Shown: piece by piece, positions 1 through 64,000 of the stretch
How the letters are laid out: each line of letters opens with the position of its first letter
Position numbering within the stretch: the stretch's first letter is position 1
Assembly (NCBI GenBank): GCA_965235115.1
Contig: OZ249447.1
Span: 25,730,001-25,794,000, forward strand
DNA: 64,000 nt
Source of the DNA: Laetmonice hystrix
Lineage: Eukaryota
Direction of reading: 5' to 3'
Position numbers and translations under genes: made by a program
The notes under the pieces: generated by a model
Databases searched by the model: none
What the model was told of the DNA's origin: nothing
The model's input: the letters and a program-made list of their open reading frames with translations, nothing else

Positions 1-1521
1 GCGAGGCAGAACATCTTCTCGTAATGGTGTGTGCGCGTTTCTGAGTGTCGCTAATGAATAAAACGTTGCATGGTTGTCTGTCGTTAGTCGTTCTGAGAAA
101 GGTCTTGCGTTATACAGTGGTAAAAGAAGTGCAACTAGGACCGCATTTCCTCTCGAATTTAGACCTATTCATATCGAATCGCAGCTCACCTGTCAATATC
201 AGCTCTCCTGCTCTCAATTGATGCATGTCGAGGGTTCCCTCCTCTCTAATCTAGACAGTTATCAAACAGAACAAAGGTTCTGCTTCACATCGACTCTCCA
301 TAGAACATGTGAGAAATGTAAACCAGGTGAGGGGATGGTGAGAGAAATATGAGCGAGAGGGAGAATAATACGGATATAGGATAGAGAGAATTATTTCACC
401 TAGCTGTAAATATCACAAGGCGCGGCGAGTGACCCTTGGCACTCATGAGCTATTAATAACCAACATTTAAAAGATTGTGAGGATTCCAATATGTGCAGGT
501 GGCAAAGTAGGAGGTGCTTTGTCATATATACATTTCCTTTGGTTGATAAGGGAATAGTCAACATCATAAGTACCTTGTGCTATATGTGTACGTGTTTCTT
601 TGATTATTGATGAAAGGATTCTTGCTGAAAGTGATGTGTTTATTTGATTCCATTGTAAGGAAACATATTGTATGTAGTTGAATATGTCCCTGCGTGTGTC
701 CATATACTCAGGGGTCGTATACATATACCACGGGGTTGTTGTAGTGGGGAGCCGCCTTTCTTCTTTAGTTTATATCCGAGACCATCATACATTAATAACG
801 AATAGATTAATGGATGTTAACATAATACACTACACAATGGAGAAAAAGGTGGCGATATGTTGTGCCCTTCTTTTAGGGAATTAGGAAAATATTTGTGTCT
901 TATGTTTTAACTGCGCATCGGCAGAAATTGCGTGTCATGACAGACACAACGTTCAACAAATGCATGATGTGCTCCTTGAGTAACGCGAAAACTAGGTGAA
1001 TATCCCAAAAACAGGATGATACATTCTCCTTGGAATATCCGGTTAAACATATAAAATGTCCCCGCTGTCATGCACTTTACCCATCGTTTGCTTTGCTCCA
1101 TCTGACCGCTAAACTGGCAGATGCTGCAGACTAGTGGCACGTACGCACGGACTAATTTTACTCTTCCTTGGAATACCTGTATTGAACTAATGAATGGGTG
1201 GTGTAACCTTGGATACAGGTAACCCTAACAACAGAACACTTTTCTTAGCGGCTTCATAGCATAGACCTACTCTTTTGCGGGTGTCTGGTTATCATTTAAT
1301 GCATGAAAGTTTCATCCGTGGTTTCAAGACTGAAGAAAGTTTCGGCATTCTCAGGGTTAAAACAACATTCTTAATACGATTCTGTTAATGACAACGTATA
1401 GAGTTCAGAGAGTACACTGCAGACCTGTGTATGGGCCGTTCCTATGGCAGCACAGCCCCTTTCTAACGTGTCTGACGTGCTGCCGTAAACAGTTTACGCG
1501 ATGGCCGGCCATGAGCTCCAA

Positions 1522-1836
1522 CCCCCGCCGTCCATTGCCCCACCCCCGCCGTCCATTCCCCCCACCCCCGCTGTCCGTTCCCCCCACCCCCACCGTCCAT
1601 TCCCCCCACCCCCGCCGTCCATTCCCCCCACCCCCGCTGTCCATTCCCCCCACCCCCGCCGTCCATTCCCCCCACCCCCGCCGTCCATTCCCCCCACCCC
1701 CGCCGTCCATTCCCCCCACCCCCGCCGTCCATTCCCCCCACCCCCGCCGTCCATTCCCCCCACCCCCGCCGTCCATTCCCCCCACCCCCGCCGTCCATTC
1801 CCCCCACCCCCGCCGTCCATTCCCCCCACCCCCACC
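1522..1836. repeat. 22-bp C-rich minisatellite (CCCCGCCGTCCATTCCCCCCAC)n, about 14 copies
   Basis: Period of 22 nt read directly (ccgtcc at 1681 and 1703). It explains the overlapping Pro-rich and Gly-rich ORFs at 1388-2007. The minus strand has G5-G6 runs. Confidence 0.95.
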
Positions 1837-4458
1837 CACCAAGGTTTGTTTATCTGTAAGCTGCTCGTGGTCTTGGCCAATCACGTGACCATGAAGTGTG
1901 TCGGTCGACCTGCTGGATCCGAGCCAGAAAACACCTGCCTCCAACGTACGCGGCGAAAAAAGGCAAGAAATGCCGCTAGGAACAATTGGAGGGGATGTAA
2001 TATATAAGTCCGGGGGGATACGGCGTATATCGGTTGTCCAAACCTTAACGAGTCATGATAAATATCACCCCATGTGGGGGTATCCGTCATATAAAGAAAG
2101 GCACCCCCAAAGCCGGATTGAAATGGTCATGTCCGTTTATTTGACGTGGCGGTTTGAGAGCATTTCTCTCAGGCTATGTACTCACTCGAATTGCTTTTAT
2201 TGTTAGATCCCGACCTTCAACCTTTGGTGGAAGCTTCTCGAAATTTCCAAAGTATCACATATATTGGACAATTACATTTTCTCACCCAAGAGTGATCTTT
2301 TACACATTAATTACACCGCATTCATTGCTACAGTCTGTCTGAATACTACTTTTGTCTGTATCTTAACACTAAAAGAGACAGAAAACTTTTCGCTTTTACA
2401 CTGGGTGATTCAGTTGAGCACTGCGATGGGTTGCAGCAATAGACGCCACCTTGTATGTGACCGGCTTCTCATTTTGGAGGTGCAAATTATTAATGTACAG
2501 TCAGGAAGTCTGGTGCTGCCCTCTGTGACGGCCACCTGAAACATCAGAGGAGGCCTCTCGCGTATTCTCGACAGGCGCGAGAAGGCCATTGGGCGTCTTG
2601 AATGCCGGTAACGACCAGAGAGCGTACACGCGAATAAGAAATCCGGACTTTTCATCAGCCCTCAATTCATTAGGTCTCTTGTACGTATTGACGCCCAGGA
2701 GAAGTCTATTTGCCGAGTGTTCGGCATATGGACACGTAACATGCCATCTTGGAGGCAGTCCGAATGTTAGGGCTGGTCCCCCAACTGTCGTGTGTGAGCC
2801 TCCTAACCTGTTTTTCAGGCGAGCTGTTTTCTGGGAAGCCGTGTGTAGTGTTCGGAGGGACGTGGTCAGGGTCGCGGCCGGTGGAGAGGCCAGGACGACT
2901 CGGGAATGCAGATGTAGCCGAGGCAACTGCTATGAATACAGATTCATATTTCTGATGAATGAAAAGTGACGACAGTTTCAGATGTTGTCGCAGAGGTTCA
3001 GGAAGGAGGACGCTGGAGGTTGGCACGTGATTGATTTCTCAAATAGCCAGGAGCTTACTGTATGAAGATTCTCTGAAAAAGGTTTCTGTTTGATTAAGCA
3101 CTGCTTGTGTTTGTTCACGTGTCCTTGAAATGAGGGTTCAGTTCGCTTTTAGCTTTTTGGCACGAACCTGACAAAAACTGCCGACTTAGTCACCACAGAA
3201 TTAACCTTAGAAAAATATCATGTAACGTGGTGAAGCAGAAAGTAAGTTTTGATTATACGGCTACTTTGATGTCGTACTTTTGGTGTACATATATTATGCA
3301 GTATAATATACCAGCCCCTCCTTGGTGATACTGCCAGAATTGCCTCCCTATACGACAAATTAAACGTACGGCATTTGTCTCTGCGTATAATTGTTCTCCA
3401 GACTCGGTAGAAAGGGGACATTAATTACTGTGCGGTTTCAAATTCAGAAATGGTCTAATTCCAAGGATCACCGCACAACACACAATATAGCTGTGTGATT
3501 TGACAGGTCTCTACCGACTGCACCTTAAACAATGCTATCACGTTCCCTTAGGATGGGTACAACATCAGAGTTGAAATCCGAATCTCTTATCTCGACAGCC
3601 CAGGTATCTGGTGAGATACGTACTCATTCACCGTCCCTAACCACTGCCTTCATACACCATCAAAGGTATCGCCTGGGAGCTTACAATCTAGCTTTCCCAC
3701 AGCGCCTCCGCTTATTTACCAAAAAGTAAGGGCTGTATTGTAACCAGGACCAAATTTACCGTTTCTCTTTGGCCGGCATTCCCACCAGTGGCACTTAGCA
3801 AGCGGCCGTGGCCACCCGGGTGGGTCATACGAAGGTCGACGAAGGTCCTTATTTAGAGGTCTTCACGGGGCCCGACCCCCTACTCCTATAGCCACAGGAC
3901 TTGGAGCTTGTGGCGAGTCACTTAGAACACAGCGCAGTTCTATAGGACGAACTCCGCAAGCCTAATGTAGCAGCGTTCCATTTCCTTGATTATTTGCCAT
4001 AAACTGTGGCGGAGACCTTTGATCTTAGGCGGTGCGGCAGGTAGAATAATTTGTAGCCAGCCCCTTACCTTGTATTATGGAACTCGGAGGCATGCAGTTG
4101 CAGCTTTCAATGGACAGAGTGGCGGACGGAGAAGCAAACGGTTAGATTGAACGTAATAACATTTAAATGCAAGCCATGGCGATTTTTCCTTACTATTTAA
4201 GCATTTCTTTAACGTTTTCCCTGTATAGAATATGCTACGTTGTTTTTTAAGTGTTTTAAAATTTAATTATGAGCTACAGTGTGACCTGGATTTCATTGAG
4301 ACACGCCCCCCCCCCCCCAAATCGTTGATGCTACAGCGTTTTGCTGACGGCATCATTCTGGTTAAAAAATTTGAGCCTAACTTTCTCTGCAGCACAGAGT
4401 CTGGCTTCTCAGGTAACATGTCAAGAGATTGCAGTGAGGACAAGGGAGGCACCTTTAA

Positions 4459-4798
4459 AGGTGCTATTCGTGAACAAAAATTCAATTTTTTTATTTTTAA
4501 TTTTGTTGACGTTTATGTGATCCCACCTATCATGGAAATAGATTCACAACAAAGGAAATCAAAATTTCTCATGGATAACGGCACAAATGGGGCTCTCTCA
4601 GAAGGCCTGTGGAGACCCTGACACGCCCCACCATAGGAAATGGCTCTATCTCGGTGCGCACCGAGATAGGTTTCAAATGCTGCACACAAACTAATAGAAG
4701 GTTTATCAGGCCAATGGTATCGGTAGGAATTTTTTCTAGTACTATGTGCACAATGTATGATAGGAGAAATGTCATTCTGTGCGAGACGAATAGCACCT
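4459..4798. mobile_element. Non-autonomous TTAA-specific (Kolobok/T2-like) MITE, 340 bp
   Basis: TTAA|AGGTGCTATTCG at 4455-4470 and CGAATAGCACCT|TTAA at 4787-4802 give a 12-bp perfect TIR with AG...CT ends and a TTAA TSD. An internal 24-bp perfect palindrome lies at 4646-4669. Confidence 0.75.
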
Positions 4799-6226
4799 TT
4801 AACACTAGGCGAGTTGGACCTCAGTAAAATAACGTCACTTCACCATAGGAATCTGACATCTGATATAGCAACACCAAAGACGGTGATATCAACTTCCGGC
4901 TTTAGCTATTTCCTTAACACAACAAAGGACTTACTAACAAAGAACCCCCGAGGCTAAGTGTGACCTACTGCTGAACGATATTGTGACGCGTTCCCTTATA
5001 AACCTGCTCTTTCCCATCACAACGGAGATCAACCTGACAATTTCCGAGAGCTGTCAAGTCGGCTGACGGCGCGGACGATGAATGATCGCAGATGAGGACT
5101 CGTGTGTCGTGATTAGAGCCTGCCACAACCCCGTTTACATCTCTTCAGTGTTACCTTTTTTCTCTCCTTCTGCTGCTCCTCCTTTTTTCCCTTTTCTTTG
5201 TTATCCAGAGTTGACAAATGATATCATCAATTAAGGACGTTCACGCTACAGTTAGGCAAGGGGTTGCCTACCATGAGAGAGACCGTTAAACAATGACGAT
5301 GAGACCGTTTGATTAAGAGAAAATTTAAAGCCGGCTTGAAGAGAGAAGCGGCTGCTTTAAGAGAGGTTTTTTTGCTGGTACGTGATCGTTTAATGCATTG
5401 CAAGGACATACTCTGGCAGCCCACCTGAGCGGCTCCCGCGGGACCAGCGGAACGCCATCGTTTCTTTCTGTCAGGAGGAAAGGCGAGTAAAAGGAAATTT
5501 AACGTAAACGGTGCTGCGGTTCAAAGATCCTTGAGCCATGTCTGGCGTTTTGGAAGGTTTCTTTTATGTATTGTACAACGGAACTTCCGAGGTTAGATGT
5601 TACTGTCATCTTCTCTCGAAATATTCGACGTAACATGGAGAATGTCCAGTACATCGTTTGTTAGTTAAAATGGAGGAATGTCGTAAGGAAGATCTCGTCA
5701 ACGCTTTCTTCTCAATGTCGTGAGTATAGAGAGAGTATTTACCTTTAAAAAACCCTAAAGTTATTGCCTTCTCTGAAAGTAAAAATGTCATTGAAAAGTA
5801 CCTCTCGGGAAGCAATCTCTACCGCTGGTCTATCAGCAGCATCGTTGTCATGATTTGCAAAAGAGCTGTACATGATCCAAAGATAGTCTGACGGCTGTGG
5901 CCGGGAGAGAAAGTAATTCAGATGCATGGCCGTGGGTAGTGGATGGGAGGGGAGGGGGAGTCTGCAGTCGTCCTGGGCAAACTATAACCACTGGCGGAGA
6001 CCGCACGATATACGGCCAAGCCGAGCCGTGTAAACGTTGTATGTAGGCTTTAAAACAAAGAGTACGGGATGCGCCACAATATTATGATATAGGGACTTCC
6101 CAAGGACAGCCCCTGGTCGGTTCTTTACTTTCCAGTACACAACCGATATCAGCAGCTCTAGCGTAATTCAACGTCCTATGGACTGTATGAATACATGAAT
6201 ACAAACGTCGAAAGTGAAATGTCGAA

Positions 6227-6358
6227 TGTAATACGGACCAATATGACTGTGAAGTGGATGTTTTCAACGACTCTATAGGACAGGCCACCGCATGTAATAC
6301 GGACCAATATGACTGTGAAGTGGATGTTTTCAACGACTCTATAGGACAGGCCACCGCA
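6227..6358. repeat. Tandem duplication of 66 bp (2 identical copies)
   Basis: tgtaatacggaccaatatgactgtgaagtgg...ggacaggccaccgca starts at 6227 and again at 6293. Confidence 0.95.
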
Positions 6359-7411
6359 CGTGAAGTGTTGGCCTCTCACCAGTCATACTCGAAATATTGT
6401 CGTCTGGACTTTCGTATTTGTGAGAAGAATCTTAAAGCAATAGCAAATAAAAGGATATAAGTTTGCTAATAATGATTGTAATGGTAGCAATGATAAATAG
6501 AGAAGGATAGGTAAGGATGATGAACTACTGAGAACTTGAAAATCCATAATTTTATCTCCTTGTCCAGTAGCAACATAAGGGTGAATTCTTCCTGAAATGA
6601 GACACTTTAGCTGAGTCGCAGCTCCCAGCTGGATTTGAGAACATGATGTGAAAGAAAATATTGTTATCAACGCTTTGTGTATGCGGATGCTCTGGAAATG
6701 GTTGATTATAAAGAGATTATAAACTTTGAAAGTGTTTTATTATGCGATAACAGAATGCAACTAATAAGATAGGAACGAGCATGAATACTGGGTGCAAATA
6801 CCGTGCCGGAAGTGGCAGTGGTGCCACAGACGAGAATCAACAAGGGACAAGAGTGCGAGGTGAGGGGTTGTTGACCGATCTACTTTGTGGAATAATGAAG
6901 ATCAATGGAAAGCGTGGAGTAGGAAAAAAAACTACCTCGACTGACTGGTCGTGTTGCTGCAGCTGCTTCTACTGCTGATTCCACACCTTTTATTGTTGAT
7001 GTATCCGCGTGGTTGTGGCATACTGACATCTTTCCCAGCGCAGTTGGTTCCTGTGATCGGGAACGTTGGCATGTATAGCACAATGATACGGTTGTCTGTG
7101 AAAGGTGACCCGGTACACCATCTTTGTGCCCGTACACATGGGAACCATACGGCTGGGTATAGGTGTATGCGTTCACAGCGTATACCGGCGTTCTCATTGG
7201 AGCCTGTCTTTGCTTTGAGAAGTTTCTTAACGAACCTTGCACGCGATGTTCCAGTATAGCCGACCCGATGGGTTCGACACTCTTGAATGTTGCTATCGTT
7301 CTCTTGCAAAAACTAAAACTTGAGACATAGATCTCTTCAATAATATCTCCTCGTAGTAGAGCCTAAGCCATTTTTATTTCCCAGGAAACAAACTTTCATA
7401 TTGGACCATTA

Positions 7412-7649
7412 TGGAGCCCCGGAGGGGACATGCTAAAAAGTAATTTCTTAACTTGTGTGCACGAGTTACTAAGTCGTGCGCATGAGTTACTAAGTCGTGC
7501 ACACGTGTTACTAAGTCGTGCGCACGTGTTACTAAGTCGTGCGCACAAGTTGCTAAGTCGTGCGCACGTGTTACTAAGTCGTGCGCACGGGTTACTAAGT
7601 CGTGCGCACGAGTTACTAAGTCGTTTGCCATATCCCCTCCGGGGCTCCA
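7412..7649. mobile_element. TA-flanked MITE (238 bp) with an internal 21-bp tandem array; superfamily uncertain
   Basis: TA|TGGAGCCCCGGAGGGGA(C/T)ATG at the left end, CATATCCCCTCCGGGGCTCCA|TA at the right end. The interior is about 8 copies of TTACTAAGTCGTGCGCACG(T/A)G. Confidence 0.85.
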
Positions 7650-8982
7650 TAGACCGTCATATTGATGACTTAGTTTTTCAACGCCTGTGTCGCTGTGGTC
7701 TTCATATACGATTACGTTCTTCTGTCCAGGGGCTGACCAGCCCATCCATTCGACAACAGGGTGATATTATACAGCATAAAGACTGGAATACAGGATTGAT
7801 CGATAAGAATCAACAATTAGATGGGACGGCAGACGTATAGGTCTCAAGTTCTTCGTGTAGAGTCGAGAACAGAGAGGCATCCGCGCCACTGCATGCGTTG
7901 CTGCGCCAAGAAAAAAAAGTCCAAAGAAATTCACATGAAACAGAAGATGAAGCAGCCTTCTGTAATTCCAAACTCGCGTGATTACAAAGGTATAATATGG
8001 CTGCCGTTTCTATAGTAGGACTGATTGGTGATCGTGATACGGTCAATGATCTCTGTAAGAACAGGTGATGGATTCAGAACTCATGAAGGATAGAGAGGGA
8101 TCTCAAAGATGATCGACCCAGTTGAAAACACCGCTGAGAGGTGGTGGGGGTGGTGGTGGTTGGGGGTGTATCTTTGAGTGCTGTGTTTTAAATCGCTAAT
8201 TCAAGTTGCTTCGATTCAAAACAACTCTATGGCCTGCCAACTATACGAGCTGCGGGTAGATTGCTGTCGACTGATTCCAATTAAAACTCGTTACCTGTGC
8301 TGGGTTATCCTAATTTTTCCTAACATCTCATGTTTACGGAAGATATGAGCAGGATTATTTCTCCATTGGCGGAGATATAGAGTTTTGACCCCGTGACCGT
8401 GTGGTAATCATAATGTTGTTTGTTCGACCGGACGTTATAAATTAACAGATATTAAAGTATAAATAAAACCTAGTCGTGCATTTTCTTATTAGGGCAGCAT
8501 TGTTGAAAGCAATGAAAGCAGGTAATAACTATAAGCCCCCAGATCTTTGATCATAAAGCATGACAAAACTTTGTCCAATATAAAGATAAGTCTAACGCAT
8601 AGAGTTCCGAGTAGCGCATGACGACCGTGATTTGACAGTATGTTTTGTTGAGCATGCCTGTTTCCAGAGGTCAGCGCTGGGTTCTCGGCTGATTTGTAAT
8701 TAATCTCTACGTGCGGCTCCAGGACAAACCAGGGATTCGGTGCCTGTGATGTGAGTCCGCTCCTTGAGGCAGTCGGAGAGCTGGGCACGGCGCCGGTTAC
8801 TTTGACCGGGCCGTCGTGAAGGTCGTACTGGGCAGTCTACGCATGATTACCGTGGATCTCCTATACCATGGTCGTGGCGGAAACTCGCGGACAGTAGGTC
8901 ATCGCCGCCCACTGGCTGATGTTTCCCGGTAAATACGGGTTCCTTTCATGTTTACAGGCTGACCGCATGCCGCGTTCACACC

Positions 8983-9331
8983 CACTGGCGTACAGGAACC
9001 GGAGGCCAAACAGGCATTGCCCCCTTCTTGGGGGGGGGGGGGAAGATATGTGTGTAGAACCCCACCCCACTCCACTTTCCGACCCAGAATTTAATATACG
9101 CTTAAATTCTGCTACAGACCTCAATGTCACCTAAATGCTTTGAGAAACTCCACAATTTCTATCTCCAGATGCTGGGAAATAACGTTTTGGGGCCTTCTAA
9201 ATTCAAAACATTCTGGGGAGAGCCCCCAGGCCCCCGCGCGTGGTTACCTCGGCGCCCCTTTTCATGCAGTGCTGGCTTCAGTGCCTGAGATGTGCCCCCC
9301 CCCCACTTTTTGACACGTACCTACGCCGTTG
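8983..9331. mobile_element. Probable old MITE with CA(C/A)(T/C)GGCGTA termini
   Basis: Left end CACTGGCGTACAGGAACC; right end reverse complement CAACGGCGTAGGTAC. G/C runs lie just inside both ends, and ACACC is directly repeated on both flanks. Confidence 0.4.
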
Positions 9332-9444
9332 ACACCTATAGGCTTTAAACTACCTCCTTGGATGCCACGCCCGAGTAAATACTGCGTGCAGAGACTGGGA
9401 GATTTACTTCACAGGGTTTCAGTATTTTGGGTCTTAGTACCACT

Positions 9445-9600
9445 CACCTGTCAATCTCAGGACGCTTCGCCTTATGAATCTTAGCCGCGCTTACCTGTCA
9501 ATCTCAGTAGCGGCTACCTTATGAATCTTAGCCGCGCTTACCTGTCAATCTCAGTAGCGGCTACCTTATGAATCGGAACAATACTCCCCTGTCAATCTCA
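9445..9600. repeat. 47-bp tandem repeat (about 3 copies, then decayed partial copies to about 9635)
   Basis: Unit ACCTGTCAATCTCAGTAGCGGCTACCTTATGAATCTTAGCCGCGCTT, containing a GCGGCTA...TAGCCGC inverted pair. Confidence 0.85.
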
Positions 9601-12600
9601 GAGCGTCTCACATTTCGCCTGTCAATTTCAGTCCGCTTCACTCTACGAATCGTAGTCATCCTCTCCTGTCATCTCCCAACATTTCTTATGTTAGAAAAAA
9701 TACTTTTCATACTTAAGAAGTATTTAATTGTCCAAAGAAAGACCAATATTTAGAGAGGCGTACGTCGTTCACCCAATGTTAATCCAATGAGGAATTGTGA
9801 CGTAACGGATGCTGCATGTCGCCAGCGATGCCCATTTTACGCTCCCTATAAATGCTAACAGCCCTAACTTGACGATCTCAGACTTCTCAACTTCATAACA
9901 CCTCACCTTTCAAAGTTAAACGACCCTCAAACTTTTTCTCGACTCTGGTCGGCCCTGACGCAGTGGCCGCCCAAACCTAGTGTTTCTGTTGATAGGAAAC
10001 ACTACATTTACAGTTACAGCCGTTTGGTGTGTAAAAGTTCTGTCCTTCAGAAATCCTGTGATTACGTACCATGTGAGCACCCTTCAAAGAACCAGTGATT
10101 ACTGGGTTTGGTGTCTGTCCCCAGGAGGCAGCACGTACACCCAGGTGCAATGGTTATCGACCCAGGAGGATGCATTACATTAATGAGAAATTTGATACCA
10201 CAAGAAACGAGCAAACTGCTGACCTTTTGGTTAAAGTGTACTCCCAGCGCCTGAAGCAGGCAGAGATAAAGTCATGACCGAACATTGATATCCCTTCACG
10301 TCCGGCTCCAACATCTCGACTGGTATGGTGTGACTAATACCGGAAATAGACAGATGTAATCATGACTAGTTACCGGAAATTTGAACATTTAGAAGTAATC
10401 ATGTACCCCATGCACATGGGAATTAAGGAATCTTGTAAATTGGTCGTTCGGGTAAGAAATGCGGTATAGTCCAATCCTTGATATTTCAGATGACAATGAT
10501 TAATGGCATTAAGAAGAAACCTGCATGTAAATTTGTGTAAGCCTACATGCCACTAAGACACAACGTATAGCTTTATTACTTCTGGCCATAGCTCCCTATT
10601 CCATTGTCTTTACCATAATGTAGTTCACACTTGACTGTCTTCCCTTCCCTCAGCCTACCTGCTCCTATTGACCTTCCTATGATTGCCCTATCACCGCCCG
10701 CCATGGTTTAATCGACGAGGTCTGGAGACATATCGATCTGATCAGGACCGTCCTATACAAAGGTTCCGACGTATGATCCAGACAGATACTGTCCGGATCG
10801 ATCAGTCGAGCTAAGCAAGCCACGACTGGTCTACCGTCGGCTTATCTCCGCTCAAAATGTCAGTGGTGTGCGGAATTCCTGGACATGTACACATAATAGA
10901 TAATGTAAATTATATATCACCTATCGCTTATAAATGTTGGGTTATACGAAATGCCATTCATCACTTAAATTTCTCCTACAGTTTCCAATTATGGCAGGTA
11001 CCGTCTCTCCTCAAATTGTAGCCTGGTTTTGACTTGTTCTACATACATTTAACGCGCAACATCCCTTTCTGTTCTTGTATAACGATAATTAAAAAAAGTC
11101 CAATTTATCCAGGACAGGTAAATGAAGATACACAGAGCCATCTGAAGAGAACTCCATATAAGGCTCTTTTACTTGAGTCGCTAACTCCTACTTTATCTCT
11201 TTGATTTCACACGGGTTTTCTGTGGCAATGCGTCCATGCCATGGTGTATTTCTTAAACCCCTTCATATTGTATATCTCTACCACATTTCACGTTCTTTCT
11301 TCACACCGGAGAACGATAGTCCCGTAAATCTTTCACTTATAACAGCTAGAATGTTGTCAATAGATTTGGACTGTAACCCACTCGTTTCTGTGTTTAAAAT
11401 CGATACCATGCACAATAGTTATGAATGGTGACACAGACAGACAAGGGACCTGTCACCCAACCTGGACTCCTTGTTACCATGGGAAGACGTACTGTCGTTA
11501 TCTCCTAAAACATGGCGATCGCCCTCTTTCTCCTCGCCCTCCATTTCTTCCTCCTTTGAGGTTCGTTTGAAGGACTCGAACTGTTTCTTGTTTGTGTACG
11601 TTTCTAGCGATTCGATGTTTTTCCGTGCCCTCTGTGAAATACACCGTGTTAACGACGTTTTACACCGAGTTGGCCGTCTTCCCATGCGTACAGGCAATGA
11701 ACCCTTTCAGTGATGCCCTTTCTCTCGGGTTTCAACGGGGAAATGCTCAGCTGCACAAAAGCCTAATTGAAGCAGATGGAATGTGACCATAATTTTCCTA
11801 TAAATATTCTAAAATATTAAATTATAGTATTTGAATCATGCCATTTATTCTTAAATGCCGACTTTAAAAGCCTTTACCCGGTGGGTGTATTCGTACGGGT
11901 GGTATGGGAGTACAGCGTTTGCGACCTGTGATTTTCTAAATTGTAATTGCATTATGTTATGGCCACTTTCACAGAGAATGTGTCAAATCCTATCGTACAT
12001 ATTACAGTCGATATAAGAACTCTGTCATCCTGTATCCCGTCTACTACTCCACCTATCATGTGTATCAGATATTCTTCCGTCGTCACTTAGGATGTTTTCA
12101 ACTCGGCATGCACTTCAAATCAGCAACTAGGTAAATTCCCAGCCTTCAGAGTGTCAGCCATCTAAGCCACCTCCCCTGATAAGTCCGCGGCGTCTGAACC
12201 TCCTGGAAGGGCTCAGATGAGAGGAAGCCCTTCGGTCTAGCTATCATTAGCAAGTAAAGGCAGAAAAAACGGCCTGTATACGCTGCATGCCCATCACGAA
12301 AGGCTAAGAGTTTTCGTCTCTCACGCAATGTCACACAGATTGGTGATTTAATAGTGCTATCGAGCCGATGTCAGATATCTCAAATGGACGCCTTTAAGGT
12401 CATTTGGGGCGTGGAAAATTGCCAAAGGGGGTCCCCTACAATCACATTCAGTACCTGATTCCCATGTCGCAAACGGCTGGGGGCATAACCCACAAGGCCA
12501 CTGATGATATCCAATAATGAGTGTGTACGGCCTCATCAGAAATGTCTCGGATAGTGTTCGGAGGCGTGCATCCATGTCTTCCTCACCAAATTAACAGGGG

Positions 12601-12794
12601 CTTACCCAATAAAATACCCTGATTTTGGACTGCGATGCAAACAGGACAGATTGTGCCTGGAATAGCAATACGTGACTAACCAGAGCAACTTTTGTGTTAA
12701 CTGGTATTCGTTTCCGCTAAAGCGTATCCTTTCAGTAGTTGTTGTGTCCCAATTCAAAGCAGAGCCTCTCGAAAGCAATAGTTAGATGTACTAA

Positions 12795-12795
<1 letters not shown>

Positions 12796-12833
<38 letters not shown>

Positions 12834-12850
12834 CAGTGCATAGTAGCAGT
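12796..12850. repeat. (AGT)n microsatellite
   Basis: About 12 perfect AGT units followed by degenerate AGC/AGT units. Confidence 0.95.
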
Positions 12851-15800
12851 AATTATTGCCATACTGCTGGGGCAACCACTATCTATACCGAAAGTGAACT
12901 CCGATGTTGTATTTTTCTTATACCAGTTTGTTTTTCTCCCTCCCCTTTAGAAGACGAGTTTTGCTAATGTTGCTCTTTTGAAAGTCTACCGAAGAATTGA
13001 ATGTCTCTAAACTCGTTCATTTCGGCCCTAATTTCCGTGGTTGTGCACTGCCCCAACCATATTATTCCTTTCCAACCCCTGGGTTGACTCCCGTTAGATA
13101 CCCTAGCCATCTGGCTCCCTTCGTATACATGTGTATATCTTTTCTTCTTGGACACCAACTCGATATTGTCCGCGCTATATGATCCTCCAAGTCCGAAGGA
13201 GTTAACACCGGTATGTGTCATTTACAAACATGGAAATAGGTTCGGCTCCCATTTCGGCACCACTGTCTCCTCAAATAAATATAAGGTTATCTCCATTCGC
13301 ATGGCACGCAATGTCTGTGTGTGTATAGGGGGGGGGGGGGGGGTTACAGAAACGGCGAGCCGTTCATGTTTAGTGTGGTCCTGTCTGTGTGCCTATCACA
13401 CATTGCGATATGAGATTGGGAGTCTTTGACCATCCTTTGAAGCAAGAAATTGTATTAGCTTTGTAGTTCGTATTATCGTAGAGATATACGTATTTCGTAT
13501 TTAATAAATACATAAACATGTAGGCTATACGCCACCCTATTTATTTCGTAATATGAATTCCATGAGAGTTTTAGAGAAAGGACGTCCGAATCGTAGTTCT
13601 GTACCATTCAAGTGATCCGTGGCCTACCTGTCCGCATACCTCCACACCAAAGTTAAATACTTGATGAGGAAAAGTTGCCAGTAGACGATGTATCGATTAT
13701 GCTTTATCTAGACTGAATAAAGGAACACGGGGCCACAGTCGTCGACAAAGAGAGGACCTTTTTTTGTTAGAAACTGTGTACCATTCCTGAGCGCCCTATG
13801 GACGGTCTCCCGCTGGATCAAACGGCTCGGTTATTGGCGGACTTTCAGAAGCAGACGAGTTCCTATGGAGAAGAACGCTTGCATCCAGGCCAGCCTATTT
13901 TGCGTGGCTGACATTTGCCATGACACTTACCCCCTTGTCTGACATCCATCCTGACCTGCCTGTCGGCCATTTGCAATAAACCCGATAAAAGACCTTCTGT
14001 TGCGGGTCCTCTGTGTAAGTGGCGCCACAAACTTCGACAAAGCGGAAGTGAATCGCGACCATATGGCTCACTTCTGGCCGCTCTCATATTTTCTCGCTCC
14101 AGGCGAGAGCCTTTGTTAACCGACCGCGTTCTTACGTCAGCAACGTTAAACGGCGCGGGGCGTTTGCGGTTCAACGTCTTCATGGAAGCCTACAGCACAC
14201 TGTAAGAACGATTGCAAACATTGCATAGAAATCCCTAACTGCAGCAATGGTCCGCCGAGAGGACAGCTCTTAAGTCAGACTGTTAACACAACGAAAAGGT
14301 TCATTTGACGTTTTATTTCCAAATAACCATAGACTTTTCCTGAATCTCGCTTCTAACGGCTGCATACTCCGATCGACATTTAGGGAAATGGGGATTTATC
14401 ACCGTCCACACACGGTCCACGCCATTTTATTGTTGACAGGGAGAGAGACCACCAGCATAGCTGTCAAATTTCGCTGCCACAACATTCTACTGTTACGCAA
14501 GGGTTATTTGCAAGGCCTGTTCATAATCATTCACCTTTGCACAATCATTGCACAGTATGAAAGCGGTCCAATACGGATTCGCTTGTCACTGCCGGATCGG
14601 TTTCGCTCACAAGGGACATCAGAGGTAACCTGTGTCACTAGTGGTTGTCGGCAGCCCCCGCTTTGGAATGATATATTGACATCATATGCGACAGAATCGG
14701 CACCAGTCCTTTTCCCATGTAAAAAAAGCAATCGCGCGTCCGACATAGGAGTTCTCATTGAGGAGTCCTAAAACGAGGTGTACACTACGCGAAATCTATA
14801 ATTCATCGACCACAATAGACGGTGAGCCGAAATTATTCCCAGTGATACGGGACCCTCGATAATAAAAGGGTAAAGTGTCAACCTGAGAATACGGACGTTC
14901 TGCCTGAATTGAACATCTCAGCCTGCAGACAAACAGTGTGTACTCCATGCGACAGAATGATGGGTGTGTCGGATCCCCAAAACGGAGTTCAGCAGAATGT
15001 AGGCTTATCAATATTGGAACGAAGGAAATCCGAGGATTATGCATCATCGGCAAATCCTTAGCATTTTGTGTTTTTTCCGTGCCCTATTTTACTTACAGGC
15101 TTTCATCATATGAACGAGTGACCTCAAAGTGGGGCCACAGTGACAGGTTCTAATCAAGAACAGAGAAAGAACAATTCTGCCAGTCACTCTGAGAAGCTGA
15201 ACTCCGAGATGCCTGATATTTAGACGATCCCGTAAACAAATGAAGACTTTCCGATGTAACCAGGTGCATGTGCCTACGTCATCTCGTTAGACAGGCTCCC
15301 AAAGGTCCTCGATTGGTAAAAATCACCAATCACGACGCCGGCAGCCTCTCCTCCGATTGAGGTCAATTTGGGCCTAAGAGCATTGCCAACGGTCAAAACA
15401 CACGCGGGTCTTCACTGGCCCCACCAAATCTGTCTGGAATAAATTCCGAAAAGAATTGTGAGGCCCAGGGCTTAAACACCTCATGTGTTCGTTGTTGGTA
15501 AGACGGCCCCGCAGGATTGAAATGCTTTAGTCGCAATGCGAAACATTGTTACAATCGACCGGCGAAACGGCACGGAGCGTTTCTCAGGCGTGGATAATTT
15601 GCGCGATGTCATGTGTCTACACATTGAGAACGGTAGTTGGCAAATTCGCCCGCCAATCTTGCCTAATCAAGATCCCATTGATTGCAACAGATTCAAGGCC
15701 GACGGACGTCAGAATCTAATGTTAGACATGGTTCGTCCAAGCTCCATGCCTGCTCTTCAAGAGCAGGGTTGATAACTTGGTCTGGAATCTTCGAATCCTG

Positions 15801-18385
15801 TGATTAAGCAGTCATCTGAGCCCAGTTCCTTACAAACTTCAGATCTTGCTTAAGCTTCTGCTTAACTCCTCGATTGGCTGGTCTAAACAGACAGAAGCGT
15901 TAAGAGTAAACTTAAGCAATTCTGAAGTTTTTAGGAACTGGGCCCTGGGACATTGATACCATTCATTACTAATTGCAGACCAAGGTAGTCTGGAAATCCT
16001 GTCTGGTTTTACACAGAGAATATATAATTTTGAGCACTGCACGTGCTGGGCTTGTGGCACAAAAGTACGCACGTTTGTCAGAATGGGCGCCACCTTGCGT
16101 GAGACGAATGAAATGAGACTTCCGGTCTCTCGAAATCGAATGCAAGTTTCGTGCTCCGCTTGGCCGCTTGCAGACTGGAAAAGGTATATTTTAATTATCT
16201 AGTCGCGTGATATTTTCAGCAACAAAGATATACACGCGTTCATAGTCTCACACATCTTCAAAGTGAACCCACAATCTATCCTGCCATCTTAAGCGTTTTA
16301 TGATTGCCGAATTCTAGCGGTCCTTTCACCAATGAAACGGGCCCCACCTTGAACTGAAAATGTTTTATGTTAGAAAATGTATAGATTAACCAACAAGTGA
16401 GCTTGGGTGTTAGGGAAATCGCCCATGTGCAGTTTGATGTCGCTTTGATAGATCCAACCAATTCATATGCTAAACGTATGGAGAAATGTAGCACTTGTTA
16501 CTGAAATTGCTCTTGAAAATGCATTGACAATACTAACAAAGGGATGCTGATGATAACGATGAACCTGAACCCACTTAGCTGAACAATAATAGGCCACATC
16601 ATGCTCTCTGTGGTATATAGGGTTACCCATCACTGACCGTATCACAATGTGTAATATGCGATGTTGTATCGAACCTCATCACAATACATCGTGACCATGG
16701 CTCCTCTCGATAATATTATTACCAGTGTCGCGGTCAGACTGATACAATACGTCGTTCTCGCCATGAAGCCTTTCTCAATACTGAGAGGGACTGAACCGTA
16801 TAGGAAAGGTGATGTTTCAGCTGTGAGGGGTATAACAGGAAGGGTATTGTATGGGGCTGGGTCAAGGGGGTTAAGTATACCTCAGTAACAATCAGCAACA
16901 GTTCAATGTGTGAGGGGACTAGAGTAACCGGAGAAAGTCACGGACCTTGCAGAAAGCAACCGCCAAACTTTCTCCTGTTAGGTATGACGGGCATGCTTGT
17001 TGTCGCCTCGGCAAGCTTAAATTCTACACAAGGTCATGTGCTACACTAAATCAAACCCATTACATATCGATACTATGTATTTTAATAGAAGGAGCAAGTT
17101 TTTCTGATTATAAAAATGTATAAATATCCATATGTCGCCATGCTAACTTTTGTGTGGGATGTCTATAGAAAATCCATGTCTTGGCTACTTTGAGTGCTTC
17201 TTACACTCATCTGGGGGCCTTCGAGGTAAATTCAAGGCTTTGCACAGGCATACATTTCCTATAAACCCAGGCTTATTACAAAAAAATAAGCATGGTGATG
17301 TATAGTTATCTACACGTTTTTAAACTGAAAACACTTGTTCTTTCTATTAAAATACAAAATATTGATATGTAATGGGTTTGTGTTTTATACATTGGTTACT
17401 ATGGCGAGATTTGGCACGAGATTTGAGAGGTGTAGCACATAAATGGCAGCACCAGTACGAGTTTGAGGGGGCGCCGTCTACTGTGAACTTTACATGTGGC
17501 TTCTAACTGCATTCTGACCTAAACCTGGGACGCTGGATGGACACCGGGGCTATCTGTAATGTAACTTATCCAGTCATATTTGGTTACAGCATTATATTAT
17601 TATTGAATTGTTTCATTTAGTGTAGGTTACCTCTCTACTAGCTTCCAAAACAGGGAAACTTCTCAAGGTGATTGGTTTATCTTGATGACATGATAGTAAG
17701 TGTAACTTAATGAGCTCGAGTCTACTTATGTACTATGCCAGGCTGACTCAGGAGTAGCACTCTATTGACCACGGAAGGACCACATTGAAAACGATCTGAT
17801 AGACCTATGATTATATCTACGGGTGGGAGGGGGGGGGGGCTAGGAGGCAGAAGCGGGTTTAGCCGGCTGTGTTCAAATGGAAAGTGATTATACACTAAGG
17901 AAACATGGCTTTAGTACGGCTGATGTACATGAGGAAAGGAAGTACACGTAATAGATGATTGCTTGTAGATGTGCATAATGCCATCCAGACCTTACAATCT
18001 ATTCCATAATTATTGTATATTATGTGACTCCCATAAGAATCGACTAATTATACTTACATGAGAGTTCCATTGGGTGGAGGGGGGCTTATTGTTCCCCCTT
18101 GACGTTTAATTAGCCCCCCCCCCTCATGATTATATATATTCCGAAACGCCACATCATGCTGTAGATATACCGGTATACCTCCCTAGCCAAATTTCAGTTA
18201 TAGCAATTCTTTTCGACAGCCCTCTCTATAATTTCTCAGTGTATAGTGCATATAAGAGAGTTAATAAGTATTGATTCTGTACTGTACTGATCCCGAAAGT
18301 CTCGAGTTGAGCGGCTTGGAGTGGAGAGCACCTCTCCGTACCTTGCTGGGCGCGACCTGACAGTACGTATAATTAGCACAAGCTG

Positions 18386-18703
18386 GTAACTATTCACACA
18401 CGAACGAGAAGGAAACTGTCGGCCTGTAACTATTCACACACGAACGAGAAGGAAACTGTCGGCCTGTAACTATTCACACAGCAACGAGAAGGAACAGCCT
18501 GTAACTATTCACACACCAACGAGAAGGAAACTGTCGGCCTGTAACTATTCACACACCAACGAGAAGGAAACTGTCGGCCTGTAACTATTCACACAGCAAC
18601 GAGAAGGAAACTATCAGCCTGTAACTATTCACACACCAACGAGAAGGAAACTGTCGGCCTGTAACTATTCACACACCAACGAGAAGGAAACTGTCGGCCT
18701 GCT
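18386..18703. repeat. 40-bp minisatellite, about 8 copies
   Basis: Unit GTAACTATTCACACACCAACGAGAAGGAAACTGTCGGCCT; period of 40 seen at 18541 and 18581. Confidence 0.95.
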
Positions 18704-19526
18704 GTAACCCTGCCCAACACTGCCAGCTTCAACTGCCACGTCAGGCAGATAAAAAGGAAGTGTTTAGAGAAAGCAGTGGCATTTGTCATCAATATTGCAG
18801 GTGGATGGTCACAGAGGGGTTTCAAACGGACAATGAGTGTCGGTTTACGTTATAGCGGCGGCTGTCAGTCTACCTACCAATAATGCCACGCTGGGCCCCA
18901 GTTAAAAGGCCCTTCCCTGTCTTTGCTCTGTCTCTGGCACGGCTCTTCGACTTTTCCATTATAATTTACTGCAAATGAGTTTTCACTTAACTTCTGAAAC
19001 TGAACCTCCTCAAACCTGTCTTTGAGTGGCTGATGAAGTTCGCACCTGACTGTTTGAGAGTTCCGACCTTCCGAGACTTCGATCGATTTTTGCTCGTTTC
19101 ACGTTGAACCGAGGGTCGCGCTGTCTTCTTTCTCCCCAAATGAGCCTACTTTTTAACTTGAGCATAATTTATTCTCCACTGGGGTCTATATTAATCTGAA
19201 GCATGACATGAACCATTGGCTAATGCTTTACGGGCGGTATCCCGATCATTTTGAGGGACTTTACTGATGAATTGGAAGCGAGTATAATAGTATACCATAT
19301 AAGGACACGGAAGGACAACCGAGATTTCCCCCACCTACACGCCGCTAAGAGTCGAGAGGTTCGGAACATTCGGTAGGATTACTTTTCAGTAGGAGTTTGA
19401 GGTAAATTATTAAACCTCCGAGTCGGTACATGTACCTGGGTAGAATACCCGAGCACCGCCCCCATGCAGTATACAAAGGCCCGGCCCATTGGCCCACTGT
19501 GAGCGGCTGGCAAGGTCGTGTGACGT

Positions 19527-19729
19527 AAAGAAGGAGGGGCAGTAAGGGCCTGAGATCGAGGAGAAGGAGGGGCAGTAAGGACCTGAGATCGAGGAGAAGG
19601 AGGGGCAGTAAGGGCCTGAGATCGAGGAGAAGGAGGGGCAGTAAGGGCCTGAGATCGAGGAGAAGGAGGGGCAGTAAGGGCCTGAGATCGAGGAGAAGGA
19701 GGGGCAGTAAGGACCTGAGATCGAGGAGC
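19527..19729. repeat. 33-bp purine-rich minisatellite, about 6 copies
   Basis: Unit AAGGAGGGGCAGTAAGGGCCTGAGATCGAGGAG. It produces the Leu-rich and Ser-rich minus-strand ORFs in the track. Confidence 0.95.
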
Positions 19730-19962
19730 AATGTATTAAAGGTGACCGACGTAGCAGCGAGTAGTGCTCACCATTGTCCGAGACCGAGGTTGGTTGGCAG
19801 GCGCCCATTAACATCCTCCTGTTGTGTCTGGTGGCCAGAATGACGGTACTCATTGGTATTCATGGGGACACAGCCGTCTGACGGGCGCTATACGCTCCAC
19901 CATCACCTGTACAACTTTCTGAGAAACACGATTAGATCTTCTACGTGTGTACCGCGGTGACC

Positions 19963-20103
19963 AGCGTCGCCCTGTACAAGAGTCTGATCCAGAGGTACAT
20001 TCAGCAGTTTAGAACAGTGCGGGACGTATGTGGTATTTATCAAGACAGGAAACTTTATTTGTTAAAACATGTCAAAAAGCGGCTGCTCGATCATATACCA
20101 TGT
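19963..20103 (+). pseudogene. Possible highly decayed CR1/L2-type LINE fragment (C-terminal to the RT domain)
   Basis: Translation VALYKSLIQ...LLKHVKKRLLDHIP resembles the CR1/L2 motif LYKSLVRP...LLERVQRRATKMIP in spacing. The middle section is dissimilar. Confidence 0.25.
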
Positions 20104-22043
20104 AGTCTGACCTCGTGTCTTTTATCCGCGAATTATACCTGAAACCTCCGAAAGGCACATACGAAAAAAAACACCTTTAAGAAGGTGACGAATATAGCCT
20201 ACACGTCATGTTCCTTTGATATAAGAAATGCACGAGTTCACTTTACCATGACGCAGTATGCCTACGTTTCGTACACTTTAGATGTCAGCTGTGAAAATTG
20301 TTCTCGAAGTTTCCGCCCTGAATAATGGTGTTACTTTGGAACCAGGGATGGCCCAAGTAGGGCTGGCAGCTGAGTGTCACCCGTTGATGATGGAGGACGT
20401 TCTGAGAGAGACGTTTCCCTTCGTGATGATGTTAAAGGTTTGCGCCTGTTCCTCTTCAGTTTGAGATGCTCTTCAAACACCGTCATTTTCACTCCAGTGC
20501 CAGTAGCAGTATCGGCCTAATTATCGCCCATTACTGACCAGAGCGTCCCCTTTGAGAGACGAGAGCAACACTTGACAGACAAATCACACTATTTAGACCC
20601 AGACCTTTCTCCCTGGCCCACGTCTCCACGGTATTCTTGGCAATATGAAAAGGTGAGACACCTGGAACTGTTCATACTGCTACGATAAAACCTGATCTAA
20701 CGAGACAAGGCTGCAGCAAATGCCAATTCCCGACTTGACTTCGAAGTCACTGTATAGAGTTAGCATAGCGCCGGTATCGTACGCCATAATCATGACTGAC
20801 GTCCAAATACAGCAAGAAGTACAGGTAATAATCACTCAAGGGACGGAAACTACGTCGAATTTTGGCTCAGGGCTATGAGTCGAACATAGAGCTCGTTACC
20901 GTTACTGTTAGCAGAGAGGTCGCATAAAATGCGACCGCTCCCTGATTAGAATGTGTCGTGCGTGAGTTAAGGCCCTTTCGTCGGTGAACATTTTGTGTGG
21001 GTTGGTCGCCCGAGGGGCCTCCGGTATCTTTTGCTAATCCAAATACGACACTCCAGTGTTCTTTAATATGCCCCTTGGAAATTACTACATCTCTGGGCCG
21101 TATATTTATCATAACGCTGACGCCGAATTTACTTGCAAAAGGTTGTGGCGTGAACGCTCGGCGTCATGTAATTGTAGGTGTCAAGGGTATGGGAGCATCC
21201 CCATGCTGGCCGGCTGGAGCAGGGGTCAGGCATGGACATGGCCGAGCAAGGCGTGCCGGGGAGACACGACCCCAGCGTGCCGCCCTACAAACACGCCTAA
21301 TGTGAAAACCGCCGAGTGATACACCACGTGACCCGCGTAGTAATGCGCGCTAATTTACTGAGAGAAAATTGACGATGGACTGAGAGGGTGTGGTATTTAT
21401 GTGAGCTGCGACATTGCGCCCTCATGATAAACAGCACAAGTTGCTGAACAAACACCCTGCTCACTAGGCTTACACGGGGCCACTGTTTGTAGCGGTCCAA
21501 GCAAGTCGGATACCCCAATGGCATTTAGATAATAGTTTCCTGAGCATTCTTTGCTAAACTTGAATTCGCCAAGAATTGCTCATGAATATTTAGCCCAACT
21601 CCATGCAGAAGTGCCCTCCTTATTATGGAAGGCATCCGACCTTTGGTGGGGAGGGTTACATATGCCCGGCCTTTCGTTAGGCCCTTAAGTAGTAGCAATA
21701 AAGAATAGTGGCCGGGCGAGGTTCGACTACCTCAGCTGCGCGCGACGTCCTTTTTTCCGGTGGCTGACGGGAGTTCCTGTCGCACTCTGCCCTCGACGTG
21801 ACATCATATTACCACGTGCTTCAAGGATGGTTTCCGCACGGCCAAACCTGCTGTCATCGCCTCAACCTGCCTTCTGCGCTAACCCTATCACAACTCCAAC
21901 AATGTGACAAGGTCGACTATATAGTCTGGCCCTTACACGACTATGAGATTTGCCATGCCTGGCCCATAGGGTTAGGGGGTAGGGTGGGGAGTTCAGGTAC
22001 AGTCATATAACTATAGAATCTTTGCGTGATTGGATAGGGTATA

Positions 22044-22199
22044 CAGTGGCGGATCAAAGGGGAGGGTAAGGGGGTTGTAACCCCCAATAGCAACCAATTT
22101 TCCTTTTTCTCTCATACCACTTAAATTGCCCCTGCTCAATCCCTTGTTATCCAGATTTCCCTCTTCCATCCCCGTTCCAAAATTCAGGATCCGCCCCTT
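22044..22199. mobile_element. Probable decayed hAT-like MITE (CAG(T/G)GGCGGATC termini)
   Basis: Left end CAGTGGCGGATCAA; right end AGGATCCGCCCCT. No TSD match found. Confidence 0.4.
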
Positions 22200-23907
22200 A
22201 AAACAATACAATACAATTTTATTCTCTAAAAATTACACTTGGTGTAATTACATGAGACGATTTAAACACCTTGAAGAAAGATATCGCACTGGCCTGATGT
22301 ACTGGTATTAGGATAGATTCATGGAGAGGAAATAAATTTTCTTTAAATAAGTATACTGTGAATACCCAATTACTCCCCCAGCCCACTTACACACACTAAA
22401 AATGCCATTTATACATGTGCAGTTCGCTAATTGACTTTAAGTAGATAGAGTAATCACTCCAATAAGTAGGTAATAAAATTACGCCATATCAAAATAGAAT
22501 GAGCAGTATAAATGATTCTACCTGTGTGCACCGAGCATCACAAGTATCTCACATTGCCCGAGGTTCACCATGTATCAATCCAGTCGATATGAACCAAAGC
22601 ACTTAAAACGTCCACGGTGGGGGGGGGGGACTACTTGGTCATGATTCATACGCCTATCAAGGGCATGCATCACAGTTTGCCCGCTACCTCAAGGTCAATG
22701 TCTCACGGGTCGATGTTGTTGTCAGGAGCGCCTGTACTATACTGAAATATGCCATGTTTACTACTTGTATCAATACCATACCTGGAGTGACAGGTTTCTC
22801 GTAGATCTTGTTTCTCATAGGACTATATGCAATTGAAAGTCGATGGTGGGCGGACTCAAATGAAAGAGGAATGCCCTCTGAAGTTATACGTATTCTAATT
22901 GCCCGTGGCGCTCTCTTACTTATGGTATTGTCCGAGGTAATTAGGTTGGAACCTTTCTTCTCGTTGGGTGTCAATTGCACCATTTGGTTTGATCGATGTA
23001 TACCCAGCATGCAGCCCGGGGTGGTTGTCCTGCCCGCACCTATAGTTGTGGATGGTAATGAACATCAAACTGAATGAGACAGACTTGGAAAGTGTTGTAT
23101 GTACCTCCACGCCCTTTTATTCTCACGAAATGGCTGGGAAGTTCGGGCTCGATCTTACAGGTTTGGAGTTAGGTATAGGATATTCTAATTTAACACGCAA
23201 AGAATTTTTTTGTTACCAACCGGATATTGATCCAAGTCATCGGAAATATAAATCAAAGTTTTATTATTTGATATTAAATTTTTATTCGGCTCATAGCCTA
23301 ACCGATCGAATAATATTGTGAAAATGAGGTTGGTGTATTCTTCTGCAATGTAAGCGCGATGAAGATTTGAAATACATTTAGAGCGAGTCCTAATACGGCA
23401 GGCCTTCGTATAAAAACAAGGAAATCTATAACAGGACCGTATTGTTCGTTTCAAATATTATTCAATTTGAAACTCTCAAGTAATACACAGTCTTTCCTAT
23501 GTCTTCAAACTAATTTAAAAAGTGGAAAGTTTCTGCTTTAATACTTGCTGAATTAATCATGTTCCCGGGCCGCTGCCTCTGATCCATGACCCCTTGATTA
23601 CATATTGATACTGAGAATCAGTGCAACTCGAGCCCTGACTCATCCTGATAGATTCCCTCCGTACAGAGTGACGGTCACACGACAAGTTTGGTCCTGGTCC
23701 ACAATGATGGATGGTACGGGTTGGAAGGTCGAGGGTTTTGTTACAGGAGAGGTCAGGTCAAAGGGAAGGGAGACGGAGGGGAAGGAGAAGGGAGAGAACC
23801 GGGGGAAACAGGGGGAAATTGCCGAAATAAATCCCTGCAGGAATGACATAGCAAATTTGTATTTTTAACAAATCTGACAAAATGGGAGAAAATGTCAGCC
23901 AGGAAAC

Positions 23908-23939
<32 letters not shown>

Positions 23940-24445
23940 GACAGGGACAGAGACGGACAAAGAAATGGCGAGGAGCAGCACTCGTATTGAGACACGCCTG
24001 GTTACACGTGATATTATGTACCCAACTGCCATGCTATGTTCTCACGTCCTGTTTTCAAATACCCAATATTTTTCACCCCGAATGACATAGGTCGAATTTA
24101 ATGCAAAACGTTTCTATTCATTACAAACAACTTTCTTTCACTATTCATATTTACTTTTTGTGTCTGTAGCCGACACCATTGATCCAGTTCGTGACGTTGC
24201 TATAGCAGACGATCACCACAAACTGTGCTCCCGCCACGCTCTAGTCGGGCTTTACACGGCCTCATTATATCGGCAGTATTAAAGTGAGGTTAAACAATGA
24301 AGCGCACAGAGCTGTCGTGCAGACTATAATAAATACTGACACGCGTGGGTGCAGTGACCCGTCATTTATCCGAGGACAATGACATTATTTGTATAGATCC
24401 GAAATTATGTATGACAAATGACATATAGGGACCTTTTGACATTAA

Positions 24446-25335
24446 AAGAAAAGTCCACCGCCAGTGTGTACAGGCCAGGCACACAGGCCGTGATGTTCTA
24501 AGCAATTAAAAAAAAAATTGAACACAATTGGTGCTCAAATAGTTAAGATATAAGCACTTTAGTGCCGGAGCCTGCTTAGAACCTACTCCGCTGCTGGTGG
24601 CCGCCATAGCGTCTGCTCCTTGGGCTAATCTCACATTGCGCATGCTCCGACCACTGCTCTCCAGTTTGGGAGGAACGAAAAACTGACGCACCTGTTGCGT
24701 TGAGCGATTCGAAAGGCAGCGTTAACGTTTACAGCTTATAAGCAAAATTTGTTAGAACATAGATGAAAACCATCGATCATAGTGATGAGGAATGGCTAGG
24801 AATTAAGCCTACCGATGTCAGGGGATATATATCAGGGTGGACACGGATCTGGGCAAGCTCCAGCCGTGGGTTTCGGCCGCCTGAATTCAATTCGTCCCGC
24901 TCGGAGATGCGATGTTGACGGAGGTCCACTGCCACTGGGCCGGGGGGCCGGGCCCTGACTCTGACCCGTCACCGCGGGCGGGTGCTGGCAGTGTCAGACT
25001 CCTGTGGTCAGTTCAGCACAGACCTGTTGCGTTTAGTTGTGACTGTGACTGTGGGACTGATCCCCATTGAGTTGCCGACCAGCCTCGGCTGCCTTTACTT
25101 TAGTCTAGTCTAGCCTAGCCCCGGCATGCAATAGATTAGCCCCGGGACGTCACTTCCGGCCAGCCCAATAGCAACAAATGGCTGCGCCGCTGAAGCCAGT
25201 GATTTTGACAGGGTTGTCATGTTCAACTTATGGCTTCTTGGAATAGGGGGACATTTATTTCCAACCACTACTCTGAAAGGTGAGTGTATATAGAGGCCTT
25301 GCAGCTGTCCTGTGATTTTTGACTGGACTTCTCCT
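24446..25335. mobile_element. TTAA-flanked Kolobok/T2-like non-autonomous element, about 890 bp
   Basis: TTAA|AAGAAAAGTCCA (24442-24457) versus TGGACTTCTCCT|TTAA (25324-25339): a 12-bp TIR with 2 mismatches. The GC-rich interior carries GACGTCACTTCCGG and AAATGGCTGC promoter-like motifs. Confidence 0.55.
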
Positions 25336-25339
25336 TTAA

Positions 25340-25790
25340 AGAAATCAGAGAGTATCTCTCATTTCAATGACTGCAAAATGCAGACATGGGCTGTTAGCTT
25401 AGCTAAGGCATTAAGACTACATAAATCAATAAATGTATACCCACAGAAATGGAGAAATCGAATGAGATTCAACATTCCAGTTGCCTGTTGTCGCCATGAA
25501 GCGAACGTCTCATGGCTGGTTGTTGACCTGGCATTAACTTGAACAGCCAATGAAATTCATTGGTCCATCGACTGATGAATTTCATTGACTGTTTTAGCCA
25601 ATGCCAGGTCAACGATTTTTTAAACAACCAGCTTCATAGCGACAACGAGCAACTGGAATGTTGAATTTCAGTAGACCAGTACCTCCATTTCTGTTGGTAA
25701 ACATGTATTTATTTATTTATTCATTTTATCAACCTAGCAACCAATTCTGCATTTTGGAGTCATTAAAATGAGAAATACTCTCTGATTGCT
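25340..25790. mobile_element. Fold-back (palindromic) TTAA MITE, 451 bp, Kolobok/T2-like
   Basis: TTAA|AGAAATCAGAGAGTAT...ATACTCTCTGATTGCT|TTAA. The arms (about 25340-25561 and 25575-25790) are reverse complementary along most of their length around a 14-nt loop. Confidence 0.8.
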
Positions 25791-27287
25791 TTAAGATTGC
25801 AATAAACAACATTAGCAGTATTAATCTTTACAGGTAGAAGTATCGTTTCTAAATTCCATCAATAAAAACAGCCCCCCCCCCCCTCGATGACGGTAACAGA
25901 CGGAAATAGCCGAGTAGTCCCGAGTAGTAGAGGAGGACGGACCCAGTGACTGAGTGCTGACAGGAACCAGTCACTTGCTGTCGGATCCTATAGAGAGAGA
26001 GAGGGTCAGGTCTCAGCGGTCCAGCTGATGATCGGTGGGTGGGGGTCGTGGTTGGATCGTTGGCCCAGATGATGGGTACTAGATGATTGACAGGTCCCAG
26101 TGCGCCCTCACAGTGAGTCCATCCCCAGGGGGAGCGCAATGTAATATTGGTTCGGGTGTGATCAAAGCCAGGCAATGAAAAACTGAAATAGGACTTCACG
26201 CTTGCTACGCCACCCCCATGAGCGTCCCAGGGGGTAGAGAGCTGGGCAATAGGATTTACCCCTTGTATACCAGTGGATGCTGGTATTACTCTACGTCTAG
26301 GGGGTGTTGGCTGGATACCCCACCCATCACGGAGGTTGGAGGGGCTGACAACTATTTACTTCTCGTCTAATCGGAAGCGTACACCGGACAGCTATCACAT
26401 CGTCTACCAGATGCTACGACAGCAGACGATAGCTTACCGACGGGCGGGCATTAAGACGATCTGTGCCGTGATGCGGGGCCTTATCTCCCGCCGCCTGTCC
26501 ACCCGGGCCCGGGTCCGGTCTGCACACAGCCACCTATAACGAGTTGACCCCCCGGCATGGCCGCCCAGGGTGGGCCGCTCAGAATCCATTGTGTGCTTGC
26601 CGTGATAAACATGCTATCGGATGAGCTTTTCCTGCAGACAACCTTCGACCCGAGTCTGACGCATGCTACAAACAAACCAGTAACGAAGACCATTTATTCG
26701 ATATTCCCTGACACCCCCTTCCCTCCACCCCCACCCCCACCCCCCGACACAGAGCCCCTCGTGGTGAATGATCGGCTCTGTCTGGGGTGGAAAGGGTTGA
26801 AGGTGATCATAAGCAGCGATCGACCAAGGTGGCAACTTTAGTGATCCGCTAATCGCAGCCGCTGCCACTCGTTCCTTGTTCCATCATACCAATGTCTATT
26901 AGACCACAATAATCGTTTCATCAGGCTGGCACTTGGCACCATGCAGTTGCTCGCTACCATACTGAGAAATGAACTCCGACCCCTGCGAAATGCCAATGCC
27001 CTGATATAGACTATACAGGCCGGTTGTCCAGCCTTGAGAAGCTCATCAAACACTTGATTGGCGGGGATGATTGAGCTGGCATTGTTAGCATGATGAAGGG
27101 AAACCGTTGTCAGGTTGGCCAGCCCAGTCCGAGTGGAGGTCGGTAAGAACCTTACTGTGTCCGTGGCTGAGTGCCTCCAGTGTGTTCACCCTGGAGGACA
27201 GACAAAGGTCTGTTTACTTGAGTCGGTCAAACGGCCCGCCTCCACATCCTTCAGCCTCTATTAGATCCCACAACAGGTCGCGCATTG

Positions 27288-27530
27288 ATCACCACACACC
27301 CAAACCCACACCCACACCCACACCAAAACCCAATCCACACCCACACCTCAACCCACACCCACACCCAACCCCCACACTCAACCCCCCACCCCCCACACAC
27401 CCACACCCAACCCCACACACCCACCCAAACCCACACCCACACCCAAACCCACGCCCACCCACACACCCACACCACACCCCACACCCACACCCCAACCCAA
27501 CCCACACCCACACCCCAACCCACACACTCA
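27288..27530. repeat. (CCCACA/CCCAAA)n low-complexity repeat
   Basis: A/C-only hexamer-like tract. It explains the His/Pro/Thr-rich and Val/Gly/Trp-rich ORFs. Confidence 0.9.
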
Positions 27531-28865
27531 ACCATCGCGATCCTTACATGAAGTGAGCGTGAGATGAAAAATGTCTAACCCAGCAGTATTTGAATGGTCC
27601 AAGCCTCTGACTGCTGATTGCTTGCTGCAGCATCGGAGGTTTCCCCGGATACTCCGATATCTCCCACCCTTTAAACTGACAATCTGACCGGCCCTGTAAG
27701 TATGACCGTGGCTACAGCTGAGACTTGAACTCCTCATCCCAATGCCAATCGGAAATTCCTGGTTCAAGTCGAGGTAATAATTGTCGTACTTTAAGGATTC
27801 GGTGAGATTTCTACCCGTGCCATCAGCGCGGGTACAGAGCAGCTGGACCTGCAATTCACTCTCTCAGATCTGAGAAACGGATGGCTAAAAGAAAATCAAA
27901 CATTCATCAGAAACTGGCTATCCCAAGCTCATTTCAAATATTTGATCAACTTTTCACGGCGTTACATGAGAGCCGAAGGGTCCGTAGAAGACTCTTCCCG
28001 ACTCTTTTGATGTGCTCAGATCGCCCTTGAACTGCCTATACAGAGCGGACAATATGATTCAACATATAGACCGCCGTGTGTCCCTCAACAGTTTTGTGAT
28101 GTGACGATAAGAACACCCCTTCCTCGGCACGAAACTGCGCGTCCCTAGCGAGATAAGGGAACGCGGCGTGGGAGCGGGTTCCCGACGAGCCGTCTACCCG
28201 ACCGTATGTCCTCCATAGGAAGGCCTTCATGTATCAACGCTAAAAAAGAGGGATGGCAAATTACATTGTGCTGGGCCGAGGACCAGTTGGGCGCATGGAT
28301 GAATGACGTGGCACGGGGAGATATTAATCGATGTTGACTAGCGCCTGTGAATGCCACTGTTTGCTGACTTGTCGTATGAAGGAAATATTGTCAGAACTGA
28401 TTATTTCTTCGTATAAAGTTTCGCTTCTTTCCATCAGTTGCAATATTAGGAGACAGTCCGTTCTCTTTGTCTGCGCCACTGGTTATTGAAACCGGTGGAC
28501 CTTACATGCATGGTGGCCTACTTTATAGCGCCATATGCAGCATTAGATTATCCTGTGAGGAAAAACTCCCATTAAAGTGATAATTTCTTGGTATTTTTAC
28601 CTTTTGCTGTTTGCCAGGTTCGTGGTGTATTCATTATGCCAGATTGCCGGTTATTAACACGTAGCTCTCCCTACCAATACGACTCGGACCATACGTCGAC
28701 ACGTTTTCTACCACCCTTTCACTTATCCTATGACCTATATGTCATTGTGATGTTTTCTTTTGGTGGTTCGGCTCGAATCGAAGGGGAGGCGGTGAAATCA
28801 TCTCAAGATATCTCCGAAAGGATGAAAAATAATGTCATATGTTTTTGTAAATAAGAAAAACACTG

Positions 28866-29225
28866 ACTCTCTCTCTCTCTCGCTCTATATCTCTTGCTCT
28901 CGCGCGCGCTCTCTCTCTCCTATCTCGCTCTCTCTCCCTCCCCCTGTCTCCCTATGTTGCTCTGTCTCTCCCTATCTCGCTCTCGCCCTACCGCCCCCTC
29001 TCTCTCTCCCTATGTCGCCCTCTCTCTCCCTATCTCGCTCTCTCCCTATGTCGCTCTCTCTCCCTATCTCGCTCTCTCCCTACCTTCCCCCCTCTCTCTC
29101 TCCCTATGTCGCTCTGTCTCTCCCTATCTCGCTCTCTCCCTACCTTCCCCCCTCTCTCTCCCTATGTCGCTCTCTCTCTCTCTCTCTCCCTATCTCGCTC
29201 TCTCCCTACCTCCCCCCTCTCTCTC
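28866..29225. repeat. CT-rich compound microsatellite/minisatellite
   Basis: (CT)n runs interleaved with recurring CCCTATCTCGCT and CCCTATGTCGCT modules. Confidence 0.9.
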
Positions 29226-29732
29226 AAAATGATGATGATGGAATGGGGAAAACAACGGCTCGCCACACAGATAGACGCCTACCACTATGGTTCTCCTCGA
29301 CCATCTTCTGATGTCGGGCTGTATAAACCTCATATCCTGTTAAGTGACGCCCATATATTTACGTTTAGCTTTTTGGCGCCTTCTGACATATACGACATTG
29401 GACTGACTTGATGGCCATGTTCATTTCCTTTTTAGCCGGAATGGCAGACGATAGATCCGGCCCTGTAATTGATGGCCGTGCTCTCCTCATATAATATAGT
29501 TGCCACGCGTCTTAAGTAAAGGATCCCTTCCTAGTTTTTGATACTTTTTCGGATATATTCTTAAGTCAAGCGACGCTCGGATGGTTTTCTTGCCGCTACT
29601 TCATGCTACACGTTGTGTACAGACTGATGTAAGTTTGGTTAGTGGAGACTGTCTTGTTTGATTTTCTAACAAAAAACATAGCAGGAGAGGAGACGAGCGA
29701 GAGGGGAGTTCCAAAGTCGTGCACTCTTATTT

Positions 29733-31530
29733 TACGCCTTGTTCCTATTCTTTCCATGGTCGAGATTTTGTGTGTCTGATCCTTGCGCCTTGTTCCTTAT
29801 ACTACTCATGGTTGAATGGTCGACATTAGTGTACCTGAGCTTTACGCCTTGTTCCTTATACTACTCATGGTCGTAATTTAGTGTACCTGAGCTTTACGCC
29901 TTGTTCCCTATACTACTCATGGTCATAATTTAGTGTACCTGAACCTTACGCCTTGTTCCCTATACTACTCATTGTCGCACTTTAGTGTAGGCCTACCTGA
30001 GCCTTGCACCTTGTTCCCTATACTACTCATGGTCATAATTTAGTGTACCTGAGCTTTACGCCTTGTTCCCTATACTACTCATGGTCGTAATTTAGTGTAC
30101 CTGAGCTTTACGCCTTGTTCCCTATACTACTCATGGTCATAATTTAGTGTACCTGAGCCTTACGCCTTGTTCCCTATACTACTCATTGTCGCACTTTAGT
30201 GTAGGCCTACCTGAGCCTTGCGCCTTGTTCCCTATACTACTCATGGTCGTAATTTAGTGTACCTGAGCTTTACGCCTTGTTCCCTATACTACTCATGGTC
30301 GTAATTTAGTGTACCTGAGCCTTACGCCTTGTTCCCTATACTACTCATTGTCGCACTTTAGTGTAGGCCTACCTGAGCCTTGCGCCTTGTTCCCTATACT
30401 ACTCATGGTCGTAATTTAGTGTACCTGAGCTTTACGCCTTGTTCCCTATACTACTCATGGTCGTAATTTAGTGTACCTGAGCCTTACGCCTTGTTCCCTA
30501 TACTACTCATTGTCGCACTTTAGTGTAGGCCTACCTGAGCCTTGCGCCTTGTTCCCTATACTACTCATGGTTGTAATTTAGTGTACCTGAGCTTTACGCC
30601 TTGTTCCCTATACTACTCATGGTCGTAATTTAGTGTACCTGAGCATTGCGCCTTGTTCCCTATACTACTCATGGTCGTAATTTAGTGTGTCTAAGCCTTG
30701 CACCTTGTTCCCTATACTACTCATGGTCATAATTTAGTGTACCTGAGCCTTACGCCTTGTTCCCTATACTACTCATTGTCGCACTTTAGTGTAGGCCTAC
30801 CTGAGCCTTGCGCCTTGTTCCCTATACTACTCATGGTCGTAATTTAGTGTACCTGAGCTTTACGCCTTGTTCCCTATACTACTCATGGTCGTAATTTAGT
30901 GTACCTGAGCCTTACGCCTTGTTCCCTATACTACTCATTGTCGCACTTTAGTGTAGGCCTACCTGAGCCTTGCGCCTTGTTCCCTATACTACTCATGGTC
31001 GTAATTTAGTGTACCTGAGCTTTACGCCTTGTTCCCTATACTACTCATGGTCGTAATTTAGTGTACCTGAGCCTTACGCCTTGTTCTCTATACTACTCAT
31101 TGTCGCACTTTAGTGTAGGCCTACCTGAGCCTTGCGCCTTGTTCCCTATACTACTCATGGTCGTAATTTAGTGTACCTGAGCTTTACGCCTTGTTCCCTA
31201 TACTACTCATGGTCGTAATTTAGTGTACCTGAGCATTGCGCCTTGTTCCCTATACTACTCATGGTCGTAATTTAGTGTACCTGAGCATTGCGCCTTGTTC
31301 CCTATACTACTCATGGTCGTAATTTAGTGTACCTGAGCATTGCGCCTTGTTCCCTATACTACTCATGGTCGTAATTTAGTGTACCTGAGCATTGCGCCTT
31401 GTTCCCTATACTACTCATGGTCGTAATTTAGTGTACCTGAGCATTGCGCCTTGTTCCCTATACTACTCATGGTCGTAATTTAGTGTGTCTAAGCCTTGCG
31501 CCTTGTTCCCGATACTGCTCATAGCCGTAA
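29733..31530. repeat. 52/58-bp minisatellite (about 33 units) with a 162-bp higher-order repeat
   Basis: Unit A (52 bp) is CCTTGTTCCCTATACTACTCATGGTCGTAATTTAGTGTACCTGAGCTTTACG. Unit B (58 bp) carries ATTGTCGCAC and a GGCCTA insertion. B units recur at about 30185, 30347, 30509 and 30775, 30937, 31099. Confidence 0.97.
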
Positions 31531-33718
31531 TTCTGTCCTCTTATAGAAGAGGGGTGGCTCTCCGACCTAGATCTATAGTCATCCCGAGAGGACTCGTGGC
31601 ATGAACATGGAAGTCTAGCTCTACTGTCGGTTCTTCCTCCCTGTAAACCAGCCATCTTACTAAGTAACACCCTCCTGTGGCAGTCAGCTCAAAGAGGCAT
31701 CTAAGCTTGGCAATTACCGTGCGGTGAAACACTAAATATGCATTCAAAACTGTCCCAGCTTTAAATTTTGATAGAGTCGAGATAATTACGCTACATGATG
31801 AGGTTGTGTGGCCATTATCAACCCTAATATTCGGTAATATTAGCGGAACCGACCATTACGTGTGTTTATACGAATGAGTGGATGGCAATCGTCTCAGCCA
31901 CCGTCCACCAAGGCCCAGGCCCGACCCTGGCCTTATGTAAACAAGGCTTTGTCGCCAGATTAACCTAAATCTATTATTATGTGTGCGCGGAACTGTGATA
32001 ACTCTAACTAGGGGCCGTGACAACGTGTATCTCAATCTCAAACACCAGTGACTGCCTCCAAACAGCTCCAAGACATGTGGCTCTTCATAGTGACAAAGGT
32101 AAGGAAGGTTTGACAGCGTTAGTGTTAACAGGCAGATTAAGAACAAAGGAGAGCTGGATTGGGGTTCCAAACTATCTCGACATGTTAATTGGGTACGGAT
32201 TACAAGTATGACACATGAAGGAGCGACAAATTAAATGACACGACACATTAAAGGAAATTTAGATCAAAGGGAGCTATACCACCGCAATACACTAAGTGAA
32301 AGTAGGATGAAAGGTGGATTGAATGCCTGAACGAACTGAGGAGTGCTATTCACACTTTCATGACCCCCTCAAAAAATACTCAATACTTAGGGAACAATGA
32401 TTTATTATTGATTCAAACATTGTTGAGACTGCGCGCTCTCTCTCTTTATCTTTCTCTATCTCTCTCTATATCTTTCTCTCCACCTCTCTATCTATTTATC
32501 TATCTCTCTTGGTTTTCTGGCGAGCAGTTTGATTCATCTCTCTGACATACTGAGTGACCCTACCACAAATAGAACGCCAATCGCACATTTATATTCTTTA
32601 AATCAGAATAAAACAGGACTAATAGGTTCTCCGTCTCTCGACCATCCCAACGTTTGATCCTTAAAACCCCAGAGGTTTTCTCTGTCGAGACGTCTCATCG
32701 TTCGAGCCTGGCTGTTAAATACCCGTATAAGGTCTTCCATGTTGTACTTTGAATTCCAACGACTTGCCGACATTACCCAATTACCGGCTGTCTCCTAGAA
32801 CTGGCCCATTACCCCGCGGTGTCGGGAGAAGATAAAGGAGATAGGTTTGGCCGTCTCCAGCAAATGTCGCCATACGATCGTATTAGTGCGTGTGATTAAC
32901 ACATATCGAAGTGGCGCCACCGTCGTCAAGGTAAGGCTGCCCGTCCCAGAGATAGGTCAGGTGGGTTTTTGTTACCTGTCGGGGTATACTGTGTCGTATG
33001 TGTGTACCCGTGGGACTAGGATTAACCCTTTCAATATTTTCTCTCTTTGACTTTCAAAGAGGAAACGGGGAAAGGTCACCAGTTTTTTTGTATTTGCCAA
33101 CAAAGAAAGCCAGCGCCTCTCTACAAAAAAACCCGATCCATATATAGCGACGCATCTTTGCATTGTGTCACAGATGCATGTCATTTCGATCCTACTTCAG
33201 AACGAGCGTGCACTATAGCCATTATGTACCTCGATGTATGTCCAGAGTGTGGGGTCCGTACATTGGAGGAGAGAAAAACGACAGAATTCTGTGGAACCTC
33301 CAGGTAGATAATGGTGTTCTTCCTTCAACCCGACTATCCAGTACCATCTCCGACCTCGGGGCTAGCCTATCACTATGAGTTACAGTGATATTGAGACGTA
33401 AGTAAAGATAGGGTCGTCCACAGGACTCGCTGCCAGGTGCACCAGGGTCATGGTGCATCAATGTATGATGCACCAAGTTTATGGGGCGCACGGGTTGCAC
33501 CTTGAGATCGGCACCTTTCAGATGAAGATGCCAGCGTTCGGCAGGGCAGGTGCTTGTTTTATCGATCAGTTTTACCAACGGCACTAATGGGGGGGGGGGT
33601 TACATTAACCCTATAACCCTTCTGGTGAAGATTGAAGTATCTTTTCCCTCCTTTTTACCCCCCCCCCCCCTCCTTTTTTTCTTTTCCTCCCTGCGGGAAT
33701 AGCTTTCAGCTTTAGGCA

Positions 33719-34261
33719 TACTGTGATAGGTAGCATGGATACGGCACTAGTATACTTGTACCACCACTGTGATAGGTAGCAGGAACCAGCACTGTGAAAG
33801 GTAGCAGGGATACGACGGCCTAGTACTTATACCAGCACTGTGATAGGTAGCAGGGATACGACGGTACTAGTACTTCAAGGACAACAGTTATAGGTAGAAT
33901 GGATACGACGGCACTAGTACTTTAAGGACAACAGTTATCTGGATACGACGGCACTAGTACTTTAAGGACAACAGTTATAGGTAGAATGGATACGACGGCA
34001 CTAGTACTTTAAGGACAACAGTTATAGGTAGAATGGATACGACGGCACTAGTACTTTAAGCACAACAGTTATAGGTAGAATGGATACGGCGGCACTGGTA
34101 CTTTAAGCACAACAGTTATAGGTAGAATGGATACGACGGCACTAGTACTTTAAGCACAACAGTTATCTGGATACGACGGCACTAGTACTTTAAGGACAAC
34201 AGTTATAGGTAGAATGGATACGACGGCACTAGTACTTTAAGCACCACTGTGATAGGTAGCA
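33719..34261. repeat. 47-bp minisatellite with a 40-bp deletion variant
   Basis: Unit GGATACGACGGCACTAGTACTTTAAGGACAACAGTTATAGGTAGAAT. The 40-bp variants start at 33901 and 34129, and diverged units sit at both edges. Confidence 0.95.
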
Positions 34262-36376
34262 CGAAGGCGCCCGTGCGACCACTTAGAGCCCCGTGAGACT
34301 GTCGCCTGGGTTGCCCAGGCACTCGATTGGAGGCTGCCGGTCGCTATGTTATTAAGGCACCTGCTTTATAATCCCAGTTATTCGTTCGTGATTCGGCCTG
34401 AGACATCTTAGGAGCGGTCGCCGTTATTTATGAGGATGTGGGCCGAGTTGGCGAGAGCGCCTGTCATGACACGACCGCTAACCATCTTGTACCGGTACAA
34501 CCACTAATTCCAGAACCAACCGCTCACCCACCCCAGCAGAGTGCACCCATTCCATCGGATCCGTCAAAACTTTTATATATTACTGAACCGACCGCCTCCT
34601 CTTGGCTTGCCAGTAATCTTCAGCCCTTTCTGACCCCGATGATTCTGTCCTGAAGTGACCTTTGCACCCCGCGGGCCGGGGGTGTCGTGTAAGGTAGGGT
34701 CAGATTTAGGGGGACATAAACACTGATTTCAATTTGTGCGGCGTGTGGCTTCTCAACGGATGACGGCCTGAACGGTGTCAGCGGTGATGCTCGTTCGTAA
34801 CGTCATTAGGTTCAGACGTCCACGCCAGGCTCATGTGGCGAACTGGTCAACATCCATCGCCGGCTGTTCCCATCGGCAACCGCAACCCCGCCAAGCCTTT
34901 CATGTTCTCCGACTCGCTGTCCCAGGATCAAAGGGCACATTGTCAAGCAGCCAGTTCGTGGGGCCAAATAGACAACCCCGCCCGTGTACGGACCATCGGC
35001 CGCACAGCTGGGGTCTTAGATCGGTTCATCGCACGATCGTCCTTCTCATGAAAAGGGACACTCACATCTCGAACTTTGCTGACTGCAAACTGCCAATCTT
35101 TCCTTGGCGAGATGATCAGAAGGTCGGGGGGAAAGGACCGCGAGTTCAAGGTGTGACTCTACTTTTCTTCCAATTTATTGAATATGTGATTCCATGAAGC
35201 ACATAACAGACAACCCTCTGTGGTGAATGTAATTTCCCAAGGCGGTCCTTGTGAAAGATGTTTGGTGTTCTGAAGCGATAAATAAACCCATGATCCCACC
35301 AATCGAGTTTCCCGTGAGTAGTATACTCAATAAGGCGCCTTACTCAGGAACTTTACGAAACAAGCTCATCGCTATCTACAACGTGTCAGTGTATTTTATT
35401 ATTTTATCAACTTTACAATCGCCTATACCCCCTGTTCTCTCCCTTGCCTTTAAAATATATCAAACAACTGAGCTGGCCTATGATAACATGGCCTATAGTG
35501 GTATTGCCATTTTGACGATTTGAGCTTAAAGTCGGAGAGGGTGTTATAGAGACGTCAGAATGATATATCAGGTATAAGTGTCTCATAGTACTTTAATCTA
35601 TGCGGGAGAAACTGAGAGACATATTGACTCTTCTTTAAGTGGATGCCGGCTCCTTCCTACATAAATGGGAATATATAAAGAATACTACCAGCGGTACTTG
35701 AGTACGCTAGATCCAAGTCCGGGATAGGAAGATCGTTGATTTCATTACAACCACGGTCCGTCCTTCATCGATAAAACAGAATTACCAGAATCGATGCTGA
35801 CAAGGATATTGATGATCCGCTGCGGTGGCTCTCAGACAAATGTCTTGCGGAAGAGACGTTAGGATTCCGCACCGGTGAATTTTAGCATTAATGAGAAAAT
35901 TACGAGTTCTCCCCTGTCGAAATAATTTCCCTCGGGGAGGCGGGAGTGGAGCTTTTCGTCGGCTTTCAACTTCCAACTTTTACCATCACCTGGAGCGGTC
36001 GGTGGGCGGTTTCCATTAATTGATATAACACTTCTACGCTCGACACTTTTCCTAATTAGGACTCATTAGGTTTCCGTAAATCAGGGCCTTCCACCGAAGA
36101 TCGTAGTCGTGGTATCCATCGTATAGTGACGTCATTCGCGTGCAGACGTCACACTTTAACTACAGCTGTGGCGCCTAGCGACACTCGTAATCCCTCTCTA
36201 ATCAATGTACGTGGGACCATTGCAAAAACGTGTAATACTGTGTCCTAGGGTTCATGTACGCCAATATAAACCTATGTCGATACATGCTAAGATACATGTT
36301 GGCTCGGGGGTATACGCTTCTCGGAAACCTATTCAGAGTTGTAACAATAGGACTTATCTAACTGCGGGCATAAGTA

Positions 36377-36665
36377 CAGGGTGACCCAAAAAAATACACC
36401 CGACGGTGACACCGCGTGAGAAATGTGTGCGTGTGATGGACAACTTCGCCCTCAGAATCCAAGTGTGCTTACAACGCCGTGGGGGACATTTGGAGCATAT
36501 TTTTAACAGGGCATAAAATCCGAAACAGGAATTGGAATTGACTAAAACTGTGCCAGGACATTAGGCATATATTATAGTTAAGGCATGTCAAATCTGAACA
36601 AATTCTATGGAGAGTTACAGATTTTAGAAGGCTTAGTATGGGTTCCGTTTTTTTGGGTCACCCTG
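36377..36665. mobile_element. Tc1/mariner-type MITE, 289 bp
   Basis: TA|CAGGGTGACCCAAAAAAA...TTTTTTTGGGTCACCCTG|TA: TIR of at least 18 bp with a TA TSD. Confidence 0.85.
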
Positions 36666-37989
36666 TATATCGTATGACGTCTCATATCAATGCTAAATAT
36701 TAAAACTGACTTTGGCCCCCCGAATATCCATGTTCGGCTGCACTCTGAGGTGGCAATCTGTCAACACTGGAACTGTACAACGTGCCTGGAAGATGACGGA
36801 TCAGTCATCCTGGAGGGGGAGGGGCGTCAAGTATCGGGCCTGCAAACCGTCCTGCTGGATTGCCTGCCTGGGTCGCCCCCTCCCCTCCTCACCCACCCAC
36901 CTCCTGTATACTCTAAATACCACTCTGTGTCCATTGGAGACCGACGAGTTGTGTATTCGCGCCACTTTAACAGGTCTATACACCCAATGGACGTTCTTCA
37001 CGGTATTAAGTGCATCACAACAGGTGAAAAAATCACGGGCATTTCTAGCCGCGGGGGAGTTAATGATAATGGCGTCAGCACGCCGGCATCTATTGATGTG
37101 AGTAAACTTCTCACTGTTACCTCCCCAACAGTGCATCAGGCAACGGTTAAATCCCAGCGGTTAAATCAACAAACGTCTGTCATTTTAACGATAGACATAA
37201 CGATCGATCCCTTGGCCGTGTGTACCCTCAAGGAACTAGGTAGAAAATGGGGCTTCAGATAGTATCAAGTGTTCTTTCTTGGACTCCAAACGATGCCGGA
37301 GGCCACTCAGCACGGTAATATGTTGGCAAAGAAAGTCAAACCACACGACGTTATATCTAAATTCAGAGTGCCAGGTTTCTCACGGCATTTTCTTCAAAGT
37401 GTGTTCGTACCTTTTTTACTTTTTTTACTTAACCAGTCTCTGTATTTATCACTTTATTACGTCAGCCATAACTGTGTAACGTAAAAAGAAATCTCCAGCA
37501 GGGAAGCTGCCAATAGATTTGTTGCAACAACATAATTTTATTATCATATGGAAATTTCTCCCAGATTAAATTACACCGAGATAATGCAATCATTTGTAAC
37601 ATGCCTTTGAACATCAAGCATTTGCATTCCTTCGAATCACACATTGGAATCCTTTATGTGAGTGTGATTGCGCAATTAACGGCAGTTTAACATACAAGTG
37701 AATGGCAGTGCAGGTTTCCACCATTAATGGAAATTCGCAAGTTGATAATTATCTCTGCCTCTCCCAGATATTTGAAACTATCATTACAGTTCCAGACAAT
37801 TATCTGAAATGCTTCAAACGAGTACTTTGCACTTGTTGCCTGCTTTTTACCTGATCGCGCCATAAAAGGTGCACTCTTAAAACAAATGGTTCGTCAAAGA
37901 ACCCAAAAAGGCCATTACAAATAGGGAACCTTTTTTGGTTCTCCGAAGAACCATGAGAAAGCGTTCTTTAGATGGTTCTTAAAAGGGTT

Positions 37990-38395
37990 CTTCAATGCGT
38001 TTTCAAATGGTTCTTTGTGAAACCTTTAGGAAAGGTTCTCTGAGAAACTCTTTTCTAGGGTTCTTTAGCAGGTTTTCAAATGGTTCTCTGAGAAACTCTT
38101 CCATAGGGTTCTTTAGGAGGTTTTCAAATGGTTCTCTGAGAAACTCTTCCATAGGGTTCTTTAGGAGGTTTTCAAATGGTTCTCTGAGAAACTCTTTCAT
38201 AGGGTTCTTTAGCAGGTTTTCAAATGGTTCTCTGAGAAACTCTTTCATAGGGTTCTTTAGCAGGTTTTAAAGTGGTTCTCTGAGAAACGTTTAAATAGCG
38301 TTCTTTAGTAGGTTTTGAAATGGTTCTTTGTGAATCGATTTAAGAGGGTTCTTATATAGGTTTTGAAATGGTTTCTTAAGATTACATGGTTCTTT
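37990..38395. repeat. 48-bp subterminal tandem array of the CACTA element
   Basis: Unit GGTTTTCAAATGGTTCTCTGAGAAACTCTTCCATAGGGTTCTTTAGGA; period of 48 at 38041 and 38089. It gives the 16-aa periodic ORFs. Confidence 0.9.
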
Positions 38396-38876
38396 AATTT
38401 CCCCATGATTATTTTTTTTTTAAATTAAAAAAAATAGTCAATGGTTATATGTACATCGTTACACATACAACAAATACATCCATATTTGTAAATTCTACAA
38501 TCTTTGATATCATGACAACACTATTTTATTCATGTAATTAAGTGAACAAGAAGTCAACATGTACAACGTAACCACTTTGGCCATTCTTTTATTTTACCAA
38601 AAAACACCAGCATTTTTAAAAGCAAAACGAATGCACAAAAAGTAGATGTAGTAGATGTCATATAGATGCATCACAAATCCTGTCATTCTCTGTATCACAA
38701 TCAACCTGCAGACTGCTTGGGAAATTATTATTCAAAACTGTATGGTAGTATACACATATGCTTGTCATTGGCACATAAAGATACTAATACCGACAAAAGA
38801 AAAATATGATAAATATAAAGGAGGCATCAGTGACCCCTTTCATGGGGGCATTAATGACCACTTGAAAATTAAATGC

Positions 38877-39076
38877 TTAAAAATTCTCGATATATACTAG
38901 GGTGTTTCTCAAGCCCTTGGGGTATTCAATACCATAGATGTAATATAAACTAAATGTGCAGGCCAAGTCCTCGATGGTGTACGAATTCCTGATTAGTACC
39001 ACCTCTTCCCCATCCATCAGAATTCGTCCCGAGTTGGCACCGAGCAGGCGTGGAGACTGGTAGGAGCCAGACAGTG
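38877..39076 (-). pseudogene. Terminal coding exon of a SAMD3-like CACTA accessory gene (fragment)
   Basis: Acceptor ttttctttaaacag precedes CA CTG TCT..., giving (A)LSGSYQSPRLLGANSGRILMDGEEVVLIRNSYTIEDLACTFSLYYIYGIEYPKGLRNTLVYIENF*. This matches the recalled F..YYVFNIEYP...TL.FIQ motif of SAMD3-like proteins. The ORF track does not list it. Confidence 0.65.
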
Positions 39077-39273
39077 CTGTTTAAAGAAAACAATCATAAT
39101 TATTTTGTTTTCTTTATATTAAAATTACCAAATAAAAACGGGTTCAAGACAAGATTCTATTTGAAGGTGTCGGAGCATTAGTATGTTAGGTTTTCTATTC
39201 TAGTTTATTTCTGATAATAATCATCTTTTTGCATTGAAGATTAACATATGCATTCATGTAATTTATTACATAC

Positions 39274-39332
39274 CTGATCCAACGTGAAGAAAAGGCCAGT
39301 TCTCTGGAATCAACATCAGTGCGGCACACTTC
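39274..39332 (-). pseudogene. 59-nt internal exon of the same SAMD3-like gene
   Basis: ttttttag|GAAGTG...GGATCAG|gtatgt encodes KCAALMLIPENWPFLHVGS. Its terminal G joins CA of the next exon to form an in-frame GCA codon. Confidence 0.55.
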
Positions 39333-40486
39333 CTAAAAAATTAACGGGCACACATTAGACTACAATGTTAAGTTGTTGTAATTTTTATATAGGTAAAACC
39401 GAAAAAGCTACAAAAGCAAATGGCATGTCAGCTAGGAGCTGGTACATGGAAGCCAGGACATAGCGCGTGGAACATGGCGTCTCCCACGCACACTGTCCTA
39501 ACACCAAATCCAACATGGCGTCACCCGTGCACGTGGGTGTACAAAAAGTAGTATTATAACCTTTTTGGGGCTGACCAACACTGATAAACCATGGCCGAGT
39601 ATTGAAAGGATTGTGGAGATTAAGGAATAAGTGGATCTGCACACATGGTGTAACAAATAGGGAACCCACCCAGCACATGGCTTTCAGCTGACCACGTGTT
39701 CACAAATGGTGGTGAAACTGGCCTAGCTCACACCAACGACTCGTTGCTCACACACAGAGAGTCCTAGAGTGGCTCCTCCTCAACTTTTCACACAGAAACC
39801 TCCCTCTTCACAATAATCCATTTGAATGTCCATTAATGCACAAAGTAAAATCCGGTTTTGAAAACACAGAAGAATGTCCAGTTAAGGTGGCCTGAGCCTC
39901 AGAGGATGTATACTCCAGGCTGACTAACACGTGAGAGAGAGACTCCAGATGCGGGTGGTATTATGGTAATGAGTGACCTAATTACATGGGGCTTGACTGG
40001 CTAGGTTACACGTCCAGCTGAGCTGGGCTGGTGGCTATTTATAACTGGTCACTCTGACAGCTCAGCCTCCCTAAGTAAAAATACACACTGCAAGAGAGGT
40101 GGTTTTCCCAAACCAAAGATATAACGATTCCCATGATGGCTGTATTTTGGTGGATTTCCCGACATGATTAATGACAATGAAAAGAAAAAGTAAAAGAAAA
40201 CACATACATTTTTCGGGTTACTTTGTACATTTCTATGGATGTATGCACTTTTCATTAAAAATGAATAAACGAAACTCGGTTATAACAAAAAAAAAACGGG
40301 GGTCCCAATCTCCATCAGTGACGTATTGGCCAGATGTCCATTGATCAGATGTCTATATAGGATAATGTCCATAGGTAAAATGCCTCTGTTTGAATGAGAC
40401 AAATTTACAGGTTTGTCTGTCACATACATTTCTGTGGCAATTTAATTCTTTCGTTCAACTCCAGATTGAAAAAGTTAAACACTTAC

Positions 40487-40668
40487 CAAAGAAGGGGTCG
40501 CGACCCTGTATCTTGGAAGTTGCTGTGCAGGAGAGTGTGCTGATCTGAAGATGAATTCTGCAGAAGATGCTTTCCTTTTCTTTGTGGGTTGGTGAAAAAA
40601 TGCGTCGATAGAGCGACTGCTTCTGATCGGAGCGAAAGAACAGGATGTTTGAACTACGACGCTTTATA
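40487..40668 (-). promoter_or_regulatory. Candidate internal promoter and first exon of the CACTA gene
   Basis: TATAAA on the minus strand at 40668-40663, followed about 175 nt later by a consensus donor TTG|GTAAGT (exon end 40487). Orientation matches the downstream exons. Confidence 0.3.
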
Positions 40669-41764
40669 CCTTGTCCAGCCCCCGCCTTGTCTTATAGTCC
40701 ACATGTATGGGCCACGTGGGCTGAAGGACAAGGCCACCCTGGTTTCGGCGCTTGGACACGTGGCGGAGACCTCATTGGCTTGGGATACCCCATAACCAAC
40801 GATCCTAACGTGCTATGACCTTGGTAGGCCTATATACAATTAGTTAACAAGTGTATCCCCACAGGATTTGCCCCGTAGGACCCAGGCATGGATGAAAACC
40901 GGACAGAAGCATTTTTTGTGGATAACTCTAAAATGTATAATTTGAAAGTCACAAAAACACGATAATACTAAAGCTAGGTCTGATGGACAGCCACCCACAA
41001 AATAGCTTCTGAATAGCATTCATAACCGCAGAGATTTTAGGCTTTGACAAAATGTGTCAGTCAATGCCCCACTCTCCCCAACACGTTTTCTGGAAACCTG
41101 GTTAGGAATAGAAAAATCCTATTTGACATTAAATTCAAGTAAAACAGGCACACACAAGACCATTTATAAAATGGTTCTTCATAAACTGAAGAACCTTTTA
41201 CCTAATTAAAGAACCTATTTTAACTGAAGAACCTACGTTCCTTTGCCAAGAACCCTCTGCCTAGCCAAAGAACGCATTTCGAGCTGAAGAACCAAATGGT
41301 TCTTTGAAGAACTTTGGTTCCTCATGATGAACCCTTTCGGAACCGTCATTTTTAAGAGTGTGGGTGAAGCCAGAGCTTTATGAAACCAATGAAAGGCGTT
41401 TCTGGTGTAAACTGTTGTTGGTGTTAGATAGAGACGGTCTTGGATGAGGAGAACACTCTCATACCTCTCTCCACGGAGGAGGAGACTGGTGAGTAGTCGA
41501 CAAGGTCGTGTCGAGGATCATAGAGACTCCCGATAAATCACGGTGGGCGGCCATGTTTTCACGATCGGTTTCAAGTACATGAATCGGAAGGATAATCGAG
41601 TAGTGATTAACGTAAAAATATAAACGTGAACGTGGCGTTTCGTTAGTATACTGAAAGCAGAGTAGATACCATTGGGGGTCCAGGGGGCCAGAGGGCCCGG
41701 GCTCCCCTCAGATTTTCCTTTTCTTTCTTGTTTTTTTTTGGCCTGGAAGGATCAATATTATTAT

Positions 41765-43544
41765 TAAACTCGTCATTGGACTCATGTAAAATCATGCGGT
41801 TTCATAGAGTATCCTACATCGATAACATGGGTCGATTAACTCGTCATTGGACACATGTAAAATCACGTGGTTTCATAGAGTATCCTATATCGATAACATG
41901 AGTCGATTAACTCGTCATTGGACACATGTAAAATCACGTGGTTTCATAGAGTATCCTATATCGATGACATGAGTCGATTAACTCGTCATTGGACTCATGT
42001 AAAATCATGCGGTTTCATCGCGTCTCCTATATCGATAACATGAGTCGATTAACTCGTCATTGGACTCATGTAAAATCATGTGGTTTCATAGAGTATCCTA
42101 TATCGATAACATGAGTCGATTAACTCGTCATTGGACACATGTAAAATCACGTGGTTTCATAGAGTATCCTATATCGATAACATGAGTCGATTAACTCGTC
42201 ATTGGACACATGTAAAATCACGTGGTTTCATAGACTATCCTATATCGATAACATGAGTCGATTAACTCGTCATTGGACTCATGTAAAATCATGTGGTTTC
42301 ATAGAGTATCCTATATCGATAACATGGGTCGATTAACTCGTCATTGGACTCATGTAAAATCACGTGGTTTCATAGACTATCCTATATCGATGACATGAGT
42401 CGATTAAACTCGTCATTGGACTCATGTAAAATCATGCGGTTTCATAGAGTATCCTATATCGATAACATGGGTCGATTAACTCGTCATTGGACTCATGTAA
42501 AATCATGCGGTTTCATAGAGTATCCTATATCGATAACATGGGTCGATTAACTCGTCATTGGACTCATGTAAAATCATGCGGTTTCATAGACTATCCTATA
42601 TCGATGACATGAGTCGATTAAACTCGTCATTGGACTCATGTAAAATCATGCGGTTTCATAGAGTATCCTATATCGATAACATGGGTCGATTAACTCGTCA
42701 TTGGACTCATGTAAAATCATGCGGTTTCGTAGAGTATCCTATATCGATAACATGGGTCGATTAACTCGTCATTGGACTCATGTAAAATCATGCGGTTTCA
42801 TAGACTATCCTATATCGATAACATGGGTCGATTAACTCGTCATTGGACTCATGTAAAATCATGCGGTTTCATAGAGTATCCTACATCGATAACATGGGTC
42901 GATTAACTCGTCATTGGACTCATGTAAAATCATGCGGTTTCATCGCGTCTCCTATATCGATAACATGAGTCGATTAACTCGTCATTGGACTCATGTAAAA
43001 TCATGTGGTTTCATAGAGTATCCTATATCGATAACATGAGTCGATTAACTCGTCATTGGACTCATGTAAAATCATGTGGTTTCATAGAGTATCCTATATC
43101 GATAACATGGGTCGATTAACTCGTCATTGGACTCATGTAAAATCATGCGGTTTCATAGACTATCCTATATCGATAACATGGGTCGATTAACTCGTCATTG
43201 GACTCATGTAAAATCATGCGGTTTCATAGAGTATCCTACATCGATAACATGGGTCGATTAACTCGTCATTGGACTCATGTAAAATCATGCGGTTTCATAG
43301 AGTATCCTATATCGATAACATGAGTCGATTAACTCGTCATTGGACTCATGTAAAATCATGCGGTTTCATAGACTATCCTATATCGATGACATGAGTCGAT
43401 TAAACTCGTCATTGGACTCATGTAAAATCATGCGGTTTCGTACAGTATCCTATATCGATAACATGAGTCGATTAACTCGTCCTTGGACTCATGTAAAATC
43501 ATGCGGTTTCATAGAGTATCCTATATCGATAACATGGGTCGATT
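41765..43544. repeat. 71-bp satellite/minisatellite, about 25 copies
   Basis: Unit TTAACTCGTCATTGGACTCATGTAAAATCATGCGGTTTCATAGAGTATCCTATATCGATAACATG(A/G)GTCGA. Copies are highly homogeneous, and the array explains the duplicated 68-aa ORFs. Confidence 0.97.
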
Positions 43545-44528
43545 TTATCACTGAAGTCCTGATGAGATCAAGACCAGTTTTTTTAAAGAATTTAAGTTCA
43601 GAAAACCGGGCCCATGTGTTCTGTGGAGGGATGAGATCAACACATTCCCACGTTTCTCTGAGCTTTTATTACAGCCGGCAAGAGCTGCAACATTATCATC
43701 AGAATCTCAGTTGTTTTTTAACATGGCGGTCCATGCGGCAGCCGTATGGATTCACTACTAATGGCCTTCTTCTCAGACATCTGTTTTCGGGCGCTGAGTG
43801 AATCGGGACAGGGTCTTTCATGCCGGCTGCCCTTTTTGCCCCCATTTTTGCCCAGGGGGAAGATAAGCAACGCTTCAACATGGCTGATTGCAATCAGCGT
43901 AACGGATCTGATGGGGGTTCACATGAAGCTAGATCTCGCCAGGTGATGTTGCTGCTGTCATTCAGACAAGGCTACAAGTTTACGTCGGAAACACCATATA
44001 TGTTATAGAAATAATGTGTATACCCTTCAACAACGGCAAATGTGGGGACATGGAAATAAAATAAATCTTGCGACCTGTGCTTTGGTCCCTTGAGGTTGTA
44101 ATCGAAGTTAAGGCGGTGCAAACCATGAGGACAGAGATGAACTATCTGTTGAATGTCTGCATCGGCAGCGTCTTACTGAATTCTGTAGCGTTTCTCTCAG
44201 CGACACATTCTCGTAACGTTGTGGCGCCGTCTAGCGGCCGAATGGTGCTCCGCTGTCTGCCTCTTAATACCATGTCACGTGACGCTCGCACGGTACTTCC
44301 GCTGCAGCAAACAACACCTTCGCGTCGCATAATGACCAGACGACAGTGCTTCATCCGGGGCTTCTCGATCCGCGAGATCCTGGCGTTTAGTCAGTGAGCT
44401 AACGTATATATCAAAGCTCGCAGTAGTTTCTTCTCAGATGGTTAAATACAGTTTTGAGCATATATGGAGAGAACAGCGTCAGCCAGTGCAGGGGTTGGCA
44501 GCTTTGCCTGGTGATACCACTAATCGCG

Positions 44529-47402
44529 ATGATGCTACATCTGGTCGTGTCTGAACATGGTGATACCCATCCTACTACAGTATTAACATTCACTATCACA
44601 TGCTACAATTGCAGGGGCCTTCCTAAGACCCGTGATAACCTATTACTCCGTCCTGAATTGTGTGATCTGCTTAGATTTAGTAACATTGTTTGCCTACAGG
44701 AGACATGGTACAGTACCCAGGATCTGGCCTGTCTGAATAATCTGGACCTGAATTTCCACGGTGGTGGAGTATCTACCACTGACTACAGTAATCGTGTTGT
44801 AGCTGGGCACCCACCAGGTGGAGTGGCTATTCTGTGGCATAAGGATCTTGATCAGTACATCAGACCTGTGGACCTTAATGTTGATTGGTGCTATGCTATC
44901 GAGATATCTGTGGATCGTAGAAAACTCTATGTCTTCAATGTATACATGCCCTATCAGTGCCCTGAGAATGAGGAAAAATATATTAACAATCTTGGTGCTA
45001 TCAGTGCCTTCATAGAAGAGCTTGACAGCTCCTGCTATACACTGGTTGGAGATTGGAATGCTAATTTAAATAATGTTGGTACTTCACTGTTCGCCAATCA
45101 CATGTTGAACTTTTGTACGGAAAATGATCTCACTGTGTCTAGTCGCGTGCTGCTTCCCGCGGGCAGCTATACTTATGTTAGTGAGAGCTGGAACTCAACA
45201 TCTTGGCTGGATCACGCTGTCAGTAGCATGGATTTCCATAATATTATTAACAATCTGACTATACATTATGATCTCACTGACGTGGACCACATACCCATCT
45301 CCGTGAATGTTGACCTCCAGCTTGTTCCTGAGTTAACCAGTGTTACAAATACCTGTTCCCCTAAGGTAAAATGGGAAGCCCTTTCCGAGGATGACATAAA
45401 ACAGTACCGCGCCACTACAGATAGGAAACTTGCCAGCGTTACGATCCCCTGTGTCACCGGATGTACGGACGTGTCGTGTGACAACCCTGATCATATAAAT
45501 CAGGTTAAACAATTCTATGACAATATTATTGCATGTCTAGTTAAGGCTGGAGAGGAGGTGTTAGGAAACTCCCGCAGGAAGAGGATGTTTAACAAACCGG
45601 GGTGGAATGATTATGTTGCAGAACTCTACAATGCCTCTAAAGAGGCTTATAGAATGTGGGCTAGTGGTGGCAAGCCCAGGACTGGTCCTCTGCATGATAT
45701 ATATATACATAGCAGAGCTAGGTGTAAATATGCTATTCGCTTTATCAAATCTAATGAAAATATGTTACGTCGGGAGTCTCTTGCAAAAAAGCTTTCTCAG
45801 CGTGACTACAAGTCGTTCTGGAAAGAAATTAAACTGATGAACAACTGTAAAACTCCTCTTCCCACTACAATTGACGGTGTCACAGGTGAAGTGCCCATTG
45901 CTGATCTCTGGGGCAAACACTTTTCAGAACTTCTAAACTGCGTACGTGGTAAGGGTGACTGGAGACATAAAATTGATCGGAACTTTGATTTTCAAGATGT
46001 GCGCCTTGACAGCTCAGAAATAGGATCTGCTATTAACAGTCTCGAGTCCAACAAGGCATGTGGTCAAGACGGTGTGTATGCTGAGCACCTTAAATACGCC
46101 TCTGATCGCTTACCTCAGCTGCTAGGCCTATGTATAACTAGCCTATTTGTCCATGGTGTGTTGCCTGACTCAATGTTAGCAGTTGTTCTCGTGCCTGTGA
46201 TCAAAGATAAAACGGGTAGAATCACTTCTAAGGATAATTACAGACCCATTGCGCTTGCAAGTATTGTCAGTAAAGTTGTTGAAATTATTTTGTTGGAACG
46301 CATGTCTATGTATCTCGAGACTAGGCCTAATCAGTTTGGTTTCAAGAAGAAGCTTGGCACGGATATGTGTATCTATGTCCTGAAGGAGGTAGTGGATGCT
46401 TATCGCACACTAAACGGTAGCGTCTTTGCATGCTATTTAGATGCAAGTAAGGCTTTTGATAGAGTGAACCATGGTGTTCTGTTTGAAAAACTTGTCAGTA
46501 GAGGGGTACCTGGATACATTGTCAGAATCCTGATCTTCTGGTACTCTAACCAACAAATGTCTGTTAGGTGGGGAAATGCCTACTCTGGACACTTTAATGT
46601 GTCATGTGGGGTTAGACAGGGTGGAATACTCTCTCCATATTTGTTCAATATCTATGTTGATGACCTAAGTGTTCAATTAAACAAGTGTAATACAGGCTGC
46701 ACGATCAACAGCTTCCTTCTTAATCACCTAATGTATGCAGACGACCTAGTTATCTTTGCCCCCTCTGCTGCTGGGCTTGTTATGCTTCTCCGTGTATGTG
46801 AAAGATTTGGTCTTGAGCATGATGTGAAGTTCAACACAAAGAAGAGTGCTGTGATGGTGTTCAGGTCTAAATCCCTGAGAGGTGTGACTTTGCCTGACCA
46901 CAATCTGTATGGGGAAGCCTTAAAAGTAGTTGATAGGTTCAAATACCTTGGACATTGTGTGGCAAATGACTTATCTGATGATGATGACATAGGTAGACAA
47001 GTTAAAAAGCTATATGCCCAGGGTAACTCGATACTTCGAAAATTCCATATGTGTAGTTGGGACGTCAAACTTACTCTGTTCCGTGCGTATTGTTCTCCCC
47101 TGTACACGGCACAATTGTGGTGGAACTTTAAGAGAGCCTCCATAAACAAACTACAAGTTTCTTACCACAACTTACTCAAGATGTTTCTGGGGCTACCTAA
47201 GTATGAAAGCACAAGTATGCTCTGCACTATACTTGATGTCCAGTGCTGCCAGGCAGTTATCCGTAACCTTGTGCATCGATTCATGTGTAGGCTTGATGCC
47301 TCTGTAAATGACATTATTGTTTCGCTACTTGCTACCAGTATTTCTTATGTCTCCAGAATAAGGAGGCATTGGCTTAACTTGCTACACATTGGCTCTGGTT
47401 AG
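44529..47402 (+). CDS. LINE ORF2: apurinic-like endonuclease plus reverse transcriptase (957 aa from the first ATG; frame open from 44427)
   Basis: EN motifs YNCRGL, VCLQETW, GGVAIL, NVYMP, VGDWNAN, LDH, DH. RT motifs KACGQDG, NYRPIAL, QFGFK, LDASKAFDRV, GVRQGGILSPYLFNIY, YADD, KYLG. No stops or frameshifts. Confidence 0.95.
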   Translation: MMLHLVVSEHGDTHPTTVLTFTITCYNCRGLPKTRDNLLLRPELCDLLRFSNIVCLQETWYSTQDLACLNNLDLNFHGGGVSTTDYSNRVVAGHPPGGVAILWHKDLDQYIRPVDLNVDWCYAIEISVDRRKLYVFNVYMPYQCPENEEKYINNLGAISAFIEELDSSCYTLVGDWNANLNNVGTSLFANHMLNFCTENDLTVSSRVLLPAGSYTYVSESWNSTSWLDHAVSSMDFHNIINNLTIHYDLTDVDHIPISVNVDLQLVPELTSVTNTCSPKVKWEALSEDDIKQYRATTDRKLASVTIPCVTGCTDVSCDNPDHINQVKQFYDNIIACLVKAGEEVLGNSRRKRMFNKPGWNDYVAELYNASKEAYRMWASGGKPRTGPLHDIYIHSRARCKYAIRFIKSNENMLRRESLAKKLSQRDYKSFWKEIKLMNNCKTPLPTTIDGVTGEVPIADLWGKHFSELLNCVRGKGDWRHKIDRNFDFQDVRLDSSEIGSAINSLESNKACGQDGVYAEHLKYASDRLPQLLGLCITSLFVHGVLPDSMLAVVLVPVIKDKTGRITSKDNYRPIALASIVSKVVEIILLERMSMYLETRPNQFGFKKKLGTDMCIYVLKEVVDAYRTLNGSVFACYLDASKAFDRVNHGVLFEKLVSRGVPGYIVRILIFWYSNQQMSVRWGNAYSGHFNVSCGVRQGGILSPYLFNIYVDDLSVQLNKCNTGCTINSFLLNHLMYADDLVIFAPSAAGLVMLLRVCERFGLEHDVKFNTKKSAVMVFRSKSLRGVTLPDHNLYGEALKVVDRFKYLGHCVANDLSDDDDIGRQVKKLYAQGNSILRKFHMCSWDVKLTLFRAYCSPLYTAQLWWNFKRASINKLQVSYHNLLKMFLGLPKYESTSMLCTILDVQCCQAVIRNLVHRFMCRLDASVNDIIVSLLATSISYVSRIRRHWLNLLHIGSG

Positions 47403-47494
47403 CCGATGTTCTAATCTTTAGCCTTTAGTCTCTAGTTCCCAGTTTCTATGGACCTCTATGTACTATCATACTATGTAGATGTAGATGTGTCCGC

Positions 47495-47530
47495 AATAAA
47501 GTCCATTGAATTGAATTGAATTGATTGAAT
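47495..47530 (+). other. Polyadenylation signal plus pentanucleotide (ATTGA)n LINE tail
   Basis: aataaagtccattgaattgaattgaattgattgaat, about 90 nt after the ORF2 stop. Confidence 0.85.
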
Positions 47531-48375
47531 ATAATAGCCTACAGACTCCCGTAGCTAACATTGTACCACGGCCACAAGTGATGCAGTGACGCTTCGTAGA
47601 CTTCAACACCAGCCTCCTGCATCTGTGATTAGTTTGCAATGCACTTTTCTACCGGAAAACTGTCAATTAGTCGGGGACACAAGGAAGAAACAGGGCAGGC
47701 AGTTGGCAGGATCAGGGATCTTGGCCCGCAGCTTGTAACCCCTGCAGCTAAAATAAACAGCGCATGGCTTCATTTTCCTTGTCCTCATTTTCTACTTCTT
47801 TTATGGTAAAAGAAATCTGTACAAGATTCAAGAACAAGAAAACATTCTAAATCAAACTCCAACATACTGACAGCAATTAAGATAAGAGTAACTGCCAATT
47901 CTTCCTGTCTCTATAGGCATCATCCACCGTAATGTTTCTCTAGAATATGCCCTGCCTACCTGACAGCGAAACAGCAGGCACAGTTTCCACCTTTACAGTG
48001 GCCTCTTAGCAGTGGATACACCTGTCGATTTCACGAGCACCCTTAGACAGTATTGAGGAGAAAAAAAGGTTCTTTGGAGTACCACAGCGACAATTTCACA
48101 TTTATGGCCTCAGTCGTCTTGTATCGTAAGGGGCCTGCTTTCTGGAGCGGTTAATATTGTCTTTCCCACTGTTTTTATTATAGTACAAGGCATCGACTCG
48201 CTGAGGTAGGTTTTATAGTACGAGGCATCGACTCACTGAGATAGGTTTGATGTGATGACCATACGGGTATCGGAAAAAGCGGGCGCAGCACTAGTTGGAA
48301 TAAATGAACTAATAAACTGGGGTTGACAATGTCTTGAAAATTAGGCGGCTGCACCCTCCTCCACCCCCCACGGCT

Positions 48376-48492
48376 CAAGTCGCCGAATGGCCGTGACGTC
48401 ATAAAATGAGCGATAAAAGAAGCTAATCCTAAGCCCTTACCCGGACACTCATTATCGCTCATTTGGTGACGTCACGGCCATTCGGCGACTTG
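48376..48492. mobile_element. 117-bp miniature inverted-repeat element
   Basis: 41-bp arms CAAGTCGCCGAATGGCCGTGACGTCA(TA/CC)AAATGAGCGATAA with 2 mismatches around a 35-nt spacer. TSD not identified. Confidence 0.6.
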
Positions 48493-51400
48493 TGCGCACC
48501 CCCCCCCCCCCCCCACAACACTTCCTGTACAGTATCAGGTGTTGATGCCGTGACCGATTTTACCGAAAAGTTCATCCAACTCTCAATATAAACACGTTGT
48601 CGACAGCAGCGAGGCAACGTGTCCGCTTACTGTCACCTACCGCGCACGGCGCAGGGTTACAGCGAGGGTCATTCCAAGTTTCTTCCTGCCGTGTGTGGGA
48701 GGGGTCCTTCCTGGGTGAAGACAAAACCTCGTTCTGGATGTGTACATGAACCTTGAAAGTACCTGGGTTGCCGTGTCTGGTGTCATGGCTCATCCGTTCC
48801 TTCTAATATTGACCCTGAAAGGAAAGAACCCCGGTCGCTGCATGTTTGGGTGACGGATTTTCTCACCTGACGATATTGTTTGTTTGCCGGTGAGTGCCCA
48901 GTACGTACAGGAAGTACTGTCATCTCATACCTTGACCACCTCCCATACAATCAACCAATAAAGTTCACCTGTAAACCAGGGGCGGGTCCAGGTGTGTGCA
49001 GTGTCAGTACATTGATGAAATTAAGGGCACTATCTCAGGAAAATATTTTTTTTAAATCATTTAGGGCCTTCATTTGACAGTGGACCGACAGCATCACAAA
49101 GCTGTAGGGGGTCTTTGTATTATTAAAGCTGTAGTATTATGTTAGCAAAGTCTTCGCATGCCTCCGTGCAGTTTACAATCGTCAGTAGTATTACAGACGA
49201 CATTAGAGGAGATGAGACAGCCTTCATCACCCACAATAATGGATTAAAATCCATCTATAATAAATGGAATTATAATCTGGATTTCGAGACCTGAACTAAA
49301 TCAAGATCGCCTACAGAATCTAGGATATGTAATGAGAGATAGTCGACCATCTGCAGCCAGGTTCCATCCTGTTTGACAATGGGGATTTCACCATGATCTG
49401 CCGCAAGAAGCACATATTTTACAACCGCGGGGCCCGCTCTCGCTCTCATGGTCGTTTATCACATTCATTGAGATTATGCCTGGAATTGCACCACGTATAC
49501 GTCTCCTCAATCTCTACAGTTGACCTCTCAATATAAGTTCGTTTATTGTGGTCACGCCACAAGCTATACTGCTCTCCCGATGGTCATTTCCTGGCGATGT
49601 GAGTCAAAGCCGCCACCACTTACGGTCAGCTCTTAACATCAGGCGATGGATCGAGGGTGCTGCTAGATGATACCTCTCGGGTACTTCATTTTGGAAAGGA
49701 GCTGGCAAATCACCATCTGTCCCAGCAATCTTACACCTGTTCTTAATTGTGTTGTTGACATAATTCCATCGGGGATTAAGGACTTACGGCAGGCGACTTT
49801 GCTGCGAATTTATGAAGGCGTGGATTTACAGCTAGATTAAAGAGCTCAAGGCAGAACTGCTCGAGTCGGATAAACTACTACTATCTAGGCTAACTCGGGC
49901 TAACTTTGACAAATACAAGGTGCTTGGATGAATGGCAGAAGTCATTAATAGGTTAAGTTTGAATATCAGGAGCGTGAAACATGTTTATTAGAGCTAAAAT
50001 TATACAAGAGTATTGTATATATGGACGGGTGTTCGTATGGGGTGTGTTTCTAAGGGCCGTTACGTGTACAGTCAGATTTCTATGCTACAGACATGACATT
50101 CTGCAAGGCTGTTCTAATCGGTGAACCTTTTTAGATCTGAGACATGTTTTGTTAAAATAAAAGTTTGAAATCCGAAACTGTACATGAATAAAACCGTAAA
50201 TTTCTCTTTACGTGAGCCTCATACTGTTTACTGTCACGGGAAACTATACGAATACATATATCACCTGGCGACGCGTCAATTTGGAAGGGTAAGAATAAAT
50301 TTGAATTTAACCCCATTGTCATGTTCTTAGCCATTCATAAATATTAAGTGTCTTTTCCTCGCATTCATTTTCGTTTTACTCCAGGAGTGTATGCCTGCAG
50401 TGCCTCTATCAATCCATTACCGAAAGAAGGTTGTTTCATACAAAAGTAGATCGCCGAAGGGTAGAAACAATCTAGATTGATGCTCCTGAAATCCGATCTC
50501 TGCCATCACTTCACATCATAATGGACCAAGCAGGATTTATTTAACGATTTTGATTTTGTGTTGCGTCAGATGAACTAATTATTGAAGGCGATAGGAACGA
50601 AATGTTAAGAACGTAAGCCAGAGAATAGTTTGGAAAGAGATATGCTCATTAAACCTATAGTAATATGACATTTAAAACCGATATTTTAACCCGTTATCAA
50701 AATACACGAACGGCAGTCAGGTATTCCTTCAGTATTGATACCAAGCCCTCAGAATCTCCTCCTCTAGGTTCTCCTGTCCGGTCTACCACCAGTGTGTTTA
50801 CAGTAGGGTCTACACATACATATACGTCTACCTAGTTGTTATCTAATCCGGTATTATCAAGCTGTATTGATCCCTTGCCCTTAGAGATGTCGGTCTTTAC
50901 CCAACAAGCAAGGTAAACGGGCACAGATATCGGACCACGGGAACCACCCTGGGGACGGGGCCGATAGGACAGGGTCAGGGTGAACCTTTCTTAAAGCAAG
51001 CACCATTTGATGCTTGTTAGAGGGGCGCCTGTTGGCTGAATCGATACCTACACCTGACGTCACAAGAACACGTGACTCGTGGAGGGCGGGCTGTCTATTG
51101 CGGGTGGGCTGCACGCCGGGCGGGCCAGGGAGCCAGCCGGTGTTGGATATTGACGTGAAATCATAATCTCTATGGCACAGTCCTCATTCAATCAACCGTT
51201 AAAGGGCCTAGTCCATGTTTTCATACTCGCTTTTTCTTTGCAAAGAACTGCTGCCAAAACCAGCCGCCTTGGCTATCGTGTGCCTGCAGCCGGGGCGGGC
51301 AGCGTGGTCGGATGGCGGGCGGCTATTTGCTGAATAGTGCATAACTCATCCAGGATGAAGAGAGAGCCCGTGAAGTTGGCTGGAAAATCTACCTTTCCAA

Positions 51401-53837
51401 GGAAATTAAGACCCCTAGAGACATGTTTTTATATAGTAACTTAGACATGCTTTTAGTGGCCACCAAGCCTCCTGTCTTATTGATATAAAGGTGTGAGATG
51501 AACGGAAATACTGGTTTTAATAAAGTCGACACGCTGAGTGCGTAAATACAGGGCGTGTGAAAGAACCCTGACCCTTCTTAGTACTGTTCAAAGACTTACT
51601 GGTCACTTTCATCAAAGCTACAACGCTCAGAGGACTCTCACATTATTTTTTAAAAGAAATCCCCCTCATTTATTATTCATTTATAACACAGCGATTCGTC
51701 ATTCGACATCTTAATCAGTGACGCGGCCGGACGTTGGGGTTCTCCAAAGCCTGTTAAATTTTTCATCTTGTATCCTGGCAAAGAGAATTCAGACCCATTA
51801 GTCACCGGGTTGTGGGTCGACCGACGGGCCACTCTAAAAATCCTCTCTATTTTCAATCTTCGAAATCTATTTTTTAATATCTTAACCCTCAGGCATTGCT
51901 TCAATTATGGTAGTCGCTTTGTTCCTCGCCTGTACTATAGAGATTTCGTAGCCAACAAAATATCGTCGTGAACCCCTAAGGCCTGTGCTGTCATTTGTAA
52001 CTGTAATCAGTTGGCAGAGAATGTAATTTATTAGTGCCTGCCGTGTTGGTTTGACCAGGGGAATAAGAAATAATGCGTCCTTATTGTTTTCATTTCTCAA
52101 GACTATTCCGCTAGTTTGTTGAGTGAGAACGTTGTTAAGAGGGCCTTGGTCATGAATGAGTCCGTCACCCTCAGTTACCGAGGGGTATGTCACGCCGGCC
52201 CGAGGAGCACGCCAGTGGGGCACGGTGTACTCCTCCCACCCCACCCCACCCGCCGCCGGTCGGGAAGGGCCCGCCAACCACGCCAGTCCACCATGTCGGC
52301 CAGTAATGGGAACATGGCCGCCAGAGACAAGGACCAATGGTCGGCTATTGTGCCTCACGCTGATTAAGACTGCATCAAAGACTGAGAGATCACGGCTGCT
52401 AATTGGTGTACGTGCAGACAACTTTAGACAGTGCCAGATAGGTCTTAAAGGGACACTTTAATAGAGGCCGAGACTTCGCACTTCTCCCAACAATTCTGGC
52501 GGAGTTAGTTTAATTTGAAGGAATAATGATTTCCAAGGCTGTAGACTCCAGGTGATCAAGAAGCTGCCTCAGTCTCTACATAATCTACTTATTATTCCTT
52601 AGTATAAGAAGAATCCAAGCGAATCTAATCTATAGCATTGAAAATATATTCATTGCTTCCCAGCACAGTTTTGTTCCCGTAATGATAATTGCTGTTCTAC
52701 CAACCATCATATAAAAGTATACCCCGTATAATAACATTGCTGTTCTACCAACCATCATATAAAAGTGCGTCTCTCTGTCACGTTGTTCGAGGCAGTCCTA
52801 CAAAATTTTACGGATGCAGAAAGTACATGCGGTCATTTGACACGTGGCAGCGTTCCCGTCAACTTCTGTCATGGATGTAGTCATCTTTCTCTGCTTCATG
52901 AACCTGTGATGACCGATAATATGTTGTCGGTATGCTCAGCCTTGTTGCTATGGTAAACATGTCCTCCCGCCTAGCCAACCGAAATACTATTACGAGATCA
53001 CCCTACGCTTCTGGCCATGGAAAATAAAGGCCTATCCTTTTCCTTGTAGGCAGTTTGTTGGGGTTTGTGTTTTTTGAGGACAAGTTACCCTTCACATTGA
53101 AGGCTGCATATCGCCTTCGCCCGTACCGTTAGATATAATATTCGTGGATGGTCAGCGACCGCTGTGGGAAAGACTGCCAAAATCAATGAGACTACAGCTT
53201 CCAGTACTTGGAATCTTGGCCGGTAAATTGTGTCTTATATATCAATCTACTGCCTTCGTATATTCCTCCATCTAAAACGATAGGAGTAGATTCAACAGGT
53301 TCCACGGAGCCCGCCAATTAACTGAATCCTTAATGAGAGATGCGGGACTAATTGCCAAGGACAAATGCTTCGGCATCATCTGTACTGACGTCGACGTTTT
53401 ATTTTATGAAATTAATATCGGCGCCAAGCACTCGATCACTCCCGTCTTGTAGCCGGCCGCCGCCTTGGAATGGGACTATCTGTCTGCAGATGTAGATCAG
53501 CGTGAAGAAAATACTCCCAGCAATATCATATATCAGAGCTTCGGCCAGCTGCTTTGGTTATAGATTGAACTTAATGCGTAAAGAATGTTTCGTCTTATCT
53601 CCAACCACAGCTGTTGCATCATTAGATTATCTGCTATGGTCGGCGGTAAAATAATAAGAGTGAAGGATGGGCGCGACTTATTGATAACGTTCGTCCCTCT
53701 CAGCCTTCAACTCCGTCAGCAATTAGTAACAACGTAAGACAATGACCGCCTCATTAATATCCTCGGCTACCTTGATCACATTACGCCGTGTCGTTCTACC
53801 CGGGCCTACCAGATCTGTTATAACATCCACGGCCGTC

Positions 53838-54292
53838 AGCTACCGGTGTGAGTACCCGCACAGGACGCCGGTAGTCGGTGTGAGTACCCGCACAGGACGC
53901 CGGTAGTCGGTGTGAGTACCCGCACAGGACGCCGGTAGTCGGTGTGAGTATCCGCACAGGACGCCGGTAGTCGGTGTGAGTACCCGCACAGGACGCCGGT
54001 AGTCGGTGTGAGTACCCGCAAAGGACGCCGGTAGCCGGTGTGAGTACCCGCACAGGACGCCGGTAGCCGGTGTGAGTACCCGCACAGGACGCCGGTAGTC
54101 GGTGTGAGTACCCGCACAGGACGCCAGTAGTCGGTGTGAGTACCCGCACAGGACGCCGGTAGTCGGTGTGAGTACCCGCACAGGACGCCGGTAGTCGGTG
54201 TGAGTACCTGCACAGGACGCCGGTAGTCGGTGTGAGTACCTGCACAGGACGCCGGTAGTCGGTGTGAGTACCCGCACAGGACGCCGGTAGTG
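53838..54292. repeat. 32-bp GC-rich minisatellite, about 14 copies
   Basis: Unit GCCGGTAGTCGGTGTGAGTACCCGCACAGGAC. It has no stop codon on the minus strand, which explains three overlapping periodic ORFs. Confidence 0.96.
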
Positions 54293-56209
54293 TATCCGGT
54301 GACTATACAGACAGGTTAAGTACATTGAGCGCTGTTGTTCCGCCTGTTCCGTGTCCAGGGCCTGGGCATGTGTGGGAAGTCTGCATACAGCTGGAGAGGT
54401 AAAAACTCTCATTGTATGACCTGCTCCATTTGTCACACTAACCACTTTTTACCTGCGTCTCGTTGAGAAATGACAAGGGGGGAGAGGCAGATATCGTGTA
54501 AGGCTTGTTCTAGGCGTTATTGTAGAGGTGTAAGGTAAGATTGGTAAGGTAATGGTAGAGTACATGTATTGGTATTTTTTACGCTCTGTCAATCTGCACT
54601 TTCATGGCGTGAAATCATTATTTACGAGTAGTTTTTATCAGGAGGTGATGGAACCCTAGGCATCCCCCAACAATTAATATAATGACATTGTTTCCAGCCC
54701 ATTTAAATCATTCAGCCAACCTTTGATTAATTTCCCAGTCTCATAGCGTTTTGCTCATCATGACGTTTTTTCTCTACTATAAGAGCAATCACGCTGTAGC
54801 AGAGCGTAAATCACACCAATGACACCGACCGCATGTATAGGATAACCAGCAAAGTTAATATCTTTACCTAAAAAATAACTGGCATCAATTGCTGGGATTT
54901 CTTTGGTGGGTGCCATTACTTCGTCTGTTAATTTTTTATGGATGTAATTCGAAACCTTAATGAGCGAGTTTCCATGTCCTTAAAGGCTTCAGAAGCTTCC
55001 AGCTATAGAGGAGTCGTCAATCAGCTATAGAGTATCATGTGCTGGATTATTTATTGTAGACTTAATTGAACCTTTAGGGATTCTTCCATGATCACAACAA
55101 AAGGGATCTTTTAGTTTTCTATTTTATTTAATATAAATTTCTGAGCACTGTTTTATACTTTAAAATAATATGCTTTTATGGCACATTCATTATTTACTTA
55201 TTATATTTATTTCCCATACTCTATACACGATGTCGGTGTGAACAATAATTTTTTTTTTATTGGTGTGAACAATCACGGGACAAGATTTCCAAGATGACAC
55301 TTTGGTCCGTTTGGTACACTGGTTATGGTGGCGTGGACGGTTTTTAAGGCTAGCTCTGCATGGTTAAACCACTGACGGCCAATTCTCAGCCGGGTGTACG
55401 TATACACACGTCCCACAAGCGACCCCCGTGAGTCCCTGGACGGATACGGAAATGTTATGTTCCGACACCTCCTACCGGAGAGCCATCGCTCTGGTCGGCA
55501 CACGTGACCGGTAGTGGCATTGTGGACGTCCAACGATTTGTGCCCGCCAGGCGCTGAGGAGGGACTTGGTGGCTCGGGTTACTCAACTCGTGCCGACCAG
55601 TTTCCTCTCAGTTTTTGTGCAAGTCTTGGCGTGTATTGGACGGGAAAGGACATGGCATGTCAGTGTCATCAATATTTGCAATATTTTATATGAATAAAAA
55701 CATGTCGTCTTACTTATGACAATTACATATAGGTGCCTAAGCCTAATTATACATAATTTGCATATCATTCATAAAAATGAAGTTCGGTTACCGCTATTTT
55801 TTATTTCAACAGAATATATTAATTGTACTACACAACCGTTGAGGAATAAATTTTATTTTTTTAGAGCAGGCTATCACAAGACCCGAATGCCCGGGCGGCA
55901 GACGGTCTAATTATCAGTAGGACTATGATACGGGGAAGGGCCCATGTGATCGCATCGTCTTCTTTTACATCACACCGAAATATTCTATTATTATTTTAAC
56001 CAAGCACTGCCTGAAGACAAACGCAGAAACAAGGGAAACATTTGGCGACACCTAACATTTAGTTGAAAGGACGAGGCTTACATTGGACGGGAAATGAGGT
56101 TTTGTCGTCACCTGACCTCGGGGGGTCACTTATCTCCGATTGCAGGTTGATCGATTTGCTGCTAATCCTCCGTGGCATTAAGTCCCCTATTATCGATCAG
56201 CGCGTCGTA

Positions 56210-56335
56210 ATCATCTTATCGTTTGGCCGGAAGTAGGATGGCGCGGCGTTCCAAGGACGTCGTCTCGATTGGACGGAAGCGTACGTTAACGTAACGTTAT
56301 GACGCGCTGCTTGCGTCCTACTGCAGGGCAGGTAT
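56210..56335. promoter_or_regulatory. CpG-rich promoter-like cluster (ETS, YY1-like, CCAAT)
   Basis: GCCGGAAGT, GATGGCG, ATTGG and CGGAAG within about 70 nt. Motif-level evidence only. Confidence 0.25.
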
Positions 56336-58225
56336 ATTTAGGTCCAACGTGCTGAAACTATTCTAACGTAATGCAAGGAACATCTGAGCTGCTCATGGGG
56401 ATAGGCGTGAGGAAAGAGACTCTCGGGAGCCACCGTAAAATTCTCTCTACTTCACTTGACAGTGCTAATGCGTAGATCCATTTCCTAAACATGCTGCTAA
56501 TAGCCCTACCAATAAAACGATAGGGTGTAATCGATATACCTCGTTACATGTCGAGGGGTGTCTACGACAAAGTCTACCCCGCTGTCCCTGTCGATAGCCA
56601 TATATTATTCATCCTATCTCCCCTGGAAGGAATTTATCTTAAGTGTCAACAGTAATAGTAATGCCAATGAATACATCAAATTCCGCTTTTCTTCGGCACT
56701 TAACAAATATCATTACACCAGAGACCTTTAACAACAATCCAAGAATCCATGTTTTTTTTTATTGGGGGGGGGGATGTTTTTTTACCAGAAGTACCTAGCC
56801 CCGCATAAGGTTTAAAGTAATAGATATTCTGAAACGTGTGACGTAGCGTATTTTCCAGCGTCGCAGGCTCTATGTGGGACCATTCAGTGAGTGGTCTTGC
56901 GACCCCAGTAAGATTGGACATTGCCATCGGAAATGTCCAACTTCCGAGCCGGCCCGCGCTAAGCAAACAGTGCTGAGCTCCCATCAGCAGGATCTCAGTG
57001 GGCAGCCGATCACCCCGACTTGGGCGGCATTTTCACGTGTCCGAGCAAGCTGAGAAGGGTCAGTGTGAAAAGGTTACGTTACCCCTGCTCATATCCGAAC
57101 GTGACAAACTATAGTGGTGAATTTGGTTCCAGATTTCGCGACAGGAAATCGCCCTGATAATGTTTCCACAGCCTTGGTATATCGGGTAATCGTAGGACTG
57201 CACACCATAACTTCTTCTCAGCTGACTAAACTCGCAGTCAGTTAGGATGTTTTCCTCACTGGAGCACACGATGCTCGTAATCTGTAGGGTGAAGATATGA
57301 TACAAAACTCTCATTGTTTCTGTGAAGAGAATGTTATGGTCAGGACTGTTGTCTGGAGTCTGGTGCATAGGCCCCGGAACATTAGTCGTTTAATATGGTT
57401 AACAGCCAGCATGAAACCGGTGTGTTGATAAAAACAAAAACAAAAGCATAGCTTGGATGGTATTTCATTTATGATCCATCATTTCTTTAATGTAAAAAAA
57501 GCGTTGACACTTAAAGCGATGAGGAGATTCACATGGAAAGAGAGAACCTTTGAGGAAACACAAGAAGGCAGGTGTACATTATAATAAAGTTCATGTCCTG
57601 CAGTCCAACGTGACAAATGAAACAAAGAAGACAAAGCGATTTACAACTAGACTTTGAACATACAAGCCTGTTTTTATTAAACCAGAGAAGCAATGCTAAT
57701 TTATAGCGCTGGGATAATTTTAAAATTCCCAATCTGATAAAGCACAAGGACAAAGGGAGATCTAATGTATCACTTATATTTATCAAGAATCGTGATCATT
57801 GCTATCTCTGACCATGTTGTATTCCGAGACTACGGTAGTACGGAAGACGGTTCATTCTCCCACTGCTGTAGTACGGAAATACTGCCGTAGCGGTAGTAAT
57901 GATGACCGTTCATTCTTTACCGTAGTACGGTATAGCATTATTTGAATCCACCAACACAACCTCGCAGACTTTCCTTGTTTTCACTCAGTCTCAGGAGGTA
58001 TTCGGATGGGCCTTATTTCTGCATATTACAGCAATCTGACTGATTTGTTCCCGTAATTAGAACTGACAAGGGCAAGGTAATAAAACGAGGTTAGTTGATT
58101 TGGAAAGAAATATTTTTAACTGCCTCGTCGCAAGCCAGATTATAACAGGACCATCTTACATGCTATTAAGTAAATTTCCCTCGACAGCAAGTATAACAGA
58201 ATTCGACATAAGCCTAGATAAGTGC

Positions 58226-58547
58226 TCGGGTTACTGGGCACCCATGGACCCCAGGGGGTATGAGTCAGATTGCACCTCATGACCCCCCCCCCAAGGGTGG
58301 ATCCTAATTAAACAATTAAGAAAATGTAAACATACCCTAGTCACCTCGTTTCAAACCCCAAACAATGAGTCACGTACCCATGACCTGATGTCAAACTTAC
58401 CCCAAACAATGAGTCACGATCGGGGGGGGGGGCGTTGACTCCGTGACGTCACTGTGACGTCACTGTGACGTCAGAGATGCAGCTCATGAATATTAATTAC
58501 ATCTCTGACTCATACCCCCTGGGGTCCATGGGTGCCCAGTAACCCGA
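58226..58547. mobile_element. MITE with 44-bp perfect TIRs, about 322 bp; superfamily unresolved
   Basis: TCGGGTTACTGGGCACCCATGGACCCCAGGGGGTATGAGTCAGA at 58226-58269, with its exact reverse complement at 58504-58547. Three tandem TGACGTCA motifs lie inside. Confidence 0.85.
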
Positions 58548-59822
58548 CTACTACTTAGATACATATTTTAATGAAACCAATAAGTTAAACTGCCCATTGC
58601 AAACCACAAATTCCTACCAAAGGTATCCTGCGAAAGATATTTTGTATTTTATCAGTTTCTACTTTCATATGTTGGTCGCTATTAGAAACGGTTATACTGA
58701 CGTCGATACGGACGTTATATTTATGCCCTGCTAAACTTTAAATATATATCGGGGGGTTATTACCAGTGCAGACATATCTTTTTTCGGCCAACCCCGGGGG
58801 TGTTTGTTACCGCTGGCATTGGCTCCAATCGTACATATATTTATATTTTATACGGCGTGTAGGATGTGGACTGGATGGGGGGGGGGGGGGGGTAGGGGGA
58901 TTGGTTGAGGGTGGGGGGGGGGTAGGGGGATTGGTTGAGGCGGGGGGGGGGTAACTTGTGTGGTATTACAACGTCTGTCGTTACCGCACTACTTGAGGTG
59001 GCTCGTGCTCTATGCGTCGATAGAGACACGTGGAAATGGCGTGGAGGAGAGGATGAAGCCGAAGTGGTCATTTTGTATGAAATTGATCAATTAAATAACA
59101 TCTCGTTATTTATCGTATTATATACTGATCGTCTTAATGATCTGCTTCATCTACAGTAGCCTGTCATGTCTAAAATTGATGAATTGATGAGGAGACGTGC
59201 TGAGATTTGCACACTGTAGTTGTGTAGGGAGCTGTGGCTCGGACTGGTAATGCTTATCTCTTGCTGGCTTCAGGTGTTCTTTCTGAATGATATCGTTTAC
59301 ACGACAGAGTTTCCGAGGCCGATAGTCACACACAACTAAGTTATAGATTGATGTTTGAGAGTCATCTATATCGATACATGGGGTCGGAGGGAGCCAGACA
59401 ACTCAGTCCAGGGTTCACCCTACCCTCACCCACATCAAAGGGATAGTTGGGACTGGGCAGGGGACCGCCTTTTGCGGTATGCGCATCTATACGATCACAA
59501 GTGGAGCTGGGGCGGCCTTGTGATTGGGCCCGGCCACCAGCCCGCCACACGCCCCGGGGCTGCGCGCCGGACTCGACCGTCACAGCCACCGCCACAGCCA
59601 CGTTCTCTTGCTTGCTGAAACGATAACATGGTTAGCCTCAGGTATGGCGCACGTTTTGTCACCTTCCCCCTTTATCGGCAGAGGAAATGTGCGGATTTGG
59701 TTGGTCATTAGGTTGGCTAGGTGACGCTAGGTTGATCGTATGGGATAATGACGAATCGTGCGCTCGCGGCGACGGCACACAAGGTGGGCTGGACGCACGG
59801 ACTCTCCCGCGCTTGTCAATAG

Positions 59823-59836
59823 GCGCCCCCTGCCGG
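59823..59836 (-). promoter_or_regulatory. CTCF-consensus-like site CCGGCAGGGGGCGC
   Basis: Matches the bilaterian CTCF core motif and sits in a GC-rich stretch (59350-59900). Motif match only. Confidence 0.3.
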
Positions 59837-61214
59837 TGGGATGAGGAGGCTGGTGGTGGGATGAAGCCTGGAGATTGGGATTAGGCTCGTTTCGGCGTCT
59901 TCAGGTGGTCTCGGCGTCCTCTGACGTCGTACACCCTCACCAGATGCAGACTCCTGACGTTTTCGGTCTGTGGATCCATGCATGCTCAACTAAACCGAGC
60001 TATTTCTGGTTCACGATTAAGTTGGCCTCAGTATTTGGTATTGGCCTCGACCTTCAGGGGAATAAAAGAGTCTCACCTTCTCTACTTCGGTCCTACCGTC
60101 CAAATCATTGAATGCTTAGAATGTCAGGACTAGATAATATTGTCTTGCTTCCATTCTGGGTGTTCAATTCCCTTTGTTCGATTGGCAACAGCCACAACAT
60201 ATATGTTAAGGTTTTCACAAGAGGGCTGTGAGACTGAAAGGGTTGTTATTTTTAGGGAAATGGGTTGTTGTGTTTAGATATATTCTTTATATTGCTCTGA
60301 GGAGATATATCTTTCTATTTTTGCTGCTTCATTATGATATTGGAGCCGTTCAGTCTGCTGGGCCTCAGAGTGACACTTATAGTCACAATCAAGCATGCAT
60401 AGCCTACATCCTTAACAGCAACTTTAAAATTAAAAAAAATAACACCGATAATATTGCCCCCCCCCCCCGCGCTAAAGGACTACACACATATTATATCGTA
60501 ATACAGCTGCAGATTAATACGCTGTATCCCATCTGAAATACAGTGTTAATTACAGTGCACATGGAGGAACTATTATACTGTTATATACTGGTCGTTTCTA
60601 CCGTTAATAGGATCATTCCTCCCGGTTGTCGCACGCCTGTGTTCATACAATTCCCGCAAGCTTTGTGTAACATAAATATTGATAAATAAATTGAAATCAT
60701 AATTTTAATGAAAGGCAACATACGGTGGGATCTTAGAATAAATACTTCTCATAGCTTGGCCATATTTAATATACAACACGGCAAACTCTCGGCCATATTT
60801 AATATACAACACGGCAAACTCCGGATATGACGATATAAGTGATTCTTGTCAACTTATTACATTATTATACATGGCCAGGTTTGATACAGGTGCATTGTTG
60901 GCAAATAAATCCATTTTGGCCAGGAGAAATCTACTTAACACACACACACAATAACAATGTGCTCTGAGACGGGAATAATTGTTCGCAGGGTAAATCATAT
61001 TAGATCGTATCATTTCAGTTCACTGCCGTGTTTAGTAAGGTCGGAGAGCGGAGTGAACAGAGAAAGGATCCATCAGGTTTTCCTTTTATTCCGTGAAGAT
61101 AATTATGTAAAGTGTTAGGTTGAACAGCGTGTAGACAACGTCTATTGGTGTGAAGAAAGGCGTGTACCAAATCAGCAATGTTCAAGTTGCTAGAGCTCTA
61201 CGTCGATTTCGTTA

Positions 61215-62445
61215 CCGTGAGTGTGGGGTAAGATCCCACCCGTGAGACCGTCTGTGTTTGGGGGTGGTGTAAGATCTCACAGTGGGTGTGGGGTAAGATC
61301 CCAACCCGTGAGACCGTCTGTGTTTGGGGGTGGTGTAAGATCTCACAGTGGGTGTGGGGTAAGATCCCACCCGTGAGACCGTCTGTGTTTGGGGGTGGTG
61401 TAAGATCTCACAGTGGGTGTGGGGGTAAGACCCCACCCTTGAGACCGCCTGTGTTTGGGGGTGGTGTAAGATCTCACAGTGGGTGTGGGGGTAAGACCCC
61501 ACCCTTGAGACCGCCTGTGTTTGGGGGTGGTGTAAGATCTCACAGTGGGTGTGGGGGTAAGACCCCACCCTTGAGACCGTCTGTGTTTGGGGGTGGGGTA
61601 AGATCTCAAAGTGGGTGTGGGGTAAGATCCAACCCGTGAGACCGTCTGTGTTTGGGGGTGGGGTAAGATCTCACAGTGGGTGTGGGGTAAGATCCCTCCT
61701 CGGTTACTGTGTGTGTAGGGGCGTAAGATCCCACCCTTGAGGCTGTCTGTGTTTTGGGGTGGTATAAGATCTCACAGTGGGTGTGGGGTAAGATCCCACC
61801 CTTGAGGCTGTCTGTGTTTTGGGGTGGTATAAGATCTCACAGTGGGTGTGGGGTAAGATCCCACCCTTGAGGCTGTCTGTGTTTTGGGGTGGTATAAGAT
61901 CTCACAGTGGGTGTGGGGTAAGATCCCACCCGTGAGACCGTCTGTGTTTGGGGGTGGTGTAAGATCTCACAGTGGGTGTGGGGTAAGATCCCACCCTTGA
62001 GACCGTCTGTGTTTGGGGGTGGTGTAAGATCTCACAGTGGGTGTGGGGTAAGATCCCAACCCGTGAGACCGTCTGTGTTTGGGGGTGGTGTAAGATCTCA
62101 CAGTGGGTGTGGGGCAAGACCCCACCCTTGAGACCGTCTGTGTTTGGGGGTGGGGTAAGATCTCACAGTGGGTGTGGGGGTAAGACCCCACCCTTGAGAC
62201 CGTCTGTGTTTGGGGGTGGGGTAAGATCTCACAGTGGGTGTGGGGTAAGATCCCTCCTCGGTTACTGTGTGTGTAGGGGCGTAAGATCCCACCCTTGAGG
62301 CTGTCTGTGTTTTGGGGTGGTATAAGATCTCACAGTGGGTGTGGGGTAAGATCCCACCCGTGAGACCGTCTGTGTTTGGGGGTGGTGTAAGATCTCACAG
62401 TGGGAGTGGGGTAAGATCCCACCCGTGAGACCGTCTGTATTTGGG
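61215..62445. repeat. 65-66-bp G/T-rich minisatellite (about 19 units) built from two GTAAGATC-containing halves
   Basis: Unit GTGGGTGTGGGGTAAGATCCCACCCGTGAGACCGTCTGTGTTTGGGGGTGGTGTAAGATCTCACA. A rare variant, CCTCCTCGGTTACTGTG, recurs 558 bp apart. Confidence 0.96.
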
Positions 62446-62745
62446 AGGACAAGTACAGACTTCGCCTTAATCAATAATAACAGACAGAAATCACAAAAAA
62501 AGTCCGATTACCATTTACACAAATCACATTACTGCAATTATTCAAATGACTCGTCTTGCCGGCTGGTCACTCGTTTGCAGACCTCGACAGAGTATTTTGT
62601 GTGGAAAAGTTTTGAAGTCTTATTAGATTATGATCGTCTTTTAAGGAACAAATTTTATACACAATTTTAGAAGAGAAATAGTCCTCGTTTTCCACAGGGA
62701 GCACCCGGAACTGATTGAATTACCTGACCGTTCAGTTCCCTGCAT

Positions 62746-62863
62746 GGGGCCAGTTGCATGACAGTCCGTTCGTTAATTTCCCCATGTATTTTCAATGGGA
62801 ATTTTAAGACCGTACTGGACCGAGATTTTTAAGACCGGAAGGGACCGTCATGCAACTGGCCCC
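62746..62863. mobile_element. 118-bp MITE, PIF/Harbinger-like termini (GGGGCC...)
   Basis: 22-bp TIR GGGGCCAGTTGCATGAC(A/G)GTCC with 1 mismatch, plus an internal direct repeat TTTTAAGACCG x2. TSD not conserved. Confidence 0.7.
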
Positions 62864-64000
62864 TGGTGAATGCCAGACATGATGTAACTCAATCTTGGAC
62901 GTGAGGAGGATGTTCGGAAGATTTCCTATTTCCGGCTTATTCTCTCCGTGAATTCGCTAGAGAGTAGCTTCCTCTACATGTAAAGGTGCAGGTGTATGTT
63001 ATCCTGGTCCACATAATGTCGTATTGTTCTTTTAGTCAATGAAGGGTTATACTCACTTCCTCGATGTCAGCTTTTGGGCCAGATCTCCTATTGTAAATTA
63101 GAACGAATCTGCCGCGATGTTCTGATCATACTGTATAATAACCATCTTTATTATAGACAGATCCATTCAGCATAGATGAGAAGGAAGCGCCCCCCCCCCC
63201 CCACACACACACACACGCATCACAGTTCCAATGATTAATGGTGTTTGTTTCATTAGTGCCTGAAGAGAAAGGCCCTCAATCGCCAAGGTATTAATGCCTT
63301 TTGCCAACAGGCAGCTATCATTTTTCCCCATTCCCATAAAAGTAATGAGAATGCTCATTAATAGTAGACCCGAGACGTGTTTACAATCTATGTTATTATC
63401 CTAAAAAACATTGAGAGTGAGTTGTAATCTTACTCTTGAAGGGCGGTTGTCAAACTTGTATATTTTCTTTTAATCCAGAGTAAGCCCAGTTTCTGTAAAG
63501 GTCATCGGCCTTTTACTCACTCGGTTAGTAACAGTTTGATGACGAATTTAAAGTTTACAGCAGTTCTGGTTAATTATATCCTGTCTGTACTTGTAATAGA
63601 GAGTGTTTCTTCTAGACCCCCTGCTCCAGCTAGGGCTACCAGCCCCCGTAAGTCCCCACTTCCGGCCTGATACCGTCTTGGGTCCGTCCTGGATATGAGT
63701 CAAACCTGACTGGTCTAACACGCAGGATCAACAAACATTGCGGGAATAATGGCAAGAACATTATTCTCGTTCGCTAAGCAACGTCGACATGATTGTGCTT
63801 AACTGTAAACTTTCATTTCCTAAAATGATTATCACTGCACGGCGATGATTATTTTTTTAAATATCCTCTCTGAACTATGGACTGGTGCTTGCACAATTGC
63901 ATTACAATTTCTTTAGGCTACCTCTTCTTCTTCACACGCTTTTTCATCTCAACGAATTCACTTTTTCTTTTTGTCTTCAGCTACAGATGTAGGTACAAAA

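What the first reader, a model, noticed from the sequence alone, without database searches (positions are those of the whole stretch)
37870..41362. CACTA/EnSpm element with no visible transposase that retains a spliced SAMD3-like accessory gene
Seen in sequence: CACTCTTAAAA TIRs, a TG 2-bp TSD and subterminal GGTTC/GAACC arrays. On the minus strand are a TATA box (40668), a GTAAGT donor (40487), a 59-nt exon (39332-39274), a terminal exon (39076-38877) joined in phase by canonical AG/GT sites, and AATAAA at 38530-38525. The spliced peptide is KCAALMLIPENWPFLHVGSALSGSYQSPRLLGANSGRILMDGEEVVLIRNSYTIEDLACTFSLYYIYGIEYPKGLRNTLVYIENF*. From recall, this C-terminal motif characterises SAMD3-like proteins associated with animal EnSpm elements, whose function is unknown. 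Inference: an internally deleted element that kept its promoter, splice phase and polyA signal could still express a truncated accessory protein or regulate the family in trans. The ORF track misses it entirely.
Basis: partly seen in the sequence, partly recalled or inferred. Interest (0 to 1): 0.8.

Follow-up and report, generated by a model that had tools for sequence, protein, structure and literature searches.

The report
Young deleted transposon with SAMD3-like relic
This is one copy of a young, still polymorphic 3.5-kb DNA transposon that has lost its transposase and keeps only a decaying, though still spliced, tail of a SAMD3-like gene that elsewhere sits next to EnSpm-type transposases.

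Summary
Window 37872-41360 is one of at least 10 near-full copies (16-18 ends) of a 3.4-3.5 kb non-autonomous cut-and-paste transposon. It has 11-bp CACTCTTAAAA inverted ends, a 2-bp target duplication (TA in 8 of 10 copies, TG here) and GGTTC-rich subterminal arrays. Public contigs from the same species hold the empty site with a single TG, so the insertion is polymorphic. One contig from an RNA-like run shows the intron 39077-39273 spliced out.

The terminal exon is homologous to the C-terminal domain of SAMD3 and of proteins NCBI names SAMD3-like, by both profile and predicted fold. In this genome and two others, that exon lies 1.4-6 kb downstream, on the same strand, of Transposase_21/DUF4218-type (EnSpm/CMC) open frames.

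The "gene", however, is a relic:
- Only about 65 codons are homologous.
- A family-wide deletion of about 300 bp removed the last helix and the native stop.
- The window's stop is a private CAA>TAA change.
- Half the copies carry stops or a frameshift, and dN/dS does not differ from neutral.
- The proposed exon 1 and TATA box have no support.

No autonomous partner with these ends was found, so the EnSpm assignment is inferred. The scan flagged another copy of this family earlier (s1-319994). Verdict: an ordinary element. The link between SAMD3-like exons and EnSpm-type transposases is the part worth following.

The parts
37870..37871 (.). Left copy of the 2-bp target-site duplication (TG)
   Evidence: The empty-site contig joining 37868 to 41360 leaves a single TG.
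37872..37882 (+). Left terminal inverted repeat, CACTCTTAAAA
   Evidence: pair I9. The same end is found in 14 exact 21-mers across the genome and in all 10 bounded copies.
37883..38033 (+). Left subterminal region with GGTTC/GAACC motifs
   Evidence: It is 93-95% identical in 15 other genomic places.
38034..38373 (+). 48-bp tandem array, 7.1 units, each unit with two GGTTC motifs
   Evidence: 91% matches, score 496.
38525..38530 (-). AATAAA string, a possible poly(A) signal. Unverified.
   Evidence: Present in all copies. The RNA-like run X4 shows no depth in the bins spanning 38410-38897.
38877..39076 (-). Terminal exon, a relic of the SAMD3-like C-terminal domain. The stop at 38879-38877 is private to this copy. 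Homology ends at ...IE(N/K)F.
39077..39273 (-). Intron (GT..AG on the minus strand), removed in RNA
   Evidence: Joint 39076->39274 in X4 only (depth 21, 31 letters on the shorter side). It is absent from the deep runs X1-X3.
39274..39332 (-). 59-nt exon, open in frame with the terminal exon. No detectable homology.
   Evidence: Its 3' end is joined to the terminal exon in the X4 contig.
39490..40120 (+). Fragment (75-91% identical) of a 1075-bp LTR-like direct repeat family, ending exactly at that repeat's end. Also present in the older copy L031.
40487..40668 (-). No ATG in any frame, and no RNA support.
   Evidence: X4 contigs lie at 40619-40905, and the bin 40484-40605 has no depth.
41131..41349 (+). 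Right subterminal region with GAACC/GGTTC motifs
   Evidence: It is 97-99% identical in 17 other genomic places.
41350..41360 (+). Right terminal inverted repeat, TTTTAAGAGTG
41361..41362 (.). Right copy of the 2-bp target-site duplication (TG)

Best explanation
Window 37872-41360 is one copy of a young, non-autonomous cut-and-paste DNA transposon family.

It most likely arose by internal deletion from an EnSpm/CMC-type autonomous element. That parent would have carried a transposase (Transposase_21 plus a DUF4218-like region) followed, on the same strand, by a SAMD3-like gene. The deletion removed the transposase and most of the SAMD3-like gene. What remains is the two ends, an old LTR-like fragment, and the last two exons of the gene.

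Movement depends on a transposase supplied in trans. That enzyme would recognise the 11-bp CACTCTTAAAA ends and probably the oppositely oriented GGTTC repeats. It cuts the target with a 2-bp stagger and prefers TA.

The remaining exons are still transcribed from some copies, and their intron is still removed. The coding sequence is not maintained, so any peptide (80 aa here, about 111 aa in other copies, from the ATG in exon 2) is most likely a non-functional by-product.

**Shown:** family structure, target duplications, insertion polymorphism, splicing of one intron, homology of the terminal exon, neutral decay, and linkage of SAMD3-like exons with EnSpm-type frames at other loci.

**Inferred:** descent from such an element, the role of the GGTTC repeats, the identity of the mobilising enzyme, and that run X4 is RNA.
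For: **Family and ends**
- At least 10 copies of 3372-3505 bp, 94-98% identical, share the same ends in different flanks. There are 18 right ends and 16 left ends in total.
- The 2-bp duplication is TA in 8 copies, TT in 1 and TG in 1. It is TA in all 6 bounded copies of a sister subfamily whose ends read CACTCTTAGAA.
- GGTTC/GAACC is enriched and inverted at the two ends.

**Recent insertion and splicing**
- An empty-site contig skips exactly 3491 bp in three runs.
- The joint 39076->39274 appears only in the small run X4 and is absent from the deep runs of the same sample.

**Homology of the terminal exon**
- phmmer found 7 short animal ORFs sharing a Y-x-x-G-V-E-Y-P-K-G-L-K-N-T motif.
- The profile hits a protein named SAMD3-like at E 3.3e-7, with hhalign probability 98.5%. 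A second SAMD3-like protein was found through P0013.
- The AlphaFold model has pLDDT 79.6. Mouse and human SAMD3 residues 430-506 rank first and third. Three named SAMD3(-like) clusters and many unnamed proteins match at their C-terminal ends.

**Linkage to EnSpm-type transposases**
- In the Hoplias locus, transposase-like ORFs lie 1.5 kb upstream of the SAMD3-like exons.
- At six loci in this genome the exon lies 3-6 kb downstream, on the same strand, of open frames of 395-908 aa homologous to that ORF.
- The same order is seen in a third genome.
- These ORFs are EnSpm-type: Transposase_21 at 33.6 bits directly upstream of a homologue, Transposase_21 at 31.1 bits directly upstream at three loci on contig 12, DUF4218 at 26.7 bits, and Plavaka at E 7e-4.

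**Decay**
- Older copies L031 and L032 keep the true C-terminal tail, while the 3.5-kb family lacks about 300 bp there.
- There are 3 independent nonsense changes, a 5-bp deletion and a private stop among 10 copies. Changes split 13 non-synonymous to 7 synonymous, giving dN/dS about 0.55 on tiny counts.
- The terminal exon is no better conserved than the introns: 2.5% against 0.9% divergence.

**Literature**
- The CMCT clade has CA..TG ends and 2-5 bp duplications, and includes EnSpm-like lineages with TA duplications (PMC12730594).
Against: - No transposase with these ends exists in the assembly. All ends pair at about 3.5 kb or stand alone.
- No paralogue of the exon closer than 38% identity lies outside the family. 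The parent is therefore unobserved.
- A strong TA preference with a 2-bp duplication is also typical of ISL2EU/PHIS-type and Tc1/mariner elements. Canonical EnSpm makes 3-bp duplications.
- No CAC..GTG inverted ends were found around the Hoplias locus or the third-genome locus.
- The Pfam support for the transposase type is near or below cut-off at most loci.
- The kind of run X4 is not on record, and only one contig supports splicing.
- dN/dS of 0.55 does not exclude weak constraint.
Confidence: 0.68

Rival explanations
1. The deleted element still has a working promoter, splice sites and poly(A) signal. It expresses a truncated SAMD3-like protein, or an RNA, that acts in trans on the family, for example by binding the GGTTC repeats or by poisoning the full-length protein.
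For: - The intron 39077-39273 is spliced in an RNA-like run.
- The proposed exon 1 has no ATG in any frame, so the first ATG of the model mRNA is in exon 2 and is in frame with the domain.
- Five of 10 copies keep an open frame of about 111 codons.
- dN/dS of 0.55 is below 1.
Against: - The family-wide deletion removes the third helix and the native stop of the domain.
- Half the copies carry a stop or frameshift, and this copy is cut short by a private stop.
- The exon is more diverged than the flanking intron.
- dN/dS is not distinguishable from neutral on 20 events.
- RNA-like contigs lie across and upstream of the TATA box, and the exon-1 bin has no depth.
- The expressed contig does not come from this copy.
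- The function of the domain itself is unknown, and it has no relative in the PDB.
Confidence: 0.12
2. The element belongs to another superfamily with 2-bp TA duplications (PHIS/ISL2EU-like, or a Tc1/mariner-type derivative). It merely captured a fragment of a SAMD3-like gene, as Pack-type elements capture host exons. The relic would then say nothing about its transposase.
For: - TA is the duplication in 14 of 16 bounded copies of the two subfamilies.
- No CMC transposase shares its ends.
- The element also carries a foreign LTR-like fragment, so it can hold unrelated DNA.
- PHIS relatives with TA duplications are described (PMC12730594).
Against: - The ends are CAC..GTG, as in the CMCT clade.
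- Non-TA duplications (TG, confirmed by the empty site, and TT) argue against Tc1/mariner.
- The captured piece is precisely the 3' end of the gene, lying next to one end of the element with its 3' flank. That is what an internal-deletion derivative would look like.
- This gene is repeatedly linked to EnSpm-type transposases.
Confidence: 0.17
3. It is not a mobile element. It is a dispersed segmental duplicate or a host gene fragment.
For: None beyond the absence of a transposase.
Against: - There are precise shared boundaries in at least 10 unrelated flanks, each with a 2-bp duplication.
- There is a precise empty allele.
- There are inverted ends and inverted subterminal motifs.
Confidence: 0.01

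Closest known systems
Non-autonomous En/Spm (CACTA) deletion derivatives such as dSpm/I of maize, within the CMC (CACTA-Mirage-Chapaev) superfamily
   Same: - The ends start CAC..GTG, and the target duplication is short.
- Many short subterminal repeats run in opposite orientation at the two ends.
- An internal deletion removed the transposase.
- In the parent type, a second gene lies downstream of the transposase frame on the same strand, as TNPA exons lie downstream of the TNPD frames in En/Spm. That comparison rests on established knowledge and was not tested here.
   Different: - The duplication is 2 bp with a TA preference, not 3 bp.
- The fifth base of the end is C, not A or G.
- The downstream gene is SAMD3-like, not TNPA.
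- No autonomous partner was found in this genome.
ESTA (EnSpm-like transposons with TA duplications) and Mirage/Plavaka lineages of the CMCT clade (PMC12730594)
   Same: - 2-bp duplications, TA in ESTA.
- CA..TG-type ends.
- One linked transposase frame gives a weak Plavaka hit.
   Different: ESTA and Plavaka are fungal. No transposase is available here to place the family in a tree.
SAMD3 (mouse Q8C4H2, human Q8N6K7) and proteins that NCBI names SAMD3-like in fish
   Same: The C-terminal domain of about 80-95 residues (three strands and three helices in the model) matches by profile and by predicted fold. It is always at the very C-terminus.
   Different: - The element holds only about 65 codons of it and lacks the last helix.
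- There is no SAM domain and no upstream part of the protein.
- Identity to mammalian SAMD3 is only 21-22% over the structural alignment.

Membership tests
CACTA/EnSpm (CMC superfamily) transposon | Encodes, or is demonstrably mobilised by, a CMC-type DDE transposase (Transposase_21 type) | tested here: not met
   - No Pfam domain was found in any ORF of the element.
- None of the transposase-type proteins tested matched any held copy or locus.
- No longer element with the same ends exists in the assembly.
- The link is indirect only, through the SAMD3-like relic.
CACTA/EnSpm (CMC superfamily) transposon | Termini 5'-CACT(A/G)...-3' / CA..TG | tested here: met
   The ends read CACTC...GAGTG in all bounded copies. 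The CMCT clade shares CA..TG ends.
CACTA/EnSpm (CMC superfamily) transposon | Short target-site duplication (3 bp canonical for EnSpm; 2-5 bp across CMCT) | tested here: inconclusive
   The duplication is 2 bp, mostly TA. That lies within the CMCT range but is not the canonical 3 bp, and it is shared with PHIS/ISL2EU-type elements.
CACTA/EnSpm (CMC superfamily) transposon | Arrays of short subterminal repeats in inverted orientation at both ends | tested here: met
   There are 22 GGTTC/GAACC motifs in the left 529 bp, 10 in the right 230 bp and 2 in the central 2730 bp. There is also a 48-bp array.
SAMD3 / SAMD3-like proteins | C-terminal domain with the ...Y-x-x-G-V-E-Y-P-K-G-L-K-N-T...F-L-E-K-Y... 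motif | tested here: met
   - The profile hits a named SAMD3-like protein at E 3.3e-7, with hhalign probability 98.5%.
- Foldseek's top hit is mouse SAMD3 residues 430-506, probability 0.99.
- In this family the domain is truncated after ...IEKF.
SAMD3 / SAMD3-like proteins | N-terminal SAM domain and the central region of the protein | tested here: not met
   - No SAM or any other Pfam domain was found in the element's ORFs.
- tblastn with the longer relatives P0013 and P0015 finds only the terminal exon.
- Exon 2 shows no significant similarity.
Tc1/mariner | Strict TA target and a DD(E/D) Tc1/mariner transposase | tested here: not met
   TG and TT duplications occur. The TG one is confirmed by the empty allele. 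No such transposase is present.

The most novel reading that the evidence does not exclude
The SAMD3-like protein may be a regular second gene of an animal EnSpm/CMC lineage. It would sit downstream of the transposase much as TNPA does in maize En/Spm.

Vertebrate SAMD3, whose molecular function I know no account of, would then be a domesticated copy of it, or its donor. Spliced transcripts from deleted elements like this one could feed truncated forms of that protein, or RNA, back into control of the family.
Probability: 0.35. Interest if true: 0.6.

Novelty: new member of a known kind. Interest (0 to 1): 0.4.

Why it matters
The copy itself is an ordinary, decaying non-autonomous transposon. 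Two things give it some value.

- The family is young: copies differ by 1-2.5%, and this insertion is still polymorphic. A cut-and-paste system with CACT ends and a 2-bp, TA-preferring target may therefore have been active recently in this animal.
- The relic led to a reproducible gene order, an EnSpm-type transposase followed by SAMD3-like exons, seen in three genomes. The SAMD3 C-terminal domain also recurs at the C-terminus of many unnamed proteins in the AlphaFold cluster library. My paper searches found nothing linking SAMD3 to transposons. If the link holds, it gives a testable origin and a candidate activity (end-binding or transposition control) for a vertebrate gene family.

Tried and rejected
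**Searches that gave nothing**
- Pfam on the terminal exon found nothing meaningful; the best hit was DUF4812 at E 0.18.
- Rfam on 37000-42500 and on the LTR-like loci gave no match.
- phmmer against 1.84 billion representatives returned only short orphan ORFs as true hits. The long hits (P0001, P0002, P0004, P0008) are bacterial or cadherin-like repeat proteins and are spurious.
- Cluster look-up gave no names.
- Foldseek against the PDB gave no match at E 0.001 or better.
- Paper searches for SAMD3 with transposon, SAMD3-like, and EnSpm with sterile alpha motif gave nothing relevant.

**Search for an autonomous partner**
- A 21-mer search for the end found a sister subfamily with CACTCTTAGAA ends. 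It is 1.25-1.7 kb long, or carries long satellite arrays of roughly 52-bp period. None of the 16 loci fetched holds a transposase.
- Searches with each subterminal region found no end pair wider than about 3.5 kb.
- Scans for CAC..GTG inverted ends around the Hoplias and third-genome composite loci found none.

**Weak or failed leads**
- A weak tblastn hit of a Hoplias transposase ORF to the extra 1 kb of the older copy L031 (E 0.003) contains stops and looks like chance.
- Exon 2 against SAMD3-like proteins gave shuffle p of 0.58-0.97.
- The upstream half of P0013 found nothing in this genome.
- Exon 1 as a coding exon: it has no ATG in any frame and no homologue. My first translation of it was one base out of frame and should be ignored.
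- No convincing host exon spans the insertion site.

**Limits**
- No run on record as RNA holds the element.

Full report
**1. What is in the sequence**

The stretch 37872-41360 (3489 bp) starts with CACTCTTAAAA and ends with its reverse complement. TG flanks it on both sides. The five-base motif GGTTC/GAACC is concentrated at the two ends:
- 22 in the left 529 bp, mostly GGTTC.
- 10 in the right 230 bp, mostly GAACC.
- 2 in the central 2730 bp. The window average is 1.9 per kb.

Part of the left array is a 48-bp tandem repeat of 7.1 units at 38034-38373.

The AATAAA, TATAAA and GTAAGT strings are all present, the last one base off the stated position.

**2. It is a repeated, mobile, recently inserted element**

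The window's genome (627 Mb in 35 contigs) holds at least 10 copies of 3372-3505 bp at 94-98% identity. Their flanks are unrelated. In all, 18 right ends and 16 left ends were found.

Every bounded copy has a 2-bp duplication: TA in eight, TT in one and TG in the window copy. A sister subfamily with CACTCTTAGAA ends is 1.25-1.7 kb long, and some members carry long satellite arrays. All six of its bounded copies have TA.

Mismatch-only divergence among the ten copies is 0.3-2.6%, depending on the region.

Contigs of three public runs of the same species join 37868 directly to 41360. They skip 3491 bp and leave a single TG. The insertion is therefore polymorphic or heterozygous, and the duplication is real. 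No convincing host exon spans the site.

**3. The "gene"**

A contig of a fourth, small run from the same sample joins 39076 to 39274, with GT..AG on the minus strand. The three deep runs do not show this joint. The small run therefore behaves as RNA, and the intron is really removed. The kind of that run is not on record, so this is an inference.

The contig carries T at 39050 and C at 39070. Those are the letters of the other copies, so the transcript seen does not come from this copy.

- The RNA-like contigs lie at 40619-40905, across and upstream of the TATA box.
- They give no depth in the bin 40484-40605, which holds most of the proposed exon 1, and none in the bins spanning 38410-38897, the proposed 3' UTR. 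Coverage is thin, however.
- The proposed exon 1 has no ATG in any frame. The first ATG of the model mRNA is in exon 2, in frame.

**4. The coding sequence is a relic**

All nine other copies have CAA and read on for 31 unrelated codons.
- Two older, more divergent copies keep a different and conserved tail after ...IEKF. These are L031 (4.4 kb) and L032 (truncated). The tail is about 24 residues ending in the native stop.
- The 3.5-kb family lacks about 300 bp there. In the structure model, that tail is the third helix of the domain.
- Among the ten copies there are three independent nonsense changes, one 5-bp deletion, one 3-bp insertion and the private stop. Five of ten copies are disrupted.
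- Distinct changes split 13 non-synonymous (3 of them stops) to 7 synonymous, over 196 non-synonymous and 59 synonymous sites. dN/dS is about 0.55, not distinguishable from neutral on these counts.
- The terminal exon is more diverged (2.5%) than the intron beside it (0.9%).
- Exon 2 has no detectable similarity to any relative. tblastn with longer relatives finds only the terminal exon.

**5. What the terminal exon is homologous to**

Pfam has no family for it.

An exhaustive phmmer search found seven short orphan ORFs with a shared motif, Y-x-x-G-V-E-Y-P-K-G-L-K-N-T-x-x-F-L-E-K-Y. The longer hits were spurious repeat proteins.

A profile of these ORFs plus the intact L032 exon hit a protein that NCBI names SAMD3-like (Hoplias malabaricus, E 3.3e-7). 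hhalign gives 98.5% probability. A second SAMD3-like protein (Brachyhypopomus gauderio) is 53% identical to relative P0013.

An AlphaFold model of the intact exon has pLDDT 79.6, with three strands and three helices. Its structural matches are:
- Mouse SAMD3 residues 430-506 of 520 rank first among 550,129 Swiss-Prot models, and human SAMD3 residues 431-504 rank third. Probabilities are 0.99 and 0.91, and E-values are weak.
- In the cluster library it matches, at probability 1.00, the C-terminal ends of many unnamed proteins and of three clusters named SAMD3 or SAMD3-like.
- There is no solved structural relative.

**6. Link to EnSpm-type transposases**

In the Hoplias locus, three open frames lie 1.5 kb upstream of the SAMD3-like exons on the same strand. 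One contains D-L-M-H-D-V-L-E-G.

Homologues of the largest frame occur in the window's genome as open frames of 395-925 aa. At six loci, a hit to the exon profile lies 3-6 kb downstream on the same strand. I estimate the chance of this, given about 60 loci of each kind in 627 Mb, at roughly 3 in 10,000 per locus.

The same order is seen in a third genome, GCA_977065575.1: a 549-aa frame, then P0022, then SAMD3-like exons at 11977-14266.

These frames are of the EnSpm/CMC type:
- On a JGI contig, a Transposase_21 frame (E 3e-8, above the cut-off) is directly followed by a homologue.
- At three loci on contig 12 of this genome, Transposase_21 (31.1 bits) lies directly upstream of the homologous segments.
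- Four of six homologues give DUF4218 hits at the same profile positions, the best at 26.7 bits against a cut-off of 27.
- The 549-aa frame gives weak Plavaka and Transposase_21 hits.

**7. What remains inferred**

No element with this family's ends carries a transposase. No close paralogue of the exon lies outside the family.

The assignment to EnSpm/CMC therefore rests on three things: the CAC..GTG ends, the subterminal arrays, and the relic of a gene that keeps company with EnSpm-type transposases.

The 2-bp, TA-preferring duplication lies within the 2-5 bp range of the CMCT clade, which includes EnSpm-like lineages with TA duplications. It is also typical of PHIS/ISL2EU relatives (PMC12730594). 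The TG and TT duplications exclude a strict TA integrase of the Tc1/mariner kind.

**8. Verdict**

- It is a transposase-less element with a spliced remnant of a SAMD3-like gene.
- The remnant is a decaying fragment, not a retained accessory gene.
- The promoter model is unsupported, and the superfamily is inferred.

The scan's first stage noted another copy of this family on another piece of the genome (s1-319994). That note repeats the same reading and is not independent evidence.

As a single element this is ordinary. The reproducible pairing of SAMD3-like exons with EnSpm-type transposases is the lead worth following.

Noticed in passing
window 39490-40120; L029 2657-3731 and 5463-6537; L030 1990-3064 and 4861-5935: The centre of the element holds an old fragment (75-91% identical) of a 1075-bp repeat. 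Elsewhere that repeat occurs as pairs of direct repeats 2.8 kb or about 7.5 kb apart, 99.9-100% identical within a pair. It looks like the LTRs of a very young retroelement, with a TATA-like box near the repeat's 3' end. Rfam gave no hit, and no clear primer-binding site or polypurine tract was seen.
   Followed up: partly
genome contigs C1, C3, C4, C6, C7, C10, C12, C13, C29, C30 (loci L013-L028): A sister subfamily has CACTCTTAGAA ends and TA duplications. Its members are either 1.25-1.7 kb elements or carry long internal tandem arrays of roughly 52-bp period, up to several kb. This suggests satellite expansion inside a non-autonomous transposon.
   Followed up: partly
window 44454-47402 (+): There is a 982-aa open frame with endonuclease (Exo_endo_phos) and reverse transcriptase (RVT_1) domains. 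It is a LINE-type retrotransposon with an intact-looking ORF2, 3 kb from the element.
   Followed up: partly
own genome, e.g. C2:41639665-41640309, C19:24492420-24493064, C3:1340922-1341566, C2:8107442-8108101, C18:109110-109769, C19:18148070-18148729: Sets of places give identical scores and uninterrupted open frames of 808 or 814 aa homologous to the EnSpm-type frame. These are possibly intact, recently active autonomous CMC elements. Separate Transposase_21 lineages with open frames of 847-1074 aa also exist.
   Followed up: no
own genome, rows with E 7.1e-4: Eleven places give the same score to the SAMD3-like exon profile, each with the same single TAA inside. This is another multi-copy family carrying a degenerate copy of the exon.
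   Followed up: no
L034 (Logan contig of SRR22402095) 1524-3278 (-): An uninterrupted 584-aa gamma-glutamyltranspeptidase frame lies convergent to the intron-less SAMD3-like ORF P0013. The contig may be a transcript assembly or a chimera.
   Followed up: no
window 37837: The empty-allele contig of run X1 carries A instead of T here, while those of X2 and X3 carry T. This is a small flank polymorphism near the insertion site.
   Followed up: no
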